A stretch of DNA of 64,000 nucleotides, taken from positions 23,433 to 87,432 of the forward strand of contig CANQET010000008.1 of the NCBI GenBank assembly GCA_947595585.1. Direction: 5' to 3'. Source of the stretch: an uncultured Clostridia bacterium (lineage in GTDB: Bacteria > Bacillota > Clostridia > Christensenellales > Borkfalkiaceae). A model generated the notes under the pieces. That model was not told where the DNA came from, did no database searches, and worked only from the letters and a program-made list of their open reading frames with translations. Positions within the stretch are counted from its first letter, which is position 1. The number at the start of each line of letters is the position of its first letter. This document shows, one piece after another, positions 1 to 64,000 of this stretch. The translations under genes were made by a program, and so were the position numbers.

Positions 1-410
1 TCTACACGGTAGGCGCCATCCGTGAGATCAAAGGTCTGCGCAAATATGTAGCCGTCGACGGTGGGATGTTCGAGAATCCCCGCTACTGCCTCTATGGGTC
101 GCGCTACACGGCCATCCTCGCCAACAAGGCAAACGAACCCGCCACGGAGCGCGTCTCTCTCGCGGGGAAGTGCTGTGAGAGCGGAGATCTTCTCGGCGTC
201 GATATGCCGCTCGCCCACGCCGAGACGGGGGATATCATCGCCGTCCTGACGACGGGCGCCTACAACTACGCGATGGCCTCCAACTACAACCGCAATCTCA
301 TCCCGCCCGCAGTCCTCGTAAACGAGGGGGAAGCGGAGTATATCATCCGCCCGCAGACCTATGAGGATCTGACAAGAAATGACATCTTGCCCGACCGTCT
401 TACCAAATAA
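1..410 (+). CDS. lysA: Diaminopimelate decarboxylase, C-terminal fragment (5' end outside window)
   Basis: ORF open to window edge; C-terminal sequence GKCCESGD...TGAYNYAMASNYN typical of LysA-type PLP decarboxylases. Confidence 0.85.
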   Translation, partial: YTVGAIREIKGLRKYVAVDGGMFENPRYCLYGSRYTAILANKANEPATERVSLAGKCCESGDLLGVDMPLAHAETGDIIAVLTTGAYNYAMASNYNRNLIPPAVLVNEGEAEYIIRPQTYEDLTRNDILPDRLTK

Positions 411-432
411 AGCACAACATCTTGATATTCGG

Positions 433-465
433 AAGCGGAATTTTTACAAAATCTCCGCTTTTTTC
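433..465 (+). terminator. Rho-independent terminator after lysA
   Basis: AAGCGGA (433-439) / TCCGCTT (454-460) stem followed by T-run. Confidence 0.6.
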
Positions 466-494
466 TTGCCTTTTTCGGAAAACTACGCTATAAT
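466..494 (+). promoter_or_regulatory. Sigma-A type promoter of M50 protease gene
   Basis: TTGCCT-N17-TATAAT; -10 ends 12 nt before ATG 507, no SD in between. Confidence 0.5.
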
Positions 495-506
495 GTTAGT
501 TACATC

Positions 507-1211
507 ATGGGATTGAATGCGTTGATACAGGAATTTATTGCTCTTATCGCAAGTTTGCTTGCCGTCGTCTTCGTGCTGACGCTGCATGAATATGCGCATG
601 CGCTCGTTGCGACGCTCTGCGGCGATCCCACACCCAAGTGGAACAAGCGCCTCAGCATGAATCCCTTCCGCCACTTCGATCTCATCGGGCTCATCTCGTT
701 TACGCTCGTCGGATTCGGATGGGCCAAGCCCGTTCCCATCAACCCGAACAATTTCAAGAAGTACCGCCTCGGGCTGGGGCTTACGGCGAGTGCAGGCATC
801 ATCGTGAATCTCCTCACGGCGCTGATCATCTACCCGATCTACTGCGTCTGCTACTTTTATTTCCCCGTATCTCTTGCGACGATCCGCCTGTTCCTATGCG
901 ACTTTACGTTTAATATCTTCGTCTACAGCCTATGCTTTGCGATCTTCAACCTGCTTCCGCTCTTTCCGCTCGACGGCTTCCGCATCGTCGACGCATTGGA
1001 CCGCAAGCGGGGCGGGGTCTACCGCTTCTTGCGGGACTACGGGCAATGGATCCTGCTCGGGCTCATCGCCGAAAGTTTTCTTTGCTCGCTCTTCGTGCGG
1101 CTCGAAGTTCCGATCATGCACTACTTTGATATCTTGGGATGGCTCAGCTATGTTGCGGTCAACTATATCGGCTTCCCGATCCAAGCATTATGGGGGTTAA
1201 TACCGTGGTGA
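507..1211 (+). CDS. Site-2 protease family membrane metalloprotease (peptidase M50)
   Basis: HEYAH (HExxH) in first TM region and NLLPLFPLDG motif; multiple hydrophobic helices. Confidence 0.85.
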   Translation: MGLNALIQEFIALIASLLAVVFVLTLHEYAHALVATLCGDPTPKWNKRLSMNPFRHFDLIGLISFTLVGFGWAKPVPINPNNFKKYRLGLGLTASAGIIVNLLTALIIYPIYCVCYFYFPVSLATIRLFLCDFTFNIFVYSLCFAIFNLLPLFPLDGFRIVDALDRKRGGVYRFLRDYGQWILLGLIAESFLCSLFVRLEVPIMHYFDILGWLSYVAVNYIGFPIQALWGLIPW

Positions 1212-2164
1212 CAGAGGAAAAAAACACACAACTGAATGAAGACCCCGCGCTTTCGGAGACGGCCGCGGCGCTTGCGCCCGCTGCACCCATCGAGGAGCCC
1301 GAAGAGGAGCTCACGCGCGAATCGCTCGAAACGCTGAAGGATGAGGAGTTCTTTGCCGTCCTTCGGCGCAAGTTCGATTCCAAAGTCGACTATATGACGA
1401 CGCTCGATAACTTCTCGGGCCCGCTCGACTTTTTGCTCTACCTCATGAACCGCGATATGATCCCGATCCGCGACGTCTACGTATCCAAGGTCACGGAGCA
1501 ATTCGTGGCGTATGTGCAAAATCTCACCGACTACGATATGGGGAAGGTGACGGAGTACCTCAACCTCGCGGCGGATATCATCAAGCTCAAACTGCTCACG
1601 CTCGTGCCCAACAATCCCGTCGCCGCGGACGACGGCGATTACGACTTCCCGCCCGAGGACGACGATCCCATCGACCTCAAAAACGCGCTCTACGAGGAGT
1701 ATCTCCGCATCAAGAAGCGGGAAGAGAAGCTCAAGGACCGCGAGACGACGGGCTTCTTCTATAAGCGCCCCGATCGGGACGTCGGCACCCGCCAGACCGT
1801 GTTTTCGCTCGACGGCATCACGCAGGAAGCGCTCGGCAAGGCGATGGCGCAGATCATGCTCAACCTCGAAGTCAAGCAGCATGAAGACGACTCCCGCGAG
1901 ATCCCGCGCGACGAGCACACGGTGGCGCAGAAGATCGTGTTCATCCGCGAACTGTTCGAGGATCATACCCGCGAATACGACTTTGTCGGCCTGTTCACGC
2001 ATGACAGCACGCGCGGCGAGGTCGTAACGACCTTCCAGGCCATCCTCGAACTGCTCAAGCACCAATTCCTGCGCGTGCGGCAGGAGGGACTGTTCGGCGA
2101 CATCAAAATAAGTTTCAACCCCGATTGGGATCCGAACGCCAAATTCGAGATCGATACATACTAA
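1190..2164 (+). CDS. scpA: Segregation and condensation protein A
   Basis: ScpA-like sequence (FSGPLDFLLYLM...), followed directly by scpB; start chosen at internal ATG 1190 because the upstream part overlaps the M50 gene. Confidence 0.8.
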   Translation: MGVNTVVTEEKNTQLNEDPALSETAAALAPAAPIEEPEEELTRESLETLKDEEFFAVLRRKFDSKVDYMTTLDNFSGPLDFLLYLMNRDMIPIRDVYVSKVTEQFVAYVQNLTDYDMGKVTEYLNLAADIIKLKLLTLVPNNPVAADDGDYDFPPEDDDPIDLKNALYEEYLRIKKREEKLKDRETTGFFYKRPDRDVGTRQTVFSLDGITQEALGKAMAQIMLNLEVKQHEDDSREIPRDEHTVAQKIVFIRELFEDHTREYDFVGLFTHDSTRGEVVTTFQAILELLKHQFLRVRQEGLFGDIKISFNPDWDPNAKFEIDTY

Positions 2165-2176
2165 AAGGAGGCTCTT

Positions 2177-2911
2177 GTGGAAAACCTTACGCAAGTCATC
2201 GAAGCGATCCTGTTTGCCTCGGGCAACAGTGTTTCGATCGCAGATATCGCAGAGAAGCTCGAAGTGATGCCGAGCACGGTCCAGCGCTGCATCGACGAGC
2301 TCAAAGAGCGCTACAGCGATGCGAGCGGCATCCGCCTGCTCGAATTCAACAAAAAAGTCCAGCTGGCGACCAATCCCGCCTATCAGGAGCAGGTCTCGGC
2401 CGTCCTTAATACCATCCGCGAGAAGGAACTCACCCGCGTCGCCCTCGAGTGCCTCGCGATCGTCGCCTACAAGCAGCCGATCACCCGTACCGAGATCGAG
2501 CTTATGCGCGGCTGCAACAGCGACTACGGTGTAAACGTGCTCCTCCAGAAGGAACTCATCTGCCCCTGCGGCAAGAAGAACACGATCGGGCATCCCGTCC
2601 TCTATGCGACGACGGATAACTTCCTCAAGCACTTCAACCTGAGCAGTATCGAAGATCTGCCCGATTACGAGGACTTCCTCACCGAGGGATTCGGACAAAA
2701 CACCAACGACAGTTATCTCTACGCCCGCAGGGAATACGGGAACGTCACAGATGCCCCCGAGGAGGTCGCCGCGGCCGAAGACGAAGCCGAGAAGGGCGAA
2801 GAGGAGAAGCCCGCACGCAAGCAGGAGGCCGAAGAGGTGGATGAAGAGGGGTATAACCTGCCCGATTTCCTGCGCAACCTCGATAAAGACGATATCGTAA
2901 AGATCTCCTGA
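2177..2911 (+). CDS. scpB: Segregation and condensation protein B
   Basis: N-terminus VIEAILFASGNSVSI... typical of ScpB; GTG start; acidic C-terminal tail. Confidence 0.85.
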   Translation: MENLTQVIEAILFASGNSVSIADIAEKLEVMPSTVQRCIDELKERYSDASGIRLLEFNKKVQLATNPAYQEQVSAVLNTIREKELTRVALECLAIVAYKQPITRTEIELMRGCNSDYGVNVLLQKELICPCGKKNTIGHPVLYATTDNFLKHFNLSSIEDLPDYEDFLTEGFGQNTNDSYLYARREYGNVTDAPEEVAAAEDEAEKGEEEKPARKQEAEEVDEEGYNLPDFLRNLDKDDIVKIS

Positions 2912-2949
2912 AAGCGCATAATTTCATCTGTTTCGCCCATGATAAGGTC

Positions 2950-3531
2950 ATGGGCGAATTTTTTGTCTTTTCGACCTTCTTCGGCGTACTTCTGCTGCTC
3001 TTTCCCATCTTTGTAGACCTGCATCTCTACGTCGATATCCTGGAAAACAAGGCGAGTTTTGCCCTCAGTCCCTTCGGACTGCGCATGATTGGCGGCTACT
3101 GCGAACTGCGCAAAGAGGGGGCTGCCATCCACCTCACCGAAAAATTCGCGGTGCTCATCCCGTATGCGAGCATGCGCGATACGCGCAAATACTTTGAGGT
3201 CACGGCGGGATTCCAGCTCTACCGTTTTCGGCAGGTCGTCGAAACGGGGGGAGCGGCGAAGATCTCGGGCCTGCTCCTTGCGGCGGCCCTTCAGGCGGCG
3301 AGCGGTGCGACGTTTGCCGTCCTCAAGACCCGCCATCCCTTCTTGCGGCTCTTCCACGGCACGTTGCTCGCGGATCGGCCGACGCTGAAGATCACGCTCA
3401 TGACGACGACCGTCTTCAACGGTCTCATCGTGGCGATCGCGATCGGAAAAAAATTATTGGAGGCATGTATAAATTGGATCCGAAAAAGAAGATCGATGCG
3501 ATCATGGAAAAGACAGCCGAGCAGCTCGTAG
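2950..3531 (+). CDS. YtfI-like (DUF2953-type) sporulation membrane protein
   Basis: N-terminal TM helix; position immediately upstream of ytfJ as in Bacillus/Clostridia; family call by synteny only. Confidence 0.5.
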   Translation: MGEFFVFSTFFGVLLLLFPIFVDLHLYVDILENKASFALSPFGLRMIGGYCELRKEGAAIHLTEKFAVLIPYASMRDTRKYFEVTAGFQLYRFRQVVETGGAAKISGLLLAAALQAASGATFAVLKTRHPFLRLFHGTLLADRPTLKITLMTTTVFNGLIVAIAIGKKLLEACINWIRKRRSMRSWKRQPSSS

Positions 3532-3851
3532 GGCTCGTGGACGTGAACACGGTGATCGGCAAACCCGTCGTCACCGCGAGCGGCGCCCAGATCATCCCCT
3601 TCACGAAGGTCACGATGGGCTACCTTTCGGGAGGCGGGGAATACGGCGAAGTGAAGGCCATCAAGGAAGATGAGAGCTTCCCGTTTGCGGGGGCGACGGG
3701 CACCGTCGTCAACATCAAACCGGCAGGCTTTCTCATCGACGACGGCACGGAATGCCGCGTCGTGAAGATCACCGACGACCCCATCGACGGGCTCATCGAA
3801 AAGGCGAGCGAGCTCATCTCCCGCTTTGCAAAGAAGGGCGAGGATGCGTAG
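3465..3851 (+). CDS. ytfJ: Sporulation protein YtfJ (GerW family)
   Basis: VIGKPVVTASGAQIIPFTKV...GGGEYGE motif pattern of YtfJ/GerW; start could also be ATG 3504. Confidence 0.75.
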   Translation: MYKLDPKKKIDAIMEKTAEQLVGLVDVNTVIGKPVVTASGAQIIPFTKVTMGYLSGGGEYGEVKAIKEDESFPFAGATGTVVNIKPAGFLIDDGTECRVVKITDDPIDGLIEKASELISRFAKKGEDA

Positions 3852-4839
3852 ATCCCTGTTTTCGGCGCTACTGCTTTTCTCGGCGCTGCTGCTCTTCGGC
3901 TTCTTTCCGCCTAAGATCTCACATGCGGCGACGGAGGGCAGGGCGGAATGCGTCGTGGAGGTGACTTCGCGGCGCTTCCTCGCCGAGAAGAACGCCGATG
4001 CGCGTCTGCCCATGGCGAGCACGACCAAGATCCTCACCGCGATCATCGCCATCGAGGACCTCGACCTCGAGGAGGAGATCGTCATCCCGAAGGAGGCAGA
4101 GGGGACGGAGGGCTCGAGCGTCTACCTCCGCGCGGGGGAGACCTACACGGTACAAGATCTTCTCTACGGCCTCATGCTGCGCTCGGGGAACGATTGCGCC
4201 GTCACCCTCGCCCTGCGCCGCAGCGGGAGCATCGCCGCATTTGCCGAGGAAATGAAGGAGCGGGCGATGAAGATGGGGACCGAACACAGCGATTTTGCCA
4301 ATCCGCACGGCCTGCCCGACCCCGATCACTACACGACGGCACGGGATCTGGCGCTCGTCTCGGCCTACGCCATGCAAAACGAGACCTTCCGCGAGATCGT
4401 CTCCTGCAAATACTATGCGCCGCGCGGCTGGAAGAACAAGAATAAGATGCTTTGGCAATACGATGGGGCAAACGGCATCAAGACGGGCTTCACGACGGCG
4501 GCGGGGCGATGCCTCGTCACGGCCGCGGAGAAGGACGGCATGCAGCTCGTCTGCGTACTGCTCAACTGTCCCGAGATCTACGAGCGCACGGAAGAACTTC
4601 TCGACGGCTGCTTTTCTTCCTTCCGCATGATCCCGCTTCTCGACGCCACGATGCCTTACGAAGGGTTTGCGATCAAATACGGCTTCGCCTATCCGCTCCG
4701 CAAAGAGGAGCTTTCGCTCATCCGCATCGAGGGCATCACGACCATGCCTTGCCCCGAAGTCCGCGGCGAAGTTGCGGGCCAACTCTTCATTTACCTCGAG
4801 AATCGCTTGCTTTTTTCGGAGAATTTGTATATCATGTAG
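3844..4839 (+). CDS. D-alanyl-D-alanine carboxypeptidase (peptidase S11, low-MW PBP)
   Basis: SxxK (STTK), SGN and KTG motifs in order; signal-peptide-like N-terminus; start at ATG 3844. Confidence 0.85.
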   Translation: MRRSLFSALLLFSALLLFGFFPPKISHAATEGRAECVVEVTSRRFLAEKNADARLPMASTTKILTAIIAIEDLDLEEEIVIPKEAEGTEGSSVYLRAGETYTVQDLLYGLMLRSGNDCAVTLALRRSGSIAAFAEEMKERAMKMGTEHSDFANPHGLPDPDHYTTARDLALVSAYAMQNETFREIVSCKYYAPRGWKNKNKMLWQYDGANGIKTGFTTAAGRCLVTAAEKDGMQLVCVLLNCPEIYERTEELLDGCFSSFRMIPLLDATMPYEGFAIKYGFAYPLRKEELSLIRIEGITTMPCPEVRGEVAGQLFIYLENRLLFSENLYIM

Positions 4840-4841
4840 AT

Positions 4842-5555
4842 ATGCGCATCAATAGATTTCTTGCCGAACAGGGCATAGCATCGAGAAGAGGGGCGGATGA
4901 GATCGTCGCCGCGGGCAGAGTGACCGTCAACGGCGCCGTCGCCGTACCCGGGACAGAAGTGGGGGCCGAGGATACCGTCATGCTCGACGGCAAGATCCTC
5001 TCCCATAAAGTCAACTACGAATATTACCTTCTCAATAAGCCGAAGGGCTACATCTGCACGGTGCAGGACGAAAAGACCGACCGCCCCCGCAAGACGGTGA
5101 TGGAGCTTCTGCCCAAGGGCGCCGGGCGCGTCTTCCCCGTGGGGAGATTGGATTACGAGAGCGAGGGGCTGCTGCTTCTTACGAACGACGGCGACCTCGC
5201 CTTCCGCCTGACCACCCCGAAGAGCGAAGTCGAAAAGACCTATCACGTCCGCATCGAGGGGACGATCACGCCCGCCCAACTCAATCATATCCGCGCGGGC
5301 GTCGAGATCGAAAAGGGGGTTGTCACCAAGAAGTGCAAGGCCGTCGTCATCGAGACGGACAAGAGCTATACCAAGCTGCGCATCGTACTCACCGAGGGCA
5401 AAAACCGTGAAATTCGGCGGATGTTTGAGGCCATCGGAAAGAATGTGACCTTCTTGAAACGCACGAAGCTCGGCGATCTCACCCTCATGTGGCTCGACCG
5501 CGGCGCCTGCAGAAAGCTCACGCCCGAAGAGATCTATTATCTGAAAAACCTATAA
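4842..5555 (+). CDS. rluB: Pseudouridine synthase, RsuA/RluB family
   Basis: S4 domain N-terminus (MRINRFLAEQGIASRR) plus GRLDYESEGLLLLTNDG catalytic motif; true start ATG 4842 inside the longer track ORF. Confidence 0.85.
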   Translation: MRINRFLAEQGIASRRGADEIVAAGRVTVNGAVAVPGTEVGAEDTVMLDGKILSHKVNYEYYLLNKPKGYICTVQDEKTDRPRKTVMELLPKGAGRVFPVGRLDYESEGLLLLTNDGDLAFRLTTPKSEVEKTYHVRIEGTITPAQLNHIRAGVEIEKGVVTKKCKAVVIETDKSYTKLRIVLTEGKNREIRRMFEAIGKNVTFLKRTKLGDLTLMWLDRGACRKLTPEEIYYLKNL

Positions 5556-5560
5556 AAAGG

Positions 5561-5592
5561 TTATTCCCCGCGCAAAACAGCACGGGGAATAA
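5561..5592. terminator. Bidirectional terminator between rluB and lexA
   Basis: TTATTCCCCG (5561-5570) / CGGGGAATAA (5583-5592) 10-bp stem flanked by A/T runs. Confidence 0.65.
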
Positions 5593-5620
5593 TTTTAGGA
5601 GAATAAAAATTCGGATAGAC

Positions 5621-6226
5621 TCAGAGGGTGCGGATAAGACCGAGGACTTTCCCGATGATCATGGCGTCGCTCTCGGCGCCGAGCACGAAATCCTGCATCG
5701 TCTCATTTTCGGGATGAAGGATGACTTTATCGCCGCGGCGGAAGAAGCGCTTCACGGTCGCGCCCTGCCCGACGCCGTCGTCGAAGAGGGCAACGACGAT
5801 ATCGCCGTTCTCGGCCGTCTCTTGCTTCTTGACGATGATCTTGTCGCCGTCGAAGATGCCCGCATCGATCATGCTTTCCCCCGAGACACGCAGCAAAAAC
5901 AGATCTTCGCCGCGGAATTCGGAGGCGGGGAGGGGGTAGTACCCCTCGAAATTCTCGACTGCGAGAATGGGTTGGCCGGCGGTGACCGTACCGACGAGGG
6001 GAACATTGATCGTGCCGCCGCGGCGCACTGTGACCGCACGCTTCTTGTTTTCGGCCTTTTCAAGATAGCCCTTATCCCGAAGGCGGTTGATATAATCGTA
6101 TGCCGTCGCGGTGGACTTGATGCCGAGATCGCGGCACATATCGCGGACGGTGGGCGCAAAACCGTTTTCCTCGATGTAGCGGTTGATATAGTCGAGGACT
6201 TCCAAGAGTTTATTTTCCTTGATCAT
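5621..6226 (-). CDS. lexA: LexA repressor
   Basis: wHTH N-terminus, Ala-Gly cleavage site (VTAGQP), SGESM serine and downstream Lys of the S24 peptidase fold. Confidence 0.95.
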   Translation of the reverse strand: MIKENKLLEVLDYINRYIEENGFAPTVRDMCRDLGIKSTATAYDYINRLRDKGYLEKAENKKRAVTVRRGGTINVPLVGTVTAGQPILAVENFEGYYPLPASEFRGEDLFLLRVSGESMIDAGIFDGDKIIVKKQETAENGDIVVALFDDGVGQGATVKRFFRRGDKVILHPENETMQDFVLGAESDAMIIGKVLGLIRTL

Positions 6227-6244
6227 GATTCACCTCGTAAGCCC

Positions 6245-6273
6245 ATTATAGCACATCCGAAAAAAATTTGCAA
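6245..6273 (-). promoter_or_regulatory. lexA promoter
   Basis: minus strand TTGCAA-N17-TATAAT with TGc extension; GAGGTG SD before ATG 6226. Confidence 0.6.
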
Positions 6274-6284
6274 ACGTTTGTTCT
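6271..6284 (-). promoter_or_regulatory. LexA (Cheo/SOS) box
   Basis: minus strand AGAACAAACGTTTG = GAAC-N4-GTTT, one mismatch to Gram-positive GAAC-N4-GTTC; overlaps lexA -35. Confidence 0.65.
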
Positions 6285-6313
6285 AACAATTTTCATAATT
6301 TTTTTCCTTTCTC

Positions 6314-6342
6314 TTGCTTTTTTTGCGGAGATGGGGTATAAT
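6314..6342 (+). promoter_or_regulatory. Promoter of Cys-rich mini-protein gene
   Basis: TTGCTT-N17-TATAAT; -10 ends 6 nt before ATG 6349, implying a leaderless start. Confidence 0.5.
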
Positions 6343-6348
6343 AGAGAT

Positions 6349-6522
6349 ATGGAAGTCAAGAAGTGTATCTTCGATGAAGAAAAGGAGTGCGACGGTTGCA
6401 TGGAATGCGAGGTGTGTGACCTCGATCCCTCCAAGCCCTGCGACAACTGCGGCAAGTGCCTTGAGATCCGCGACTACGCGACGATCAAGATCGATAAGAT
6501 CATCCGCAAAGACGAAACCTGA
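6349..6522 (+). CDS. Small cysteine-rich protein (57 aa), unknown function
   Basis: MEVKKCIFDEEKECDGCMECEVCD...PCDNCGKC: 8 Cys in CxxC-type spacing; own promoter and terminator; divergent from lexA. Confidence 0.55.
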   Translation: MEVKKCIFDEEKECDGCMECEVCDLDPSKPCDNCGKCLEIRDYATIKIDKIIRKDET

Positions 6523-6524
6523 AG

Positions 6525-6557
6525 ACCGCTCCCGAACCTCTTCGGCGGCGGTTTTTC
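6525..6557 (+). terminator. Terminator after the Cys-rich gene
   Basis: ACCGC..CCGA-loop-TCGG..GCGGT compound stem then TTTTT, directly after stop 6520-6522. Confidence 0.5.
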
Positions 6558-7758
6558 ATTGCATATATTTTCTGAATTTTTCGGCGTAGATCGCGGGAAC
6601 GATCGCAAGGATGCGCGCTCCGCCGTCATCATAGACGACTTCCCGCTCGAAGAGGAGGGGGCGAAGGGGGGCGTACGCCGCCATCTCCGCATAGGGAATA
6701 TATAATGTAGCGCGCGCGTATTCCGCTTTCATCGCCGCGAAGATCCGCGCTTTGAGCTCCTCGAGGCCGCGGCCTTCCTTGGCGGAAATGCGCACGGCGT
6801 CCTTGGGCAAGAGGACGTCTCCCGCCGCATCGCACTTGTTCATCACGACGAGATAGGGGGCGGAAAAGCCAAGCTCGCCGAGCGTTTTGAGTGTCGTATC
6901 GAGCTGCATTTGGAAATCCCCCGCGGCGTCGCACACGATGAGCGCGAGATCGCAATGCAACGCGCTCTCGAGGGTGGATTTGAAGGCCTCGATGAGGCCG
7001 TGGGGCAGAGCGCGGAGGAATCCCACCGTATCGACCATGAGAAAGGGGACGCCTTCGATCTCGAATGCACGGGAAGTGGGGTCGAGCGTCGCGAAGAGGG
7101 CGTCTTTCACGAAGACTTCGGCGCCCGTCATGGCGTTAAGAAGGGTAGATTTGCCCGTATTCGTATAACCGACGAGCGCGATCGTCTTGATCCGCTCTTT
7201 TTTTCTGCGCTCTACAAGGAGGCTCCGCCGCTGTTCGGTCTCCTTGAGCCGCACTTCGAGGGCGTGGATGCGTGCACGGATGTGCCTGCGGTCGGTCTCG
7301 AGCTTGCTCTCCCCGGGGCCGCGCGTGCCGATCCCGCCGCCGAGACGGGAGAGCGCCGTGCCCTTGCCGCGAAGGCGCGGATAGAGATATTTGTATTGGG
7401 CGAGCTCAACTTGCAGCTTTCCCTCGCTCGTCGTGGCGCGGAGAGCAAAGATATCGAGGATGAGGGCGGTGCGGTCGATGACTTTCCGATCGCCGAGCGC
7501 CTTGGAAAGGTTGGCCGTCTGGGCGGGGGAGAGGTCGCCGTTGAAGAGGATCGTCACCTCGCTGTCGCCGAGAAGCGCCTTGACTTCGGCAAGTTTGCCC
7601 TCGCCGAAGACGGTCGCAGGGTCGATCTCGCGGATGGTCTGGCGCGTCGTACCTGCGTACTCGGCGCCCGCGCTCTCGATGAGGGAGACGGCTTCCGCAT
7701 GCAGCGCCTCGGCGTCCTGCCCGAAGACGGGCTGCAGAATGTAGACGCGTTCGCTCAT
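6556..7758 (-). CDS. hflX: GTPase HflX
   Basis: HflX N-domain plus G1 motif GYTNTGKST and DTVGF. Confidence 0.9.
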   Translation of the reverse strand: MSERVYILQPVFGQDAEALHAEAVSLIESAGAEYAGTTRQTIREIDPATVFGEGKLAEVKALLGDSEVTILFNGDLSPAQTANLSKALGDRKVIDRTALILDIFALRATTSEGKLQVELAQYKYLYPRLRGKGTALSRLGGGIGTRGPGESKLETDRRHIRARIHALEVRLKETEQRRSLLVERRKKERIKTIALVGYTNTGKSTLLNAMTGAEVFVKDALFATLDPTSRAFEIEGVPFLMVDTVGFLRALPHGLIEAFKSTLESALHCDLALIVCDAAGDFQMQLDTTLKTLGELGFSAPYLVVMNKCDAAGDVLLPKDAVRISAKEGRGLEELKARIFAAMKAEYARATLYIPYAEMAAYAPLRPLLFEREVVYDDGGARILAIVPAIYAEKFRKYMQ

Positions 7759-8816
7759 TCATCGCCCTCCGTGGGATGCAATTTGACTTTTCCCGCCACC
7801 GAACGGCGGTTGTCCTCGGTGATCGCGGCGTAGTGCTTGCGGGTGGTATTGACGTCTCTGTGCCCGAGGACGTCGGCGACGATGTAGATATCGCCCGTCT
7901 CACGGTAGAGGGCGGTGCCGTAAGTCGAACGCAGCTTGTGCGGCGTGATCTTCTTGAGGGGGGTCGCGATCGAGGCGTATTTCTTGACGAGGTTCTCCAC
8001 AGCGCGCACGGTGATCCGCTTATACTGCATGGAGAGGAAGAGGGGGCCGCTCTTCTCCTTGGGGATACGCGGATCGGCGTCCTTTTGGTTCATATAGGCG
8101 ATGATGGCATCGGCGACTTCATCCGAATAATACAAGATCGCCTGATTTCCGCCCTTTCGGGTGACGATAAAGGAGTGGTTTGCGAAGTCAAAACTATCGT
8201 TATTGAGCCCGACAAGCTCGGAAATACGGATCCCCGTGCCCAAAAAGAGGGTGAGGATGGCGCAATCACGCACTTTCGTCTTCTCGTGGTAGCCCGACAT
8301 GTGCGAAGTGAGCCCGTCGCCGAATTCCGCCGTATCGAGGAGGGTGGAGATCTCCTCGCCTTCGAGGCGGATGATCTCCTTCTCGTGGAGCTTGGGCGTT
8401 GCGACTTTCGCCGTATTGTTGACGGAGAGGAGGCCCTTGTTGAAAAAGTACTTAAAGAGGGAACGCACGGTGGAGAGCTTACGGGCCTTGGCGCGCTCGT
8501 CGCAGGAGAGGGTGCGATCGCCGAAGCGGTAGTGGGAGAGATAGGAGAGGAAGATCTCGATATCGGTATCCGTAATTTGTTCGAGATCCTCGAGGGTGAT
8601 CTCCTGCACGGCCTTGCCGCGGAATTTCTTCCGCGAAAGGAAATCGAAGAAGATGCGAAGATCGTAGCAGTAGTTGAGGCGGGTGAGGGTGCTCGTGCGC
8701 GTCTCGACGCCGCGGAAAAAATCCTCGCAGAAAGAGGGAAGCGCCTCGAGGAGCTCGTCGATCTTATCGAGATTTCTGAGATTGCGGTCCTGATAGTAAT
8801 TTTCGGTGGGTTTCAT
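7755..8816 (-). CDS. Tyrosine site-specific recombinase, XerC/XerD (phage integrase) family
   Basis: C-terminal R...HxxR...Y catalytic pattern (LGHRDVNTTRKHY); ATGA overlap with hflX; start ATG 8816 because the upstream ORF part covers the promoter. Confidence 0.8.
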   Translation of the reverse strand: MKPTENYYQDRNLRNLDKIDELLEALPSFCEDFFRGVETRTSTLTRLNYCYDLRIFFDFLSRKKFRGKAVQEITLEDLEQITDTDIEIFLSYLSHYRFGDRTLSCDERAKARKLSTVRSLFKYFFNKGLLSVNNTAKVATPKLHEKEIIRLEGEEISTLLDTAEFGDGLTSHMSGYHEKTKVRDCAILTLFLGTGIRISELVGLNNDSFDFANHSFIVTRKGGNQAILYYSDEVADAIIAYMNQKDADPRIPKEKSGPLFLSMQYKRITVRAVENLVKKYASIATPLKKITPHKLRSTYGTALYRETGDIYIVADVLGHRDVNTTRKHYAAITEDNRRSVAGKVKLHPTEGDE

Positions 8817-8825
8817 GGTAAGTGC

Positions 8826-8855
8826 ATTATAGCACATCGAAGATAGACTTGTCAA
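8826..8855 (-). promoter_or_regulatory. Promoter of xer-hflX unit
   Basis: minus strand TTGACA-N18-TGcTATAAT; only 9 nt between -10 and ATG 8816. Confidence 0.6.
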
Positions 8856-8870
8856 TTTTGCGAATAGTTA
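8856..8870. repeat. 15-nt box TTTTGCGAATAGTTA, copy 1, abutting xer -35
   Basis: same 15-mer recurs at 8944-8958 (inverted) and 8965-8979 (14/15). Confidence 0.7.
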
Positions 8871-8942
8871 AAAATGGGATTTTCCGAAAAAATCAAAAAT
8901 CACCCCCCGAAGAGGGGCGAAGAAACGCTCCGACACATCCAC

Positions 8943-8980
8943 GTAACTATTCGCAAAACACCGCTTTTACGAATAGTTAC
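8943..8980. repeat. 38-bp near-perfect palindrome made of box copies 2 and 3
   Basis: GTAACTATTCGCAAAA-caccgc-TTTTACGAATAGTTAC. Confidence 0.7.
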
Positions 8981-9017
8981 GACAAAAAAATAGCCAAAAA
9001 TAGGGGTCAATTCCTAT

Positions 9018-9061
9018 AAAATCGCGTGATTTTCGGGTTTTACGGAAAATCACGCGATTTT
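9018..9061. repeat. Perfect 16-bp inverted repeat / hairpin (possible bidirectional terminator of glg operon)
   Basis: AAAATCGCGTGATTTT-N12-AAAATCACGCGATTTT, T-rich on both sides. Confidence 0.6.
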
Positions 9062-9188
9062 TGCATTTTATGCTTTTTTGCGATTTTGTGCGGAATTTCC
9101 TACAGGCAGTTTGTTGTCTCCCGCGGAAAATTGATCGGCCGCGCGTACGGCGCATTTCGGCTTCCAAAGAACTATGTCACGCATAGCA

Positions 9189-9207
9189 ATTATGTCTGGC
9201 ATAGTAT
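9189..9207. repeat. Degenerate copy C of the ATTATGTGTGGCATA element
   Basis: ATTATGTcTGGCATAGTAT, ends directly at the GH13 stop codon (9208-9210). Confidence 0.5.
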
Positions 9208-11046
9208 TCATTCCGAGAGGTAGATGCCATAGCTCTCCGCCGCGACCTCGAGGGAATCTTCAAACGTCTCCTCGCCGAGAAGGCTCTGCAGTTTCCCGCG
9301 GATATGCAGGCGGTACTGATCTTTCGAGCGGTTGCACACCACGACGACGGCGCGCTCTCCCTTCCTGCGCTCGAAGACGAGGCAGCCGCTGTCCGCATAG
9401 AGTTCGCGGTAATCGCCGTCCGAAAATACGTCGGGCGCGACCTCGGAGCGGATCTCGCCGAGGCGGGCGTAGAAGGCACGGAGTTTGGATGTTTCCGCGG
9501 CTTCCCACGGGAAACAGCCGCGGCAGAAGGGATCGGAATAGCCTTCCATGCCGACTTCGTCGCCATAGTAGATGCAGGGCACGCCGAAGAGCGTAAACTG
9601 CAGCACCGCGGCCATGTAGAGCCGCCGATAGGCGGTCTCCCGCTCAGATTCCGTGAGCTCGAGGCAGGCCATTTCCTCCTTATCGCTGCATTGCCGCCCC
9701 GAGAGAACGGTGAGAATGCGCGGCGTATCGTGCGTTCCGAGGATGTTCATGAGGCAATCGCGGGTCTCTTTGGGGTAGTTATCGAGCAGCATGAAGATGG
9801 CCTCCCTGAGCTCGGAGGTATTGCCTGTGAGCATGAAGTTGATGATCCCGTTCTTGAGCGGATAGTTCATCACGCTGTCGAGTTCTTCGCCGAGAAGATA
9901 GGTCCTGCGCTCGTCGTAGGCGATTTTACAGCTCGCATCCTCCCAGACTTCGCCGATGAGCAGCCCCTCGGGATCGGCACGTTTTACGGCCTTGCGCACG
10001 AGGCGGATGAAGCTATCGGGGAGCTCGTCGGCCACGTCGAGGCGGTAACCCGCGGCGCCGCGTGCCATCCACGTCGCCACAACGCCCTCCTTCCCCGTGA
10101 TGAATTCGCGGTAGGATGCGGCCTGCTCATTGACCGCGGGAAGGGTCACGATGCCCCACCAACAATCATAGACGTCGGGAAATTGGCGGAAACGGTACCA
10201 TTCGGCGTAGGGCGAATCATGCGATTGATAGGCACCGAGCGAATCGTAGCGCCCGTATTTGTTGAAATAGCGGCTGTCGTCGCCCGTGTGATTGAAGACG
10301 CCGTCGAGGAGGATGCGGATGCCCCGCTTTTTCGCCTCGGAAGTAAGCCGCTCAAAATCCTCTTGGGTCCCGAGCAGGCCGTCGATCTTCATATAGTCGC
10401 CCGTATCGTAGCGGTGATTGGAATATGCCTCGAAGATGGGATTTAAGTAGATCGCCCGCACATGCAATGCGGCGAGATAATCGAGTTTTTGGATGATCCC
10501 CTCGAGATTTCCCCCGAAAAAGTCGCAATTCAGCACCTTTCCGAAGGCATTCGGGCGGAAAGAAGGCATGCCGCCCCAGTCATCGCGCAGCACCTGATAG
10601 GGCTTGACTTCCCGCCGTTTGCCGCCGATACAGAAGCGATCGGGGAAGATCTGATACATCACGCCGCCCTTGAACCATTCGGGCGTGGTGTAGTTTTCAT
10701 CGTAGACGGTGAGCTGCCAGCTCTCGAAGTGCCCGCGGCAGAGTTCGCCCCGCCGAAGTGCCCCGCGCGAAAGATAAAGGTCGTTTCCGAAGGAAAAATA
10801 GTAGAAATACAGCCCGACCTCATGGAATTTGAGCGAAACATAGAACCCGCGCTCACTGCGGCGCATGGGGACGACCTGCGAAAAGCCGTCGTCGCGGTAA
10901 AAATGCAGAAAACAAACGTCGGCGGAGAACGTTTCCAATTCTCCGCTTTCGCAATAGTATGTCTGAAATAGTACTTCGCACCCGCGCTTTACTGCCCCGA
11001 TCGGCGCCTTGCACGCCACATCGAGCGGGTCATAAAAGATCGTCAT
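9208..11046 (-). CDS. GH13 alpha-amylase family enzyme (neopullulanase/cyclomaltodextrinase-like)
   Basis: GH13 regions: DGVFNH, GYRLDVADE, GEVWED, plus HDT (ILGTHDTPR) in the fourth conserved region. Confidence 0.85.
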   Translation of the reverse strand: MTIFYDPLDVACKAPIGAVKRGCEVLFQTYYCESGELETFSADVCFLHFYRDDGFSQVVPMRRSERGFYVSLKFHEVGLYFYYFSFGNDLYLSRGALRRGELCRGHFESWQLTVYDENYTTPEWFKGGVMYQIFPDRFCIGGKRREVKPYQVLRDDWGGMPSFRPNAFGKVLNCDFFGGNLEGIIQKLDYLAALHVRAIYLNPIFEAYSNHRYDTGDYMKIDGLLGTQEDFERLTSEAKKRGIRILLDGVFNHTGDDSRYFNKYGRYDSLGAYQSHDSPYAEWYRFRQFPDVYDCWWGIVTLPAVNEQAASYREFITGKEGVVATWMARGAAGYRLDVADELPDSFIRLVRKAVKRADPEGLLIGEVWEDASCKIAYDERRTYLLGEELDSVMNYPLKNGIINFMLTGNTSELREAIFMLLDNYPKETRDCLMNILGTHDTPRILTVLSGRQCSDKEEMACLELTESERETAYRRLYMAAVLQFTLFGVPCIYYGDEVGMEGYSDPFCRGCFPWEAAETSKLRAFYARLGEIRSEVAPDVFSDGDYRELYADSGCLVFERRKGERAVVVVCNRSKDQYRLHIRGKLQSLLGEETFEDSLEVAAESYGIYLSE

Positions 11047-11050
11047 TGGA

Positions 11051-13477
11051 TTAGGTATTGATGGGCTTCAAGTGCCAGATGTTGTTTGCGTAGTCACGGA
11101 TGCTCCGATCTGCAGAGAAGTACCCTGCCGCCGCGATATTGAGAAGAGATCTCTTGTTCCATGCCATCTTGTCTTCACGGTAGAGCGCCCCCACTCTGCT
11201 CTGCATCTGCGAGTAGGATTCGAAATCCGCAAGGCACATGTAGGGATCCGCGATCCTGCCGTAGCGGAGAAGATAATTGGCGATCTCGGCGAACGAACAG
11301 CCGTTGAAGCCGACGATGAGCGATTCGATGATCCTGCGCAGCGTCGGGTTCTGATTGTAATACTCCGTCGAATTGTACCCGCGGTTCCAGATCTCCTTCA
11401 CTTCATCGGCCTTGAGCCCGAAGATGAAGATGTTCTCCTCCCCTACCCTCTCTGCCATTTCGACGTTTGCGCCGTCGAGCGTCCCGATCGTGAGTGCGCC
11501 GTTGATCATGAACTTCATGTTCCCCGTGCCGCTCGCCTCTTTCCCCGCAAGAGAGATCTGTTCGGAGATCTCGCTCGCCGGCATGAGCTTTTCCGACATC
11601 GTAACGTTGTAGTTCTCCATGTAGACGACGTTGAGCTTTTGGGAGATCTTGGGATCTTTGCGGATATCCTCGGCGAGGAAGCAGATGAGCTTCATGATCT
11701 GCTTTGCCATATCATAGCCCGCAGCGGCCTTGGCGCCGAAGATGTAGGTCTTGGGCAGTACGTCGAGCTCGGGGTTTTCGCGCAAGGCATTGTATTCCCC
11801 GATGATGTGCAAGACGTTCAGAAGCTGCCGCTTGTATTCGTGCATGCGCTTTGCCTGCACATCGAACACGGTATCAGGGTCGATGACGATCCCCTGCTGC
11901 TTCTTCGCGTACTCCGCAAACTGCTGTTTTTTGATGCGCTTGATCTCGTCGAGACGGCGAAGTACCCCCTCGTCGTCTGCAAATTTGCGCAATCCTTCGA
12001 GTTTGGAAGCATCCTTTGCGTAACCTGTGCCGATGCAGTCGTCGATGAGGGCGCAGAGCTCGGGATTGGATTGATTGAGCCAACGCCTGTGCGCGATGCC
12101 GTTCGTGACATTCGTGAATTTCTCGGGCGTGTACTCATAGAAATCGTGGAAAATGCTCTCTTTGATGATCTCGCTGTGCAATGCGGAGACGCCGTTTACC
12201 GAACTCGACCCCACGACGCACAGGTTTGCCATCCGCACTGTGTTGTGGGCGAGGATCGCCATGCGGGAGATCTTGTTCCAATCTCCGGGGAAGCGATGCC
12301 AGAGGTCGTCGCAGAATCTGCGGTTGATCTCCTTCAGAATGCCATAGATCCGCGGGAGACGGCGGGCGACGAGGTCCTCCGCCCACGTCTCGAGCGCCTC
12401 GGCGAGGACGGTATGATTGGTGTAGGCGCAAGTCGCCGTCGTGATGTTCCATGCCGTATCCCAATCGAAGTAATTTTCATCGACGAGGATGCGCATGAGC
12501 TCGGGGATCGCAAGGGCGGGATGCGTATCGTTGATATGGATCGCCGCCATCTGCGGAAGGAGCGCCAAGGAGCCGTAGCGGCGCTTATGGTCGGAGACGA
12601 TGCACTGAAGGGACGCCGAGACCAAAAAGTATTGCTGTTTGAGGCGGAGAGACTTGCCCTCGTTGTGGTTATCCGAGGGATAGAGCACCTTCGAGATGAG
12701 CTGGGCATCGCTGTCGTCGCGCATCACGGCCTCGTAATTGCCCTGCGAGAAGGCCTGCATATCGAATTCCTGCACGGCACGCGAACGCCACAGGCGAAGC
12801 ACGCTGACCGCCTGCGAATTTGCGCCCGAGACCATCATATCATAGGCGACCGCCTCGACTTCCTTCGCGTTGTGATACACTGTCTCCATGCCGTGATCGG
12901 TCCAACGCTCTTCGAGTTCGCCGTCAAAACGGACGATGAACGTCTTATCCGTGCGCTGCGTGAGCCATGCTTCGCCGCCCGGGAGCCATACGTCGGGCAG
13001 CTCGATCTGCCAACCGTCGACGATCTTCTGCTTGAAGAGGCCGTATTGATAGCAGATGGAAAAGCCCATGGCGGGGTAGTTCTGCGTGGCAAGTCCATCG
13101 AGGAAGCAAGCCGCAAGCCGCCCGAGCCCCCCGTTCCCGAGCCCCGCATCGGGCTCCTCTTCATAGAGATCTTCGAGGGTGAGCTTATAGGGGCGAAGCG
13201 CCTCTTCGAGGGCTTTGCCGATGCCGAGATTGTAGACGCTGTTCTTGAGCGAGCGCCCCATCAAAAATTCCATGCAGAGGTAGTATACGCGCTTTGCCCG
13301 CGCTTTCTTTACCTTTACATGGAACTGCTGCCGCTTTTCGAGCATGATATCGCGGACGCTGAAGACGACGGCGCGGTAGATCTGTTCGCGCGTTGCCTCT
13401 GCGGGCGAGACACCGAAGTAGCGGGAAAGTTTTCCCGCGATGAGCTCTTGCGCTTGCTGTGCGTTAAGTTTCTCCAT
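11051..13477 (-). CDS. glgP: Glycogen/alpha-glucan phosphorylase
   Basis: EASGTGNMKFMINGALTIGTLDGANVE PLP-site signature; 808 aa. Confidence 0.95.
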   Translation of the reverse strand: MEKLNAQQAQELIAGKLSRYFGVSPAEATREQIYRAVVFSVRDIMLEKRQQFHVKVKKARAKRVYYLCMEFLMGRSLKNSVYNLGIGKALEEALRPYKLTLEDLYEEEPDAGLGNGGLGRLAACFLDGLATQNYPAMGFSICYQYGLFKQKIVDGWQIELPDVWLPGGEAWLTQRTDKTFIVRFDGELEERWTDHGMETVYHNAKEVEAVAYDMMVSGANSQAVSVLRLWRSRAVQEFDMQAFSQGNYEAVMRDDSDAQLISKVLYPSDNHNEGKSLRLKQQYFLVSASLQCIVSDHKRRYGSLALLPQMAAIHINDTHPALAIPELMRILVDENYFDWDTAWNITTATCAYTNHTVLAEALETWAEDLVARRLPRIYGILKEINRRFCDDLWHRFPGDWNKISRMAILAHNTVRMANLCVVGSSSVNGVSALHSEIIKESIFHDFYEYTPEKFTNVTNGIAHRRWLNQSNPELCALIDDCIGTGYAKDASKLEGLRKFADDEGVLRRLDEIKRIKKQQFAEYAKKQQGIVIDPDTVFDVQAKRMHEYKRQLLNVLHIIGEYNALRENPELDVLPKTYIFGAKAAAGYDMAKQIMKLICFLAEDIRKDPKISQKLNVVYMENYNVTMSEKLMPASEISEQISLAGKEASGTGNMKFMINGALTIGTLDGANVEMAERVGEENIFIFGLKADEVKEIWNRGYNSTEYYNQNPTLRRIIESLIVGFNGCSFAEIANYLLRYGRIADPYMCLADFESYSQMQSRVGALYREDKMAWNKRSLLNIAAAGYFSADRSIRDYANNIWHLKPINT

Positions 13478-13541
13478 ACCTTTTTTATGTCCTTTTCAGT
13501 ATTGCGCGGCGGCGTCGCGGCCGCCGCGCGTCAATTGCAAA

Positions 13542-15065
13542 TTACTTGAGCATGCCGAGGTACAGTCCTTCGTAGTACTTCGCGGAGGTGGACCAAGAGA
13601 AGTCCGTCTCCATGGCCTTCTTCATGAGCCGTGCCCACTCGTCCTTCATGCGATACACGCCGAGCGCCTCGTTGATGACGTAGAGCATATCGTAAGCATC
13701 GTAGTTGCTGAACGTAAACCCGTTGCCGCCTGCGCCATAGGGCGTGATGCTGTCGCGAAGCCCCCCTGTCTCCCGCACGATCGCAACGGTGCCGTAGCGG
13801 CTGGCGATCATCTGGGAGAGCCCGCAAGGTTCGCTCTTGGAGGGCATGAGGAAGAGATCTGCCCCCGAATAGATCTTGCGCGAGAGATCGGAGTTGAAGG
13901 AGATCACCGAGATCACCTTTCCCGGATAGTTGCGCGCAAGACCCGAGAAATAGTTTTCGTATTGCGAATCGCCCGTGCCGAGCAGGACGAACTGCACATC
14001 CTGCCGAAGCACCTGCTCGATGACTTCCTTCACGAGGTCGAGCCCCTTATGGCTGACGAGGCGGGAGATCATGGCGATGATGGGCGTATCCGGCCGCACG
14101 GGAAGCCCCAACATCTTCTGGAGCTCTTCCTTGCAGACCGCCTTGGTTTCGGGATGCTCCGCATTATAATTGGCGAAGAGCGCCTTGTCCGTCGCGGGGT
14201 CGTAGTAATCGGGATCGATGCCGTTGAGGATGCCGCAGAGCTTGAATTCGTTGCGGCGTACGATCTGATCGAGCCCGTGTGCGTAGTAAGGATCCTTGAT
14301 CTCCCCCGCATAGGTGGGCGAGACCGTCGTGAAGCGTTCGCAGCACTCGATCGCCCCCTTCATGAGGTTGATGCAGTGATCGAACTCGACGAGATTCTTA
14401 TAGCGGTAGGAGATCCCGAAGAGATCTTCGAGGATATCGAGGGAATACTTGCCCTGATATTCGATATTGTGGATCGTAAACACCGCACGGATGAACTGAT
14501 ATTCGGGGCGGTAGCAGTAGATGGTCTTGAGGTAGAGCGCCGCAAGCGCCGCCTGCCAATCGTGGCAGTGCAGGATATCGGGGTAGAAATTGATGAAGCC
14601 GAGGATCTCCATGACGCTGCGGCAGAAGAAGGCGAAACGCTCGCCGTCGTCGTAGTAGCCGTAGCAGCCGGGGCGCTTGAAGTAGTACTCGTTGTCCACG
14701 AAGTAGAACTTCACGCGGTTCGCCTCGTATTCGAAGATCCCGCAATACTGGTTGCGCCACGAGAGCGGCACGAAGATGTTCCCGATGAAGCGGAAATCCT
14801 TGCGGTACTCCTTTTTGATATCCTGATAGAGCGGAAGGATGACGCGGACATCGTACCGCTCATCGGCGGCGACCGCCTTGGAGAGCGATCCGATGACTTC
14901 GGCCAGCCCGCCCGTCGCGATGAAGGGCGCCGCCTCGCTCGCGACAAAGAGGATCTTCTTCTTTGCCTCGACGGTGACGACGGGCTCTTCCTTTGCCGCC
15001 TCGGCGGGTACGGTCTCGGTGACCTCGATCGCCGCTTGCTTCGTGCGTTTTGCAGTGGTTTTCAT
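13542..15065 (-). CDS. glgA: Glycogen synthase (ADP-glucose type)
   Basis: KILFVASEAAPFIATGGLAEV motif; start ATG 15065 behind GAGGGGGA SD; about 35-aa N-terminal extension. Confidence 0.9.
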   Translation of the reverse strand: MKTTAKRTKQAAIEVTETVPAEAAKEEPVVTVEAKKKILFVASEAAPFIATGGLAEVIGSLSKAVAADERYDVRVILPLYQDIKKEYRKDFRFIGNIFVPLSWRNQYCGIFEYEANRVKFYFVDNEYYFKRPGCYGYYDDGERFAFFCRSVMEILGFINFYPDILHCHDWQAALAALYLKTIYCYRPEYQFIRAVFTIHNIEYQGKYSLDILEDLFGISYRYKNLVEFDHCINLMKGAIECCERFTTVSPTYAGEIKDPYYAHGLDQIVRRNEFKLCGILNGIDPDYYDPATDKALFANYNAEHPETKAVCKEELQKMLGLPVRPDTPIIAMISRLVSHKGLDLVKEVIEQVLRQDVQFVLLGTGDSQYENYFSGLARNYPGKVISVISFNSDLSRKIYSGADLFLMPSKSEPCGLSQMIASRYGTVAIVRETGGLRDSITPYGAGGNGFTFSNYDAYDMLYVINEALGVYRMKDEWARLMKKAMETDFSWSTSAKYYEGLYLGMLK

Positions 15066-15105
15066 GGTAATTCCCCCTCTTGATTTCTTGATCGCCCGCT
15101 GCGTG

Positions 15106-16230
15106 TTACAGCATTCTGCCTTTTGAGATGAAGTACGGGAGCTCCGCACAGCCCGAAAGCGTCCTCCGATCGCGGATGACGACGTTTTTATCGGTGACGA
15201 CGCAGTCGAGCGAGACGTTTTCGCCGATCACGGAGTCCTGCATGATGATGGAATTTTTGATCACGCTCCCCTTTCCGACTTTCACGCCGCGGAAGAGGAT
15301 GCAGTTCTCGACCGTCCCCTCGATGACGCAGCCGTCGGAGATGAGCGAATCGCGCACGACGGCGCCTTCGAGATACTTCGAAGGTGCGCTGTCGCGGACT
15401 TTCGTGTAGATATCGCGGCCGCCGAAGAGCTCGTCGCGGACGTCGCGCCGAAGCAGCTCCATGCTGTGCGTATAGTAGTTTTGCATGGAATTGACGCCCG
15501 CATAGTAGCCTTGGAAGCCGTAGCCATAGATCTTGAGCGTATCCACGTTCTTCGCGAGGATGTCCCTTCCGAAGCTCGAAAAGCCCCGCGTGACGGCATC
15601 CTGGATCGTATTGACGAGGAACTCGCGGCTCATCACCATCACATTGACGTAGAGCGCATATTTCTTACCCGGAACAAGGTCGCGCGGGCTGATCTTGATC
15701 CCCTTTACGCGGCCTGTCTTGGCATCGGGATCGAGGGCGATGAAGTAGTTGGATTCGCAGGGCTCGGTCTCTTCATGGTAGACCATCGTGATATCCGCCC
15801 CCTTCTCCTCGTGGAAGCGCACGATCTCGCCGAAGTTCATGTGGGAGATGCCGTCGCAGTCGGAGATCACGACGTAATCCTCCTTGCGGTGGGTCAAAAA
15901 GCCCGTGATGCTCATGAGGGCTTCAAGGCGGGTCGTGTAGGGTTTATCGGTCTCGTCGGAATAAGGCGGAAGCAGGATGATGCCGCCGTCTTTCCGCGCG
16001 AGATCCCACTCTTTGCCGCTGCCGAGGTGATCGATGAGCGATTGATAGTTGTTTTTGGTGACGATACCGACCGTCGTGATGCTCGAATTGACCATATTCG
16101 AGAGCGCGAAGTCGATGAGACGGTATCTACCCCCGAACGGGACCGAGGCCATCGTGCGATGACGGGAGAGCTCGGGGATGTTTTCGTCGTGGATATTGGA
16201 AAAGATAACGCCGACCGTGGAATGTGCCAT
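15106..16230 (-). CDS. glgD: Glucose-1-phosphate adenylyltransferase regulatory subunit GlgD
   Basis: GlgC paralog lacking the GGxGxR loop (VIFSNIHD...), positioned after glgC as in Bacillus; start ATG 16230. Confidence 0.85.
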   Translation of the reverse strand: MAHSTVGVIFSNIHDENIPELSRHRTMASVPFGGRYRLIDFALSNMVNSSITTVGIVTKNNYQSLIDHLGSGKEWDLARKDGGIILLPPYSDETDKPYTTRLEALMSITGFLTHRKEDYVVISDCDGISHMNFGEIVRFHEEKGADITMVYHEETEPCESNYFIALDPDAKTGRVKGIKISPRDLVPGKKYALYVNVMVMSREFLVNTIQDAVTRGFSSFGRDILAKNVDTLKIYGYGFQGYYAGVNSMQNYYTHSMELLRRDVRDELFGGRDIYTKVRDSAPSKYLEGAVVRDSLISDGCVIEGTVENCILFRGVKVGKGSVIKNSIIMQDSVIGENVSLDCVVTDKNVVIRDRRTLSGCAELPYFISKGRML

Positions 16231-16234
16231 GTTC

Positions 16235-17431
16235 TTATTCCCCCTTGTAATCCTTATCGAGTACGGTGCCGCCTTTGACTTTCGCACCTTGGGCGATCGT
16301 GATGTTCCTGCCGAGCACGGCGATACCCGCACCCGCGCTCTTGGGGTCGCCGACGGTGGCGCCGCAGTCGATCACGACGTTTTCATCGACGATCGAATAC
16401 TCGACGGTCGCCCCCGCCTTCACGACGGTCCCCGCCATGATGACGGCGTCGCGGACGGTCGCCCCCGCTTCGACGACGACGTTGGAGGCGAGCACGGAAT
16501 TCTGCACCGTCCCCTCGATCTCGCAGCCGAGCGCGATCATGGAATTTTCTACTTTGGCCGCTTCCCCGATGTATTCGGGCGGGGCGAGCGGGTTGCGGGA
16601 ATGGATCTTCCATCCGCTGTCGCCGACGTCGAACGCGGGATCCTTGCCCAAGAGGTCCATATTGGATTCCCAGAGCGAGGAGATCGTGCCGACGTCCTTC
16701 CAATATCCGCGGAAACGGTAGGAATACATCTTCTCGCCCGCACGGAGCATCGCGGGAAGCACATCCTTGCCGAAATCCTTGGAGGATGCGGGGTCGGCAT
16801 CGTCCATTTCGAGGTATTTGAAGAGCTTTTTCGCCGTGAAGATGTAGATCCCCATCGAGGCGAGGTTGCTCTTGGGCTGTTTGGGTTTCTCTTCGAATTG
16901 ATAGATGGAACCATCCTCATTCGTGTTGAGGATCCCGAAGCGGGAAGCCTCCTTCATGGGCACTTCGATGGCTGCGATCGTACAATCCGCCCCCGTCGCC
17001 TTGTGGGCGCGGAGCATCGCGGCGTAGTCCATCTTATAGATATGATCGCCCGAGAGGATGAGGACATAATCGGGATCGTACTTCTTCATGAAGTGCATGT
17101 TCTGGAAGACGGCATTCGCCGTCCCTTCGAACCACGACTGCTTCTTCTTCGCCTGATAGGGCGAAAGAATATGCACGCCGCCGAAGGCACGGTCGAGATC
17201 CCAAGGCTGTCCGTTGCCGATGTATTCGTTGAGTTCGAGCGGCTCGTACTGCGTCAGAACGCCGACGGTGTCGATCCCCGAGTTGATGCAGTTGCTGAGC
17301 GGAAAATCGATGATGCGGTACTTCGCGCCGAACGCGACCGCGGGCTTTGCGATGTTGTTTGTGAGCGCATAGAGCCTCGAACCCTGTCCGCCCGCAAGCA
17401 GCATTGCAACGCATTCTTTTTTTCTGAGCAT
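16235..17431 (-). CDS. glgC: Glucose-1-phosphate adenylyltransferase
   Basis: [14 protein letters not shown] nucleotide-binding motif and left-handed beta-helix C-terminus; start ATG 17431. Confidence 0.9.
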
Positions 17432-17466
17432 TCCTATGTTACCCCCTATCGGATCTTTCGATCCAC

Positions 17467-19422
17467 TTATATCTTCGGCTTTTGCGCCGTATTTCCCTGT
17501 TTTTCGCCGTCTTCCGGACAATATACGAGGTACATCGTCGTGAACTTCGGCACATCCATCCGTAGCGAATACATCTTCCCGTGGCTGGGTGCACGGACCG
17601 CCTTCAGCGATTTGTGCGTGACGATCCCCCTGCCGCCGTACTTCTTATCATCGGAGCAGAAGACGATCTTATACTTCCCCTTGCGGTTTACGCCGAGAAG
17701 ATAATTTTCGGCGTCTGCCCCCGAGAAGCAGGAGAGGCAGATGATCTCGCCCCCCGCCCTGTCGCGGCGGATGAAGGAGACGATGTTGCGGTCGGCATCG
17801 TCGGGCGCGAGCCATTCGAAGCCGTCCCAAGAATCTTCGATTTCATAGAAGGCGGGCGTCGCGGTATAGAAGTAGTTGAGCGCCTTCACGTACTCCGAGA
17901 GTTTGCCGTGGAGCTCGTAGGTATCGCGGAGGAAGAACTCCAGCCCTTCGCGGAAATTCCACTCCTTGAACTGCCCGAATTCGTACCCCATGAAGTTGAG
18001 CTTCTTCCCGGGATGGGCCATCATATAGCCGAGGAAGGCGCGTACGCCCGCAAACTTTTCGGCATATTCCCCCGGCATCTTGCCGATGAGCGAACATTTC
18101 CCGTGTACGACTTCATCGTGCGAGATCGGAAGCACATAGTTCTCCGAGAAGGCGTACATCATGGAAAAGGTGAGTTTGTTGTGGTTGTTCATGCGGAAAT
18201 AGGGATCGAGGGAGAGATACGAGAGCATATCGTTCATCCAGCCCATATTCCATTTGAAGTTGAAGCCCAGCCCGCCGACGCTCCCGGGCTTGGTGACGAG
18301 CCCCCACGCCGTGGATTCCTCGGCAATCATGAGCGCGGAAGGAAAACGCTTGAAGACGGCTTCGTTGAGTCTGCGAAGAAAGGCGATCGCCTCGAGATTC
18401 TTGTTTTCGCCGTAGATGTTGGGGACCCACTCCCCGGGGCGCTTATCGTAATCGAGATAGAGCATCGAGGCGACGGCGTCCACGCGGAGACCGTCGACAT
18501 GGAAGAGATCGAAGAAGAAACAGGCGCCGGAGATGAGGAAGGAGAGAACTTCGTTCCTGCCGTAGTCGAAGCGGCGGGTCCCCCAGCTCTTATGCTCCAT
18601 GCGGTCCCATTGGCTGCTCTCATAGAGAGGCTGTCCGTCGAACTCGTAGAGCCCGTGGGCGTCCTTGGGGAAGTGTGCGGGCACCCAATCGACGATGACG
18701 CCGATCCCCGCACGGTGAAAGCTATCGACGAGGTACATGAAGTCGTGCGGCGTCCCGAGGCGGGAAGTGACCGCAAAATAACCCGTGACCTGATATCCCC
18801 ACGAGCCGTCGAAGGGATATTCGGTGACGGGCATGAACTCGACATGCGTATAGCCCATCTCCTTGACATAGGAGACGAGCTCTGTCGCGAGATCGCGGTA
18901 GGAGAGGAAATTGCCGTCGTCGTGATGCTTCCACGAGAGCAGATTGACCTCGTAGATATTCATCGGCGAGGTAAACACATTCTTTTGATCGCGCGCACGG
19001 AGATAGGCGGAATCCCCCCACGGATAGCCCGAAAGATCGTAGACTTTCGAGGCGTTTGCGGGCGGCGTTTCGGTGTGAAAGCCGACGGGGTCGCACTTCA
19101 TGAGTTTGCGGCCGTCCTGCGTCTCGATGCAGTATTTGTAGGTATCGTATTGCTTGATCCCGGGGACAAACAGCTCGAAGCACTCGTTATCGACCATGCA
19201 GTGCATGACGTTCGCGTTTTCCTGCCACCCGTTGAAATCACCCACGACGGAGACCTGCTTTGCGTGCGGTGCCCAGACGCGGAACACGTAACCCGCTTCC
19301 CCCTTCTCCGTCGCCTTATGTGCGCCGAAGATCTCATAGATGCGGTCGTTCCTGCCGTGGTGATAGAGGTGCAGCGGAAAATCCGTCTCCCGCTCCATAA
19401 CGTTGTTCTTCTGTTTCTCCAT
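17467..19422 (-). CDS. glgB: 1,4-alpha-glucan branching enzyme
   Basis: CBM48 plus GH13 motifs ([22 protein letters not shown]); start ATG 19422 (19398 possible); upstream ORF extension overlaps murC. Confidence 0.9.
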
Positions 19423-19483
19423 GACGTTCGTCTTACGACTTCCCCCCTTGCCCGCGCGGGCGCTGCCTTCGGCGGACAATCTT

Positions 19484-19512
19484 ATTATACTATATTTCTG
19501 CGTCGGTTTCAA
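19484..19512 (-). promoter_or_regulatory. glg operon promoter
   Basis: minus strand TTGAAA-N17-TATAAT. Confidence 0.55.
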
Positions 19513-19574
19513 TACCAAATCCCAAATTTTTCCTCCGAATTGCGAATTTTTTTCGGGACAAAGCCAAGCCGCTA

Positions 19575-19611
19575 CGAAAAAGATCCGGCAACCTGTAGTT
19601 TGGCTGCCGGA
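19575..19611 (-). terminator. Terminator after murC
   Basis: TCCGGCA/TGCCGGA stem followed by TCTTTTT on the minus strand. Confidence 0.55.
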
Positions 19612-19639
19612 CCGCAAAATTTTGCATTGCCCCCGAAAT

Positions 19640-20956
19640 TCAATCGAGGATGGATCGCACGATCGCGTAGATATCGCCCGCCCCGAGCACGAGGATGAGA
19701 TCGCTCGGCGCGAGGTCTTCCATAAGCCTGCGCTTGAGCTGCTGCGGGCTCTGCACATAGCGGGCTTCGGGGAGCTTCGCCGCGAGGCGGCAGGCGCTTC
19801 CCGCAAAATCATAGGTCTCCCGTGCGGAATAGGTCTTGTAGATGATGGGAGAAGCACATCCCCCGAGTGCTCGCACGAAATCGGGGAGCAGATCGCGGGT
19901 ACGCGTGTAGGTATGCGGCTGAAAGACGACGCGCAGCTCCCCCCTGCACAGCTTGCGTGCGGTCGAGATGGTCGCCGCGATCTCCCGCGGATGATGCGCG
20001 TAATCGCAGACGACTTGGGCGCCGCCGATCGTCCCCACGGGTTCGAAGCGGCGTTTGACGCCGCGAAAGGCCTCGAGCCCCGCCTTGATCTCGGTCGGCG
20101 AAAAGCCGCAGAGCCTCGCCGCGGCATAGGCCGCAAGGGCGTTGTAGATGTGGACTTTGCCGATGACCCCGAGCGTCACGCGGACGACGGGCAAGCCCCG
20201 CTCTGCGATCGTAAACGTATACCGCTCCCCCGCCGAGACGAGCTGCTCCGCGCGGATCTCCCCCGCGAAGAGCCCGAAATCGAGGGCGTGCGGGATCTTG
20301 CGGGCATGCGGATCGTCTGCGTTCACGACGACGCGCTCCGCCTTTGCTGCGAAGGCCGAATACGCCGCGAAGATCTCCCCGTCGCTGTGATAGCAATCGG
20401 TGTGATCGCGGTCGCAGTTGAGGATGACGGCGACAGAGCTCTTCAGCGCAAGAAAACTACGGCGGAATTCACAGGCTTCGGTGACGAAATACTCTCTTCC
20501 GCGGATCGCGCAATTCCCGAAATCGAGGTCTTCGCCGCCGATATGCGCCGTAAATGCGGCTCCGCCCGCCGCGAGGACATGTGCGAGCATGCAGCTTGCC
20601 GTCGTCTTGCCGTGACAGCCTGCCACGGAGATCGTATGCGGAAATCCCTCCGCGAACTTTCCGAGAAGTTCTGCGCGCGTGACCAGACGTTTTCCCGCCA
20701 TGGCTGCCCGCGCAAGCTGCGGATGCGTGAGATCGACGGCGCCCGTGTAGACGACGACAGGCTCCGTGATCTCCTCTTCTTCGCCGCGGGAGACGCGGAT
20801 CCCCTGCGCGATAAGCCGCTGCGCCGTCTCCCCGATCTCCGCATCGCTCCCCCGCACCGCATAGCCGCGATCCCGCAAAAGAAGCGCCAAAGCGCTCATG
20901 CTGATGCCGCCGATCCCGACGAAATAGACCCCTTGCTCTGCATTTTCGGAAACCAT
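19640..20956 (-). CDS. murC: UDP-N-acetylmuramate--L-alanine ligase
   Basis: N-terminus VYFVGIGGISMSALA and Mur ligase GCHGKTT P-loop. Confidence 0.9.
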   Translation of the reverse strand: MVSENAEQGVYFVGIGGISMSALALLLRDRGYAVRGSDAEIGETAQRLIAQGIRVSRGEEEEITEPVVVYTGAVDLTHPQLARAAMAGKRLVTRAELLGKFAEGFPHTISVAGCHGKTTASCMLAHVLAAGGAAFTAHIGGEDLDFGNCAIRGREYFVTEACEFRRSFLALKSSVAVILNCDRDHTDCYHSDGEIFAAYSAFAAKAERVVVNADDPHARKIPHALDFGLFAGEIRAEQLVSAGERYTFTIAERGLPVVRVTLGVIGKVHIYNALAAYAAARLCGFSPTEIKAGLEAFRGVKRRFEPVGTIGGAQVVCDYAHHPREIAATISTARKLCRGELRVVFQPHTYTRTRDLLPDFVRALGGCASPIIYKTYSARETYDFAGSACRLAAKLPEARYVQSPQQLKRRLMEDLAPSDLILVLGAGDIYAIVRSILD

Positions 20957-21068
20957 GCACCATCGTATGCAAGCCCCGCATCTTTGCGTGCATCCCCCGA
21001 AAAAGCCCTTCCGTTTGTGAAATTTTTGTGAAATACGCCTTTTGTTAAAAAAATTATCGCAAAAACTA

Positions 21069-21097
21069 TTGTAAATTAAAATATCTTGTGTTAAAAT
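21069..21097 (+). promoter_or_regulatory. spoVG promoter
   Basis: TTGTAA-N17-TAAAAT with TGt extension. Confidence 0.5.
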
Positions 21098-21133
21098 TTA
21101 TTGTACACATCTGTATTGGGGGAGGAAATATAT

Positions 21134-21415
21134 ATGCAGATTGCCGATGTACGGATCAGGCTGGTCAATCGCGAAGGCATGCTTCGTGCCGTCGCCTCCA
21201 TCACGATCGATGCGTGCTTTGTCGTGCACGACATCAAGATCCTCGAGCGGGACGGTGAGCTCTTCATCGGAATGCCGAGCCGCAGGACCTCTGAGGGGGA
21301 ATACAAGGATATCGCGCATCCCATCAATCAGGAGACGCGCAATCAGCTCTCCGAAGTCATCCTGCAACATTATAAAGAAGCACTTGCCGCTTCTGCCGAG
21401 CAGAGCGAACAGTGA
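21134..21415 (+). CDS. spoVG: Septation protein SpoVG
   Basis: MQIADVRIRLV...ASITIDACFVVHDIKI...MPSRR typical SpoVG; GGGGGAGGA SD. Confidence 0.95.
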   Translation: MQIADVRIRLVNREGMLRAVASITIDACFVVHDIKILERDGELFIGMPSRRTSEGEYKDIAHPINQETRNQLSEVILQHYKEALAASAEQSEQ

Positions 21416-21460
21416 AAGAGGCACCGCTTTATGCGGGTCGCGGTAATGGTCCTGAATTGA

Positions 21461-21485
21461 GCGGTTTGGCGGTTCGCCAAACCGC
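21461..21485 (+). terminator. spoVG terminator
   Basis: GCGGTTTGGCG-gtt-CGCCAAACCGC perfect 11-bp stem. Confidence 0.7.
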
Positions 21486-21536
21486 TTATATTGTACCGCA
21501 AATCAGCAAGCGGAAAACCCGATTGCTGTGATAAAT

Positions 21537-21668
21537 TCATTTTTTCTTTTTCGCCAAGTTGTTCTTTTTCGCATAGTAAGCGGCAATTGCCGCTTTTTGC
21601 TTTTTCCGCGTCTCCGGAGTTTTGGCTTTTACATAGTTGCTTTTCTTTTTCTCTTTATTGAAAAACAT
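21537..21668 (-). CDS. 43-aa lysine-rich micro-ORF, coupled to the upstream 251-aa ORF
   Basis: not in ORF track (short); ATG 21668 lies 1 nt after the TGA of the upstream gene; MFFNKEKKKSNYVKAKTPETRKKQKAAIAAYYAKKNNLAKKKK. Confidence 0.3.
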   Translation of the reverse strand: MFFNKEKKKSNYVKAKTPETRKKQKAAIAAYYAKKNNLAKKKK

Positions 21669-21669
21669 C

Positions 21670-22425
21670 TCATTCGCCCTCCACGCTTATTACGGTATCA
21701 AAGTCGCATTCCTCACAATACGCTTGCAGCCGTTCTATTAGTTTTTCGCTCGGCTTAAATTTTTGCTTTATGAGATACATGTCTCGCATTTCATATAGCG
21801 GCGTTGCCATTATCTTTTGCTCGTCTATGTCATAAAAAATACAATAATTGCCCGAGTTTGTCCAATATCCGTAAAAATAATCAAAGGCAAATACTTTATG
21901 CCTTTCGTGCGTCGCCCTATTTCTAAAATATAATATCCGATGCGTATAACAAGCGTTCGAAAAAACATCCAACTCGTCGTCGAAAACCAATGTCTCTCTT
22001 TTATACAGCGGAAGCATGCAATATTCGTTCAACAGTCCACGGATATATACCGATAATTCTTGTGCGGTTATTAAAATTTCGGAAGTCTCAATTTCGTCAA
22101 AGACCGAAATATTTTCTTTTGAGGGGCGTATCCAAAGAGATTCATCCAATTCACCCAAATTTTCATCGTTGAAATACACCCTGTCGATGACGGTATTGAC
22201 GGCGTTATATATGTTTTCACTATCAGACCGATTGTATTCGTCTTTTAGTATATTCTCGATTTGGTTGCGCCTTTCCTTGCGCACTTCCACAAGTATGGGA
22301 ATGAGCTTATTCAAAAGCCCATTCTTATTTGACTTACCATTTTTGGTAAATTCGAAGCGTAGTGCGTCGATTTCCAAAATGTTCGCCACAAAGGACGAAA
22401 CCTTCACTTTGATTTTGTCGTTCAT
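21670..22425 (-). CDS. Orphan 251-aa protein; possible RHH-like N-terminus and WYL-like C-terminal half
   Basis: AGGAG SD 8 nt before ATG; consensus promoter; AT-rich codon usage; domain ideas from sequence pattern only. Confidence 0.6.
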   Translation of the reverse strand: MNDKIKVKVSSFVANILEIDALRFEFTKNGKSNKNGLLNKLIPILVEVRKERRNQIENILKDEYNRSDSENIYNAVNTVIDRVYFNDENLGELDESLWIRPSKENISVFDEIETSEILITAQELSVYIRGLLNEYCMLPLYKRETLVFDDELDVFSNACYTHRILYFRNRATHERHKVFAFDYFYGYWTNSGNYCIFYDIDEQKIMATPLYEMRDMYLIKQKFKPSEKLIERLQAYCEECDFDTVISVEGE

Positions 22426-22442
22426 CGGGTAACTCCTATCAT

Positions 22443-22471
22443 ATTATACAAACTGTCTACCCAAATGTCAA
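22443..22471 (-). promoter_or_regulatory. Promoter of the 251-aa ORF
   Basis: minus strand TTGACA-N17-TATAAT (perfect hexamers). Confidence 0.65.
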
Positions 22472-22536
22472 GGAAATCAACTGAAATAGTCAATGTTGTC
22501 TACCGTAGAACTAAGAATGCGGCCGACAGGATTTTC

Positions 22537-22565
22537 TTGAATAGCAGGCATTCTTTTGTTATAAT
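22537..22565 (+). promoter_or_regulatory. Upstream promoter P1 of the 113/91-aa pair
   Basis: TTGAAT-N17-TATAAT with TGt extension. Confidence 0.45.
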
Positions 22566-22597
22566 AAAACTGCAAGTGAAACAAGACGCCCCTACAC

Positions 22598-22626
22598 TTG
22601 ACAAAATTTATGCGAGGTATTAAAAT
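22598..22626 (+). promoter_or_regulatory. Proximal promoter P2 of the 113/91-aa pair
   Basis: TTGACA-N17-TAAAAT. Confidence 0.6.
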
Positions 22627-22662
22627 GAGTATAGTTGGCTTTTTGCTCAAGCCAAAAAAGAA

Positions 22663-23004
22663 ATGGCCAAAAAAGGAACAAAGTATGTAAGGGTCGGTAA
22701 ATACTATCTGACTTCCCATGCGCAGAATCGGATCGTTCAAAAGGAAAGAACTATAAAAAAGATCGATGTTTTGGACAATCTGTTTACAAAACCAAATGCC
22801 ATTACGCAAGTAAAATACAATAAGAACGGTAAACCCTCATATAATCGTGTGGGTAAGAGAATTACGACAAGCATAAATCCAACAAACAACAATGTTGCGA
22901 CTTGCCGACCTGTAAGCAAAAAAGAAATTAAACAATTCGGCTTGACTAATGTCGGAAAAAAGGGAGGAAAAAAGAAATATGTTAAGCAAAAGTCTGGAAA
23001 GTAA
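22663..23004 (+). CDS. Orphan basic 113-aa protein; candidate toxin (SHAxxR motif reminiscent of DUF4258/BECR-fold RNases)
   Basis: YYLTSHAQNRIVQKERTIKKIDV... motif; Lys-rich tail; overlaps the next ORF by 26 nt. Confidence 0.5.
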   Translation: MAKKGTKYVRVGKYYLTSHAQNRIVQKERTIKKIDVLDNLFTKPNAITQVKYNKNGKPSYNRVGKRITTSINPTNNNVATCRPVSKKEIKQFGLTNVGKKGGKKKYVKQKSGK

Positions 23005-23254
23005 ATTCACGCCGAGAGCAAAAGAAGAGGCGAAAAAACTTTTCGCCGAAATGAATATAACGGAGTTGAACGACGATAACCTCTATGCGGTTGAAGTTGA
23101 ACTTGACACAAGGATAAGCGGATTGGTTACGATGGATGAATGTGAGCACAAACCGATCGACCATGAGCTTCTGAAAATTTACGATACGCTGTCGGATATT
23201 ATTCTGGAGCACGAAGAAGAGATCGATTTTCTGAATAAGTTGTTTTTACAATAA
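22979..23254 (+). CDS. Orphan acidic 91-aa protein; candidate antidote/immunity partner
   Basis: AGGGAGGA SD 10 nt before ATG 22979; helical-looking, Asp/Glu-rich sequence. Confidence 0.5.
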   Translation: MLSKSLESKFTPRAKEEAKKLFAEMNITELNDDNLYAVEVELDTRISGLVTMDECEHKPIDHELLKIYDTLSDIILEHEEEIDFLNKLFLQ

Positions 23255-23319
23255 AAGAAAACGGTTTTGACAAAACAGATGATCCGTTTATAGGGCGGAC
23301 AAAACGAATACATTTCGTC

Positions 23320-24348
23320 TCAGAAACAGCGTTTGCTTCTCGCCTTCTTGCATTCTTCCACTTTATTGCACCCGTAGCAGAGTTCGTTTTCGAGCGCCTC
23401 CCCCGCAAAATATGCCTTGAGATTGCCGACCGTCGTCTCGGCGATGTTCGTGAGCGCCTCCTCGGTGAGGAAGGCCTGATGGCTCGTCACGATGACGTTG
23501 GGCATGGAGATGAGCCGCGCAAGCACGTCGTCCTCGACGATATGCCCCGAGAAATCGCGGAAGAAGAGCTCGGATTCCTCTTCATAGACGTCGAGACAGG
23601 CGGCGCCGACGATCCGCCTCTTGATGCCGTCGAGCAGGGCTTCGGCGTCGATGAGCGCCCCGCGGGAGGTATTCAGGATGACGACCCCCTTCTTGAGCTT
23701 GGGGATCGTCTCGCTCCCGATCAGGTGGTAGGTGTCTTCGGTGAGCGGGCAATGGAGAGAGATGATATCGCTTCGGCGGAAGAGTTCGTCGCGTGAGACG
23801 TACTCCGCAAGCCCCTCCGTCGGGTATTTATCGTGGGCGAGAACGTGCATACCGAAGCCGCGACAGATTTCGATGAAGATCTTGCCGATCTTGCCCGTCC
23901 CGATGACGCCCACCGTCTTCCCGTGCAGATCGAAGCCCGTGAGCCCGCTCAGGGAGAAATTGAAATCCTTGGTGCGGTTATAGGCCTTGTGGATGCGGCG
24001 GATGGACGTGAGGAGCAGCGCCATCGTGTGTTCGGCGACGGCATACGGGGAATACGCAGGCACGCGCACGACGTGTATCCTCCCGTAGCAGGAGGAAAGG
24101 TCGACGTTGTTGTACCCCGCACAGCGGAGAGCGAGGATGCCCACCCCGTAGCCCGCAAGTTTTTCGATGACGGCGCTGTCCACGACGTCGTTGACGAACA
24201 CGCACACGCCATCGTACCCCTCTGCAAGCTGTACGGTATCCGCGGTGAGCTTGGTCTCGAAGAATTTGAACGCGATCCCCGTCCCCTCCGCCGCGGCCGA
24301 AAAGTGTACGATATCATATTCTTTTGCATCAAAAAACGCGATCTTCAT
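23320..24348 (-). CDS. D-isomer-specific 2-hydroxyacid dehydrogenase (D-lactate dehydrogenase-like)
   Basis: GVIGTGKIGKIF NAD motif, R/E/H catalytic region; about 20-aa Cys-containing C-terminal tail. Confidence 0.85.
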   Translation of the reverse strand: MKIAFFDAKEYDIVHFSAAAEGTGIAFKFFETKLTADTVQLAEGYDGVCVFVNDVVDSAVIEKLAGYGVGILALRCAGYNNVDLSSCYGRIHVVRVPAYSPYAVAEHTMALLLTSIRRIHKAYNRTKDFNFSLSGLTGFDLHGKTVGVIGTGKIGKIFIEICRGFGMHVLAHDKYPTEGLAEYVSRDELFRRSDIISLHCPLTEDTYHLIGSETIPKLKKGVVILNTSRGALIDAEALLDGIKRRIVGAACLDVYEEESELFFRDFSGHIVEDDVLARLISMPNVIVTSHQAFLTEEALTNIAETTVGNLKAYFAGEALENELCYGCNKVEECKKARSKRCF

Positions 24349-24389
24349 GGTCTACCTCTCTATCTTTGCCCTTTTCTCGTCTGCAAATA

Positions 24390-24422
24390 CAAAAAAGAAC
24401 GCGCAAAACAAAGCAGCGCGTT
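24390..24422 (-). terminator. Terminator after the cold-shock gene
   Basis: AACGCGC/GCGCGTT stem followed by CTTTTTT on the minus strand. Confidence 0.6.
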
Positions 24423-24455
24423 TCTTTTTCTGTCTTTTTTCTGCCTAAGTACCGC

Positions 24456-24668
24456 TTAGGAAACGGGTACGACGTTGACAGCGCGAAGTTTGCCGCTGTC
24501 TTTGGGATCGGGTTCCGTCTCGAAAGTCACTTTCTGACCCTCTTTGAGCGTACGGAAGCCTTCCGTCTGGATCGCGGAGAAGTGCACAAATACGTCGTCC
24601 CCGCCTTCGTCGTTGGAAATGAAGCCATACCCCTTTCCGTCATTGAACCATTTCACAGTTCCGTTCAC
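24456..24668 (-). CDS. Cold-shock protein (CspA family)
   Basis: [15 protein letters not shown] (RNP1) and VFVHFS (RNP2); GTG start 7 nt after AGGAGGT. Confidence 0.9.
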
Positions 24669-24735
24669 AATAGTTACCTCCTGTCGTGCAAGCGGACGAG
24701 CCCGAAAGCTTGCCCCCTTTTTCACACCGAATGTT

Positions 24736-24764
24736 ATTATAGCAGTTTGCCTTGAACTTGTCAA
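24736..24764 (-). promoter_or_regulatory. csp promoter with long 5' UTR
   Basis: minus strand TTGACA-N17-TGcTATAAT, about 65-nt leader. Confidence 0.6.
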
Positions 24765-24783
24765 TAGCAATTTTGAAAAATTC

Positions 24784-26592
24784 TTACTTTTTTTCCAAAT
24801 ATTTCGCAAGCAGCTCTCCCGCGGCGGCGCTGAACTCTCCGTGCTCTTCGGGCGTCAGCGGACGGTAGCTCATGAGGGCGAGGAAATAGATGTATTCGAC
24901 CCCCATCTTGCGTGCCGCATCCTCTGCATCCTTGAGCGCGAGGACATTCGCATTCGCCGTATTGACGACGAGCGTGAGATCTTCGGGCATCCCGTCCATG
25001 CGGTAGAAGCTGTTCATTTCGGACATTCTGCGCATGAATTCGGAGACGTTGACGATCGCGGGAACGGTGGGATCTTTGAGCTTTTCGCACTTCACGGAGA
25101 CCTTGCGCTCCTTCAAGACGCTCTCGAAGAGCTCCTTCACCGCGCTATCCTCTTCGCCCTCCTCCTTGAGTGCGCCCGCCACATCGGCGTCGATGCGCAA
25201 AAAGCGGACGCGCTTGGGGTTCTTATATTCGATATAGCTGATGAAGTGCGGGTCGATGTAGGTATCGCAGACGACGGCGTCGAGCCCCGCATCCTTGAAC
25301 ATCTTCACATACTGCGCCTGCTTATCGAGGTCGGAGACATAGTAGACGGCTTGCGGTTCCGTCCCCTTTTCGGCCTCCTCGTTGCTGACTTCCTCGCCGA
25401 AGAAGCTCTCGAGCGGGCGGTACTCCCCCGAAAGGTTCTTGTAGATGATGATCTCCTTGACCTTCTGATAGAAGCTGTCATCCTTGATGCAGCCGAATTT
25501 GACGAACGTCGCGAGGTCTTCCCAACAGGTCTCGAAGCGGCTTCTGTCGTTTTTGAAAAGTTCGATGAGCTTATCCGCCACCTTTTTGACGATGTGCCCC
25601 GCGATCTTCTGCACCTGACGGTCGTTCTGCAGGAAGGACCGCGAGACGTTGAGCGGGATATCCGGGCAATCGATCACGCCGTTCAGAAGCATCAAAAATT
25701 CGGGGATGACTTCCTTGATGTTATCGGCGACGTACACCTGGTTGCAGTAGAGTTTGACTTGTCCGCGCTCGAGCTCGACCTGTTTTTTGACCTTCGGGAA
25801 GTACAAAATCCCCTTGAGGCGGAAGGGATAATCCATGTTGAGATGGATCCAGAAGAGCGGCTCCTGATAATCGGCGAAGGTCTCGCGGTAAAATGTGCGG
25901 TACTCTTCATCTGTGCAGTCCTTGGGCTGCTTGATATAGAGCGGGGCGGGCGTATTGACGGGCTTATCGTCTTCCCCCTTGGGGTTGAGGTAGATATCGT
26001 AGGGCATGAAGGAGCAATACTTTGCGAGCAGCTCGCGGATCCGCCCTTCGGAGAGGAACTCCTTTTCCTCCTCCGCAAGATGCATGACGACCTTGGTGCC
26101 CGCCGTCTCCTTCTCCGCATCTCCGATCGTGTAGGTACTCTCGCCGTCGGATTCCCAACGCACGGCCTTTGTATCGCCCATGCAGGATTTCGTGAAGATC
26201 TCGATATCGTCCGAGACCATGTAGGCCGAATAGAAGCCGAGCCCGAAGTGCCCGATGATGCCGTCGCCGCCCGCTTTTTCATATTTTTCCAAGAAATCGG
26301 CGGCGCCCGAGAAGGCGATCTGGGTGATGTACTTCTCCACTTCCTCTTCGGTCATGCCGACGCCGTTGTCCTCGACGGAGAGCGTTCCCGCCGCTTCGTC
26401 GGTCGTGACGACGATCTTATATTCGGCGTCCTCGGCTTCCCCCATCGTCACGAGCTTCTTGCGCTTGGTGATGGCGTCCGCCGCATTGGCGACGATCTCG
26501 CGGAGGAAGATGGTCTTCTCCGAATAGAGCCACTTCTTGATGATCGGCATCATGTTTTCGCTGGAAATGCGAATGTTTCCCTGTCTTTCCAT
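24784..26592 (-). CDS. htpG: Molecular chaperone HtpG (Hsp90)
   Basis: [14 protein letters not shown] and [12 protein letters not shown] motifs; start ATG 26592 after GAGGT. Confidence 0.9.
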
Positions 26593-26716
26593 GTTGTACC
26601 TCGAATTTTTGCTTTTCCTATATATACCCTGCTTTTTGCGCATACAAACGGCGCTGCCCAAATTTTTTGCATGAAAAATGACGGGCTGCTCTGCCCGCCA
26701 TTTTCGATCATACAAT

Positions 26717-28957
26717 TTACTTCTTCTCTTCCTCGGACTTGATGAGTTCGGAGATGGAGGCGCCGAAATCGCCGCCCTCTTTCCACTCTCTGTACTCGTC
26801 CTCTTCGGCATAGGACTGCGACGTGCGGCGGGCCTTCTTGTTGCCGCGCTCACGGCGAGGTGCGGGCGCTTCTTCCTGCTCGGGGTTCATTTCATACTCT
26901 TCGCGGGGCTGAAGGGCCTTGATGGAGAGCGTGATCTTCTTCGCGGCGGGATCAAACGCAAGGATCTGCGCATCGACTTCCTGCCCGATCGTGAGCGCCT
27001 TCGTGGGATTCTCGAGCCAAGCGTGCGTGATCTGGGAGACGTGCACGAGGCCGTCGATCCCCTTCTCAAGTTCGACGAATGCGCCGAACGGAACGATACG
27101 GACGACTTTGCCATGGACGACGTCGCCGACCGCATACTTCTCTGCGGCGAGATCCCAAGGCTGAGGCTGAAGCTGTTTGTAGCCGATGGAAACTTTCTTG
27201 GAATCGCGGTCCACCTTGAGGACCTTGAACTGATAGCGCTTCCCGAGCTCGAGCACGTCGGTCACTTCCTTGACGCCCGACCAGCTCAGATCGGAGATAT
27301 GCGCAAGGCAATCGAACCCATTGACGGAGACGAAGGCGCCGAAATTCGTCGCACGCTCGACTTTGCCTTCCACGACGTCGCCGACTTGGATATTCGCAAA
27401 GAAATTGGCCTCTTTCTCGGCCTTGGCCGCCTCTTTGGCCTCTTTCTCGGCCTCGAGGACGACGCGCTGCGATGCAATGATCTCCTTTCTGCGCTCCTTG
27501 CGGATCTCGATGAGCTTGAGGCGAAGCGTCTTGCCGACGTACTTCTCGAGGTCGCTCACGTATCCGATGCGGATCTCGCGGCGGGGAACGAAGACGGGAT
27601 ACGTCCCGAGTTCGGCGGTGAGGCCGCCCTTATTCGTCCCGTTGCAGACGACGGAAAATTCCTTTCCGCTTTCGATATCGGCGAGCAGGGCTTCCTCCTC
27701 GCGGATCTTCTTTACGCGCTTCTCGGAGAGCTGCGTGGGCTTGACGTCGATGACCATGACTTCGATCTCTTCGCCGGCCTTTGCCTTCTCTTCGTATGCT
27801 TCGCGGTTGTACACTTCGCAATCGAGCTCCTGCGCGGGGATCTTGTTCTCGAGTTTCCCGGAGCCGGAGACGAAGATGCCGTCGTCCGTGGCAAGTGCGA
27901 CGCGCACCTTGATGATTTGCCCTTTCCGATACCGCTCTTCTTTGTCGATATCGTCGAGGATCTGCGTCATCGCCGACTTCGGCGCTTCGGGCGCCGCAGC
28001 AGGAGCGGGTGCTTCGGGCGCTACTTCGGGCGCCACTGCCGTCTCGGGAACGATTTCCTCTGCCTTGGCCGTGGTCTCGGGCGCTTCGAGAGCGCCTTCG
28101 GAAACTTCGGTCTCCTGTACTTCCGCGTTGTTTTCCACCATTTTGAAAAGAACCTCCTGAATCAGCCGATCGGGAGTGCTCGCCCCCGCAATGACGCCGA
28201 TTCGATTAAAAAATTTCACGTCTTCATAGTCGAGATCCGAAGAATTTGCGATGCGGATGAGCTTTACGCCCTCCCGTTCTACGATCTCGCCGAGCCGCCG
28301 CGTGTTGCTGCTCTTGAGCCCTCCGATGACAATGACCGCCTCGCACGCGCGGGCAAGTTGCACTGCCTCTTTCTGTCTCCAAACAGTAGTATAGCAAATT
28401 GTCGGGAAAATCTCAAGTGTTTTCGGGCACACTTTTTGAAGATTTTCCGCAATTTCCGAAAAAGTTTTCTCCGGAAGCGTGGTTTGTGCGACCAAAACGA
28501 CCTCTTTCCCGCGCAAAACTTCGAAATCGCAGTCTCCGCGGGGGAAGACGTACGCCTCGCCCGTGCACCAACCGAGGATCCCCTCCACTTCGGGATGGGA
28601 AGCATCTCCCGCGATCGCGACGGTCTTCCCCGCCCTTCCCGCTTCGCGCACGATCTCATGCGTTCGGGCGACAAAGGGGCAGGTGCAATCGACGACTTCG
28701 ATCCCCCGCTCCGCAAAAGAGTTGAAAGCCGCCTTCCCGACCCCGTGGGAACGGATGAGGACGCGTGCGCCGCGGGGCACTTCTTCGGCCGAGGAGACAG
28801 AGCGCACGCCGCGCTCTGCCAGCGCTTCGACGACGGCCTCGTTGTGGATGAGTTCGCCGAGGATGAAGGTATGTTCGGGTGAGACCGAAAAGGCCGTCTC
28901 GACGGCCCTCTTCACACCGGTGCAAAACCCGCTGCTCTTTGCGACGATAACTTTCAC
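26717..28957 (-). CDS. ispH: Fusion: 4-hydroxy-3-methylbut-2-enyl diphosphate reductase (IspH) + four-domain ribosomal protein S1
   Basis: N-terminal SSGFCTGVKRAV..HNE..CPFV..TICYTT IspH motifs, Ala/Pro/Glu linker, then repeated S1 OB-fold segments. Confidence 0.9.
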   Translation of the reverse strand: MKVIVAKSSGFCTGVKRAVETAFSVSPEHTFILGELIHNEAVVEALAERGVRSVSSAEEVPRGARVLIRSHGVGKAAFNSFAERGIEVVDCTCPFVARTHEIVREAGRAGKTVAIAGDASHPEVEGILGWCTGEAYVFPRGDCDFEVLRGKEVVLVAQTTLPEKTFSEIAENLQKVCPKTLEIFPTICYTTVWRQKEAVQLARACEAVIVIGGLKSSNTRRLGEIVEREGVKLIRIANSSDLDYEDVKFFNRIGVIAGASTPDRLIQEVLFKMVENNAEVQETEVSEGALEAPETTAKAEEIVPETAVAPEVAPEAPAPAAAPEAPKSAMTQILDDIDKEERYRKGQIIKVRVALATDDGIFVSGSGKLENKIPAQELDCEVYNREAYEEKAKAGEEIEVMVIDVKPTQLSEKRVKKIREEEALLADIESGKEFSVVCNGTNKGGLTAELGTYPVFVPRREIRIGYVSDLEKYVGKTLRLKLIEIRKERRKEIIASQRVVLEAEKEAKEAAKAEKEANFFANIQVGDVVEGKVERATNFGAFVSVNGFDCLAHISDLSWSGVKEVTDVLELGKRYQFKVLKVDRDSKKVSIGYKQLQPQPWDLAAEKYAVGDVVHGKVVRIVPFGAFVELEKGIDGLVHVSQITHAWLENPTKALTIGQEVDAQILAFDPAAKKITLSIKALQPREEYEMNPEQEEAPAPRRERGNKKARRTSQSYAEEDEYREWKEGGDFGASISELIKSEEEKK

Positions 28958-29730
28958 GCTTTCTTCTTCTTTTTCTTTTTCTTTTCCCGCGAAGCACGGA
29001 ATTCCGCCCGAAGCTCATAGAGGCGGTTTTTGAGCTTTTCATCCGCCTCGGCGTAGTCTTCGGAGGTGAGTTTCCGATCGTAATATTCGCTGAGTTCCAT
29101 CGGCTCCCCGAACACGACGTGCGTGATATGCCACACGCGCGGACGGTTACAGATGACGAAGGGAATGATGGGCGTCTTCGTCTTGATGGCGAGCAGCGCC
29201 ACGCCGCCGTGGAAGGGCAGAAAATCGTCCCCCTCCGTCTTGTTGCGCGTTCCCTCGGGGAACATCGAGAGCTTTTCGCCGTTGCGGAGCACTTTGATGG
29301 ATTCCATCACCGTACGCACATCCGAGCCGTCGCGCATGGCGCCGATGGCCCCGATCTCCACCGCCCACCAATTGAGCACGGGCGCTTCGAGCACCGATTG
29401 CTTGGCCAAGTAATGCACGCCCTCCCACGTCGTATGCGCGGGATAAAAGATGTCCCAGATGCAGTAGTGGTTGCCCATATAGATATAGGCGCCCTTGCCC
29501 ACCTTCTTATGGCCGTGGAGCTTGAAGGGATAGACGAGAAAATGCACGGGATAGAAGAGGATCCGCAAGAAGTTCATGAAGTGCATCACGTGATAGCCCT
29601 TCTTGTTTGCGGGAAACAAGCGGACCTTCTTCACCTTTTCGGCACGTTTTTGGCGTATTTTCTCCTTGCGAAGGGCTTTTTTCTCCTTCCGCGTCAGTTT
29701 TTTGGGCGCTTCGGCCTCGGTTTCCGCCAT
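28954..29730 (-). CDS. plsC: 1-acyl-sn-glycerol-3-phosphate acyltransferase
   Basis: NHYCIWD (HX4D) and FPEGTR motifs; Lys-run C-terminus. Confidence 0.8.
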   Translation of the reverse strand: MAETEAEAPKKLTRKEKKALRKEKIRQKRAEKVKKVRLFPANKKGYHVMHFMNFLRILFYPVHFLVYPFKLHGHKKVGKGAYIYMGNHYCIWDIFYPAHTTWEGVHYLAKQSVLEAPVLNWWAVEIGAIGAMRDGSDVRTVMESIKVLRNGEKLSMFPEGTRNKTEGDDFLPFHGGVALLAIKTKTPIIPFVICNRPRVWHITHVVFGEPMELSEYYDRKLTSEDYAEADEKLKNRLYELRAEFRASREKKKKKKKKA

Positions 29731-30737
29731 CAGATCCTCTCCTGCATTTTGCTCTTGACGAAGGCGACGACCTCATCGATCGTCATGCCCGTGGTATCGA
29801 CTTCGATCGCATCATCCGCCTTCTTCAAGGGGGCGAAGGCACGCGTGGAGTCCCTGTCGTCGCGGCGGACGATCTCCCGCTTGAGCTCTTCGAAATCGAC
29901 GCTGTGCCCCTTTGCGACGAGTTCATCGTATCTCCGCTTTGCTCGCACTTCGGGGGTCGCCGTAAGGAAGAATTTGAAATCCGCATCGGGCAGCACGACG
30001 GTGCCGATATCCCGCCCGTCGAGCACGCAGGAATTCTTCCCCGCGATCTCCCGCTGCTTTTCCACCATATGCATGCGCACGCTCGGGTGCTTGGAGACGA
30101 CGGAGGCCGCCGTAGAGATCTCGGGACGGCGGATCTCTTCGGAGACGTCCCGCCCGTCGAGCATGGTCTTCTGCACGCCGTCTTCATAGACGACGCCGAG
30201 CTGCATATCGCGGAAAATATCCATGAGCGCCGTCTCATTCTCGAGATCGGCTCTCGCCTCGAGCGCTTTTAAGGCGCAAGCGCGGTACATGGCGCCCGTA
30301 TCGAGATACAAAATATGATAATCGCGAGCGACGCGCTTTGCGACCGTGGATTTTCCCGAACCCGCAGGGCCGTCGATCGCGACGTTGATGATGTCGGAAA
30401 GGTCCTTTCTGAGCACTTTTGCCCCCCGCAGATAGACGTGATGCGGCTTCATATCCTTTTCGACGAAGAGCATCACGCGGATACAGAGCACAAGCCCGCC
30501 CTCGATATCCGGCTCCTGCGCCGAAAAGAGCGAACAGCCGTCGAAACCGGCCTCGCGTGCCGCCTTGGCGGGATAGTAGGAATGGATATCAGACGTCGAG
30601 GAAAAGACGATGCTCACGATCTCATCCTTCTTGAGCGAATTGCGGTTGGCGATCTGCTCCAAGAGCTCTGCGACCGCACGGCGGATCTCCTCTTTTTCAT
30701 CTTGTTCGAGCGTCGTGGCGCCGCGAATAACTACCAT
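29730..30737 (-). CDS. cmk: Fusion: AroH-type chorismate mutase + cytidylate kinase
   Basis: N-terminal VIRGATT...CIRVM AroH pattern (about 120 aa), then IDGPAGSGKST P-loop and Cmk body; start ATG 30737 after GGGAGA. Confidence 0.8.
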   Translation of the reverse strand: MVVIRGATTLEQDEKEEIRRAVAELLEQIANRNSLKKDEIVSIVFSSTSDIHSYYPAKAAREAGFDGCSLFSAQEPDIEGGLVLCIRVMLFVEKDMKPHHVYLRGAKVLRKDLSDIINVAIDGPAGSGKSTVAKRVARDYHILYLDTGAMYRACALKALEARADLENETALMDIFRDMQLGVVYEDGVQKTMLDGRDVSEEIRRPEISTAASVVSKHPSVRMHMVEKQREIAGKNSCVLDGRDIGTVVLPDADFKFFLTATPEVRAKRRYDELVAKGHSVDFEELKREIVRRDDRDSTRAFAPLKKADDAIEVDTTGMTIDEVVAFVKSKMQERI

Positions 30738-30775
30738 ATAAATCTCCCGATATATCACGAATTCAGCTTTCAACC

Positions 30776-30804
30776 ATTATACATGATTGTGCCGATGATG
30801 TCAA
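30776..30804 (-). promoter_or_regulatory. Promoter of aroH-cmk/plsC/ispH-S1 unit
   Basis: minus strand TTGACA-N17-TATAAT. Confidence 0.6.
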
Positions 30805-30840
30805 GAAAAAACAAAAAACACGAATTTTTCGGCGAAATCA

Positions 30841-30874
30841 TGGCATTTGAACAGTATTATGTGTGGCATAGTAC
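30841..30874. repeat. Copy B of the TGGCATT-N5-AGTATTATGTGTGGCATA element
   Basis: 18/18 identity to 40921-40938; abuts TAG of the oxidoreductase gene. Confidence 0.7.
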
Positions 30875-32103
30875 TATTCAAATTGTCCTTTTATCGCTCC
30901 TCTTCCCGCGGCAAAGCCCGTCGCGAAGGCGATCTGAAGATTGTATCCCCCCGTGAAGGCATCTACATCAAGCACTTCGCCGCAGAAATAGAGCCCCTTT
31001 ACCTTTTTGGACTGCATCGTCTTGGGGTCAACCTCCGAAAGCTCCACCCCGCCCGACGTAATCACGGCCTCGTTGTAGCCGCGGAGCTTTTTGAGTGAGA
31101 GCGGAAAGGCTTTCAGGGCGCGAATGAGGCGCATCCGCTCCTCGCGCGTCACGGCGTTCGCCTGTTTTTCGGCACGGATCTGCGCCGCACGGAGGACGAG
31201 AAGGCCGAGCTCCGCAGGGAGCAATCCGCGCATGACGTTCTTCATCTGCTCGTTGGCGCGCTCCGAAAAATCACGCAGGAGCCGATCGTCGAGCTTCTTC
31301 TCGTCGAGGGCGGGCTTGAAGTCGAGCGTACAGCCGATCTGCGGGAGCGCATCCCGCGTGACGAGCGCCGAGAGCGTAAGAATGAGCGGCCCCGAGACGC
31401 CGTAATGGGTGAAGAGCAGTTCGCCCTGTTCGCAATAGATCGTCTTCCCCATCCGCTTGGCCGTAAGCGTGCAATTTTTTACGGTGATCCCCTGCGCCGA
31501 TGTGACCCCCTCCGCCTCGATGCCGACGAGCGACGGCGTGCGCGGCGTGAGCGTATGCCCCGCCGTCTGTGCAAATCTGTAGCCGTCCCCCGTCGAACCC
31601 GTCGAGGGATAGGAGAGGCCGCCCGTAGCGACGATCACGGCGTCCGCGGGAAGCGTTCCCTCCTTCGTGACGACGCCGCAGACCGTATCCCCCCGCCGTG
31701 CGATCTCGATCGCTTCCGTGTTGAGGCAAATTTGTACGCCCGCCTGCCTGCAGGCATGCTCCAAGGCCTTGGTGACGTCGCTCGCCTTGTCCGAGACGGG
31801 AAACACGCGTCTGCCGCGCTCCACTTTGAGCGGAAGGGACTGCGCTTCGAAGAACTCCATCGCCCGCTGCGGCGGAAAGGCGTAGACCGCGCCGCGCAGG
31901 AACTTCTCCCCGTGCACGACGTTTTGCAGAAATTCATCGGGCGGGCAGTCGTTCGTGAGGTTGCACCGCCCCTTGCCCGTGATGTAAATCTTCTTGCCGA
32001 GCTTTTCGTTCTTCTCGATGAGGAGGACTTCCCCGCCCCCCGCAGCTGCGGCATAGGCCGCCATGAGTCCGCTCGCGCCTCCGCCGATGACGATGACTTT
32101 CAT
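30874..32103 (-). CDS. FAD-dependent oxidoreductase, HI0933/YhiN (BaiN-like) family
   Basis: VIVIGGGASGLMAA dinucleotide motif and family-typical C-terminus; start ATG 32103. Confidence 0.8.
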   Translation of the reverse strand: MKVIVIGGGASGLMAAYAAAAGGGEVLLIEKNEKLGKKIYITGKGRCNLTNDCPPDEFLQNVVHGEKFLRGAVYAFPPQRAMEFFEAQSLPLKVERGRRVFPVSDKASDVTKALEHACRQAGVQICLNTEAIEIARRGDTVCGVVTKEGTLPADAVIVATGGLSYPSTGSTGDGYRFAQTAGHTLTPRTPSLVGIEAEGVTSAQGITVKNCTLTAKRMGKTIYCEQGELLFTHYGVSGPLILTLSALVTRDALPQIGCTLDFKPALDEKKLDDRLLRDFSERANEQMKNVMRGLLPAELGLLVLRAAQIRAEKQANAVTREERMRLIRALKAFPLSLKKLRGYNEAVITSGGVELSEVDPKTMQSKKVKGLYFCGEVLDVDAFTGGYNLQIAFATGFAAGRGAIKGQFE

Positions 32104-32201
32104 GCGCCTCGCCTCCCTTGTGCTTTTTGCAATGCGGAAGCGAGGAACAGACGTCCCTCGCTTGCAAAGACAGCTTGATTTTGCGGAAAGGCGCCCATCA
32201 T

Positions 32202-33635
32202 TTACACGGGATAGACGCCGCTCTTGGCGAGATCGGCATCCACGCCTTGGTCCTTCGCCTTTCTCCATTTGAAGAAGTTTTCGGCGACTTCGGGGAAGGA
32301 AGCATAGGAGAGCACGTCTTCCTCCTGCGTATAATACCCCTTTGCGACGAGCTCGGCCTTGAGCTTTTCGTATTCGGGCTCGAGGTCGTCTGCGGGGCGG
32401 TAGGTGATGCGCTTCTCCCCTTTCAAGATCTTTTCGGCGATCTCCTCGTTTACGGGCATGGGCACTTTGCCGTATTTCCCGGCGAAGAGGTCGCGGGTCT
32501 CCTTGGTGACCATCTTATACCGTTCGCCCATGACGACGTTCATCACCGCCTGCGTGCCGACGATCTGCGAACTCGGGGTGACAAGGGGCGGATAGCCGCA
32601 ATCCCTGCGTACATTGGGCACTTCTGCGAGCACTTCGGGAAGTTTATCCTCCTTGCCCGCCTTCTTGAGCTGATTCATGAGGTTGGAGAGCATGCCGCCC
32701 GGCACCTGGTAGATGAGCGTGTTGACGTCGACGAGGCGGACTTTCGGGTTGAGCGACCCCTCTTTTTCGAGCTCCGCGGCGACTTTTTTGAAGTGAGCGG
32801 CGATGGGAATGAGCTTCTCGAGCTCGATGCCCGTATCGTATTCCGTCCCGCGAAGAGTGGCGACGAGCGCCTCCGTCGCAGGCTGCGAAGTCCCGTTGGC
32901 GAGCGGCGAGAGCGCCGTATCGACGATATCCACGCCCGCCTGTATCGCCATGAGATTGACCATATCGCCCGTGCCCGTCGTGTTGTGGGTATGCAGGTGC
33001 AGTTTCGTCTCGGGGCGAAGCGCGGCTTTGAGGGCCGTCACGAGCTTGTAGGCATCGAAGGGCAGGAGAAGATTCGCCATATCCTTGATGCAGATGTTAT
33101 CCGCCCCCATGCTCTCATAGGTCTTGGCGAGGCCGACGAAATAATCGAGATCGTAGGCAGGGCCCGTCGTATACGAGATCGCCGCCTCGCAGATGCCGCG
33201 GGTGGGATCGGTCGCATGCAGCTGTCCGCCGTACTTTTTGATCGCCTTCATCGAAGCCTCGATGTTGCGCGGATCGTTCAATGCGTCGAACACGCGGATG
33301 ACGCCGATGCCGTTTTCAAAGCACTTCTCGACGAGCTTATCGACGAGGTCGTCCGCATAGTTGCGGTAGCCGAGGAGGTTCTGCCCGCGCAGAAGCATCT
33401 GGATGGGCGTCTTTTTGAGGTATTTGCGCAGGGTACGAAGCCGTTCCCACGGATCCTCGTTCAAAAAGCGCATGCAGGTATCGAAGGTCGCACCGCCCCA
33501 TCCCTCGAGGGAATAGTAGCCGATGTCGTCGAGCGCGGAGAGCGCGGGGATCATCTGCTCGGTGCGCATTCTCGTTGCCGCCTGCGACTGGTGCGCATCG
33601 CGGAGGATCGTATCCATGATCATTACTTTTTTCAT
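32202..33635 (-). CDS. Oxaloacetate decarboxylase alpha / transcarboxylase 5S-type carboxyltransferase (no biotin domain)
   Basis: DTILRDAHQS...HLHTHNTTG TIM-barrel carboxyltransferase motifs; no AMKM at the C-terminus. Confidence 0.85.
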   Translation of the reverse strand: MKKVMIMDTILRDAHQSQAATRMRTEQMIPALSALDDIGYYSLEGWGGATFDTCMRFLNEDPWERLRTLRKYLKKTPIQMLLRGQNLLGYRNYADDLVDKLVEKCFENGIGVIRVFDALNDPRNIEASMKAIKKYGGQLHATDPTRGICEAAISYTTGPAYDLDYFVGLAKTYESMGADNICIKDMANLLLPFDAYKLVTALKAALRPETKLHLHTHNTTGTGDMVNLMAIQAGVDIVDTALSPLANGTSQPATEALVATLRGTEYDTGIELEKLIPIAAHFKKVAAELEKEGSLNPKVRLVDVNTLIYQVPGGMLSNLMNQLKKAGKEDKLPEVLAEVPNVRRDCGYPPLVTPSSQIVGTQAVMNVVMGERYKMVTKETRDLFAGKYGKVPMPVNEEIAEKILKGEKRITYRPADDLEPEYEKLKAELVAKGYYTQEEDVLSYASFPEVAENFFKWRKAKDQGVDADLAKSGVYPV

Positions 33636-33653
33636 ATCAAATCTCCGTATGGC

Positions 33654-34841
33654 CTAAAAGATGGCGAGCAGAATGCCCGCGGCGAGCGCTGAGCCGATGA
33701 CGCCCGCAACGTTGGGTCCCATCGCGTGCATGAGCAGGTGGTTGGAAGGATCGGTCTCCCGCCCGACGTCCTCGGAGATCCGTGCCGCCATGGGCACGGC
33801 CGAGACGCCCGCCGAGCCGATGAGCGGGTTGATCTTCCCCTTCGTGATCTTGCACATGAGCTTCGCGGTGAGGATCCCGCCGATCGTGCCGCAGTAGAAG
33901 GCGAGGATGCCGATCGCCATGATGCCGAGCGTCTGGACGGAGAGGAAGATATCCCCCTTCGCCTTGCACCCGACGGCGACGCCGAGCAAGATCGTGACCG
34001 TGTTGATAAGCCCGTTTTGCGCCTGTGAGGAGAGCCGTTCGACGACCCCCGATTCGCGGAACAGATTGCCGAGCATGAGCATGCCGAGCAGCGGAATTGC
34101 GTCGGGCAGAAGCAGGCCTACGACGAGCGTGACGATGATCGGGAACATAATCTTCTCGACCTTCGAGACTCTGCGCAGGGGCTTCATGCGGATGGAACGC
34201 TCCTTCTTCGTCGTCAAGAGCCGCATGACGGGCTTCTGGATAAACGGGATGAGCGCCATGTAGGAATACGCCGCGATGGCGATCGTAGGAACGAGGTTTT
34301 CCGAGAGCATCTTGGCGACGTAGATCGCCGTGGGACCGTCTGCACCGCCGATGATGGCGATGGCCGCTGCCTCTGCGCCCGTGAAGCCGATCGCGATGGC
34401 GCCGAAGAGCGCGATGAAGATGCCGAGCTGGGCGCCCGCACCGATGAGCATGCTTTTGGGGTTGGCGATGAGCGGACCGAAGTCCGTCATGGCGCCGATT
34501 CCGAGGAAGATGAGCGGCGGGTAGATGACCTTATCCACGCCGTAGTAGAGATACCAAAGTAGCCCCCTGTTTGTGACGAGGTCGTATGTATGCGCCTCGT
34601 CGGTATATGTTCCCCAAAGGATCTTTTCCGCCCCGGGGATATTGATGAGAAACATTCCGAAGGCAATGGGAAGAAGGAGCATCGGCTCTGCCTTCTTGAA
34701 GATCGCAAGAAAGAAGAGGACGCAGGCGATGACGAGCATGATGTAGTTCTTCCACACGTCGCCGCCCTGCGAGATGCCCATCGAGCTCCAGAGCTTGGAA
34801 AAGATTTCGCCGATATTGAGCGCGATCAAACTGCTTTGCAT
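33654..34841 (-). CDS. Na+-translocating decarboxylase beta subunit
   Basis: polytopic membrane protein with OadB/GcdB/MmdB-like sequence. Confidence 0.85.
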   Translation of the reverse strand: MQSSLIALNIGEIFSKLWSSMGISQGGDVWKNYIMLVIACVLFFLAIFKKAEPMLLLPIAFGMFLINIPGAEKILWGTYTDEAHTYDLVTNRGLLWYLYYGVDKVIYPPLIFLGIGAMTDFGPLIANPKSMLIGAGAQLGIFIALFGAIAIGFTGAEAAAIAIIGGADGPTAIYVAKMLSENLVPTIAIAAYSYMALIPFIQKPVMRLLTTKKERSIRMKPLRRVSKVEKIMFPIIVTLVVGLLLPDAIPLLGMLMLGNLFRESGVVERLSSQAQNGLINTVTILLGVAVGCKAKGDIFLSVQTLGIMAIGILAFYCGTIGGILTAKLMCKITKGKINPLIGSAGVSAVPMAARISEDVGRETDPSNHLLMHAMGPNVAGVIGSALAAGILLAIF

Positions 34842-34854
34842 GAGTTACTCCGAA

Positions 34855-35205
34855 TTATCCGACGACGGCAAGCACGGCGTCCGATTCCACATTGGCGCCC
34901 TTTTGTACAAGGAGGGTGACGACGCCGTCGCAAGGCGCCGTGATGTCGTTGTCCATCTTCATGGCTTCGAGCACGAGGATGGGCTGATCCTTCTTGACGG
35001 AGGTGCCGCTCTGCACGAGCAAATTCTTGATGAGCCCGGGGAAGGGCGAGAGCACCTTCGTGCCGCCCGCGGGAGCGGCTACGGCTGCGGGCGCCGCGGG
35101 AGCGGCTGCAGGCGCCGCTGCGGGAGCGGGGGAAGCCGTCGCACCGACCTCTTCGACCCCCACTTCATACCGTTTTCCGTCGACTGTAATGATAAAGTTG
35201 CGCAT
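34855..35205 (-). CDS. Biotin carboxyl carrier protein
   Basis: Ala/Pro linker and EAMKM biotinylation motif. Confidence 0.85.
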   Translation of the reverse strand: MRNFIITVDGKRYEVGVEEVGATASPAPAAAPAAAPAAPAAVAAPAGGTKVLSPFPGLIKNLLVQSGTSVKKDQPILVLEAMKMDNDITAPCDGVVTLLVQKGANVESDAVLAVVG

Positions 35206-35217
35206 AGTTCTGTCTCC

Positions 35218-35553
35218 TTAGATTTTTTTGATCCTGCGCACGACAAAGTCGCACGCGCTGTGTTCTTCTTCGAGCACGACGGCGAGGGCGGCGGTGATCG
35301 CCGCGACCGTCTCGGGGGAGATCCCCTCCTCGATCTCGGGAAGCGGTTCCGCGATCGGGGCAGGCGCCGCGCTCTCCTCCCGCTCTCCGCGGGCGTTGAT
35401 CTTCTCCATGATCTTGCCGACCACGGTAAGGATCAGGATGAGCAGCGTGATCCCGAGAAAGACGAAGACAAATCCCAAGACGGCGTAGAGCGCCGCCATG
35501 CCGATTCCGCCTTCGAGATGAATGCCGTCGAACAGCAACAACAAACCTTCCAT
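35218..35553 (-). CDS. OadG-like small membrane anchor subunit
   Basis: single TM helix, size and position as gamma/delta subunit. Confidence 0.6.
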   Translation of the reverse strand: MEGLLLLFDGIHLEGGIGMAALYAVLGFVFVFLGITLLILILTVVGKIMEKINARGEREESAAPAPIAEPLPEIEEGISPETVAAITAALAVVLEEEHSACDFVVRRIKKI

Positions 35554-35560
35554 CTTCCCC

Positions 35561-36907
35561 TCACTTCAGCGTTTCGAGCGCCGCGATCAGATATTGTTTG
35601 AGGAATTGCGGTTCCACGATGTCGTCGAGATAGCCGCCCTGCGCCGCATGGACGGGGTCGGCATGGGCCTCGGCATACGCCTTGGCGAGCTTTTCCGCAT
35701 CCCCCACGCCGCCGAATTCTACCTCGGCGCCGACTGCGTTATCGAAGAGCGCGATCTCGGCGGTCGCAAGCGCAAACGTATAATCGAAGCCCACCGATTT
35801 CGCCGCGAACAGGCTGTAGCCGAGGCCGACCGCCCTGCCTGTGACGACGGCGATCTTGGCCGTATCGATGGCATCGAGGATGTTGAGATATTCGCCCATC
35901 TCCCGAAGGACGGGGCTTGCAGCGACTTCCATCGTCGGCGCAACGCCAGCACAGTCCACAAAGGTGACGAAGGGCAGGGAGTAGCAGCAGGCGAGCTCCG
36001 CAAAGCTGCGGATCTTGCGCAGATGTTCCGCGGTGATCTGCATGCCGTCCATGACGACCGCCGCAACCGAAACGCCGCCCAGCCGCCCGAGCACGGTATG
36101 CACTTCGGGGCAGGCGTTCGCACCGAGCTCCACCCCGTCCTCGAGAAGTGCAAGCACGTTCTTCGCCGAGGCATCGGCATTGAGTTCGGGCGCAGGCGCA
36201 TTGAGTTCGGCGTCTACCGTGGGGATGCGGAGAAGTTCGGCAATCGAGATGAGTTTCGTGCAGACTTCCTTCATATCCCGCACACGGACCGCGGGAAGAT
36301 CTGCCCCCGCGAGTGCGGCATAGCCCCCCACTTCTTCGGGCTTTAAGTTCTTCCCCGCCTTGGCGGAGAGCACGAAGGGCGAGCTTATGCAGAGCGAAGC
36401 CCCTTCGGTGAAAAATACGACGTCTGCGATCGAGGCGAGGGCGGCCGAACTGCCGTAGACTTCGCCGTCGAGCACGGCAAACTGCAAGACCGTCCCCTTG
36501 AGCTGGGTCGCCTTGAGCAGGAGCTCGGCGATGCCTTCGAGCACATGCACGCCCTCCCCCGCCTTCACGCCGTGCGAATGCAGGAGATAGACGACGGGCA
36601 CGCCCTGCTTTTCGGCGCCCGAGAGCGCACGGGCGATCTTCTCGCAATTTGCCTTGGAGAGACCGCCGAAGGACTGCGCATAGTTCTGTGCGACAATATA
36701 AAAAGGATAGCCGCCGATCGTCGCAAAGCCCGTGATGACGCCTTCGCCGCTCGTCTCCTCTTCGAAAAATGCCTGCTTGGAAAAGCTGAAGGCCGAGAGC
36801 TCGACGAAACTTGCCTCATCCACGAGCGCCGAGATCTTCGCGCGGATATCCTTTCCCGCCGCTTTCAGCGCCTCTTTTCTCTCTTTTAATGCTTGAATCC
36901 TATCCAT
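35561..36907 (-). CDS. Acyl-CoA carboxyltransferase (MmdA/GcdA/12S-like), divergent
   Basis: two crotonase-like carboxyl-transferase halves; start ATG 36907 after GAGGT. Confidence 0.75.
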   Translation of the reverse strand: MDRIQALKERKEALKAAGKDIRAKISALVDEASFVELSAFSFSKQAFFEEETSGEGVITGFATIGGYPFYIVAQNYAQSFGGLSKANCEKIARALSGAEKQGVPVVYLLHSHGVKAGEGVHVLEGIAELLLKATQLKGTVLQFAVLDGEVYGSSAALASIADVVFFTEGASLCISSPFVLSAKAGKNLKPEEVGGYAALAGADLPAVRVRDMKEVCTKLISIAELLRIPTVDAELNAPAPELNADASAKNVLALLEDGVELGANACPEVHTVLGRLGGVSVAAVVMDGMQITAEHLRKIRSFAELACCYSLPFVTFVDCAGVAPTMEVAASPVLREMGEYLNILDAIDTAKIAVVTGRAVGLGYSLFAAKSVGFDYTFALATAEIALFDNAVGAEVEFGGVGDAEKLAKAYAEAHADPVHAAQGGYLDDIVEPQFLKQYLIAALETLK

Positions 36908-36953
36908 TTCGACCTCATATGGCGCATAAAAACACCAAATTCTACCAAGTAAC

Positions 36954-36982
36954 ATTATATACATGTTTTTATGGAAAAGCAA
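36954..36982 (-). promoter_or_regulatory. Promoter of the decarboxylase operon
   Basis: minus strand TTGCTT-N17-TATAAT. Confidence 0.5.
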
Positions 36983-37040
36983 GCGTTCTTCAATATTTTC
37001 CGTGAATTTTTCGATATACGCGGCAGGACCGAAGAAAGCG

Positions 37041-37072
37041 CCGCGCCCGCCGCAAAAATGCGGCGGGCGCGG
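37041..37072 (-). terminator. Terminator after the TVP38 gene
   Basis: 13-bp GC stem CCGCGCCCGCCGC/GCGGCGGGCGCGG with AAAAAT loop. Confidence 0.55.
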
Positions 37073-37076
37073 AAGA

Positions 37077-38105
37077 CTACTGCTTGGTCCCGGGAGGCTT
37101 ATCGGGCGCTCCCTTTTTCTTGACGCCCTTAGAGACGATCGAACCGTCGGGGTCTATGACTTCGAGGGTAAAATCCCCTCTCTCCTGCCTGGCCTTCACC
37201 CGCGTCTCCCGATGGAATTTGCGCTCAAACCAGCCGAGGATCGCATCGGACTTCTTGAAGAGGACGACAAAGAGCGCGATGACCGCGGCAAACAGCACCG
37301 CCCAGATCAGGATCCCCCACCACTTGTTGAAGGGGATGAGTTCGACCGAATAGCTCGTTGCGAAGATCGCCAAGACGCGCGAGAGCACGATGACGGCGAG
37401 GAAGTACCACACGGACATCGAGGAGAGCCCCGCCACGAAGCAAAGTACATCGTCCGGAAAGACGGGGAGAAGAAACATCGCCGTAAGCAGAAGCTTATCT
37501 TTCCCCTTGATCTTCTTCAGCCATTTTTCGAGCGTCTCGCGGCCGACGAGCCATGCGACGACGCGCATCCCCGCATACCGCCCGATGAGGAAGGCGGCGA
37601 GAGAGCCGAGCATGATCCCCAAAAGGCTCAGAAGACTTCCCACGAACGCACCGAAGATCGCGGCGCCCGCGACGACGGTCACCGCGCTCGGAATGGGCAG
37701 GATCACCACCTGCAAAAACTGCAAAAGCGTGAATACGACGCCCACCCAGCTTCCCGAGCGCTCGAGATAGGCCTCCAATGCGGCTTCGTCGCGCATGATC
37801 GCAAAGAAACCCGTCTTCAGGAGCGCATATGCGCACACGGCGAAGAATGCGGCGGTCACATAACAGGTCAGGCAGAGCTTTTCGGGCGTCTCCATGCCGC
37901 GCAGACCGAAAACGAGCGCGGCGACAAAGACGGCAAGCGTAAGCGCGGCTCCGCCCGCGAGCGCGACGGCAAACCAAACTTCCCCGATCTTCCCGCGCAG
38001 GAGCACGAACGAGAGCGCATAAAACGTCATAATGACGCCGCCGAGCAGCGCCATTACGATCGTATGCACGGCAACCGCTGCCGCATTGTTCGATTTTTCC
38101 GACAT
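37077..38105 (-). CDS. TVP38/TMEM64 (DedA-related) family membrane protein
   Basis: multi-TM protein with LPVFPDDVLCFVAGLS motif; soluble C-terminal tail. Confidence 0.75.
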   Translation of the reverse strand: MSEKSNNAAAVAVHTIVMALLGGVIMTFYALSFVLLRGKIGEVWFAVALAGGAALTLAVFVAALVFGLRGMETPEKLCLTCYVTAAFFAVCAYALLKTGFFAIMRDEAALEAYLERSGSWVGVVFTLLQFLQVVILPIPSAVTVVAGAAIFGAFVGSLLSLLGIMLGSLAAFLIGRYAGMRVVAWLVGRETLEKWLKKIKGKDKLLLTAMFLLPVFPDDVLCFVAGLSSMSVWYFLAVIVLSRVLAIFATSYSVELIPFNKWWGILIWAVLFAAVIALFVVLFKKSDAILGWFERKFHRETRVKARQERGDFTLEVIDPDGSIVSKGVKKKGAPDKPPGTKQ

Positions 38106-38137
38106 TCCCTGATTATTATATACGGTTTTCCCGCAAA

Positions 38138-39193
38138 TTATAAGTTCGGCGCCTCGGGATCGGCGGGAGCGGACTCATTTTTGGGGATCGCCTTACGGGC
38201 GAGAGCGTCGCACGCATTGTTGAGTACGTCGTCGGCATGCCCCTTTACCTTGCGGAAGGTGACTTCGTGCACGCGGGTCAGCGATAAGAGCCGCTTCCAG
38301 AGGTCATCGTTCAACACGGGTTTGCGGTCGGCCTTCTGCCAGCCGTTGGCCTCCCACGCATACACCCAGCCCTCCTCGAAGGCATTTACGGTGTAGGCGG
38401 AATCCGAATACACTTCCACTTTGCAGGGGAATTTGAGCCGTTCGAGTCCCGCGATGACCGCCATGAGCTCCATGCGGTTGTTCGTCGTCTCCTCTTCGCC
38501 GCCCGAGAGCTCAAGCCTGCGTTCGCCGTAGAGAAGGATACAGCCCCAGCCGCCTGCCCCGGGATTGCCCGAACATGCGCCGTCGGTATAGAGCGTGACG
38601 GCGTTCGGCTTGGAGGAAGGCTGCGCCTCCCCCTTCCTCCGCGCATAGTCTTCCTTCAGGATGCCGCGGTCGATGACGTCGACGCGTTCGCCCGTCGAAA
38701 GAAGGCGGAAGTACTGCCGCCGCATCCCCTCATACTTCAGTCCGCACTTTTCCATCACGCGCGCCGAGGCGAGATTTCCCGCCGCATGGCAGCCGTTCAG
38801 GCGGAAAAACCCCACTTCTTCGAAGCAGTAGCGGAGGACTTCCGTGAGCGCTTCCGTCATGTAGCCCTGTCCCCACCATGCCTTGCCGAGGCAGTAGCCG
38901 ATCTCGCCGCACTCCTGATATTCGTCCACGCGCATGACGATGACGTCTCCGATGAGGGTGCCGTCCTTCAAGGCGATCGCCCAGTGATAATAACTTTGCG
39001 CCGTGCTCTCGGCTTCCCACTTTTTGAGAAGTTCCCGCGTGCGGCCGATCTCCCCGTGGGGCTTCCACGTGAGGTATTTTGTCACTTCGGGGTCGTTCAT
39101 CCAGTGCGCAAACGCCGCTTCGGCGTCGCTTTCCCGCCACGGACGCAAAGTAAGGCGGGGCGTTTCGAGAACTTTTGTCCCTTTCTGCTCCAT
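38138..39193 (-). CDS. Fusion: GNAT (RimJ/RimL-like) N-acetyltransferase + RNase HI
   Basis: N-terminal TPRLTLRPW...GNAT core; C-terminal YTDGACSGNPG..NNRMEL..YSDS..KVKGHADD..NNACD RNase H motifs; start ATG 39193 after GAGGAGGG. Confidence 0.85.
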   Translation of the reverse strand: MEQKGTKVLETPRLTLRPWRESDAEAAFAHWMNDPEVTKYLTWKPHGEIGRTRELLKKWEAESTAQSYYHWAIALKDGTLIGDVIVMRVDEYQECGEIGYCLGKAWWGQGYMTEALTEVLRYCFEEVGFFRLNGCHAAGNLASARVMEKCGLKYEGMRRQYFRLLSTGERVDVIDRGILKEDYARRKGEAQPSSKPNAVTLYTDGACSGNPGAGGWGCILLYGERRLELSGGEEETTNNRMELMAVIAGLERLKFPCKVEVYSDSAYTVNAFEEGWVYAWEANGWQKADRKPVLNDDLWKRLLSLTRVHEVTFRKVKGHADDVLNNACDALARKAIPKNESAPADPEAPNL

Positions 39194-39218
39194 GGTTCCC
39201 TCCTCGGATGGCATTTAT

Positions 39219-39246
39219 CAAAAAAACCTGCGCAAAGCAGGTTTTT
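39219..39246 (-). terminator. Terminator after tRNA-Trp
   Basis: ACCTGC/GCAGGT stem flanked by A6/T7 runs. Confidence 0.65.
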
Positions 39247-39321
39247 TGGCAGGGGAGACGCGACTCGAACACGCAACAGACGGTTTTGGAGACCGTTGCT
39301 CTACCATTGAACTACTCCCCT
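39247..39321 (-). tRNA. trnW: tRNA-Trp (anticodon CCA), CCA end encoded
   Basis: manual cloverleaf: acceptor AGGGGAG/CTCCCCT, anticodon arm ACGGT-CTCCAAA-ACCGT, T-loop TTCGAGT. Confidence 0.9.
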
Positions 39322-39331
39322 GTACATTCAT

Positions 39332-39360
39332 ATTATACCCCATCTTGGGGCACGCGTCAA
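39332..39360 (-). promoter_or_regulatory. tRNA-Trp promoter
   Basis: minus strand TTGACG-N17-TATAAT, -10 ends 10 nt before the mature 5' end. Confidence 0.6.
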
Positions 39361-39389
39361 GAAGTTTTGCCCAAATTTCCGCACTTTTT

Positions 39390-40634
39390 TCAATCGCGAT
39401 GCCCTTCGGGATGGATGATATGCCCTCCCTTCACGTCGAGATCGGAAAGGCGGTCATCTTTCAGGACGGTCGCACGCTTGATGGCGCCGTTGCCGTATTT
39501 TGCACGGATGCCCGCGATCGCCTCATCGGCACGGTCGAGCTTCTCCTCCCGCACTGAGCGGCCGAAGAGATCGAGCTGCTCTGCCTCCGCGAATTCGGAG
39601 ACGGCGACGCCGAGCGCACGGATGGGCTTTCCGTGCGTCTGCAGTTCGCGGAAAAGCTGCATGGCGCAATCGGCGATCTCCTTGGCGTTGCGGGTCGTCC
39701 CGGGGAGCTGCCCCTGCTTCCCGAAGCGGGCAAGATCGCAGTCCGTCACCGAAATCTTGACGGTGTTCGCCCGCCCGAGCCCGCTCTCGAGCAGCCTCGC
39801 CGCGACGCTGTCGCTCAAAAGCAGGAAGAGCATGTAGATCTCGTCTTCCTCCACGAGGTCGCGATAGCACGTAAGGCTGTTCCCAACGCTTTTTACCGTG
39901 CGTTCGAGGCCGTTTTCCCGCACGGGAGAGCTATCTCTGCCGTTTGCGTATTCGTAGAGCACCTTGCCCCATTTGCCGAGTTCGCGGATGAGCATGCCCT
40001 CATCGGCGTTGGCGAGATCGCCGATCGAAACGATCCCCAAAAATGCGAGTTTTCTGGCTGTCGCCCGCCCGACGTAGAGAAGATCGGAGGCGGGAAGTTT
40101 CCACGCAGTATCGCGATAATTATCCTTAGAGACGACGGTGACGGCATCGGGCTTTTTCATATCCGAGGCGAGCTTCGCGAAGATCTTATTCCAGCTGACG
40201 CCGACGCTGACCGTCACGCCGAGCTCCTCTTTTACGGCTGTGCGGATGGCCTCGGCGATCTGCGGACCTTCCCCGAACAAAAATCGGCTTCCCGTCACAT
40301 CCAGCCAGCATTCGTCGATGCCGAAGGCCTCGATGCGGTCGGTAAACCGCTCATAGATCCCGCGGACCGCCCGCGAAAGACGTACGTACGTCGGAAAATC
40401 GGCGGGGACATCCACGAGCCCGGGGCACTTCTTGCGCGCTTGCCAGAGCGCCTCGCCCGTCGTGACCCCCGCCATCTTCGCGCGCATGTTCTTCGCAAGC
40501 ACGACGCCGTGGCGGTCCTTTATGCTCCCCGTGACCGCAAGCGGGACCTCCTTGAGGGAAGGCTGCTTGAGCATCTCCACGGAGGCATAGAAGTTATTCA
40601 GATCGCTGTGCAAAATGCAGCGTGCACCGCTCAT
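39390..40634 (-). CDS. dinB: DNA polymerase IV (Y-family)
   Basis: ILHSDLNNFYASVE N-terminus and Y-family palm/little-finger layout; ATG 40634 overlaps the stop of the upstream ORF (ATGA). Confidence 0.9.
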   Translation of the reverse strand: MSGARCILHSDLNNFYASVEMLKQPSLKEVPLAVTGSIKDRHGVVLAKNMRAKMAGVTTGEALWQARKKCPGLVDVPADFPTYVRLSRAVRGIYERFTDRIEAFGIDECWLDVTGSRFLFGEGPQIAEAIRTAVKEELGVTVSVGVSWNKIFAKLASDMKKPDAVTVVSKDNYRDTAWKLPASDLLYVGRATARKLAFLGIVSIGDLANADEGMLIRELGKWGKVLYEYANGRDSSPVRENGLERTVKSVGNSLTCYRDLVEEDEIYMLFLLLSDSVAARLLESGLGRANTVKISVTDCDLARFGKQGQLPGTTRNAKEIADCAMQLFRELQTHGKPIRALGVAVSEFAEAEQLDLFGRSVREEKLDRADEAIAGIRAKYGNGAIKRATVLKDDRLSDLDVKGGHIIHPEGHRD

Positions 40635-40912
40635 CGCTCGATCTCCACGAACCAACGCATTTCTTCCGCCTCATAATAGAGACGGCGCTCCCGTCCCGCC
40701 ACGATGCAGGTATACCGCACGGGGAGCACGCTCCCGACGTGTGCGGGCACCCGCTCGATGCTGCGCACGCGGTCGACGGGATAGCTGTGCCCGTCCTCCC
40801 ATACGACCGAGGCAGGGCGCATTCCGCCGTCCCGCAAGAAGCGGGCAAAGATCTCCACGTAGACCTTCTCATAGTGCATACGAAAAGGTTGCGCAGGAAG
40901 ACGATTTGGCAT
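40631..40912 (-). CDS. 93-aa protein of unknown function, translationally coupled to dinB
   Basis: ATGA stop/start overlap with dinB; start 40912 or 40879 uncertain. Confidence 0.5.
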   Translation of the reverse strand: MPNRLPAQPFRMHYEKVYVEIFARFLRDGGMRPASVVWEDGHSYPVDRVRSIERVPAHVGSVLPVRYTCIVAGRERRLYYEAEEMRWFVEIER

Positions 40913-40942
40913 TCATGCGGAGTATTATGTGTGGCATAATAC
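40907..40942. repeat. Copy A of the TGGCATT-N7-AGTATTATGTGTGGCATAATAC element (contains palindrome GTATTATG-N5-CATAATAC)
   Basis: seen by eye; copies at 30841-30874 and 9189-9207. Confidence 0.7.
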
Positions 40943-40987
40943 CTTGCAAAACTGCGAATATAGCCGAATTTTGGCGGGTTTTTCGGG

Positions 40988-42424
40988 CTATACGCGCACT
41001 TCTCCGTGGGCGCCAAGCAGATCTTTGTGCCTTGTGAGGATGGGAAGGATCTCCCCCTCGATGAATTCCACGGTCTGCGCGGGTGCCCGCCCGATAAACT
41101 TCTTCGCATCGACGATCTCATGAAGTCTTCCGCGGACCGCCGCAAACATCTCATCCGCTTCGATGCGGGCGAGAAGGTCGTTGTCCTTCCCCTCCCGCTT
41201 CACGGCCATGCCCGCTTCCTGTGAAAGCGTGCGGATGCGCTCGTGGAGCTTCTGGCGGTCTCCCCCCGCCTTCACGCACTCCATGAGGATGTTTTCCGTC
41301 GCCATGAAGGGAAGCTCGGCGGCCACATGCCGCGCGATCATCTTATCGTAGACGACGAGCCCTTCGGCCACATTCATATAGAGTTCGAGGATGGCGTCTA
41401 CGGTGAGGAAGGCCTGCGCATTGACGATACGGCGGTTGGCGGAGTCGTCGAGCGAGCGTTCGAACCACTGCGTGCCCGCCGTGACCGCACTGTTCATAGG
41501 CAGGGAGATCATGTAGCGCGCGAGGCTTGAAATGCGCTCCGAACGCATGGGATTGCGCTTATAGGCCATCGCGGAGGACCCGATCTGCGCCGCTTCGAAG
41601 GGTTCTTCGACCTCTTTCATGCTCTGCAGAATGCGGAGATCGTTGGAGAATTTATAGGCGCTCTGGGCGATCTGGGAGAGCACGCAGAGCACATTATAGT
41701 CGAATTTGCGGGGATACGTCTGCCCCGTGACGGGATAGACTTCGCGATAGCCGAGTTTTTCGACGACCCGCCGCTCGAGCTCCTTGACCTTCTCGCCGTC
41801 GCCGTCGAAGAGGTCGAGAAAGCTCGCCTGCGTGCCCGTCGTCCCCTTTACGCCGCGCAGACGCACCTTGGAGAGCAGGCCGGTGAGGTTTTCGTAGTCG
41901 AGCATGAGGTCCTGCAGCCAAAGCGTGGCGCGCTTGCCCACCGTCGTGAGTTGGGCGGGCTGCAGATGCGTGAAGCCGAGCGTGGGCAGATCCTTATATT
42001 TCAGGGCGAAATCCTTGAGCTTGTCCATCACGTTGACGAGCTTGCGAAGGAGGATCTTGAGCCCGTCATGCAGGATCATGATCTCGGAGTTGCAGTCGAC
42101 AAAGCAGCTCGTCGCACCCAAATGGATGATCCCCGCGGCAGCGGGCGCGGCATCACCGAAGGCCTTCACGTGCGCCATGACATCGTGCCGCACCTGCCGT
42201 TCGTATTCCTCCGCCCGCGCAAAATCGATGGGATCGGCATGTGCCTTGAGTTCCTCGACCTGCGCTTTCGTGATGGGCAGCCCCATCTCCATCTCACTCT
42301 CCGCAAGGGCGATCCACAGCTTCCGCCAAAGGCGGATCCGCTTCTCGTCGCCGAAGTTTTCAAGCATTTCCGCGCTCGCATAGCGAGTCGATAAGGGGTT
42401 TTCGTAATGTAGTTTGTCTGACAT
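40988..42424 (-). CDS. purB: Adenylosuccinate lyase
   Basis: NPLSTRYAS N-terminus and SSAMAYKRNP fumarate-lyase signature; start ATG 42424. Confidence 0.9.
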   Translation of the reverse strand: MSDKLHYENPLSTRYASAEMLENFGDEKRIRLWRKLWIALAESEMEMGLPITKAQVEELKAHADPIDFARAEEYERQVRHDVMAHVKAFGDAAPAAAGIIHLGATSCFVDCNSEIMILHDGLKILLRKLVNVMDKLKDFALKYKDLPTLGFTHLQPAQLTTVGKRATLWLQDLMLDYENLTGLLSKVRLRGVKGTTGTQASFLDLFDGDGEKVKELERRVVEKLGYREVYPVTGQTYPRKFDYNVLCVLSQIAQSAYKFSNDLRILQSMKEVEEPFEAAQIGSSAMAYKRNPMRSERISSLARYMISLPMNSAVTAGTQWFERSLDDSANRRIVNAQAFLTVDAILELYMNVAEGLVVYDKMIARHVAAELPFMATENILMECVKAGGDRQKLHERIRTLSQEAGMAVKREGKDNDLLARIEADEMFAAVRGRLHEIVDAKKFIGRAPAQTVEFIEGEILPILTRHKDLLGAHGEVRV

Positions 42425-42455
42425 AGTACTTCGCAAAATCCTCAATTTATGTGGT

Positions 42456-42974
42456 TCAGAGCGTCTGCGGGGCCGCATATTCGACCCCGAACGTCTCCAC
42501 TGTGACCCTCTTTATCCGCTGTTCCTTTATGGGGCGATCGCGGAAGTCCGTCGGCGTCGTCGCGATGCCGTCGACGGCGTCCATACCCTCCACGACTTTG
42601 CCGAAGGCCGCGTATTGCCCATCGAGGTAGAAGGCGTTTTTGTGCATGATGAAGAACTGCGAACCCGCGCTATCGGGATGCTGTGCACGCGCCATCGAGA
42701 GCACGCCGCGCTCGTGGCGCAGCGGATTGCGGACGCCGTTGCCCGAGAACTCGCCCTTGATGCGATATCCCGGGCCGCCCGTGCCCGTACCCGTGGGGTC
42801 TCCACCTTGGATCATGAAGCCCGCGATCACGCGGTGGAAGATGAGCCCGTCGTAAAAACCGCTCTTCACGAGTGCGATGAAGTTGTTCACGCTGTTTGGC
42901 GCCGTCTCGGGCAGGAGTTCGGCCTTGAAGGTCTTGCCGTCTTCCATTTCAAATGTTACGATAGGATTTGCCAT
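42456..42974 (-). CDS. ppiB: Peptidyl-prolyl cis-trans isomerase, cyclophilin type
   Basis: FHRVIAGFMIQGGDP and SQFFI motifs. Confidence 0.9.
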   Translation of the reverse strand: MANPIVTFEMEDGKTFKAELLPETAPNSVNNFIALVKSGFYDGLIFHRVIAGFMIQGGDPTGTGTGGPGYRIKGEFSGNGVRNPLRHERGVLSMARAQHPDSAGSQFFIMHKNAFYLDGQYAAFGKVVEGMDAVDGIATTPTDFRDRPIKEQRIKRVTVETFGVEYAAPQTL

Positions 42975-42983
42975 GATTTCCCC

Positions 42984-43427
42984 CTAATTTTCGAATTTTT
43001 CGATCTTTGTGCCCGCCTCTTTGAAGAGTTCCATCGAGAACTCGTCGGGATAGCCCTCTTTGTAGACGACGCGCTTGATCCCGGCGTTGATGATCATCTT
43101 GGCACAGATGACGCAGGGCTGATGGGTACAGTAGAGCGTCGCGCCGTCGATATTCACGCCGTACTTCGCGGCTTGGATGAGCGCGTTCTGTTCGGCATGG
43201 GCGGCGTAGCAGAGTTCTGCGCGCGTTCCGCTCTCGATGTTTCGCTCGATGCGAAGGCACTTTCCCCGTTCGATACACGAGCGGATGCCCGCGGGAGCGC
43301 CGTTGTATCCCGTCGTCATGACGCGTTTATCCCGCACGATGACGGCGCCGACCTTCCTGCGGAGACAACTTGCCCAACTTCCCACCTCTTCGGTGAGCTC
43401 CATGAAGCGAATATCCCACTTATCCAT
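42984..43427 (-). CDS. dCMP deaminase (ComEB-like)
   Basis: HAEQNA and PCVICAKMI zinc motifs; start ATG 43427 after GGAGGG. Confidence 0.85.
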   Translation of the reverse strand: MDKWDIRFMELTEEVGSWASCLRRKVGAVIVRDKRVMTTGYNGAPAGIRSCIERGKCLRIERNIESGTRAELCYAAHAEQNALIQAAKYGVNIDGATLYCTHQPCVICAKMIINAGIKRVVYKEGYPDEFSMELFKEAGTKIEKFEN

Positions 43428-43633
43428 ATTTGCCCTCCACGCGTGATTATACCACAGCTTGCCCGAAATTGCAAGGATTTTCGCCGTCCTCCCCTCCCTC
43501 CGCGCGGCAAAGACATGCGTTGCGGCAAAATTTTCCAAAAAAATATTGATTTTGCGTTTGATACGCCCGATGCAGCGTTTATAATAGATAGGAACAAACG
43601 CGGGCAACCGCATAAAATCATCAGGAGGATCCT

Positions 43634-43918
43634 ATGAACATCAAACCATTATTCGATAAGGTCGTCGTCGAGGCGGTCACCGTCGAAGAGAAGACGAAGA
43701 GCGGGTTCTATCTTCCCTCTTCCGCACAGGAAAAGCCGCAGACTTGCGTCGTTGTCGCCGTCGGCCCCGGCGGTACGGTCGATGGAAAAGAAGTCAAGAT
43801 GCAGGTGAAGGTCGGCGATAAAGTGCTCTGCGCGAAGTACGCGGGCACGGATTTCAAGGTAGACGGCAAGGAGTTCACCATCATCAAGCAGAGTGATATC
43901 CTCGCGATCGTGGAGTGA
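43634..43918 (+). CDS. groES: Co-chaperonin GroES
   Basis: IKPLFDKVVV...KSGFYLP typical GroES; AGGAGGA SD. Confidence 0.95.
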   Translation: MNIKPLFDKVVVEAVTVEEKTKSGFYLPSSAQEKPQTCVVVAVGPGGTVDGKEVKMQVKVGDKVLCAKYAGTDFKVDGKEFTIIKQSDILAIVE

Positions 43919-43944
43919 AAAGCGCTTCCACGCAAATAAATTAA

Positions 43945-45594
<1,650 letters not shown>

Positions 45595-45601
45595 ATCTAA
45601 G

Positions 45602-45643
45602 GCATCAAAAAATCGGAGCCCCTCGGCTCCGATTTTTTGATGC
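45602..45643. terminator. Strong bidirectional terminator after groEL
   Basis: 19-bp perfect stem GCATCAAAAAATCGGAGCC-cctc-GGCTCCGATTTTTTGATGC. Confidence 0.8.
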
Positions 45644-45678
45644 TAAAAACAACGAGGCGATCGGCTTTTCGTCCCCCA

Positions 45679-46677
45679 TTATGCGTTTTTATATTTTTCG
45701 TACGTCGCACGAAGGCCTTCCGAGACCGTATAACGCGGAACATATCCGAGCGATTTTAGTTTTTCGAAGTCCAATACGGCATAGCTCGCTTTGGAGACGC
45801 CGCGATTGTTTTCGGGGTCGAGGTCAAACACGACTTTCTTCCCCGCAAACGAGGCAATGAGACGGGCGTAATCGCCCAAATTCAGTCCTTCGAACTCCTC
45901 GGAAATGTTGTAGGCTTCGCCGTCTTTTCCCTTCAGAAGCACATAAAAGAGCCCCGCGACGGCATCGGCGACATAACAATATGAAAATGCTTGCTTGCCT
46001 TCGCTCCGCAGCACGATATCTTCGCCCGCGACCGCCTTTTCGAGGAACTGCGCGATCGCCTTGCTATCCTTCTTTTTGTCGTAACCGAAACAACGGGAGA
46101 AGCGTGCGATCACGCAATCCAAGCCGTATTGTGCCCGATAAGATTGGCAAAGGCTTTCGGAAAGACGCTTGGATTCATTGTACCCCGCACGCGAGGTATT
46201 GCAATCGATCTTCCCGCAGTAATCTTCACGCATGGGCGTGCCGTCGCCTTCGCCGTAGATCTCCACACTCGAGGCAAGCAAAAACCGCTCTGCGCCCCAT
46301 GCACGCGCGGCCTCGAGGAGATTTCGGCAACCGAAAATGTTGGTCGCGATCGTCCCGACGGGATCCGCGCTATACTGCTTCGGATGGGTATTGGAGGCAA
46401 GGTGGATGACAAAATCCGCACGCCGCTCCATGTTGAGCGGCTGTGTTACATCATGCGCGAGGTATTCGACCCCCTCTTCGCTTTCATGGGCGGTGCGCGA
46501 CAGGCTAATGACGGAAATATTATCTCCGAGAAGGTTCCTCTGCCGCAAAACAGAGATGAATAGGCTTCCGATCAGCCCCGTTCCGCCGCTGACAAGCACG
46601 GTTTTCTCTTTCAGCTTTCCCCAAGGAAGATCGAGCGCGGCGATCGCCGCCGCTTCTGCTTCATACATCTCTTTCAT
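45679..46677 (-). CDS. NAD-dependent epimerase/dehydratase-family (extended SDR) enzyme
   Basis: VSGGTGLIGS Rossmann motif and YxxxK (YNESK). Confidence 0.8.
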   Translation of the reverse strand: MKEMYEAEAAAIAALDLPWGKLKEKTVLVSGGTGLIGSLFISVLRQRNLLGDNISVISLSRTAHESEEGVEYLAHDVTQPLNMERRADFVIHLASNTHPKQYSADPVGTIATNIFGCRNLLEAARAWGAERFLLASSVEIYGEGDGTPMREDYCGKIDCNTSRAGYNESKRLSESLCQSYRAQYGLDCVIARFSRCFGYDKKKDSKAIAQFLEKAVAGEDIVLRSEGKQAFSYCYVADAVAGLFYVLLKGKDGEAYNISEEFEGLNLGDYARLIASFAGKKVVFDLDPENNRGVSKASYAVLDFEKLKSLGYVPRYTVSEGLRATYEKYKNA

Positions 46678-46733
46678 TTCAACAAATTCTCCTTTGGATA
46701 TGAATTTACAAGGAGCAGTATTTTACAGAAATA

Positions 46734-47429
46734 TTATCCGCGAACGGCAAGCAGGGCGCGAAAAATCTCAAGATCTTCCGACGTTGTTATTTTAATATTT
46801 TTCTCGGAGCCGAGTGAATAATATACAATACCCCCAAGCTCTATCAACAAAGTGCATGTTGCAATAGAAGAAGTGATCCCCATTTTCAGCGCCTTTTCGT
46901 GAGCATCAAGAAGGGTCTTAATGGAAGTTGTATGCGGCGTTTGTGTCCGTCTTGCCTCACTCCGCGGCACTTGTTCACACGATTCAATACCGTCATGTGT
47001 GATCAAAATTGCCTCTGTGCAAGGGATCGCCGCTACAGCGTTTCCACACTTTTGAGCAACACGTATACTATCCGAAATAATATCATGGGAAACCAATGGA
47101 CGATTACCGTCATGCACAAGAATCAGGTCTTGCGGGTCGTGGCGGGAAGCGATGTCTCTTACGCCATTATATATGGACTCCTGACCCGTTTTTCCGCCAA
47201 CGACGATGTTTTCCAGTTTGGTAATGTGATATTGACGACAATACGCCGACAAAATGCATTCCCAGCCTTCCAAGCAAGCAATAACAATTCCATCAATGTT
47301 AGGGTGTGTTTGAAACGCCTCTAAAGCATACATGATGACGGGTTTATCGTTAATGTTGAGAAATTGCTTGGGGATCTCATTATGCATTCGTTGTCCTGTT
47401 CCCCCCGCTGTTAGCAATGCAATATTCAT
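46734..47429 (-). CDS. IspD/TarI-family cytidylyltransferase
   Basis: LLTAGGTGQRM...PKQF motif. Confidence 0.8.
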   Translation of the reverse strand: MNIALLTAGGTGQRMHNEIPKQFLNINDKPVIMYALEAFQTHPNIDGIVIACLEGWECILSAYCRQYHITKLENIVVGGKTGQESIYNGVRDIASRHDPQDLILVHDGNRPLVSHDIISDSIRVAQKCGNAVAAIPCTEAILITHDGIESCEQVPRSEARRTQTPHTTSIKTLLDAHEKALKMGITSSIATCTLLIELGGIVYYSLGSEKNIKITTSEDLEIFRALLAVRG

Positions 47430-47442
47430 CTTTTACTCCTTT

Positions 47443-48270
47443 TTACTCTCTTTCGTTTTTCACCGGAACATATTGCGTCTTGAGATGATGAGTTTGTCTC
47501 TTGCGCAAAGGCGGTAACTTCATATAATCGCCATAGCGGATAGTTAGAAATTTATCGTAATCCGCAAACACAAGGAATTTGTGTCCCTCAAAATCCAAAT
47601 CAATGAGATTATCATAATAGGTCTTGGGAACATCGTCTATTGTTTGTCCCCATGAACAGTTATCTGACATCTCACACTCATCAAAGGGATATTTCAGCAG
47701 GATCTTACGGAGCCTTGCAATCGCACGGCGCTTTCCGTAGCAGATCCAGATGAGATAGAACCAGAACAGGAACGGACGGAGCACATATCCCCACCAGCGG
47801 TCGGCGAAGATATACCAGAGGTTCATGGAGACGATAAAGTTGCAAAAGAGTTCCTTGTGATAGAGCTTCTTCCGCTCTTTGGGGGTGCAATCGGGCACGC
47901 CGTCCGCGGGGAAGATATCCAAAAAGAGGTACGCAACTTCCACATGCGAGGTGCTCTTGATGCGGAAACGGTCGTCCAAGAGCTTCATGAAGGGATAGAA
48001 GGCCTTCTTGCCGCGGTCTTCCGAGACGAGAAAATGTTCGCTGAGCGCACCCTCGCGGTGCACGATCTCGTAGAACTTTTCATAATCGGGGCGGGGCATG
48101 ATGACGTCCGCATCGTCGTCCCACGGGATGAAGCCCTTATGGCGTACGGCGCCGAGCAAAGTCCCGTAGGCGAGCGAATAGCGCAGTCCGTTTTCCCTGC
48201 AGATGCGGTCGAACTCCACAAGGAGACCGAGCAGGGCATCGTGGATCCCGTCGATGGTAAGATATTGCAT
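47443..48270 (-). CDS. LicD-family phosphotransferase
   Basis: LAYGTLLGAVRHKGFIPWDDDADV motif (DxD). Confidence 0.8.
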   Translation of the reverse strand: MQYLTIDGIHDALLGLLVEFDRICRENGLRYSLAYGTLLGAVRHKGFIPWDDDADVIMPRPDYEKFYEIVHREGALSEHFLVSEDRGKKAFYPFMKLLDDRFRIKSTSHVEVAYLFLDIFPADGVPDCTPKERKKLYHKELFCNFIVSMNLWYIFADRWWGYVLRPFLFWFYLIWICYGKRRAIARLRKILLKYPFDECEMSDNCSWGQTIDDVPKTYYDNLIDLDFEGHKFLVFADYDKFLTIRYGDYMKLPPLRKRQTHHLKTQYVPVKNERE

Positions 48271-48284
48271 GGCTCTCTCCGGTA

Positions 48285-48317
48285 AAAGCGATATCGGCGT
48301 GACAATCGCACGCCGAT
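48285..48317 (-). terminator. Terminator after ftsZ
   Basis: ATCGGCGTG/CACGCCGAT 9-bp stem. Confidence 0.5.
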
Positions 48318-48326
48318 AAAATGAAC

Positions 48327-49829
48327 TTATTGCTTCTTTTTACGGCGCATCACGCGGACAAAGAGCGGCTCGTCGTCGCTGCCTTCGTCGCCATACCCCT
48401 CATCGGGCGCGGGCGCAGGTGCGGCGGGATCCCGCACGGGCGGCTGTTGGGCACGCGGATCGGGATAGACGGGCGCAGCGGGCTGCTGAGGTTGCATGGG
48501 CTGTTGCGGCGCCTGCGGTGCAGGCTGAGCGTAGCGCGGATCGTGATACATCGGCGCTGCGGGCTGCTGGGGCTGCATGGGCTGCTGCGGATGAGGCATG
48601 CCGTAAAGCGGAGCCTGCGGAGCCTGCGGTGCGGGCGCGGTGTAAGGCGTCTGCGGATAGGCCGCATACGGGCTTGCGGGATAGGGCGCCTGCTCGCGGG
48701 GATAGCCTGCCGCGGGGAAAATCTGTTCGTTTTTGACGGGTTTTGCCTCTTTCTCGGGCACTTCGGGCTGTGTTGCGTCGTCGAAGCCCGTCGCGATCAC
48801 GGTGATCTCGATCTCCTCGCGGATACGGGGGTCGATGCACACGCCGTGGATGATCGTAGCGTTGTAATCGACGACTTTATAGAGCGAATCCATGGCATCG
48901 TTGATCTCGGCGAGCGAGAGGTCGTTACCGCCGACGATGTTGACGATGATCCCGTGTGCGCCCTGAATGGTCGTATCGAGGAGCGGACTGTGCACGGCAA
49001 AGCGGAGCGCTTCGCGGATGCGGTCCTTCCCCTTTGCGACGCCGACGCCCATGTGTGCGAGGCCCTTCCCGCGCAAAATGGTGCAGACGTCGGCAAAGTC
49101 GCAGTTGATGAGACCGGGTGTCACGATGAGATCGGCGATCCCGCGGATGCCCTGCCGAAGCACGCTGTCGGCGATGGCAAACGCCTCTTTCGCAGGCATA
49201 TCGCGGTCGACGACCGTGAGGATCTTCTGATTGGGAATGACGATGAGCGTATCGACATAGCGGCGCAGGTTCGCGATCCCCTTGAGGGCACAATCCATCT
49301 TCTTCCTGCCCTCAAAGGCAAAGGGCTCGGTGACGATGGCGACCGTGAGGATATTCTTATCCTTCGCGAGCTTTGCGATGACAGGCGCGGCGCCCGTGCC
49401 CGTCCCCCCGCCCATACCGGCGGCGATGAAGAGCAGGTCGGTCCCCTCGATGGCACGCATGAGCGCATCCTTGCTCTCTTCGGCGGCTTCGCGACCCACT
49501 TCGGGATCTGCGCCCGCGCCGAGGCCCTTGGTCCGTTTGATACCGATCTGGATCTTTTTGGGCGCAAGATTGCGATACAGGATCTGGGCATCGGTATTCA
49601 CCGCGATATATTCCGCGGTGCCGATGTGCGCTTCGATCATGCTGTTGACGGCATTGTTGCCCGCGCCGCCCACGCCGATGACGCGGATCTTTGGGATGCC
49701 CGCGGTCACCGATCTATCGGTCTCGGCTTCCGCCGCTTCGGGCTGTGCGGTCTCCTCTCCGCCCTCGGTAAAGTGATCGTGTTTGAAGTAGTCGCCGGAA
49801 TAGCGGCTTTCGTTTTCGTCGTTATACAT
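48327..49829 (-). CDS. ftsZ: Cell division protein FtsZ
   Basis: GVGGAGNNAV and GGGTGTGAAPV tubulin signature; long Pro/Gln-rich linker; C-terminal DDEPLFVRVMRRKKKQ. Confidence 0.95.
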   Translation of the reverse strand: MYNDENESRYSGDYFKHDHFTEGGEETAQPEAAEAETDRSVTAGIPKIRVIGVGGAGNNAVNSMIEAHIGTAEYIAVNTDAQILYRNLAPKKIQIGIKRTKGLGAGADPEVGREAAEESKDALMRAIEGTDLLFIAAGMGGGTGTGAAPVIAKLAKDKNILTVAIVTEPFAFEGRKKMDCALKGIANLRRYVDTLIVIPNQKILTVVDRDMPAKEAFAIADSVLRQGIRGIADLIVTPGLINCDFADVCTILRGKGLAHMGVGVAKGKDRIREALRFAVHSPLLDTTIQGAHGIIVNIVGGNDLSLAEINDAMDSLYKVVDYNATIIHGVCIDPRIREEIEITVIATGFDDATQPEVPEKEAKPVKNEQIFPAAGYPREQAPYPASPYAAYPQTPYTAPAPQAPQAPLYGMPHPQQPMQPQQPAAPMYHDPRYAQPAPQAPQQPMQPQQPAAPVYPDPRAQQPPVRDPAAPAPAPDEGYGDEGSDDEPLFVRVMRRKKKQ

Positions 49830-49856
49830 AAAATCCTCCGATCGATTGAAGATGTG

Positions 49857-50999
49857 TCAGTTGAAGATATGGCGGAAGAATCCGTCTTTTTCCCGATCCT
49901 CGCAGGCCATGTCGACGAGCGAGATCCGCGAACTCATCGCGGGCTTATTGTAGTAAGGAAGATTGGGCGCAACGATCTCGCAGGTGCGGTTGAGCCGCCT
50001 TGCGATGTGCTCGGTCGCGCCGCGGATCTGGGGAACGCCTTCCCCCGTGATGTAGAGCGGCTTGCAATCGAGCTCCTTGCCCGAATCGTATTCGAGGAAG
50101 GTCCCGATGCTCTCGCAGAGGTCGTCGAGCCCGCTGCGGATGGCCTCGTTGAGGTCCTTCGTCGCGATCTCGTAGGCCGTCCCGCGGTAGAGGTATTCCC
50201 GCGTATCGCTGCCCTCTTTGGCATAGAGGTTTGCCCTTGAAAGCAAGCTCTTTGCGAGACCGAACGGGACCCCGAAGGCATCGGAGAGAGAAAGAGCGAT
50301 CTGTGCCGTACCCGTCCAATAGCTCTCCTGATCCATGATCCCGCCCCCGAGGACGACGCCGATGGTCGACGTCAAGAAATCGGAATCGAGCAGGATCGCA
50401 TGCTCGTCGCGTGTTTCGCTCGGGATGAGATAGGTCGCCATCGCGAGCTGTGTGGGAAGATAGCAGACATCGAGCTTATACTTCGCGAGGACGGGTTCGA
50501 GCATGGCCGCGAACGCCTCTTTGCAGTAGTTGTAGGAAAGCTGGGCATCAAGCGAGGTCGTCGCAAGGCCGAGAGGATCCACCGTTCTGCGCTTATCGGC
50601 CGTAATGTAGATCATGCTCGAAGCACGGACGAAGCGATACCCTTCGACGGCGTTCTGCCCGCGCTTGAAGAGTTCGTCGATCTCCCGTTCGGAGATCTTG
50701 CGCCGCTTCGGAAAACTTGTCCTCTGCCCCACGGGCAGGGCAAGCGCATAATATCCCGGCACCCCGATATAGAGCTTCTTGATGCGTTCGTTCGTCATCC
50801 GTTGGACGGAATCGATACACCGATCGATCGCTTCCCCGAATTTTGCGGCGTCGAAAAGTACGCCGCCGTCGTCGAACCCGTCGTAAGACTCGGTGTGGCT
50901 TGCGTTGAATACGATCGTGTGGTTGACCCCTCTCTCGCCGACGATCACGGAGACCTCGGAAGAACGGACGTCGAGCACCGTTACGCTTTTGCGTCCCAT
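49857..50999 (-). CDS. ftsA: Cell division protein FtsA-like (actin-fold ATPase)
   Basis: actin-like fold pattern, position directly upstream of ftsZ; start ATG 50999 (GAGGA 6 nt upstream). Confidence 0.75.
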   Translation of the reverse strand: MGRKSVTVLDVRSSEVSVIVGERGVNHTIVFNASHTESYDGFDDGGVLFDAAKFGEAIDRCIDSVQRMTNERIKKLYIGVPGYYALALPVGQRTSFPKRRKISEREIDELFKRGQNAVEGYRFVRASSMIYITADKRRTVDPLGLATTSLDAQLSYNYCKEAFAAMLEPVLAKYKLDVCYLPTQLAMATYLIPSETRDEHAILLDSDFLTSTIGVVLGGGIMDQESYWTGTAQIALSLSDAFGVPFGLAKSLLSRANLYAKEGSDTREYLYRGTAYEIATKDLNEAIRSGLDDLCESIGTFLEYDSGKELDCKPLYITGEGVPQIRGATEHIARRLNRTCEIVAPNLPYYNKPAMSSRISLVDMACEDREKDGFFRHIFN

Positions 51000-51041
51000 T
51001 GGCATTCCTCTTTTGCCGCGCATTGCGCGTATGTGTACCTC

Positions 51042-51071
51042 ATTATAGCAAAAACGCATCACGGCTGTCAA
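51042..51071 (-). promoter_or_regulatory. ftsA-ftsZ promoter
   Basis: minus strand TTGACA-N18-TGcTATAAT. Confidence 0.6.
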
Positions 51072-51102
51072 GGAAATGAAATAAATTTTTGTAGGAGAAA
51101 CG

Positions 51103-51130
51103 AAAAAAAGCACCCCGTGGGGTGCTTTTT
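51103..51130 (-). terminator. Terminator after the ftsQ-like gene
   Basis: GCACCCC/GGGGTGC stem flanked by A/T runs. Confidence 0.6.
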
Positions 51131-51141
51131 CCCAAAAAGAC

Positions 51142-51927
51142 TCAGCTCAGACTGCTTTCCCGGGAATAATCGGGCGGAAGGATCTCTCCCGTCTCGGGGC
51201 TATCCACGACGGTGATGAATCCGAAGATGCGGTCTTCATCGGAAAGGGCAAGATACCGCTCGAGGGCAAGCGCCGTCTTTTCGGCGGGGCGGTCGGCGGG
51301 ATTGAGGATATCGAGGATGACCCCCTCCCGCATCCCGATGCGGAAATAATCGTAGCGCGGGTTGGCCGTATTTTGCACGAGACGGATATAGACGACGTTG
51401 GCACGGAAGGCCCCGAGCGCCGCCTTCATCGCCCCCGAGACGGCGAGGACTTCGGGGAAATATTCGCCCGCAATGCCGCCCTCGGTCGTGAAGGAAAAGT
51501 CTTCGAGCAGGATGTTTTCCCCCGCCACGCGGTTGACGTTTTCGGGCTTATCGTAGAGGTAGTTCCCCTCGTCGTCGACGATCGCGTAGCCGCCGTTTTC
51601 GCGGGCGAAAGCATACATCTCGTTGCGCTCGGAGACGGTGAGGCAGACGGTCGTCGGATATTTTTTCTCGATGGAATCGAGGCGGAAGCCGGGATATTCC
51701 TCGACGACTTCACGGATGTCGTCGAGATCGAGGAATGCCGAGCTCTTCCCGAGGAAGGCATCGAGCTTTTCACGCAGCGCATGGGCCTCTTCCATCCCCT
51801 CTTCGGAGACGGCGTTGAAGTCGGCACGGACGTGCGTCACCGTAAAGATCGCGTTGAGCCCCGCCACGATCGCGGCAAAGAGCAACAGGATCGCGGCAAC
51901 GGTGGAAATCAGCACTCTCGTTTTCAT
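51142..51927 (-). CDS. FtsQ/DivIB-like cell division protein
   Basis: N-terminal TM anchor plus extracytoplasmic domain; dcw position between murA and ftsA. Confidence 0.6.
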   Translation of the reverse strand: MKTRVLISTVAAILLLFAAIVAGLNAIFTVTHVRADFNAVSEEGMEEAHALREKLDAFLGKSSAFLDLDDIREVVEEYPGFRLDSIEKKYPTTVCLTVSERNEMYAFARENGGYAIVDDEGNYLYDKPENVNRVAGENILLEDFSFTTEGGIAGEYFPEVLAVSGAMKAALGAFRANVVYIRLVQNTANPRYDYFRIGMREGVILDILNPADRPAEKTALALERYLALSDEDRIFGFITVVDSPETGEILPPDYSRESSLS

Positions 51928-51948
51928 GGGTATCTCCTTTGGGGCCGA

Positions 51949-53205
51949 TCACATGCGCACGCGCCGGATCTTCGCCCCGAGCTTTTGCAGTTTTTCTTCC
52001 AGACGGGCATAGCCCCTGTCGACGTGGGAAAGGTCGAGCACTTCGCTCGTCCCCTCCGCGCCGAGCGCCGCGAGCACGAGCGCCGCGCCGCCGCGAAGAT
52101 CTCCGCAAGTCACGCGCGCCCCGTGCAGGCGCTTCACGCCGCGCACGAAGGCGGTCCTCCCCTTCACTTCGATATCCGCCCCCATCTTCATGAGCTCGGG
52201 GACGTATTTATATCTCGTCTCGAAGAGGTTTTCGACGATGAGCGCCCCGCCCTCGCAGGTGGAGTTGAGCGCGACCGCCTGTGCCTGCAGGTCGGTGGGG
52301 AAGCCCGGGAAGGGCAGCGTCTCGATCCTGCGGTTGGCTTTCAGGCGCCCCTCACTGACAATTCTTATTTTATCATTTTTTGTATGGATTTTGCAACCGT
52401 TTTCGCGCAATTTATGTAAAAGTAATCCGATCATCTCCGCGCGGACGCCCGAAACCTCGAGTTCGCCGCCGCAAATGGCGCATCCGATGAGGAAACTCCC
52501 CGCTTCGATGCGGTCGCGGATGGGCGTATATTCGGTGCCGTGCAACGCCTTTACCCCCGCGATCTCGATGACATCCGTCCCTGCGCCGCGGACGTCGGCG
52601 CCCATGGCGTTGAGGAAGTTCTGCAGATCGACGATCTCGGGTTCCTTCGCCGCCCCCTCGATCACCGTCTTCCCGTTTGCCGTGACCGCCGCGAGCAGGA
52701 TGTTTTCGGTCGCGCCGACGCTCGGAAAGTCGAGCACGAGTTCGGCGCCGCGCAGCTTTTCGCAGGTGCAGAAGATCATGCCGTCCCGCTCGACGATCTC
52801 CACGCCCAACCGTTTTAAGGCATTGAGGTGCAGATCGATGGGACGAAGCCCGATATCGCATCCCCCGGGATAGGCGCAGACCGCCCTGCCGAAGCGGGAT
52901 AGGAGCGCGCCGAGCATAAAGACCGAGGAGCGAAGTTCCTTCGTGAGCGAAGAAGAGATGCGGTGATTGCTCGCATGTGCGCTCTCGATGGAGATATCCT
53001 CGCCCGCAAACCGCACTTCCGCCCCGAGTTCGCATAAGATCTGCCCCATGCAGGCGACGTCGGTGATACGCGGTACGTTTTTGAGGGTGACGCGCTCTTC
53101 CGTAAGGATCGAGGCGGCGAGAAGCGGCAAGACGGAATTCTTCGCCGACTGCACGGCGACGCTTCCATAGAGCCGCTCCCCTCCCTCGATGATGAATTTG
53201 TCCAT
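51949..53205 (-). CDS. murA: UDP-N-acetylglucosamine 1-carboxyvinyltransferase
   Basis: KNSVLPLLAASIL N-terminus, catalytic Cys region (YPGGCDIGLRPIDLH). Confidence 0.95.
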   Translation of the reverse strand: MDKFIIEGGERLYGSVAVQSAKNSVLPLLAASILTEERVTLKNVPRITDVACMGQILCELGAEVRFAGEDISIESAHASNHRISSSLTKELRSSVFMLGALLSRFGRAVCAYPGGCDIGLRPIDLHLNALKRLGVEIVERDGMIFCTCEKLRGAELVLDFPSVGATENILLAAVTANGKTVIEGAAKEPEIVDLQNFLNAMGADVRGAGTDVIEIAGVKALHGTEYTPIRDRIEAGSFLIGCAICGGELEVSGVRAEMIGLLLHKLRENGCKIHTKNDKIRIVSEGRLKANRRIETLPFPGFPTDLQAQAVALNSTCEGGALIVENLFETRYKYVPELMKMGADIEVKGRTAFVRGVKRLHGARVTCGDLRGGAALVLAALGAEGTSEVLDLSHVDRGYARLEEKLQKLGAKIRRVRM

Positions 53206-53224
53206 ATGTAACTCCTCTCGTATT

Positions 53225-53262
53225 TCAAAAATGCGCAGAGCGCTCCGCGGGAGACTCTGCGC
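53225..53262 (-). terminator. Hairpin/terminator between ftsW and murA
   Basis: GCGCAGAG/CTCTGCGC stem then ATTTTTG on the minus strand. Confidence 0.5.
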
Positions 53263-54389
53263 TATTTGTATATCTTATGTTTTTTGTGCCCGCCCGTGTG
53301 CCTTGAGACGCCCAAGACGAGCCCCATGCCCGCCATCGTGACGATGAGCGAAGTATTGCCCGCCGAGATGAGCGGGAGCGGCAGGCCCGTCGGCGGGATA
53401 CATCCCGAGACGACGAGCGCATTGAGCGCACTCTGCACGGCAAATGCGAGCGTGATGCCCGCGGAGAGCATGTAGCCGAAGAGGTCTTCGCAGCGGTTGG
53501 CGATGCGCATGCCCCGCCAGACGACGACGCCGATCGCACAAAACAGCACGAGGACGCCGAAAAAGCCCGTCTCCTCCGCGATGACGGCGAGGATGAAGTC
53601 GCTCTCCGCAAAGGGCAGAAAGCGGAACTTCTGCCGCGAATGAAAGAGCCCCGTCCCGAAGAATCCCCCGTTTGCGAGGGCGTAGAGGGATTGGATGAGC
53701 TGGTACCCCTCCTCTTGCGGCGAAGCCCACGGATCGACGAATGCCGAGAGCCGCTGCAGTCGGTAGGGCTCCATCGCGATGAGGACGGGCACGAGAAGCA
53801 GGGCGGGCACGAGGAGAAGGGCGAGCGTCCGCTTCTTGATGCCGCCGAGGAAGAGCATCCCCACCATGATCGCCCCCACGCACATCGTGACCGACATATT
53901 GGGCTCGAGCATGATGAGCACGCACATCGCGATCCCCGCCCCGAGTACGGGCAAGATGCCCCGAAAGGTGCGAAGCCGCGCGGGGTCCTTCGCGAAATAT
54001 CCCGCCGTGAAGAGCACAAAGCCGAGTTTTGCGATCTCCGAGGGCTGGACGGTAAACCCGCCGAAGCCGATCCAGCGCGTTGCGCCGTAGTTGCTCTTCC
54101 CGAGCCCCGGGACGAAGACGAGCGCGAGCAGGACGAGGGAAAGGATGAGGGCGGGAAGGCCGAGATTTCGGAGTTTCCTGTAGTCGAGAAAGGAGAGCCC
54201 GAGCATCGCCGCCAGCCCGAGCACGAAGCCCAAAAGCTGTTTCTTGAAGTAGAAGGCGCTGTCGCCGTACTGCACCTCGGCATTGTAATAGCTTGCGGAG
54301 TAGACCGCGACGACGCCGTATGCGGCGAGCAAGACGACGGCGATGAGGAAGACGAGGTCCCCCCTTTCGTGCGCTTTACTCGCTTTCAA
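53262..54389 (-). CDS. ftsW: SEDS-family peptidoglycan polymerase FtsW/SpoVE
   Basis: 10-TM FtsW/RodA pattern; proposed TTG start 54389 5 nt after GGAGGAG; the longer track ORF overlaps murD. Confidence 0.8.
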   Translation of the reverse strand: MKASKAHERGDLVFLIAVVLLAAYGVVAVYSASYYNAEVQYGDSAFYFKKQLLGFVLGLAAMLGLSFLDYRKLRNLGLPALILSLVLLALVFVPGLGKSNYGATRWIGFGGFTVQPSEIAKLGFVLFTAGYFAKDPARLRTFRGILPVLGAGIAMCVLIMLEPNMSVTMCVGAIMVGMLFLGGIKKRTLALLLVPALLLVPVLIAMEPYRLQRLSAFVDPWASPQEEGYQLIQSLYALANGGFFGTGLFHSRQKFRFLPFAESDFILAVIAEETGFFGVLVLFCAIGVVVWRGMRIANRCEDLFGYMLSAGITLAFAVQSALNALVVSGCIPPTGLPLPLISAGNTSLIVTMAGMGLVLGVSRHTGGHKKHKIYK

Positions 54390-55782
54390 GCTCTCCTCCC
54401 GCCGTCTGCGGCGCGGATTCCGTGCGCTCGCTCTCCGCGCGCAGGATGCCGAGCATCTCGATGAAGCGGTCCCCCCGCTCTTCATAGCTGCGGAAGGCAT
54501 CGAAGCTCGCCGAGGCGGGAGAGAGCAGCACGTTTTGCCCGGGCCGTGCCGTAAGATAGGCGACGCGCACCGCCAGATCGAAGGGGCGGCAGAGCGTGAC
54601 GTTCAAAAATCCGCGCTTTAAGGCCGCATTCAGGATGCGAAAGGCGTTTTCCCCGTAGATGACGGCATGGACGACGCCCGAATCCTTGATCGCATCGAAG
54701 AGCGGCTCATAGGAATAGCCCTTATCCTTGCCGCCGAGCAGGATGACGGTCTCCCCCTTCACGCTGCCGATCGCCTTGACCGCCGAATCGACGTTGGTCG
54801 CCTTGGAGTCGTCGAGGAAGGTGACGCCGCCGAGCGTCCCCACGTTCTGGAGGCGGTGCTTCACGCCGCGGAAATTCTTGAGGGCCGTAGCGATCGCCCC
54901 GTTCTCTATGCCGAACAGCTTGGCGGCGCAGATCGCGGCGAGGGCGTTCATGCGGTTATGGTCCCCCTCGAGGCTGAGTTCGCTCTCCGCGCACACTCTC
55001 TCACCGCAGAAGCAGAAATACCCGTCTGCCATGTAGCCGCCCGCGACCTTCTCCTTCATGGAGAACCACACCGCCTTGGCCTTGGTCTTCTCGGCGAACG
55101 CCCGCACGACGGGATCATCGAAGTTCAGCACGGCATATTCGCTTTCCGCGCTGTTTTTGAGGATCCTCGCCTTGAGAAATACGTAGTTATCGAAGGTATA
55201 ATGGCGGTTGAGATGATCTTCGGTCACGTTGAGGACGACGGCTACATGCGGACGGAGGGAGTAGAGCGTCTCGAGTTGGAAGGAAGAGATCTCCGCGACG
55301 GCGATCCCGTCCTCCCCGAGCTCCTCGATGCAGGAAGTAATGGGCCTCCCCACATTCCCGCACGCGACCGCATTCTTGCCGCCTGCCTTGAAGATGCCCT
55401 CGAGCATGGAGACGGTCGTCGTCTTGCCGTTGGTCCCCGTGACGGCGACGATGGGACAGCGCAGTGCGAGCGCCCCGAGTTCGCTCTCCCCCACGATACG
55501 CTTGCCCGCCCGCTTGAAGGAGACGGGAAGCGGGTGATCGACGGGGATCCCCGGGCTCAAGACGAGGATATCGCACTTCTCCGCCCTCTCTTCGAGCTCG
55601 TTGGGGCCGACGGGCACACAGCCGATCGCGGCGAGTTTGGCCTTCGCCGCACGGACGTTCTCGTCGTCGAGGTCGTCGTAGAGATATACGCCGCCCGCAT
55701 GCCGTGCGACAAGGTACTCCGCCGCCGAGATCCCCGAACGGGACAAGCCCGCGACGAGGAAATTCTGCCGTTCAAATAACAT
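54376..55782 (-). CDS. murD: UDP-N-acetylmuramoylalanine--D-glutamate ligase
   Basis: Mur ligase GTNGKTT P-loop, MurD-type N-terminal Rossmann domain. Confidence 0.9.
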   Translation of the reverse strand: MLFERQNFLVAGLSRSGISAAEYLVARHAGGVYLYDDLDDENVRAAKAKLAAIGCVPVGPNELEERAEKCDILVLSPGIPVDHPLPVSFKRAGKRIVGESELGALALRCPIVAVTGTNGKTTTVSMLEGIFKAGGKNAVACGNVGRPITSCIEELGEDGIAVAEISSFQLETLYSLRPHVAVVLNVTEDHLNRHYTFDNYVFLKARILKNSAESEYAVLNFDDPVVRAFAEKTKAKAVWFSMKEKVAGGYMADGYFCFCGERVCAESELSLEGDHNRMNALAAICAAKLFGIENGAIATALKNFRGVKHRLQNVGTLGGVTFLDDSKATNVDSAVKAIGSVKGETVILLGGKDKGYSYEPLFDAIKDSGVVHAVIYGENAFRILNAALKRGFLNVTLCRPFDLAVRVAYLTARPGQNVLLSPASASFDAFRSYEERGDRFIEMLGILRAESERTESAPQTAGGELESE

Positions 55783-55810
55783 ACTTGCTCCTTTTCCCCC
55801 GCGCGGGGGA

Positions 55811-56761
55811 TCAGACGAGCGGCAGGATCAGCGTTGCGCCCACGACCGCGGTCAGCACGGCATAGGTATAGGAGATCTTGCTCTCCGCGTACCCCTTCTG
55901 CTGAAAATGGTGGTGGATGGGCGCCATCCGAAAGATCCGCTTGCCCGTTTTTTTATAGTATATTACCTGAAGAATGACGGATATGCTTGAAAGTACAAAA
56001 GCAAACCCCGCAAGCGGAAGAATGAGGGCGTTGCCCGAAAAGAGCGCAAGGCTTGCGGAAAAGCCCCCGAGGGAGAGCGAGCCCGTATCGCCCATAAAGA
56101 TGCTTGCCCGCGCCGTATTGAAGATGAGATAGGCCGCAAGCGCCCCCGAAAGTGCGATCGCAAGCAGCGAAGAACTTCCCCCATCCTGCAAAAAGATGAG
56201 GGCGCCGAGCGTCGAGAAGAAGCACATCGAGACCGAGCCCGCAAGGCCGTCGAGCCCGTCGGTCAGGTTGACGGAGTTGACGGTCGCCAGGAAGACGAAG
56301 AGGCCGAGCGGGAACATCCACCAGCCGATATCGAAGGAGATCTGCGTATACGGGATACGCAGCAGCGTGTAGCCCTGCGTGCAACAGGCAACGCCCGCGA
56401 TCAAGGCGACCGCGAGCTGGAAGAAGATCTTCTGATAGGGGCGAAGCCCGAGATTAGTGCCGCGGAGCTTCTTTAGTAGGTCGTCGAGAAAGCCGACGAG
56501 AAGATATCCAAGCCCCACCGCGAGGGAGATCCAAAAGGGCTTGTCCGCCCCGCGCGCAAAGGCCGCCGCGGCAATGCATGCCGCAGGCAGAAAGGCGAGC
56601 CCGCCCATCGTAGGCGTCCCGCTCTTATCTTTGTGCTCCTTCACATAGGAGAGGATGTTCTGCCCCGCTTTGAGGCGGCGAAGCAGCGGGATCGCCGCCA
56701 TGCAGAAGACGAGGGAAAGCGCAAACGCAACGAGAAATACGACAAAGAGCCGACGCATCAT
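55811..56761 (-). CDS. mraY: Phospho-N-acetylmuramoyl-pentapeptide transferase
   Basis: polytopic; NLTDGLDGLA and PIHHHF motifs. Confidence 0.95.
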   Translation of the reverse strand: MMRRLFVVFLVAFALSLVFCMAAIPLLRRLKAGQNILSYVKEHKDKSGTPTMGGLAFLPAACIAAAAFARGADKPFWISLAVGLGYLLVGFLDDLLKKLRGTNLGLRPYQKIFFQLAVALIAGVACCTQGYTLLRIPYTQISFDIGWWMFPLGLFVFLATVNSVNLTDGLDGLAGSVSMCFFSTLGALIFLQDGGSSSLLAIALSGALAAYLIFNTARASIFMGDTGSLSLGGFSASLALFSGNALILPLAGFAFVLSSISVILQVIYYKKTGKRIFRMAPIHHHFQQKGYAESKISYTYAVLTAVVGATLILPLV

Positions 56762-58191
56762 CTGTTCTCCAAGATCCGTTTTACGACAGCTTTGTCGTTA
56801 TAGGAATACTTTATTCCCATGATCTCCTGTTCGGTCTCTCCCCCCTTGCCCGCGAGGAGCAAGACGTCCCCCTTTCCGAGCAGTCCGATCGCGAGCGCAG
56901 TCGCCTTCTCCCGCTCTTCGATGGCGATATATTCGCGCGTTACGCCCTTGAGCCCCCCTTCGATCTCGGAGATGATCTCCGCGGGGTCCTCGTAGCGCGG
57001 ATTATCCGAGGTGAGCACGATAAAATCGGCGAGTTTGCCCGCGATCTCCCCCATAAGCGGCCGCTTTTCACGGTCGCGGTTGCCTCCGCAGCCGAAGAGC
57101 AGGATGAGCCGCCCCTCGCAGTACGGCCGCAGGGAGAGAAGCGCCTTTTGGATGCCGTCGGGCGTGTGGGCAAAGTCCACGAAGATCTCCGCCCCGCGGA
57201 AGCTCGCGATATGCTCCAACCTTCCCTCGACGCGCGTCCGTTCGAGTCCCGCGGCAATCGCGCGCATCTCCGCCCCGAGCTTTCTTGCTGCCGTCGCCGC
57301 CGCAAGCGCATTGGCGATGTTGTGCCGCCCCGTCATGGGAAGATCGACTTCGACGAGATCGTCTTCGAGGTTCAGAAGAAAGCGTGCGCCCGTGATCTCT
57401 TCGCTCTCCACCATGGCGAAGCAATCCGCGGGCGAATCCAGCCCGTAAGTCGTGGCGGGAAGATCTTCGGGCAGCGTGCGGCTGAAAGGGTCGTCCGCAT
57501 TGAGCACGGCGAAGCGGCAGGCCTCCTTGGTGAAGAGACGGCGCTTGGCGTCGCCGTACGCCTGCATATCCCCGAAAAAGTCGAGATGATCTTGCGTAAA
57601 ATTGGTGAAGATCGCGATCTCGTAGCAGATGGGCACCGTCTTACGGAGTGCGAGCGCATGCGCCGAGACCTCCATCACGACCGTCGTCACCCCGCTCTTC
57701 TGCATGTCCGCGAGCAGGGAAAAGAGCGAGACGGGGTCGGGCGTCGTGAGGACGGGCGGCACGACGGTCCCCGAGAAGCGGGCGCCGAGCGTTCCGATGA
57801 GCCCCGCGCATTCCCCGTTTGCCGAGAGGATCTCGAAGAGCATGTGGGAGACCGTCGTCTTGCCGTTGGTCCCCGTGACGCCGACAAGGCGCATCTTCCG
57901 CTCGGGATGGCCGTAGAAAGCGGCCGAGATCTGTGCCATGGCGGCACGGGCATCGGGCACGATGAGCCGCGGGATTTGCACTTCGGGGGAATATTCGCAT
58001 ACGACTGCGGCCGCCCCCCGCGCTTCGGCCTCTGCGGCGAGCAGATGAGAATCGGTCTCCGTGCCCTTCAGACAGAAGAAGAGATCCCCCTCTCCCGCGA
58101 CGCGGCTGTCCGTACACAGCGAAAGGATCTGTGCGTCTCCTCCGACAAGTTCGGCATTGGTGAGTTCCATAGCAAGTTCGCTGAGTTTCAT
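56758..58191 (-). CDS. murE: UDP-N-acetylmuramoyl-L-alanyl-D-glutamate--2,6-diaminopimelate ligase
   Basis: GVTGTNGKTT P-loop and a candidate DAP-type DNPR motif (TSDNPRYE); start ATG 58191 after GGGAGG. Confidence 0.85.
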   Translation of the reverse strand: MKLSELAMELTNAELVGGDAQILSLCTDSRVAGEGDLFFCLKGTETDSHLLAAEAEARGAAAVVCEYSPEVQIPRLIVPDARAAMAQISAAFYGHPERKMRLVGVTGTNGKTTVSHMLFEILSANGECAGLIGTLGARFSGTVVPPVLTTPDPVSLFSLLADMQKSGVTTVVMEVSAHALALRKTVPICYEIAIFTNFTQDHLDFFGDMQAYGDAKRRLFTKEACRFAVLNADDPFSRTLPEDLPATTYGLDSPADCFAMVESEEITGARFLLNLEDDLVEVDLPMTGRHNIANALAAATAARKLGAEMRAIAAGLERTRVEGRLEHIASFRGAEIFVDFAHTPDGIQKALLSLRPYCEGRLILLFGCGGNRDREKRPLMGEIAGKLADFIVLTSDNPRYEDPAEIISEIEGGLKGVTREYIAIEEREKATALAIGLLGKGDVLLLAGKGGETEQEIMGIKYSYNDKAVVKRILENR

Positions 58192-58192
58192 A

Positions 58193-59890
58193 TCACGCCT
58201 CCCGCGGCGATAGGTCCATGATTTTGATGATGCCTTCGAAGATCTCCTTTGCAAGCGGCGCGGCGACGGTCGAGCCGTAATATCCCCCCTGCGGTTCGTC
58301 GACGATGACGAGCGCAAGGTATGCGGGACGGTCGGCGGGAAAGTAGCCGAGGAAGGAAGAGACGTATTTCCCCTGTGCAATCGCACCGTTTTCGTACTTT
58401 TGGGCGGTCCCCGTCTTCCCCGCGACGCGGTATCCCTCGATGTATGCCTTCTTTCCGCTCCCGTCGCGGACGACCCCCTCGAGCATCCCCGAGAGCATGG
58501 CCGAAGCCTCGGGGCTCACCGTGTGCCCGACGAGCGTAGCGTTCAGCTTTTCACGTACGGCGCCGTCCGCGGAGCAAATCTCGGAGACGAGGCGGGGTGC
58601 ATAGTAGTTTCCGCCGTTGATGGCGGAGGCCGCCGCACAGGCGAGCTGCAGCGGGGTGACGGCGATCGTCTGCCCGAAGCCGATGCGCGCGAGGTCGCAA
58701 TCGCGGATGGTCGAACCGGGGAGGAGCATGCCGATGGCTTCCCCCGAGAAATCCAGCCCCGTCGCCCGCCCGAAGCGGAAGGCGGAGAGGTAATCATAGA
58801 AACATTGCTTCCCGAGGGCGAGTGCGATATCGACGAAGCAGGGATTGCAGCTGTTGTTGAGCGCTTCGGCGAGGGTCTGGTTGGCGTGTTTGCCGTTCTT
58901 GTGGTCGCTCCAGCACTTGATCGTCGTCCCGTCCACCGTGCGCGTCCTTGCGCTCGAGAAGATGCGGTTCGGCGGGATCGCATCGGGATTGCCCTTCAGA
59001 TATTCGTTGATGGTGGCGGCCGCGGTCACGATCTTGAAGGTCGAGCCCGGCTCATAGATATCCGAAACGAGGCAGTTCCGCGAGAGGGCGTTGAGCGTAT
59101 CGAGATCGTCGCGCGGGACGTCGTTTAAGTCATATGAGGGAAGATTTACCATGGCACGGACCGAAAAATCCATGGGATCGAGGACGATCGCACGCGCCGC
59201 CTTTGCCGAATGCTCCTCGAGCGCACGCGCCATCACGTCTTCGGCGAGCGCCTGGATGCGGGAATCGATCGTGAGGCGGAGATCCAGCCCGTCGGTCGCG
59301 GGGAGATAGGCCGCCGCGGCGCCTTCGAGGTCGACGCCCACGAGATCGGTCTCGAAGAGGATCTCCCCGCTCTCCCCCGCGAGGTATTCGTTGTAAAAAC
59401 GCTCCAAGCCCGTCGTCCCCGAGCGGTCGAAGGCGGTGAATCCGATCACCTGCGCGGCGAGACTTCCGTAGGGATAGAAACGGGCGTCGTTGCGGGCGTA
59501 ATATACCCCCTTGATCTCATGCGCCGCGAGCTGTTCCACCGTCTCCTTTTCGGTGCGGCGGACGATGGAGATCTCCGAGCGCGTGCGGTCGGTCAGTTTT
59601 TTGAGGACGTCTTCATAGGGCTGCCCGATGAGCGAAGAAAGGAGCTCGGCGCTCGATTCGGCGTCCTCTACGGCGTTCGCACGCGCAAAGATGCCGTATT
59701 GCGCCACATTCCCCGCGAGAAGCACGCCGTTGCGGTCGAGGATACGGCCGCGGCCCGCGTGTACGGGGATCTCGCGCGTCCATTGGTCGAGGGCGCGGTA
59801 GTGCAGTTCATCCTCCCAAATGAGCTGGATATAGAAGAAACGGCCCAAAAAAATGCAAAAAAGAAAGGTTATCGCTGCAAGCACAGCCAA
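58193..59890 (-). CDS. Class B penicillin-binding protein (FtsI/PBP2B/SpoVD-like transpeptidase)
   Basis: STFK, SCN and KTGT motifs; TTG start 59890 preceded by AAGAGG. Confidence 0.9.
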   Translation of the reverse strand: MAVLAAITFLFCIFLGRFFYIQLIWEDELHYRALDQWTREIPVHAGRGRILDRNGVLLAGNVAQYGIFARANAVEDAESSAELLSSLIGQPYEDVLKKLTDRTRSEISIVRRTEKETVEQLAAHEIKGVYYARNDARFYPYGSLAAQVIGFTAFDRSGTTGLERFYNEYLAGESGEILFETDLVGVDLEGAAAAYLPATDGLDLRLTIDSRIQALAEDVMARALEEHSAKAARAIVLDPMDFSVRAMVNLPSYDLNDVPRDDLDTLNALSRNCLVSDIYEPGSTFKIVTAAATINEYLKGNPDAIPPNRIFSSARTRTVDGTTIKCWSDHKNGKHANQTLAEALNNSCNPCFVDIALALGKQCFYDYLSAFRFGRATGLDFSGEAIGMLLPGSTIRDCDLARIGFGQTIAVTPLQLACAAASAINGGNYYAPRLVSEICSADGAVREKLNATLVGHTVSPEASAMLSGMLEGVVRDGSGKKAYIEGYRVAGKTGTAQKYENGAIAQGKYVSSFLGYFPADRPAYLALVIVDEPQGGYYGSTVAAPLAKEIFEGIIKIMDLSPREA

Positions 59891-59952
59891 TAACCTCTTT
59901 TGTAAGACAGAGAAAGAAAATTCCGTCTTTTTGATGTTGTTGTCCCCCTACT

Positions 59953-60690
59953 TCAGTTTCCCGTCACGAGGCCGTGATCGGAAGCCCATTGGTCGACGTT
60001 ATCGGGATCGGTGATATCTTCGATCTGCTGTTCCACTCTGCGGGTATTGCGGACGATCTCACCGAGGCGGTTCTCCTTGGCGGCGATGTCGCGGTTGAGC
60101 GATCCGAGGACCGCATTGTTCACGCAGATGATGACGAGCGACACGATAAATGCGGAGATGAGTGCGAAAAGTACGAGTTTGGTGCGCGTCGAGAGCGCGG
60201 CGAAGAAGCCGACTTTCTCGTTGACGACGTATTCCGCCGAAGGCGCGGGCGCATGATTGATGGTGCCCATCGTGCGGGGCGTGGGAAGCGCGTCTTCATC
60301 GCTCGACTCGGCCGTAGGCGCCATGACGGGCTGCATCTCGATGGGTGCGGAATAGGATGCCTCGGGCTCCGACGCTTCACGGGCGCCCCAATACATCGCC
60401 GCACGCGTATCGGTATACATCGCATAGCGGTTATGCTCGGCGATGCGCTCGACGTTCTCCATTCCGGGGTCGATCGTATAGTGCGCGGGGCGCTCTTCCT
60501 TGGGCGCATATGCAGGCGCGGGAGCAGGCGCGGGCGCCGCCGTATAGCTGCCGGCGACGGGCGCTTCGGCCTCCTCGACTTCCGCCGTGGGAGAAGCGAG
60601 GTCAAGCAGACGGCGATAATTATCCGAGATCTGTTTTTTATGCTCTTGTTCTTCTATTGTGACTTCCCGTTCTAACAAAGCTTCCGCCAT
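59953..60690 (-). CDS. FtsL-like division protein with long disordered N-terminal extension
   Basis: single TM (LVLFALISAFIVSLVIICV) followed by coiled-coil-like segment; dcw slot between rsmH and pbp. Confidence 0.5.
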   Translation of the reverse strand: MAEALLEREVTIEEQEHKKQISDNYRRLLDLASPTAEVEEAEAPVAGSYTAAPAPAPAPAYAPKEERPAHYTIDPGMENVERIAEHNRYAMYTDTRAAMYWGAREASEPEASYSAPIEMQPVMAPTAESSDEDALPTPRTMGTINHAPAPSAEYVVNEKVGFFAALSTRTKLVLFALISAFIVSLVIICVNNAVLGSLNRDIAAKENRLGEIVRNTRRVEQQIEDITDPDNVDQWASDHGLVTGN

Positions 60691-60730
60691 GACCCTTTCT
60701 CCTTATAAATGTATTCTCACGGATGCGCAT

Positions 60731-61663
60731 TCATTCGATTTTTTCCGCGATCCTGAGTTTTGCGCTTTTGCTGCGCGTATTTTCTTCTTTTTCCCGCTCC
60801 GAAGCCACGATGGGCTTCTTCGTGAGGATCTCGATCTGCTGCCGCTTTCCGCACACGCAGACGGGAAAACTCTTGGGGCACTCACAGCCGCATGCAAGCT
60901 CCTTGAATGCCTGTTTTACGATCCTATCCTCCAGCGAATGGAAGGTGAGGATGCAAGCGCGGCCGCCCTTTTTGAGGATGCCCATTAGGCCGAGGATACA
61001 TTCGTATAACCCGTCGAGCTCTCCGTTGACTTCGATCCTGATCGCTTGGAACACCTTCCGCGCACAGGCGGGAGAGCGGTACTTCGGCGGGATCGCAGCT
61101 TCGGTCAGCCGTTCGAGCTCGCCCGTCGTTGCGATGCGCTGTTTTTCCCGCGCTCTTACGATATTTCTTGCGACGGCCCCCGCAAACGTCTCTTCCCCGT
61201 ATTCGCGGAAGATGCGCCGAAGGGCCTCCTCGGAGTAGGTGTTCACGACCTCCTCCGCCGTGAGTTTTGCGCGTGTATCCATGCGCATGTCGAGCGGAGC
61301 CTGCTGCATCCTATAGCCAAAGCCGCGGGATTCCGTATTGACCTGATGCGAGCTCAGGCCCAAATCGAGGAGGAACCCGTCGAGCTGCGTGACCCCCGCT
61401 TCCTGCAGGACCTCTCTATAGCATTTGAAGTCCGTCCGAAAGAGAGAAAATCTTCCCGCATAGGGCGCGAGTGCCCGCTCGGCTTCGGCGATCGCATCGC
61501 CGTCTTTATCCGTCGCGATCAGCCGCACCGTAGGGTCTGCGGCAAGGATGGCGCCCGAATGCCCCGATCCGCCCAATGTCCCGTCGAAGTAGACCCCGCC
61601 GCGGCGAATGTTCAGCCCCGCGAGGACCTCATCGACCATGATCGGACGGTGGTACTCACTCAT
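60731..61663 (-). CDS. rsmH: 16S rRNA (cytosine1402-N4)-methyltransferase
   Basis: HRPIMVDEVL...DGTLGGSGHS MraW motifs; start ATG 61663. Confidence 0.95.
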   Translation of the reverse strand: MSEYHRPIMVDEVLAGLNIRRGGVYFDGTLGGSGHSGAILAADPTVRLIATDKDGDAIAEAERALAPYAGRFSLFRTDFKCYREVLQEAGVTQLDGFLLDLGLSSHQVNTESRGFGYRMQQAPLDMRMDTRAKLTAEEVVNTYSEEALRRIFREYGEETFAGAVARNIVRAREKQRIATTGELERLTEAAIPPKYRSPACARKVFQAIRIEVNGELDGLYECILGLMGILKKGGRACILTFHSLEDRIVKQAFKELACGCECPKSFPVCVCGKRQQIEILTKKPIVASEREKEENTRSKSAKLRIAEKIE

Positions 61664-62135
61664 CTTGTGCGGGAGCGCTCTCCTCCGCCTTCGCCGCAAG
61701 GGCGGCACGGCGCTTCTTGTAATACGCCGCATTCGCCTGCTTGACGGTCATAGAGGTGCGCTTGACTTCGTAGCGGTCGCGGTCCCAGACTTCGACGAAA
61801 TCCATGAAGCCCACGGAGACGACGTCCTTCTTGAGCCCCGCGATCTCGCGGTAGTGCTTGGGAATGACGATGCGCCCCTGCGCGTCTTGCTCTACGGGCA
61901 TGACCGAGGCAAAGATCACGCGCATAGCGTCCATGAATTCTTCGTCGTCGGGATCGAAATCTTCTTCGCTGCCGATCCTGCGGTTCTTGACCGATTCGGG
62001 CATGATGGAGATGCAGCCGGGCGCGTATTCGACAAAATACAACTTCTCCCCCTTCGGAAATTCCGAAAGGAAAGCGTTCGGTATTCTGATCCGAAACTTG
62101 TCGTCGATCTGGTGATCGACTCTTCCGCCGAGCAT
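61656..62135 (-). CDS. mraZ: Transcriptional regulator MraZ
   Basis: two DxxxR-type SpoVT-AbrB repeats (DDKFRIRIP, DAQGRIVIP); start ATG 62135 after GAGGGAGA. Confidence 0.9.
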   Translation of the reverse strand: MLGGRVDHQIDDKFRIRIPNAFLSEFPKGEKLYFVEYAPGCISIMPESVKNRRIGSEEDFDPDDEEFMDAMRVIFASVMPVEQDAQGRIVIPKHYREIAGLKKDVVSVGFMDFVEVWDRDRYEVKRTSMTVKQANAAYYKKRRAALAAKAEESAPAQDE

Positions 62136-62189
62136 CTTCTTTCTCCCTCTTCGGTGCTCTCGGGCACCGCACGATCTGAACTTGTCCCC

Positions 62190-62218
62190 ATTATAGCACG
62201 GCCGATTTGGCTTGTCAA
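62190..62218 (-). promoter_or_regulatory. dcw (mraZ) promoter
   Basis: minus strand TTGACA-N17-TGcTATAAT. Confidence 0.65.
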
Positions 62219-62232
62219 CCACAAATGCCCAC
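62218..62232 (-). promoter_or_regulatory. Putative MraZ operator repeats
   Basis: minus strand GTGGG-N5-GTGGT (10-bp register) abutting/overlapping -35. Confidence 0.4.
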
Positions 62233-62264
62233 TTTTTTTCGCAAAACAGAAAAAAATTTCGAAC

Positions 62265-63047
62265 TTATTGAAAACAAATGTTCGTAAAATAGGTAACTTC
62301 GTTCAATTTTGCAGAATTTCCAAGGAATACGACACGTTTTTTGTGATATCCAAACAAATTTTCGCGGGGTCGTTCGTGGTTACAAAGTGTTCTCAAATGG
62401 TTTTCATTCCCCATTCCGAGCACATCGGCGAGGCGCTCCGCCGTCCCCTCTGCGCCGTCGAACACCTCCTGTCCGTAAAATGCGGCGATCTCACGGCGGA
62501 GAAGGGCGTAGTGCGTGCAGCCAAGCACGATGCAATCGCCGCGGGCGGGAGGCAGTTCTTTTTGCAGATCTACGCGCTTCCCGTAGGGAAGCGCTTCCTC
62601 GATCGCGGCGGCAAGATGCGGAAGCGGCGTCACGATGAACTCCCGCTCGGGGAAACGGGAGATGAGGCGGGCAAGGCGGGCGCTTCGTGCGGTCAGAGGC
62701 GTTGCGAGGACCTGCACCCGCAGGTAGCGCAAAGCGGCGGGCTTTACGGCGGGTTCCACACCGACGACGGGGACTTGAAACGTGCGGCGGACCTCCTCGA
62801 TGCAGACGACCGTCGCCGTGTTGCAGGCGAGGACGACGGCATCCGCCCCGTATTCGGTGAGCCGCTTCACGCCGCGCAGCACGAGGGAGCGCACCGCATG
62901 TTCGGGCAAAGCGCCGTAGGGCGCATGTTCGTTGTCGCCCAAATAGCAGAACTTCGCATCGGGCAGACGCCGCATACACGCCGCAAGGACGGAGAGCCCG
63001 CCCAGCCCGCTATCGAACACTCCGACCGTAAAATTCCCCTTTTCCAT
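62265..63047 (-). CDS. murI: Glutamate racemase
   Basis: VGVFDSGLGGLSV and LGCTHY motifs. Confidence 0.9.
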   Translation of the reverse strand: MEKGNFTVGVFDSGLGGLSVLAACMRRLPDAKFCYLGDNEHAPYGALPEHAVRSLVLRGVKRLTEYGADAVVLACNTATVVCIEEVRRTFQVPVVGVEPAVKPAALRYLRVQVLATPLTARSARLARLISRFPEREFIVTPLPHLAAAIEEALPYGKRVDLQKELPPARGDCIVLGCTHYALLRREIAAFYGQEVFDGAEGTAERLADVLGMGNENHLRTLCNHERPRENLFGYHKKRVVFLGNSAKLNEVTYFTNICFQ

Positions 63048-63109
63048 ACAATTCCCCCCTCTTTTTCTGTTTTTTCGGAAATTTTTTCTATAATAGTAGG
63101 GAAAAACAG

Positions 63110-63138
63110 TTTACATCGCCGCAAATTTATGCTAAAAT
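63110..63138 (+). promoter_or_regulatory. rpsT promoter
   Basis: TTTACA-N17-TGcTAAAAT. Confidence 0.55.
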
Positions 63139-63177
63139 TACGTAGTTAAGAAAGAAGCAACCAAAGGAGTAAATACC

Positions 63178-63444
63178 GTGCCCAACATCAAATCCGCAAA
63201 AAAACGCGTTCTTGTGACCAAAAAGAAGACGATGGAAAATAAGTCGTTGAAGTCCGAACTCAAGACCACGATCAAGAAGTTCCTCGCAGCCGTCGCCGCG
63301 GGCGACAAGGCGCTTGCCGAGAAGCTCTATCCCGAGACCGTCTCCATGATCGATACGGCTGCCGGGAAAGGGATCATCCACAAGAACAACGCAGATAACA
63401 AGAAGGCGAAGCTCGCGAAGAAGCTCAACTCCCTCGCCTCCTGA
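63178..63444 (+). CDS. rpsT: 30S ribosomal protein S20
   Basis: PNIKSAKKRV N-terminus; GTG start after AAAGGAG. Confidence 0.95.
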   Translation: MPNIKSAKKRVLVTKKKTMENKSLKSELKTTIKKFLAAVAAGDKALAEKLYPETVSMIDTAAGKGIIHKNNADNKKAKLAKKLNSLAS

Positions 63445-63467
63445 TCTTTTGGCCTGTAAGATCCGCG

Positions 63468-63494
63468 GCGTCCCGCATTTCGGGGCGCTTTTTT
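63468..63494 (+). terminator. rpsT terminator
   Basis: GCGTCCCG-cattt-CGGGGCGC stem plus T6. Confidence 0.7.
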
Positions 63495-63568
63495 GCGTAG
63501 TGCACCCTCTTTCCATGTTATAATATGTCATATTGTGCGCGTATGCGCGCATGTAGCTCATTTTTTGT

Positions 63569-63595
63569 TCCGCACGATCATGTGCGGATTTTTTT
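63569..63595 (+). terminator. Orphan rho-independent terminator (end of candidate small transcript)
   Basis: TCCGCAC-gatcat-GTGCGGA stem plus T7, no CDS upstream. Confidence 0.65.
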
Positions 63596-63616
63596 CTATA
63601 GAAATACGTGAAACGG

Positions 63617-63645
63617 TTGACAAAGCGCTGCGTTCGTACTATACT
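63617..63645 (+). promoter_or_regulatory. Promoter of the XRE regulator gene
   Basis: TTGACA-N17-TATACT. Confidence 0.55.
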
Positions 63646-63752
63646 GCAATCATTGAAGTTTATTTTTATTAAACTTTTGGTTTAATTTTGCGAAAGTCTC
63701 GCAAAACATGACCAAAAGTTTAGAAATACCAAACTTCGGCAGCGGAGATAAT

Positions 63753-64000
63753 ATGGAGCTTGGCGCAAAACTGAGAGATATGCGGCAGAGCAAGAACCTC
63801 ACACAGGAGGAGCTTGCAGATCGCTGCGAACTGACGAAAGGGTATATTTCCCAACTTGAAAACGACCTCACGAGCCCCTCGATCGCCACGCTGTGCGACC
63901 TGCTTAACGCCCTCGGGAGCAACCTCTCGGATTTCTTCCACGAGGAGAGCGAGGAGAAGATCGTCTTCGGCGAGGAGGAGTACATCGAGAAGCAATCCGA
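63753..64000 (+). CDS. XRE-family HTH transcriptional regulator, N-terminal part (3' end outside window)
   Basis: own translation: MELGAKLRDMRQSKNLTQEELADRCELTKGYISQLEND...; GGAG SD 5 nt upstream; ORF open to window end. Confidence 0.8.
   Translation, partial: MELGAKLRDMRQSKNLTQEELADRCELTKGYISQLENDLTSPSIATLCDLLNALGSNLSDFFHEESEEKIVFGEEEYIEKQS

Follow-up and report, generated by a model that had tools for sequence, protein, structure and literature searches.

What does a 1.8-kb stretch of AT-rich DNA, holding four open reading frames (ORFs) arranged as two divergent pairs, do between spoVG and the dehydrogenase gene ldhA? The preliminary description of the window (the whole 64-kb stretch of DNA that was analyzed) had proposed a sensor or regulator gene divergent from a toxin/antidote-type gene pair. 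That reading is supported by a WYL domain in gene A, by the relationship of gene C to DUF4258/BECR toxins, and by the pairing behavior of gene D. Most likely, the locus combines a WYL-type sensor/regulator with an RNase-like toxin candidate and an antidote candidate. On balance, we consider it probable that gut Clostridia share a compact, horizontally mobile cassette in which a sensor controls a toxin-antitoxin (toxin-immunity) pair, and that the islet is one of its copies.

Composition, extent and distribution of the islet

The islet at 21486-23319 has a G+C content of 0.381, where the other 1834-nt windows of the 64 kb average 0.580 (sd 0.026, minimum 0.477), giving z = -7.5. In 300-nt windows, G+C is 0.35-0.40 within the islet and 0.55-0.67 beyond it, while GC3 is 0.37-0.50 in the four islet ORFs versus 0.62-0.81 in murC, spoVG, ldhA, htpG, and groEL. 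These sliding-window and GC3 computations bear out the sharp composition break that had been claimed from hand counts. The four ORFs are present as originally described (Table 1).

Table 1. Features of the cassette in the window, ordered by position
Feature	Position	Strand	Description
B-side cassette end	21454..21536	-	holds palindromic hairpin 21460-21486, 12-bp stem
Gene B	21537..21668	-	43 aa, lysine-rich, pI 10.4, translationally coupled to A
Gene A	21670..22425	-	251 aa, candidate regulator with C-terminal WYL domain
Promoter PA	22443..22471	-	TTGACA-17-TATAAT, 12/12 consensus; box 1 within spacer
Operator box 1 (putative)	22454-22461	-	TGTCTACC; offset +34 from A start in nearly all loci
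Operator box 2 (putative)	22497-22504	.	TGTCTACC; conserved offset +78
Inverted operator box 3 (putative)	22521-22528	.	GGCCGACA; GGTAGACA in most relatives; conserved offset +102
Promoter P1 of C-D operon	22537..22565	+	TTGAAT-17-TATAAT, upstream TG; 10/12 plus TG
5'-proximal stem-loop of C-D transcript	22573..22600	+	CAAGTG...CACTTG
Promoter-like P2	22598..22626	+	TTGACA-17-TAAAAT, 11/12; ends on family ATG of C
Family start codon and N-terminal extension of C	22625..22690	+	MSIxGFLxKxKKE, out of frame in window
Gene C	22663..23004	+	113 aa, basic, pI 10.6; free-standing DUF4258-like toxin candidate
Gene D	22979..23254	+	91 aa, acidic, pI 4.5; candidate antitoxin/immunity; SD GGGAGG upstream
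Acidic third-gene remnant, D2-type	23257..23326	+	frame translation ENGFDKTDDPFIGRTKRIHFVSE; reaches ldhA stop codon

Across A, B, C, and D, dN/dS is ~0.05-0.21, indicating purifying selection, and by this measure of their sequences the four islet ORFs are real genes. None of the four window proteins had a significant match in Pfam, NCBIfam, PADLOC, or PHROGs, and PADLOC-DB 2.0 models gave no match to any of them at E<=1. Such a lack of direct matches might also be expected of AT-rich ORFs that arose by chance in an intergenic remnant without function. That explanation has a negligible probability and is refuted by conservation and purifying selection: the proteins have hundreds of full-length homologues, with conserved gene order and spacing and dN/dS of 0.06-0.21.

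The palindromic hairpin at 21460-21486, whose arms are 100% complementary, had been taken for the spoVG terminator. Together with its flanks (21454-21502), it is conserved downstream of B at the unrelated loci L006, L008, L009, and L010, and it therefore belongs to the cassette and not to spoVG. Between B and the hairpin, the window lacks ~80 nt that are present in relatives. In an Rfam search, both strands of the palindrome matched a cyanobacterial sRNA below threshold, a single hit that we treated as chance. At the opposite end, the segment 23257-23326 aligns to the coding sequence of an intact third gene in L007, L010, and L011; in L011 this third acidic gene is intact. Because the hairpin end and this remnant belong to the cassette, its extent is ~21454-23326, touching the ldhA stop codon.

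The ORFs had been called orphans, a term that does not hold: A alone has more than 350 homologue clusters, and the cassette is also found in 49 species-representative genomes, labeled mostly Clostridia or Christensenellaceae. Throughout these genomes the layout recurs, with D and C on one strand, ~242 bp, and then A and B on the other. The flanking housekeeping genes differ at almost every locus. Cassette G+C is ~0.30-0.38 in hosts of 0.30-0.57, and the cassette is AT-rich in every host that is not AT-rich itself. The genomes examined usually carry one copy each.

At the spoVG/ldhA locus the genes are not fixed, and none of the four ORFs falls in a metabolic or structural family. Comparison of this junction across relatives yielded a deletion allele, described below, but no true empty site. 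A metagenome scan with ldhA gave relatives of <=74% identity with no spoVG nearby, and in a 79% relative (L142) ldhA lies in another context. Signatures of mobility, which the first reading had not seen, were again absent: we found no recombinase gene at the islet, no tRNA gene within 7 kb of it, and no target-site duplications at the cassette ends, where the only direct or inverted repeats were AT-rich pairs attributable to chance. Phage, plasmid, and IMG/VR collections searched with A gave no match.

The regulator candidate and the divergent promoter region

Gene A has 358 homologue clusters at E<=0.001, the best 120 of the 358 being 65-100% identical, and its dN/dS is 0.06. The AlphaFold2 (AF2) model of A (pLDDT 75.7) shows an N-terminal helical part, a disordered linker at residues 101-122, and a WYL domain at ~160-225. 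In a Foldseek search of the PDB, the best match was DriD (9cu3_B, E 1.4e-4, rmsd 1.9 over 81 columns), and BrxR, CapW, and PafBC were also matched, with a Foldseek probability of 0.99-1.0 for all four. Window A itself has no Pfam match; a 47%-identical member of the A family, from L049, scores 22.6 bits on the Pfam WYL model PF13280 (gathering threshold 21.8). On the basis of the Foldseek matches and the score of this relative, A carries a WYL sensor domain. PDB sequence profiles gave only noise with A, and a BFVD fold search nothing informative.

A WCX domain is absent from A, with only ~25 residues (one helix, 227-239) following the WYL barrel. Pfam helix-turn-helix (HTH) families did not match the whole protein or its N-terminal fragments. 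The N-terminus is modeled as strand/coil, helix, and hairpin, followed by a long helix, and it bears the alternating invariant residues K4, K6, and K8 as well as N33-K34-N35. These residues suggest that the N-terminus of A is possibly a ribbon-helix-helix DNA-binding element. The preliminary description could place none of the four proteins in a named family; this stands for B and D, which match no family, and is revised for A and C, for which named superfamilies can be given.

The fold of A also bears on the notion that the locus is a miniature mobile element whose unrecognized recombinase or transposase would be A, alone or with B, and whose addiction cargo would be C-D. Many housekeeping loci are occupied by the cassette without a known mobility gene, and conserved non-coding sequence, including the perfect 12-bp-stem hairpin, lies at both ends. 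However, the domain of A that is modeled with confidence is a ligand-binding barrel of the WYL type, the remainder being helical, and no nuclease, recombinase, or DDE-like match was found. Moreover, terminal inverted repeats and target-site duplications are lacking, copies are usually single in a genome, and no true empty site was found that would fix the ends. We regard such an element as very improbable, and a role of A as transposase or recombinase was rejected because of its fold and the absence of end repeats.

Gene B starts 2 nt past the A stop codon in the window; across loci, its start lies -19 to +6 nt from the end of that codon, mostly -13 to +2. The protein is near-invariant (dN/dS 0.05-0.14), and nearly all of ~50 loci carry the motif (Y/F)VKAKTPEA(R/K)KKQKAAIAxYYxKK. 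Searches of Pfam, NCBIfam, PADLOC, and PHROGs with B gave no match. As a basic micro-protein co-made with A, B probably binds nucleic acid and serves the regulator as a cofactor.

Near-perfect sigma-A promoters had been proposed for both transcription units, and PA, P2, and P1 are indeed the three best sigma-70-like sites of the region. Exact TGTCTACC occurs only twice in the 64 kb (boxes 1 and 2) versus 0.3 expected. A subfamily of A at ~50% identity has TGTAAACC in place of TGTCTACC at the same box offsets, and one genome carries both box types. The 8-bp boxes thus behave as putative operators that co-vary with the A subfamily. P1 is conserved across loci in the alignment. The stem-loop near the 5' end of the C-D transcript is found in most loci with differing, compensating stem extensions, and its mean stem length is 6.7 bp versus 4.6 in shuffles. 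The -10 element of P2 is TATAAT in most relatives, and P2 is conserved even at loci with the unrelated toxin C5, suggesting that it may act as a promoter.

In the scheme that we propose, A would bind the three boxes that lie within the 237 bp of divergent promoter DNA. By doing so, it would repress its own promoter, since box 1 lies within the PA spacer, and it would control P1 of the C-D operon, since boxes 2 and 3, just upstream of the P1 -35, abut it. The placement of boxes 2 and 3 upstream of, and not over, this -35 element would also fit activation.

The same proteins could instead form a DNA-damage checkpoint that is lineage-specific and SOS-independent, with A as a DriD/PafBC-like activator sensing single-stranded DNA (ssDNA), C as a growth inhibitor, and D as its buffer. 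DriD and PafBC are DNA-damage activators; DriD is the best structural match of A, and PafBC was also matched. The position of boxes 2 and 3 upstream of the P1 -35 is typical for activators, and A and B are very strongly conserved. Nevertheless, we consider a checkpoint unlikely. P1 is strong unaided (10/12 plus TG), which fits repression better. The locus differs in almost every species and has a foreign composition, sister strains have a deletion in it, unrelated toxins (C1 and C5) are swapped together with matching partners, and two orthogonal copies coexist in one genome, all of which points to an accessory conflict module and not to a core stress response.

The toxin candidate and its partner

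In most relatives, C is 125-126 aa long, with the ATG that corresponds to 22625 as its start. At 22651-22666 (GCCAAAAAAGAAATGG) the run of A in the window is six long (A6), one base short of the seven in relatives (A7, or N then A6), so that the first 13 codons of the family frame are out of frame. The same A6 run is present in a second assembly (L135). With its family start frameshifted, this copy may therefore make little or shortened toxin.

Window C did not match Pfam at E<=1, and one of 28 C-family members matches DUF4258, weakly (E 0.11). A profile search with the C family retrieved 177 relatives, the distant ones being long proteins with the domain at their C-terminal end. In these C-terminal relatives (E 1e-6 to 4e-4) the matched region is PF14076, which scores 28.4 and 29.3 bits in two of them (gathering threshold 25) and less in the others; its companion domains are MuF, minor capsid, VgrG, DUF637, and portal. 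Tblastn with C likewise led to phage minor capsid and head-morphogenesis proteins, matched at their C-termini, and prophage capsid proteins were matched. The motif Y-x-(I/L)-(T/S)-x-H-A...NP-x-(T/N)-N is common to C and the MuF toxin tips. C itself is free-standing (113-126 aa); fusion to MuF, VgrG, or CdiA-like proteins is confined to its distant relatives.

The AF2 model of C has a pLDDT of 81. Its top three Foldseek matches are to the BECR toxin CdiA-CT NC101 (5i4r, 5i4q), with weak E values of 0.08-0.12 (Foldseek probability 0.9 and E 0.08 for the top one), and superposition on this toxin gave TM 0.36-0.45 with rmsd ~8; PDB sequence profiles gave only noise. Taken together, these relationships suggest that C belongs to the DUF4258/BECR (RelE-ParE) toxin superfamily, by a homology that is transitive through its profile relatives. 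DUF4258 is listed as a BECR-fold type II toxin-antitoxin (TA) toxin family of unknown activity (PMC11980606). Because C has no Pfam match and its BECR fold match is weak, the predicted RNase activity rests on this transitive homology. The alternative toxin C5 matched neither Pfam nor phage records.

For D, the 91-aa frame starting at ATG 22979 was correctly chosen, as homologues begin with MLSEIQKNKF at that position. C and D overlap by 26 nt, and the dN/dS of D is ~0.1. D had no match in Pfam, NCBIfam, PADLOC, or PHROGs, no DNA-binding domain was recognized in it, and no relation to known antitoxins or immunity proteins was detectable; its counterparts D2, D3, and D6 had no Pfam match either. 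D4, D6, and D2 are mutually homologous by hhalign. Toxin and partner types go together: C1a occurs with D4 in 8 of 8 cases, C1b with D2, D6, or D22 in 16 of 17, and C5 with D3 in 8 of 8, with no cross-pairing. A relation of D to the small ORFs that follow MuF-DUF4258 toxins was considered and was not significant (hhalign probability 12% at best).

In sister strains that are 98.8-99.2% identical to the window, positions 21546-22958 are missing, which removes B, A, and most of C. D in these strains is 100% identical to window D. The overlap with C, the type pairing, and retention after toxin deletion suggest that D behaves as the cognate partner, or antidote, of C.

The same allele could mean that immunity is the center of the locus, with D selected against external DUF4258-type toxins from phage MuF proteins or competitors, and C decaying or secondary. 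D alone is kept, unchanged, in the sister strains, and additional D-family genes occur in tandem in L011, L031, and L033, with a remnant in the window. In addition, the closest characterized relatives of C are phage-borne MuF toxin tips, and a frameshift in the window separates C from its usual start. Yet purifying selection acts on C (dN/dS 0.14-0.21), nearly all cassettes carry it, and the A/B regulator and the operator boxes are conserved along with it. An antitoxin kept after toxin loss is also expected from plain TA logic, and D is not significantly similar to the ORFs following MuF toxins. We therefore consider a locus built around immunity to be quite unlikely.

Proposed mechanism and relation to known systems

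We infer from these features a scheme that extends to toxicity, neutralization, DNA binding, ligand, and direction of regulation, and to a biological role in defense or addiction. By analogy with DriD, PafBC, CapW, and BrxR, the WYL domain of A would receive a signal in the form of single-stranded DNA or some other nucleic acid produced when DNA is damaged or phages attack. This would alter DNA binding by A and release a burst of C-D transcription. C, a homologue of the toxic domains at the tips of phage MuF, VgrG, and CdiA-like toxins, would act as an RNase that halts translation, and D, encoded downstream and overlapping C, would neutralize it by direct binding.

A more specific possibility, which we put forward tentatively, is a mobile, plug-and-play family of abortive-infection or stress-suicide cassettes that was previously uncatalogued. 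A non-canonical WYL sensor, with a ribbon-helix-helix-like N-terminus and no WCX, would act with an obligatory 43-aa basic partner, B, to gate swappable toxin-immunity pairs taken from the polymorphic toxins of phages and secretion systems. P2, as a constitutive internal promoter starting just past the toxin ATG, would give immunity-only transcripts, and sensor-controlled P1 would give toxin and immunity together.

The WYL sensor domain in A recalls BrxR, CapW, DriD, and PafBC. As with BrxR and CapW, the regulator gene lies beside, and divergent from, a toxic or defense operon (here a candidate toxin operon), and repeated boxes are found in its own promoter region. BrxR-family WYL regulators adjoin defense systems and type II/IV TA systems (PMC9122601). 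A differs from all four in being shorter (251 aa), in having no detectable winged HTH and no WCX, in being missed by the direct Pfam WYL model, and in its N-terminus, which appears ribbon-helix-helix-like. Furthermore, A is always accompanied by the coupled 43-aa basic B, and we know of no coupled basic micro-protein partner described for other WYL regulators.

With DUF4258 (PF14076) toxins, C shares profile-level homology and a common motif, and it is likewise a small basic protein followed by the gene for a small acidic partner. Window C does not reach the Pfam model, however, and unlike the polymorphic toxins of this family it stands alone and not at the end of a delivery protein. In DUF4258 TA modules the antitoxin precedes the toxin (PMC11980606), whereas the cassette has the toxin candidate first and the antidote candidate second, and D falls outside the known antitoxin families and lacks a recognizable DNA-binding domain.

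Two small adjacent genes for basic C (pI 10.6) and acidic D (pI 4.5), overlapping by 26 nt, resemble a type II TA pair. Unlike a type II antitoxin, D has no DNA-binding domain, and the boxes co-vary with A instead. Three-component TA systems with a separate regulator include omega-epsilon-zeta and paaR-paaA-parE. The cassette would share with them the delegation of transcription control to a dedicated, here predicted, DNA-binding protein, a layout suggested by the absence of a recognizable DNA-binding domain in the antitoxin candidate. Its short repeated boxes also recall the heptad arrays of omega. It differs from both systems in the WYL domain of A, in divergent transcription, in having its own micro-protein, and in its unrelated toxin families.

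The cassette is also reminiscent of polymorphic toxin-immunity loci: alternative toxin types with matching candidate immunity types occupy a conserved locus, extra or remnant candidate immunity genes stand in tandem, and the toxin domain is common to C and to MuF, VgrG, and CdiA toxins. The differences are the lack of a delivery domain and of nearby secretion genes, and the presence of a dedicated intracellular regulator candidate.

WYL regulators are emerging as frequent switches of bacterial immune and suicide systems. The cassette is a very small, self-contained example of 1.8 kb, with a clear candidate operator code and interchangeable pairs, and it adds a conserved micro-protein partner, B, to WYL regulators. 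It also comes with natural variants: one genome carries an orthogonal pair, and a deletion allele retains the antidote candidate alone. It gives the uncharacterized DUF4258 family a first context in the poorly studied Christensenellaceae-type gut Clostridia, and it connects the toxin tips on phage MuF proteins with TA-like modules of the chromosome. If C is toxic and A responds to a signal, the cassette would lend itself well to studying the workings of such switches and would be a candidate new entry for defense and TA catalogs.

Extent, distribution and movement of the cassette

The AT-rich islet between spoVG and ldhA (21486-23319) has a G+C content of 0.381, versus a mean of 0.580 for the other 1,834-nt windows of the 64 kb (sd 0.026, lowest 0.477; z = -7.5), which confirms the composition break of the preliminary description. 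Third-codon G+C is 0.37-0.50 in genes A-D, as against 0.62-0.81 in murC, spoVG, ldhA, htpG and groEL. The flanking genes are those named there, SpoVG (Pfam, 7.6e-34) and a D-2-hydroxyacid dehydrogenase, and all four ORFs are present as it described them. Homology to copies elsewhere extends the recurring A-B-C-D unit, here called the cassette, from ~21454 to 23326. The hairpin previously assigned to spoVG as its terminator belongs instead to the cassette, being kept downstream of B in other copies. At the other end, what is left of a third, acidic gene extends into the last ldhA codons; two D-family genes stand in tandem at L011, L031 and L033 among the loci.

Features of the cassette and its control region (window positions; + offsets are counted from the A start)
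Feature	Position	Strand	Description
Hairpin	21460-21486		Cassette end beyond B; conserved in copies L006, L008, L009, L010
B	21537-21668	-	43 aa
A	21670-22425	-	251 aa
Box 1	+34		TGTCTACC; inside the 17-nt spacer of PA (promoter of A)
Box 2	+78		Second copy of TGTCTACC
Box 3	+102		Inverted copy; 8 nt upstream of the -35 of P1 (promoter of C-D)
Stem-loop	22573-22600		Predicted 5' end of the C-D mRNA, downstream of P1
P2	22598-22626		Second promoter-like site before C; near-consensus TTGAC-17-TATAAT, often with TG; equivalents in L005-L053
C	22663-23004	+	113 aa
D	22979 (ATG) to 23254	+	91 aa
Third acidic gene remnant (D2-type)	23257-23326		Last 70 nt, downstream of D; intact gene in L011

At 21435-21487, a sub-threshold Rfam match (31.9 bits vs 35.7) to a cyanobacterial heterocyst sRNA falls on the palindromic hairpin in both orientations; most likely it reflects hairpin shape in general. 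The window's second most AT-rich stretch (46734-48270; G+C 0.48-0.51) holds, by names read off the translations, a 231-aa cytidylyltransferase-like ORF and a 275-aa LicD-like ORF with an adjoining epimerase-like gene, which look like surface-polymer decoration genes.

The ORFs are not orphans, as they had been called: homologue clusters number 358 for A, of which the best 120 are 65-100% identical and 250-256 aa long, and 102 for C. In a genome scan the cassette turned up in 49 species representatives, all from animal- or human-gut metagenomes; most of their record titles read Clostridia bacterium, Christensenellaceae or Christensenellales bacterium and Ca. Scatosoma. We give the host range loosely because MAG labels are unreliable (Ca. 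Fimimonas, for example, stands under Myxococcaceae at NCBI). The order [D- C-], about 242 bp, [A+ B+] is constant across copies, and the A-start to C-start spacing is nearly invariant. Comparison with the two closest full copies, L009 and L011, puts dN/dS at 0.06 (A), 0.07-0.14 (B), 0.14-0.21 (C) and about 0.1 (D); the reading of A-D as chance ORFs is refuted.

The neighbours, by contrast with this fixed order, change at almost every locus: iPGM/plsY at L001; at L002, dnaJ and a zinc-ribbon gene that neighbours mgtE; and at L005, unannotated ORFs and a GDSL-lipase-like gene that neighbours veg. Clustering of all flanking ORFs found common neighbours only in L002, L003, L004 and L020, and flanks differ even among the closest copies (L006-L011, rabbit-gut MAGs, A 83-91% identical). 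Cassette G+C is about 0.30-0.38 in hosts of 0.30 to 0.57. Judging by these flanks, the cassette is one that moves between genomic sites. A mini mobile element is a possible reading of such movement; we found no tRNA within 7 kb of the islet, no convincing terminal repeats at its ends and no recombinase, as the preliminary description had reported, and no cassette in phage, plasmid or IMG/VR collections. We rate it the least probable of three lower-probability alternatives. Within the cassette, dS between the window and L009/L011 is 1.25-1.49 for A and just 0.26-0.67 for C and D (B, 1.31 vs L009 and 0.34 vs L011). Since C and D lie far below A in the same copy pairs, the toxin half has been exchanged more recently than A, which points to recombination in or near the promoter region. 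At L015, a second C-type gene lies past D2 (order C, D2, C, then A) and may be a duplicated or orphan toxin.

The junction is polymorphic within the species. Three assemblies (L139-L141), 98.8-99.2% identical to the window and with the same flanks (htpG-csp-ldhA on one side, spoVG-murC-glgB on the other), lack 21546-22958, a stretch that takes in A entirely, B almost entirely, the promoter region and the larger part of C. Their junction (window 21545/22959) reads CATTTTTT/TCGTC/AAAGGGAGG. Leftover pieces of B and C rule out an empty site and mark a derived deletion; the search for an unoccupied spoVG/ldhA site turned up this deletion allele and no true empty site. D is kept, 100% identical. 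Loss of toxin and regulator with retention of the acidic partner is as toxin-antidote logic predicts; the kept D also bears on an immunity-centred function of D, which is possible at lower probability. In these strains both promoters of D are gone, and the gene now follows spoVG on the same strand, 155 nt on and with the cassette hairpin ahead of it; any expression would have to come from read-through.

Candidate regulator, micro-protein and candidate toxin-partner pairs

In the AlphaFold2 model of A (pLDDT 75.7), a helical N-terminal part is joined by a disordered linker (101-122) to a beta domain at the C-terminus. Foldseek matches the beta domain to the WYL domains of the regulators DriD (E 1.4e-4, rmsd 1.9), BrxR, CapW and PafBC. 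The Pfam WYL gathering score is exceeded by a family member at L049 (47% identical to A), and a further member reaches E 0.025. The earlier suggestion of a regulator gains a WYL placement, for a protein that the preliminary description could not put in a named family with confidence. No HTH or WCX domain was detectable in A; its N-terminus carries invariant alternating K4, K6 and K8 followed by a helix, with invariant N33-K34-N35 opening the next, and looks like a ribbon-helix-helix. B is a lysine-rich 43-mer whose core, (Y/F)VKAKTPEA(R/K)KKQKAAIAxYYxKK, is almost invariant across loci and whose start touches or overlaps the A stop codon.

For C, the model (pLDDT 81) has as its top three Foldseek matches the BECR-fold tRNase toxin CdiA-CT of E. 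coli NC101, weakly (E 0.08, prob 0.9). A profile search over 1.84 billion representatives gave 177 matches, and in the distant ones the C-like region is the extreme C-terminus of long proteins, by Pfam phage MuF or minor-capsid proteins, one VgrG, one DUF637 (CdiA-type) protein, one portal protein and TPR proteins. DUF4258 also hits the matched region in 8 of the 10 long proteins scanned (2 above the gathering threshold). C plainly matches two MuF toxin tips residue by residue, and tblastn with C found C-termini of minor-capsid or head-morphogenesis proteins from Streptococcus prophages and a Flavonifractor phage. We take the profile search as the decisive result for C, whose homology to DUF4258 is transitive. 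DUF4258 has been listed among BECR-fold RelE/ParE-superfamily toxin-antitoxin toxins, its activity there unknown (PMC11980606), and MuF toxins with small downstream immunity ORFs have been described (PMC5576092).

In most homologues of C the start lies 13 codons further upstream, at an ATG equivalent to 22625 with a good SD. At 22651-22666 the window has A6 versus seven bases in relatives (A7, or N then A6), a frame shift that throws those 13 codons out of frame and leaves a 21-codon upstream ORF (MSIVGFLLKPKKKWPKKEQSM) overlapping ATG 22663. A6 recurs in a second assembly checked (L135); a fixed mutation could account for it, as could homopolymer slippage. The C domain is intact from ATG 22663, and the short form alone also occurs in several other lineages. 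P0222 is a 159-aa ORF in which the C-terminal half of a C-type toxin runs on, through the usual overlap, into a complete D4-type partner; either the frameshift fusion is natural or the assembly is in error.

D has no family match. Its type, D4, is homologous to D6 (hhalign, E 1.6e-7), and D6 to D2 (E 2.7e-9); D3 is unrelated to these and partners C5, itself an unrelated toxin. Pairing is strict: C1a with D4 (8/8), C1b with D2, D6 or D22 (16/17) and C5 with D3 (8/8).

The control region

PA, P1 and P2 are the three best sigma-70-like sites of the region, in agreement with the promoters first proposed. Alignment of the divergent promoter region and a motif scan identified the three boxes; exact TGTCTACC occurs in the window at boxes 1 and 2 only. 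In the A subfamily at about 50% identity, TGTAAACC stands at the same offsets. One contig, JAFVXY010000005.1, carries a cassette of each box type about 83 kb apart (L034 and L048), with A subfamilies 66% and 50% identical to the window's A, boxes TGTCTACT vs TGTAAACC, and differing toxin/partner types; they look like an orthogonal pair. Co-variation of box sequence with A subfamily is good, if indirect, evidence for binding of A to the boxes.

At the base of the stem-loop CAAG/CTTG is fixed, and the extension above it differs by locus yet stays complementary (mean stem 6.7 bp vs 4.6 in shuffles). The stem-loop might act in stability or as a binding site for B or C. Its 3' arm is the -35 of P2, whose -10 ends on the family's C ATG, and loci with the unrelated toxin type C5 keep P2 as well. 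As a lead rather than a finding, a P2 transcript would start past the family ATG and lack that start codon; it could still encode a short toxin from an internal ATG in C1 loci, and the partner alone in C5 loci.

Proposed function

The islet is best read as a toxin-antidote cassette under sensor control. Through the boxes, A would set transcription of itself and of C-D, perhaps together with B. By analogy with DriD, PafBC and CapW, its WYL domain may take as signal a nucleic-acid product of damage or infection. A DNA-damage checkpoint is an alternative of lower probability. In the toxin-antidote reading, C would arrest growth, probably as an RNase, and D would neutralise it.

WYL regulators beside defence and toxin-antitoxin systems are established (PMC9122601; PMC4012209), so the cassette is not a new category. 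What is new is a cassette missing from current defence catalogues (PADLOC), in which its proteins have no match, together with the non-canonical regulator architecture of A, an obligatory micro-protein (B), an operator code, and interchangeable toxin pairs that come from the pool of polymorphic toxins.

Follow-up and report, generated by a model that had tools for sequence, protein, structure and literature searches.

Several described systems share parts with the locus reported here. In the omega-epsilon-zeta and paaR-paaA-parE systems, a toxin is joined by a small acidic antitoxin that lacks a DNA-binding domain and by a separate ribbon-helix-helix (RHH)-type regulator, and a similar set of predicted parts recurs in the present module. 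DUF4258 is listed as a BECR toxin family of toxin-antitoxin (TA) systems with approximately 6,000 members, for which the activity is unknown and there is no experimental reference (PMC11980606). Polymorphic toxins (CDI/CdiA-CT, Rhs, and MuF) join a constant N terminus to variable C-terminal toxin domains (PMC3482391, PMC5576092). Among WYL-domain proteins, WYL1 binds ssRNA and boosts Cas13d (PMC6547453), and WYL regulators of defense systems sense ssDNA (PMC9122601, PMC11662680). No description was found in the literature of the arrangement presented below, in which a toxin/partner slot lies beside a conserved sensor-type regulator.

The overlapping genes ORF1 and ORF2 are half of a four-gene, low-GC, 1.75-kb module (approximately 21537–23264 of the window, the whole 64-kb stretch of DNA analyzed here) that is present as a single copy per genome in about 38 species of gut Christensenellales-like bacteria. 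The other two genes, p251 and p43, are transcribed divergently from the toxin operon and stand beside the slot in every one of the 38 species-level loci; p43 was found in 39 of 41 loci at 55%–91% identity. Gene structure, homology, polymorphism, co-variation, and deletion variants together make it likely that ORF1 and ORF2 are the toxin gene and the cognate immunity (antitoxin) gene of a polymorphic conflict module. The original prediction had proposed a toxin-immunity cassette; new beyond it are the conserved four-gene module with its WYL-type regulator, the polymorphic slot, and the frameshifted true N terminus of the toxin. The features of the locus are collected in the table.

Features of the four-gene module, with positions in the window
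Feature	Position	Strand	Remarks
p43, conserved 43-aa, very basic protein	21537..21668	-	pI 10.4; start 1 nt after p251 stop
Segment deleted in sister strains	21546..22958		Replaced by TCGTC; p43, p251, the regulatory region, and almost the whole of ORF1 are lost; ORF2 and its SD remain
p251, conserved RHH plus WYL-domain protein, 251 aa	21670..22425	-	Presumed regulator/sensor; 324 homologues, AF2, Foldseek
p251 promoter, TTGACA-17-TATAAT	22443..22471	-	12/12 matches; TGTCTACC site at 22454-22461 in spacer
Operator-like inverted repeat, TGTCTACC...GGTAGACA	22497..22528		Right arm degenerate in the window: GGCCGACA, 22521-22528
Promoter P1 of toxin operon, TTGAAT-17-TATAAT with TG	22537..22565	+	10/12 matches; promoter-like sequence
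Conserved stem-loop between P1 and SD	22573..22600	+	Arms CAAGTG 22573-22578 and CACTTG 22595-22600; 3' arm overlaps P2 -35
Promoter-like P2, TTGACA-17-TAAAAT	22598..22626	+	11/12 matches; kept in 31/37 loci
Conserved toxin leader ORF	22625..22690	+	SD GAGGT 22614-22618; frameshifted here, reads MSIVGFLLKPKKKWPKKEQSM and then stop
A_AAA_AAG heptamer left by deletion	22654..22660	+	In the leader's reading phase; other loci read CCN AAA AAA GAA ATG
ORF1, putative toxin core, 113 aa	22663..23004	+	pI 10.6; divergent DUF4258-superfamily (BECR-like) domain, then disordered Lys-rich tail
ORF2, putative cognate immunity/antitoxin protein, 91 aa	22979..23254	+	pI 4.5; own SD 22961-22968

Both ORFs are real genes, since 102 homologues of ORF1 were recovered by sequence search (56%–90% identity) and the exact 91-aa ORF2 protein is present on 17 contigs. 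The overlap between them is 26 nt, as originally predicted, and it is kept in type A loci. The strong Shine-Dalgarno (SD) sequence that had been proposed for ORF2 is present (AGGGAGGA, 10 nt 5' of the ATG), and ORF2 would be translated from it, inside the end of ORF1. A second possible start at 22949, which would give a 101-aa product, is not the conserved one and is lost in the sister strains that retain ORF2. The predicted contrast in charge is likewise borne out, with 29 K+R versus 4 D+E in ORF1 (pI 10.57) and 22 D+E versus 10 K+R in ORF2 (pI 4.47).

The original prediction also likened ORF1 to DUF4258 and other BECR-fold RNase toxins. A direct link was not obtained: ORF1 had no match in Pfam, DUF4258 included, even at E ≤ 10, and none among NCBIfam, PADLOC, or PHROG models. 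The indirect evidence from profile searches is strong. The ORF1 family profile (102 members) retrieved 168 distant relatives at E ≤ 1e-3, many of them short proteins; among the 80 relatives scanned, 36 matched PF14076 (DUF4258; best E 3.1e-9), and others carried the domain at the extreme C terminus of Phage_min_cap2/MuF, portal, RHS/PT-HINT/PAAR, VgrG, or DUF637 proteins. The sister type C toxin, which occupies the same genomic slot, has a canonical HAxxRMxERxIS motif, and hhalign comparison of the ORF1 family with type C gave a probability of 99.2% and an E value of 8.9e-20; type C toxins themselves score below the DUF4258 cut-off (18.1, 14.3, and 14.0 bits; GA 25). The ORF1 motif TSHAQNRIVQKERTI, in which H19, R23, and R29 are nearly invariant, aligns to HAVNRMN--ERKIS of type C with a 2-residue insertion, exactly the longer spacing that had been noted at the outset. 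The same motif aligns to the consensus of the distant matches, TxHAxxRxxERxV, and the GRPS and INP motifs of that consensus are likewise found in the ORF1 family. The nearly invariant His19, Arg23/Arg29, Ser59-Tyr60-x-Arg62, Thr68, and Asn72-Pro73 are candidate catalytic or structural residues.

Structure prediction points in the same direction. The AF2 model of ORF1 has a pLDDT of 91.4, and its top compact PDB neighbors are the BECR toxins CdiA-CT NC101, colicin E5 CRD, RelE, and CdiA-CT O32:H37, at scores that are not significant (E 0.08–1.3, TM 0.3–0.5); sequence searches of PDB chains gave chance-level matches only. Matches to the predicted viral structures of BFVD were significant (up to E 5e-6) and included a DUF4258 phage protein with a probability of 0.99. 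Judged from the model and the profile links, ORF1 is probably a DUF4258-superfamily domain with a BECR-like fold, and we infer that it acts as an RNase.

ORF2 has no recognizable family in Pfam, NCBIfam, PADLOC, or PHROGs and no DNA-binding domain, and no family or DNA-binding domain was found for the other immunity types at the slot either. Its assignment as an immunity gene is supported by how it varies. Toxin and immunity sequences co-vary across loci (rho 0.75 versus 0.15 for toxin and p251); between the window and one related locus, p251 is 91% identical, the toxin only 37%, and the immunity protein only 11%. In another locus the toxin is a pseudogene and the immunity gene is intact, and orphan immunity genes or truncated toxins lie downstream in seven loci. 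At least eight assemblies of the same species as the window, on two haplotype backgrounds, have lost the rest of the module by deletion and keep ORF2 alone, with two synonymous and no non-synonymous changes. Co-variation, downstream orphans, and ORF2-only strains thus favor the toxin-immunity cassette that had been predicted; ORF2 would neutralize the toxin through direct binding.

The slot itself is polymorphic. The 38 species-level loci carry at least six types of toxin, each followed by a gene of its own, and toxin cores are 3%–98% identical across loci versus 45%–91% for p251. The slot in locus L040 carries one of these types, a bona fide EndoU_bacteria domain that scores above the Pfam cut-off. 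All four genes of the module relocate together, with sharp boundaries, between different housekeeping contexts, and its neighbors are housekeeping genes rather than a defense island. The low GC content and variable insertion sites raised the question of an origin from a mobile element, prophage, or plasmid, which was rejected: no integrase or transposase was found, no terminal repeats were seen where the module boundaries align, and searches of 50,697 phage and 72,556 plasmid records gave no p251 relative. We propose that incoming pairs of toxin and immunity genes recombine into the locus at the conserved promoter and 13-aa leader, pushing the older cassettes downstream; such displacement would explain the orphan immunity genes and 5'-truncated toxin genes.

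The leader concerns the start of the toxin. The original prediction placed it at ATG 22663, which has no SD of its own. The MAKK sequence that begins there is indeed part of the toxin, but the ancestral start is ATG 22625, which in relatives encodes a conserved leader, MSI[LV]GFLxKPKKE, ahead of MAKK. Every other type A or B locus examined has leader and toxin in frame. In the window the leader is out of frame through a 1-nt deletion in a CC(A)7G run, now A6 at 22654–22659. An assembly error is unlikely because the A6 run recurs in separately assembled contigs of other assemblies, and that explanation was discarded. The toxin allele in the window is weakened, its leader uncoupled from its core, and this copy may be non-functional as a toxin. 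A −1 slip at the heptamer left by the deletion would in principle restore the canonical full-length toxin; the window can produce no more than a 113-aa form that lacks the leader or, rarely, a −1 frameshift product, beside an intact immunity gene.

Across loci, the 13-aa leader (MSI[LV]xFLxKPKK) is common to toxin types A, B, and E and part of type C, with conservation at the protein level, and is absent from types D and F. It contains no Pfam domain and no signal-like region. The 7-bp hairpin that the original prediction described falls within the leader coding sequence: its arms (22635–22641 and 22649–22655) are exactly complementary, but a regulatory role was rejected, as conservation across loci is partial, with 5.4 of 7 pairs kept on average and 2 of 7 in some loci. 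Given this position and conservation, the Gly-Phe...Lys-Pro codons probably account for most of it.

A constant leader ahead of variable toxins, together with the cassette remnants, raises the possibility that the module serves interbacterial competition under a bacteriocin or polymorphic-toxin logic, with the toxin released or delivered to neighbors, the leader acting as an export, processing, or packaging signal, ORF2 protecting producers, and immunity-only strains behaving as resistant "cheaters." We regard this as possible though rather unlikely. Displaced cassettes with orphan immunity genes and 5'-truncated toxins are a hallmark of CDI- and Rhs-type loci, the distant homologues of ORF1 are C-terminal domains of delivered toxins (MuF, RHS, VgrG, and CdiA-like), the leader is conserved as protein across several types, and at least eight assemblies retain ORF2 under synonymous change only. 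Against it, the module offers no secretion signal or signal peptide and no domain for trafficking, receptor binding, or translocation, and it lacks secretion and lysis genes; the slot toxins are only 105–170 aa long; and types D and F do without the leader. A TA system would also allow the immunity-only deletions, since cells could survive only those that spare the antitoxin. With secretion signal, trafficking domain, and lysis gene all missing from the module, defense and competition are both candidate roles.

On its predicted structure, p251 is an RHH plus WYL protein like the Cas13d accessory WYL1. It has no Pfam WYL match and nothing significant in NCBIfam, PADLOC, or PHROGs; its only hit, to PoNi_C (E 0.14), was set aside as a chance match after the WYL fold had emerged. 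The AF2 model (pLDDT 87) has a predicted beta-alpha-alpha, RHH-like N terminus and matches WYL1 (6oaw) over its full length by Foldseek (E 4e-8, TM 0.61–0.63), its N terminus corresponding to the RHH-containing N-terminal domain of WYL1 (PMC6547453). The WYL domain matches those of DriD, BrxR, PafBC, and CapW with a Foldseek probability of 1.00 and an rmsd of approximately 2 Å over about 83 residues.

In the intergenic region, the tandem promoters that had been predicted ahead of ORF1 were located as promoter-like sequences, P1 and P2, at positions conserved in related loci. The −10 of P2 abuts or overlaps the leader ATG, so a P2 transcript would lack the leader start codon, and the two promoters may yield leader-bearing and leaderless toxin isoforms. 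Only two TGTCTACC sites occur in the entire window, both in this region. Both direct TGTCTAC copies sit at fixed positions in 30 of 37 loci, and the promoter and operator architecture is common to loci even where the toxin type differs; the operator repeats are also retained while the immunity type changes. When specified manually, the stem-loop upstream of the leader SD is paired in 87.5% of cells versus 30%–52% in slid controls and shows covariation (33 double-change cells versus 11.7 in shuffles, with 0 of 500 shuffles as high). RNAalifold predicted no structure in the 5' region, and Rfam gave no match for this stem-loop. Separately, Rfam returned a sub-threshold cyano_het_sRNA match on terminator-like hairpins at 21435–21512.

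This layout suggests that p251 may bind TGTCTAC operators, one in its own promoter and an inverted pair just upstream of P1, and may gate transcription of the toxin operon on a nucleic-acid ligand sensed by its WYL domain, with DNA damage or phage infection as conceivable triggers. By analogy, such gating would parallel BrxR, CapW, and DriD. Operator binding is uncertain because the RHH of WYL1 prefers ssRNA over dsDNA and the p251 assignment rests on predicted structure. Since WYL1, to which it is structurally closest, is an ssRNA-binding protein that boosts an RNase, p251 may, besides regulating transcription, also be a direct RNA-binding co-factor of the RNase toxin, as WYL1 is for Cas13d.

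The constancy of p251 and p43 bears on whether ORF1 and ORF2 are an ordinary chromosomal type II TA pair, acting in addiction or persistence, with p251 and p43 as functionally unrelated neighbors. Two small overlapping genes for a basic toxin and an acidic partner would suit such a pair, DUF4258 is among the listed type II TA toxin families (PMC11980606), of the 80 relatives scanned, 36 match DUF4258, and short proteins are frequent among all those retrieved. Unrelated neighbors would hardly be expected, however, to stand at the slot in all 38 species-level loci under one promoter/operator architecture despite toxin change, or to move with the pair as four genes with sharp boundaries between differing housekeeping contexts, and ORF2 has no DNA-binding domain for autoregulation; we consider this reading improbable. 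It is most improbable of all that ORF1 is a basic nucleic-acid-binding or structural protein, rather than a toxin, with ORF2 as an unrelated acidic partner or chaperone. Its strongly basic composition, its disordered Lys-rich tail, the absence of direct family and significant PDB fold matches, and high conservation within type A would suit such a protein, but the profile and fold links of ORF1 lead to DUF4258 and polymorphic-toxin C-terminal domains, an EndoU nuclease toxin occupies the same slot in L040, and polymorphism, orphan cassettes, toxin pseudogenes with intact partners, and immunity-only strains would be unexpected of a housekeeping DNA-binding protein.

If ORF1 and ORF2 form a toxin-immunity module, an intracellular system triggered by stress or phage has close to an even chance of being its role; interbacterial competition by some release route is a substantial possibility short of that, and pure addiction is doubtful. 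At its broadest, we tentatively suggest that the locus represents an undescribed conflict system fixed across a gut Christensenellales-like clade, in which a WYL1-like RHH-WYL protein and the 43-aa protein would govern a slot of swapped BECR-type RNase cassettes (DUF4258-like, EndoU, and others) and the 13-aa leader would couple most toxin types to the constant machinery. The locus unites polymorphic-toxin-style cassette displacement, a TA-like two-gene core, and a phage-defense-type WYL sensor, features that are usually apart, and could reveal the ways in which uncultured gut Firmicutes gate and diversify small RNase toxins. The ORF1 branch of DUF4258 offers many natural variants, clear candidate catalytic residues, and putative cognate inhibitors to test, and the natural series within one species, from a full module with a weakened toxin to immunity-only strains, is a ready test of selection on immunity genes. 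The predicted structural tie between p251 and WYL1 also yields the testable idea that partnership with RNase effectors may be a general property of WYL1-like proteins.

Compared with DUF4258 (PF14076) toxins of the RelE/ParE superfamily, the ORF1 family shares the H-A-x-x-R-[MI]...E-R-x-I motif, and ORF1 is likewise small, with a modeled alpha/beta fold and an adjoining putative neutralizing gene. It differs by its 2-residue motif insertion, 13-aa N-terminal leader, and Lys-rich tail, and the module runs toxin then immunity, whereas the review of these systems lists A/T order (PMC11980606). Unlike in DUF4258 TA pairs, ORF2 is not a DNA-binding antitoxin, and regulation is apparently left to the separate WYL protein. 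Adjoining genes for a small toxin and a proteic antitoxin that overlap by 26 nt recall type II TA systems in general, from which ORF2 departs by lacking a DNA-binding domain for operon autoregulation.

The module resembles polymorphic toxins in its constant N terminus and variable toxin domains, in the immunity gene immediately downstream, in its displaced orphan immunity genes and truncated toxin cassettes, and in that the ORF1 superfamily supplies the C-terminal domain of MuF, RHS, VgrG, and CdiA-like proteins. Unlike them, its constant part is only about 13–17 residues with no recognizable trafficking domain, whole toxins are 105–170 aa with no linked secretion system, and the toxin slot stands beside genes for a WYL-type regulator and the basic protein p43. 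Like BrxR and CapW, p251 is transcribed divergently from its associated system, and inverted repeats lie between the two, although its predicted N-terminal domain is RHH rather than wHTH. Like WYL1, itself the companion of an RNase effector, p251 accompanies a putative RNase effector, but it has 251 aa versus 392 aa and no CRISPR context. Finally, the module is set apart from omega-epsilon-zeta and paaR-paaA-parE by a divergent regulator with a ligand-sensing WYL domain, another toxin family, a swappable toxin-immunity pair, and the extra p43 gene.

Both genes of the pair, ORF1 (a basic putative toxin) and ORF2 (an acidic putative immunity protein or antitoxin), are real: 102 ORF1 homologues were found (56–90% identity) and the exact ORF2 protein is on record for 17 contigs. 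The two ORFs, their 26-nt overlap and the Shine-Dalgarno (SD) sequence internal to ORF1 were reproduced as originally predicted, the basic/acidic contrast is borne out by the computed pI values, and a consensus scan recovered the tandem promoter-like sites (P1 and P2) at the same coordinates. The predicted 7-bp leader hairpin stood in part: its arms are exactly complementary, but they lie inside the coding sequence of the leader, a conserved 13-amino-acid toxin N terminus, and are only partially conserved. The best-supported interpretation is a DUF4258-superfamily toxin-immunity pair, probably of the Barnase-EndoU-ColicinE5-RelE (BECR) fold, that occupies a swappable slot and is gated transcriptionally by a WYL-type protein.

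Features of the module, in window coordinates
Feature	Position	Strand	Description
p43, MFFNKEKKKSNYVKAKTPETRKKQKAAIAAYYAKKNNLAKKKK	21537-21668	-	conserved, very basic, 43 aa; start 1 nt past p251 stop
p251 promoter	22471-22443	-	TTGACA-17-TATAAT, perfect match in consensus scan; TGTCTACC site in spacer
Inverted repeat	between p251 promoter and P1		TGTCTACC...GGTAGACA; conserved architecture
P1	22537-22565		promoter-like
Stem-loop	22573-22600		GCAAGG...CCTTGAC, in toxin operon 5' region; 3' arm overlaps -35 of P2
P2	22598-22626		promoter-like, after stem-loop; -10 abuts leader ATG
A_AAA_AAG	22654-22660	+	dnaX-type slippery heptamer in leader phase, left by 1-nt deletion
ORF1	22663-23004	+	113 aa, pI 10.57
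ORF2 SD, AGGGAGGA	22961-22968	+	ends 10 nt ahead of ORF2 ATG
ORF2	22979-23254	+	starts with ATG; 91 aa, pI 4.47

Direct searches of ORF1 against Pfam, including the DUF4258 family (PF14076) named in the original prediction, and against NCBIfam, PADLOC, PHROGs and PDB sequences gave no match, and none of the four HMM libraries searched covers this toxin family. The resemblance to DUF4258 was upheld among distant relatives. A 102-member ORF1-family profile retrieved 168 proteins at E ≤ 1e-3 from 1.84 billion representative proteins, and 36 of the 80 scanned against Pfam matched PF14076 (best E 3.1e-9). Many longer hits match at their extreme C terminus (e.g., residues 395–472 of 478, 670–750 of 755 and 550–643 of 654); N-terminal partners among the 80 were Phage_min_cap2 (9), Phage_Mu_F (2), Phage_portal (2), RHS, PT-HINT, PAAR, Phage_GPD and DUF637, which are polymorphic-toxin delivery modules. 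The distant-hit consensus, TxHAxxRxxERxV...NPL...GRPS...IG..ATV.INP...TV.PTS, aligns with TSHAQNRIVQKERTI...KPN...GKPSYNRVGKRITTSINP in ORF1. The AlphaFold2 model of ORF1 is confident (pLDDT 91.4) and had no significant match among PDB structures; its best compact neighbors there, all non-significant, were CdiA-CT NC101, colicin E5 CRD, RelE and CdiA-CT O32:H37, each a BECR RNase toxin. Viral predicted structures gave three matches (E 5e-6 to 4e-5) in longer proteins of 324–963 aa, and the DUF4258 protein of Microbacterium phage Honk matched with probability 0.99. A review places DUF4258 among the BECR-fold TA toxin families and gives its activity as unknown (PMC11980606). ORF1 would act as an RNase toxin, which ORF2 would neutralize through binding.

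ORF1 relatives have a constant layout, with genes for p43 and p251 (a 251-amino-acid protein with predicted RHH and WYL domains) on one strand and the toxin and a ~90-amino-acid gene on the opposite strand. DNA similarity to the nearest relative (84%) spans 21521 to 23264 and ends there. The module is flanked by spoVG and a D-2-hydroxyacid dehydrogenase gene in the window, and elsewhere by leuS and an ATP-grasp gene, plsY and iPGM, metK, or rpsB. Its GC content was ~20 points under that of its flanks in three genomes (38 versus 60%, 39 versus 59% and 31 versus 52%; compared over window 21450–23300, L001 4800–7000 and L002 4800–6700). Module GC also follows host GC, at 31% in the 52% genome and 38% in 60% genomes. 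With one genome scanned per GTDB species, 38 loci were recovered, all from gut MAGs labeled Christensenellaceae, Christensenellales, Ca. Scatosoma or Clostridia; the module is present once in every one of these 38 species genomes. The L033 contig comes from a MAG labeled Bacteroidaceae; at L033 3400–3994, p251 and p43 are kept and unrelated GC-rich DNA stands in place of the usual intergenic region and toxin slot, an arrangement that may reflect a rearrangement or a chimeric contig. No p251 relatives were found in phage and plasmid collections, the module holds no recombinase, and no terminal repeats were seen despite the differing chromosomal sites. Hairpins between spoVG and p43 (AGCGGTTTGGCG GTTC GCCAAACCGCT, 21435–21512) are 86% conserved with L001, whose flanking genes differ, and are probably a bidirectional terminator traveling with the module; against Rfam they gave a sub-threshold cyano_het_sRNA hit (31.9 bits against 35.7).

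The predicted p251 structure is confident (pLDDT 87) and resembles the Cas13d accessory protein WYL1 (6oaw; ~260 columns, E 4e-8, TM 0.61–0.63) and the WYL domains of DriD, BrxR, PafBC and CapW (rmsd about 2 Å). WYL1, which combines RHH motifs with an Sm-like WYL barrel and a C-terminal domain, is an ssRNA-binding protein that boosts Cas13d (PMC6547453); BrxR and CapW repress defence systems, and CapW senses ssDNA (PMC9122601, PMC11662680). We propose that p251 would bind an operator and gate transcription of the toxin operon. p43 matched no family. The intergenic architecture is the same in almost all loci, running from the p251 promoter through the inverted repeat, P1 and the stem-loop to P2. 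The stem-loop has no Rfam family and shows clear covariation in the alignment of 32 loci (87.5% of cells paired versus 30–52% with slid partners; 33 double-change cells versus 11.7 in shuffles). Transcripts from P2 would miss the leader start codon and have the conserved Met14 as their first AUG; therefore, long and short toxin isoforms are possible.

Nearly all loci have both p43 and p251, the latter 51–91% identical to the window protein, and the slot divergent from p251 holds at least six toxin types; L033 is one more locus, without a cassette.

Toxin types in the slot divergent from p251
Type	Loci	Toxin	Product of downstream immunity gene
A (window)	9	HAQNRIV..; 63-89% identity to ORF1 where intact	acidic, ~91 aa
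B	16	32-43% identity to ORF1	~100-113 aa, C-terminus ..DLDDLNRRLGL
C	4	canonical HAVNRMNERKIS motif	75 aa
D	6, including L011, L016, L024, L026, L041	unrelated, ...HRPYDHIHDW... (WVYKDMDTADAHRPYDHIHDW)	80 aa
E	1 (L037)	169 aa, ...HWHWYNWW...	119 aa
F	1	above Pfam EndoU_bacteria cut-off (30.2 bits versus 25.3)	127 aa

Profile alignment shows homology among types A, B and C (hhalign, A versus B 99.9%, A versus C 99.2%), and the A versus C alignment puts a 2-residue gap exactly where ORF1 had been predicted to have spacing two residues longer than the DUF4258 signature. No family was detectable for the type D and E toxins, and these types are candidate new toxin-immunity families. Across 30 loci, toxin-core identity tracked immunity identity (Spearman 0.75) and not p251 identity (0.15); between the window and L004, p251 is 91% identical, the toxin only 37% and the immunity protein only 11%. 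Downstream, L009, L028 and L031 carry complete orphan immunity genes belonging to another type, and L015 and L024 carry 5'-truncated toxins with their own immunity genes, the L015 fragment beginning within the leader (LKPKKEMAKK...). L017 has an intact immunity gene and a split toxin whose leader start codon is lost.

Most ORF1 homologues are 125–127 aa and start MSILGFLxKPKKEMAKK. The window counterpart of this start is ATG 22625, 6 nt downstream of a GAGGT SD, and its frame translates to MSIVGFLLKPKKKWPKKEQSM followed by a stop: other loci read CCN AAA AAA GAA ATG and the window reads CCA AAA AAG AAA TGG, with one A missing. An assembly error is improbable because the identical 1-nt-deleted sequence was found on separately assembled contigs of other assemblies. 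In every other type A and B locus examined, the leader is in frame with the toxin; weak or non-canonical starts with the frame kept occur in L030 and L042 (ACG), L017 (ATA), L034 (ATT) and L043 (TTG), where expression of the leader-bearing toxin may have been repeatedly tuned down. No SD precedes ATG 22663 in the window sequence, so the window copy would be at best a weakened toxin allele. A -1 slip at the A_AAA_AAG heptamer would exactly rebuild ...KPKK-EMAKK..., the canonical full-length toxin; the heptamer may render the frameshift leaky or may be a coincidence.

At least eight other assemblies of the same species (L045, L047, L048, L050–L054) encode the exact ORF2 protein from a gene whose immediate neighbors are spoVG and the dehydrogenase gene, with flanks 98.4–99.9% identical to the window. 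In these strains, window 21546–22958 (1413 bp) is replaced by TCGTC, so that p43, p251, the regulatory region and almost all of ORF1 are gone and the ORF2 SD and coding sequence remain. The identical junction occurs in two haplotype backgrounds, and ORF2 differs from the window by two synonymous and no non-synonymous changes. This fits an ORF2 that is useful or harmless alone and a toxin that cannot be kept without it, and does not separate a TA role from one in competition.

An intracellular toxin triggered by stress or phage is possible, a role favored by the link to WYL proteins, by toxins that are small and stand alone, and by the lack of export signals. Interbacterial competition is also possible, favored by the orphan cassettes, the common leader, the relatives among delivered toxins and the immunity-only strains; pure addiction is a third possibility. 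A plain TA pair with unrelated neighbors and a non-toxin DNA-binding role for ORF1 are both poorly supported.

Each element (toxin-immunity pairs, DUF4258, WYL regulators) is known on its own; a literature search found no paper on a WYL1-like protein and a 43-amino-acid protein with a slot for interchangeable small BECR-type toxins sharing a 13-amino-acid leader, present once per genome as in these 38 species. For the toxin-immunity pair in its swappable slot, the polymorphic types, the co-variation and the orphan and truncated cassettes indicate that recombination within the conserved 5' region swaps cassettes, as it does in CDI and Rhs loci.
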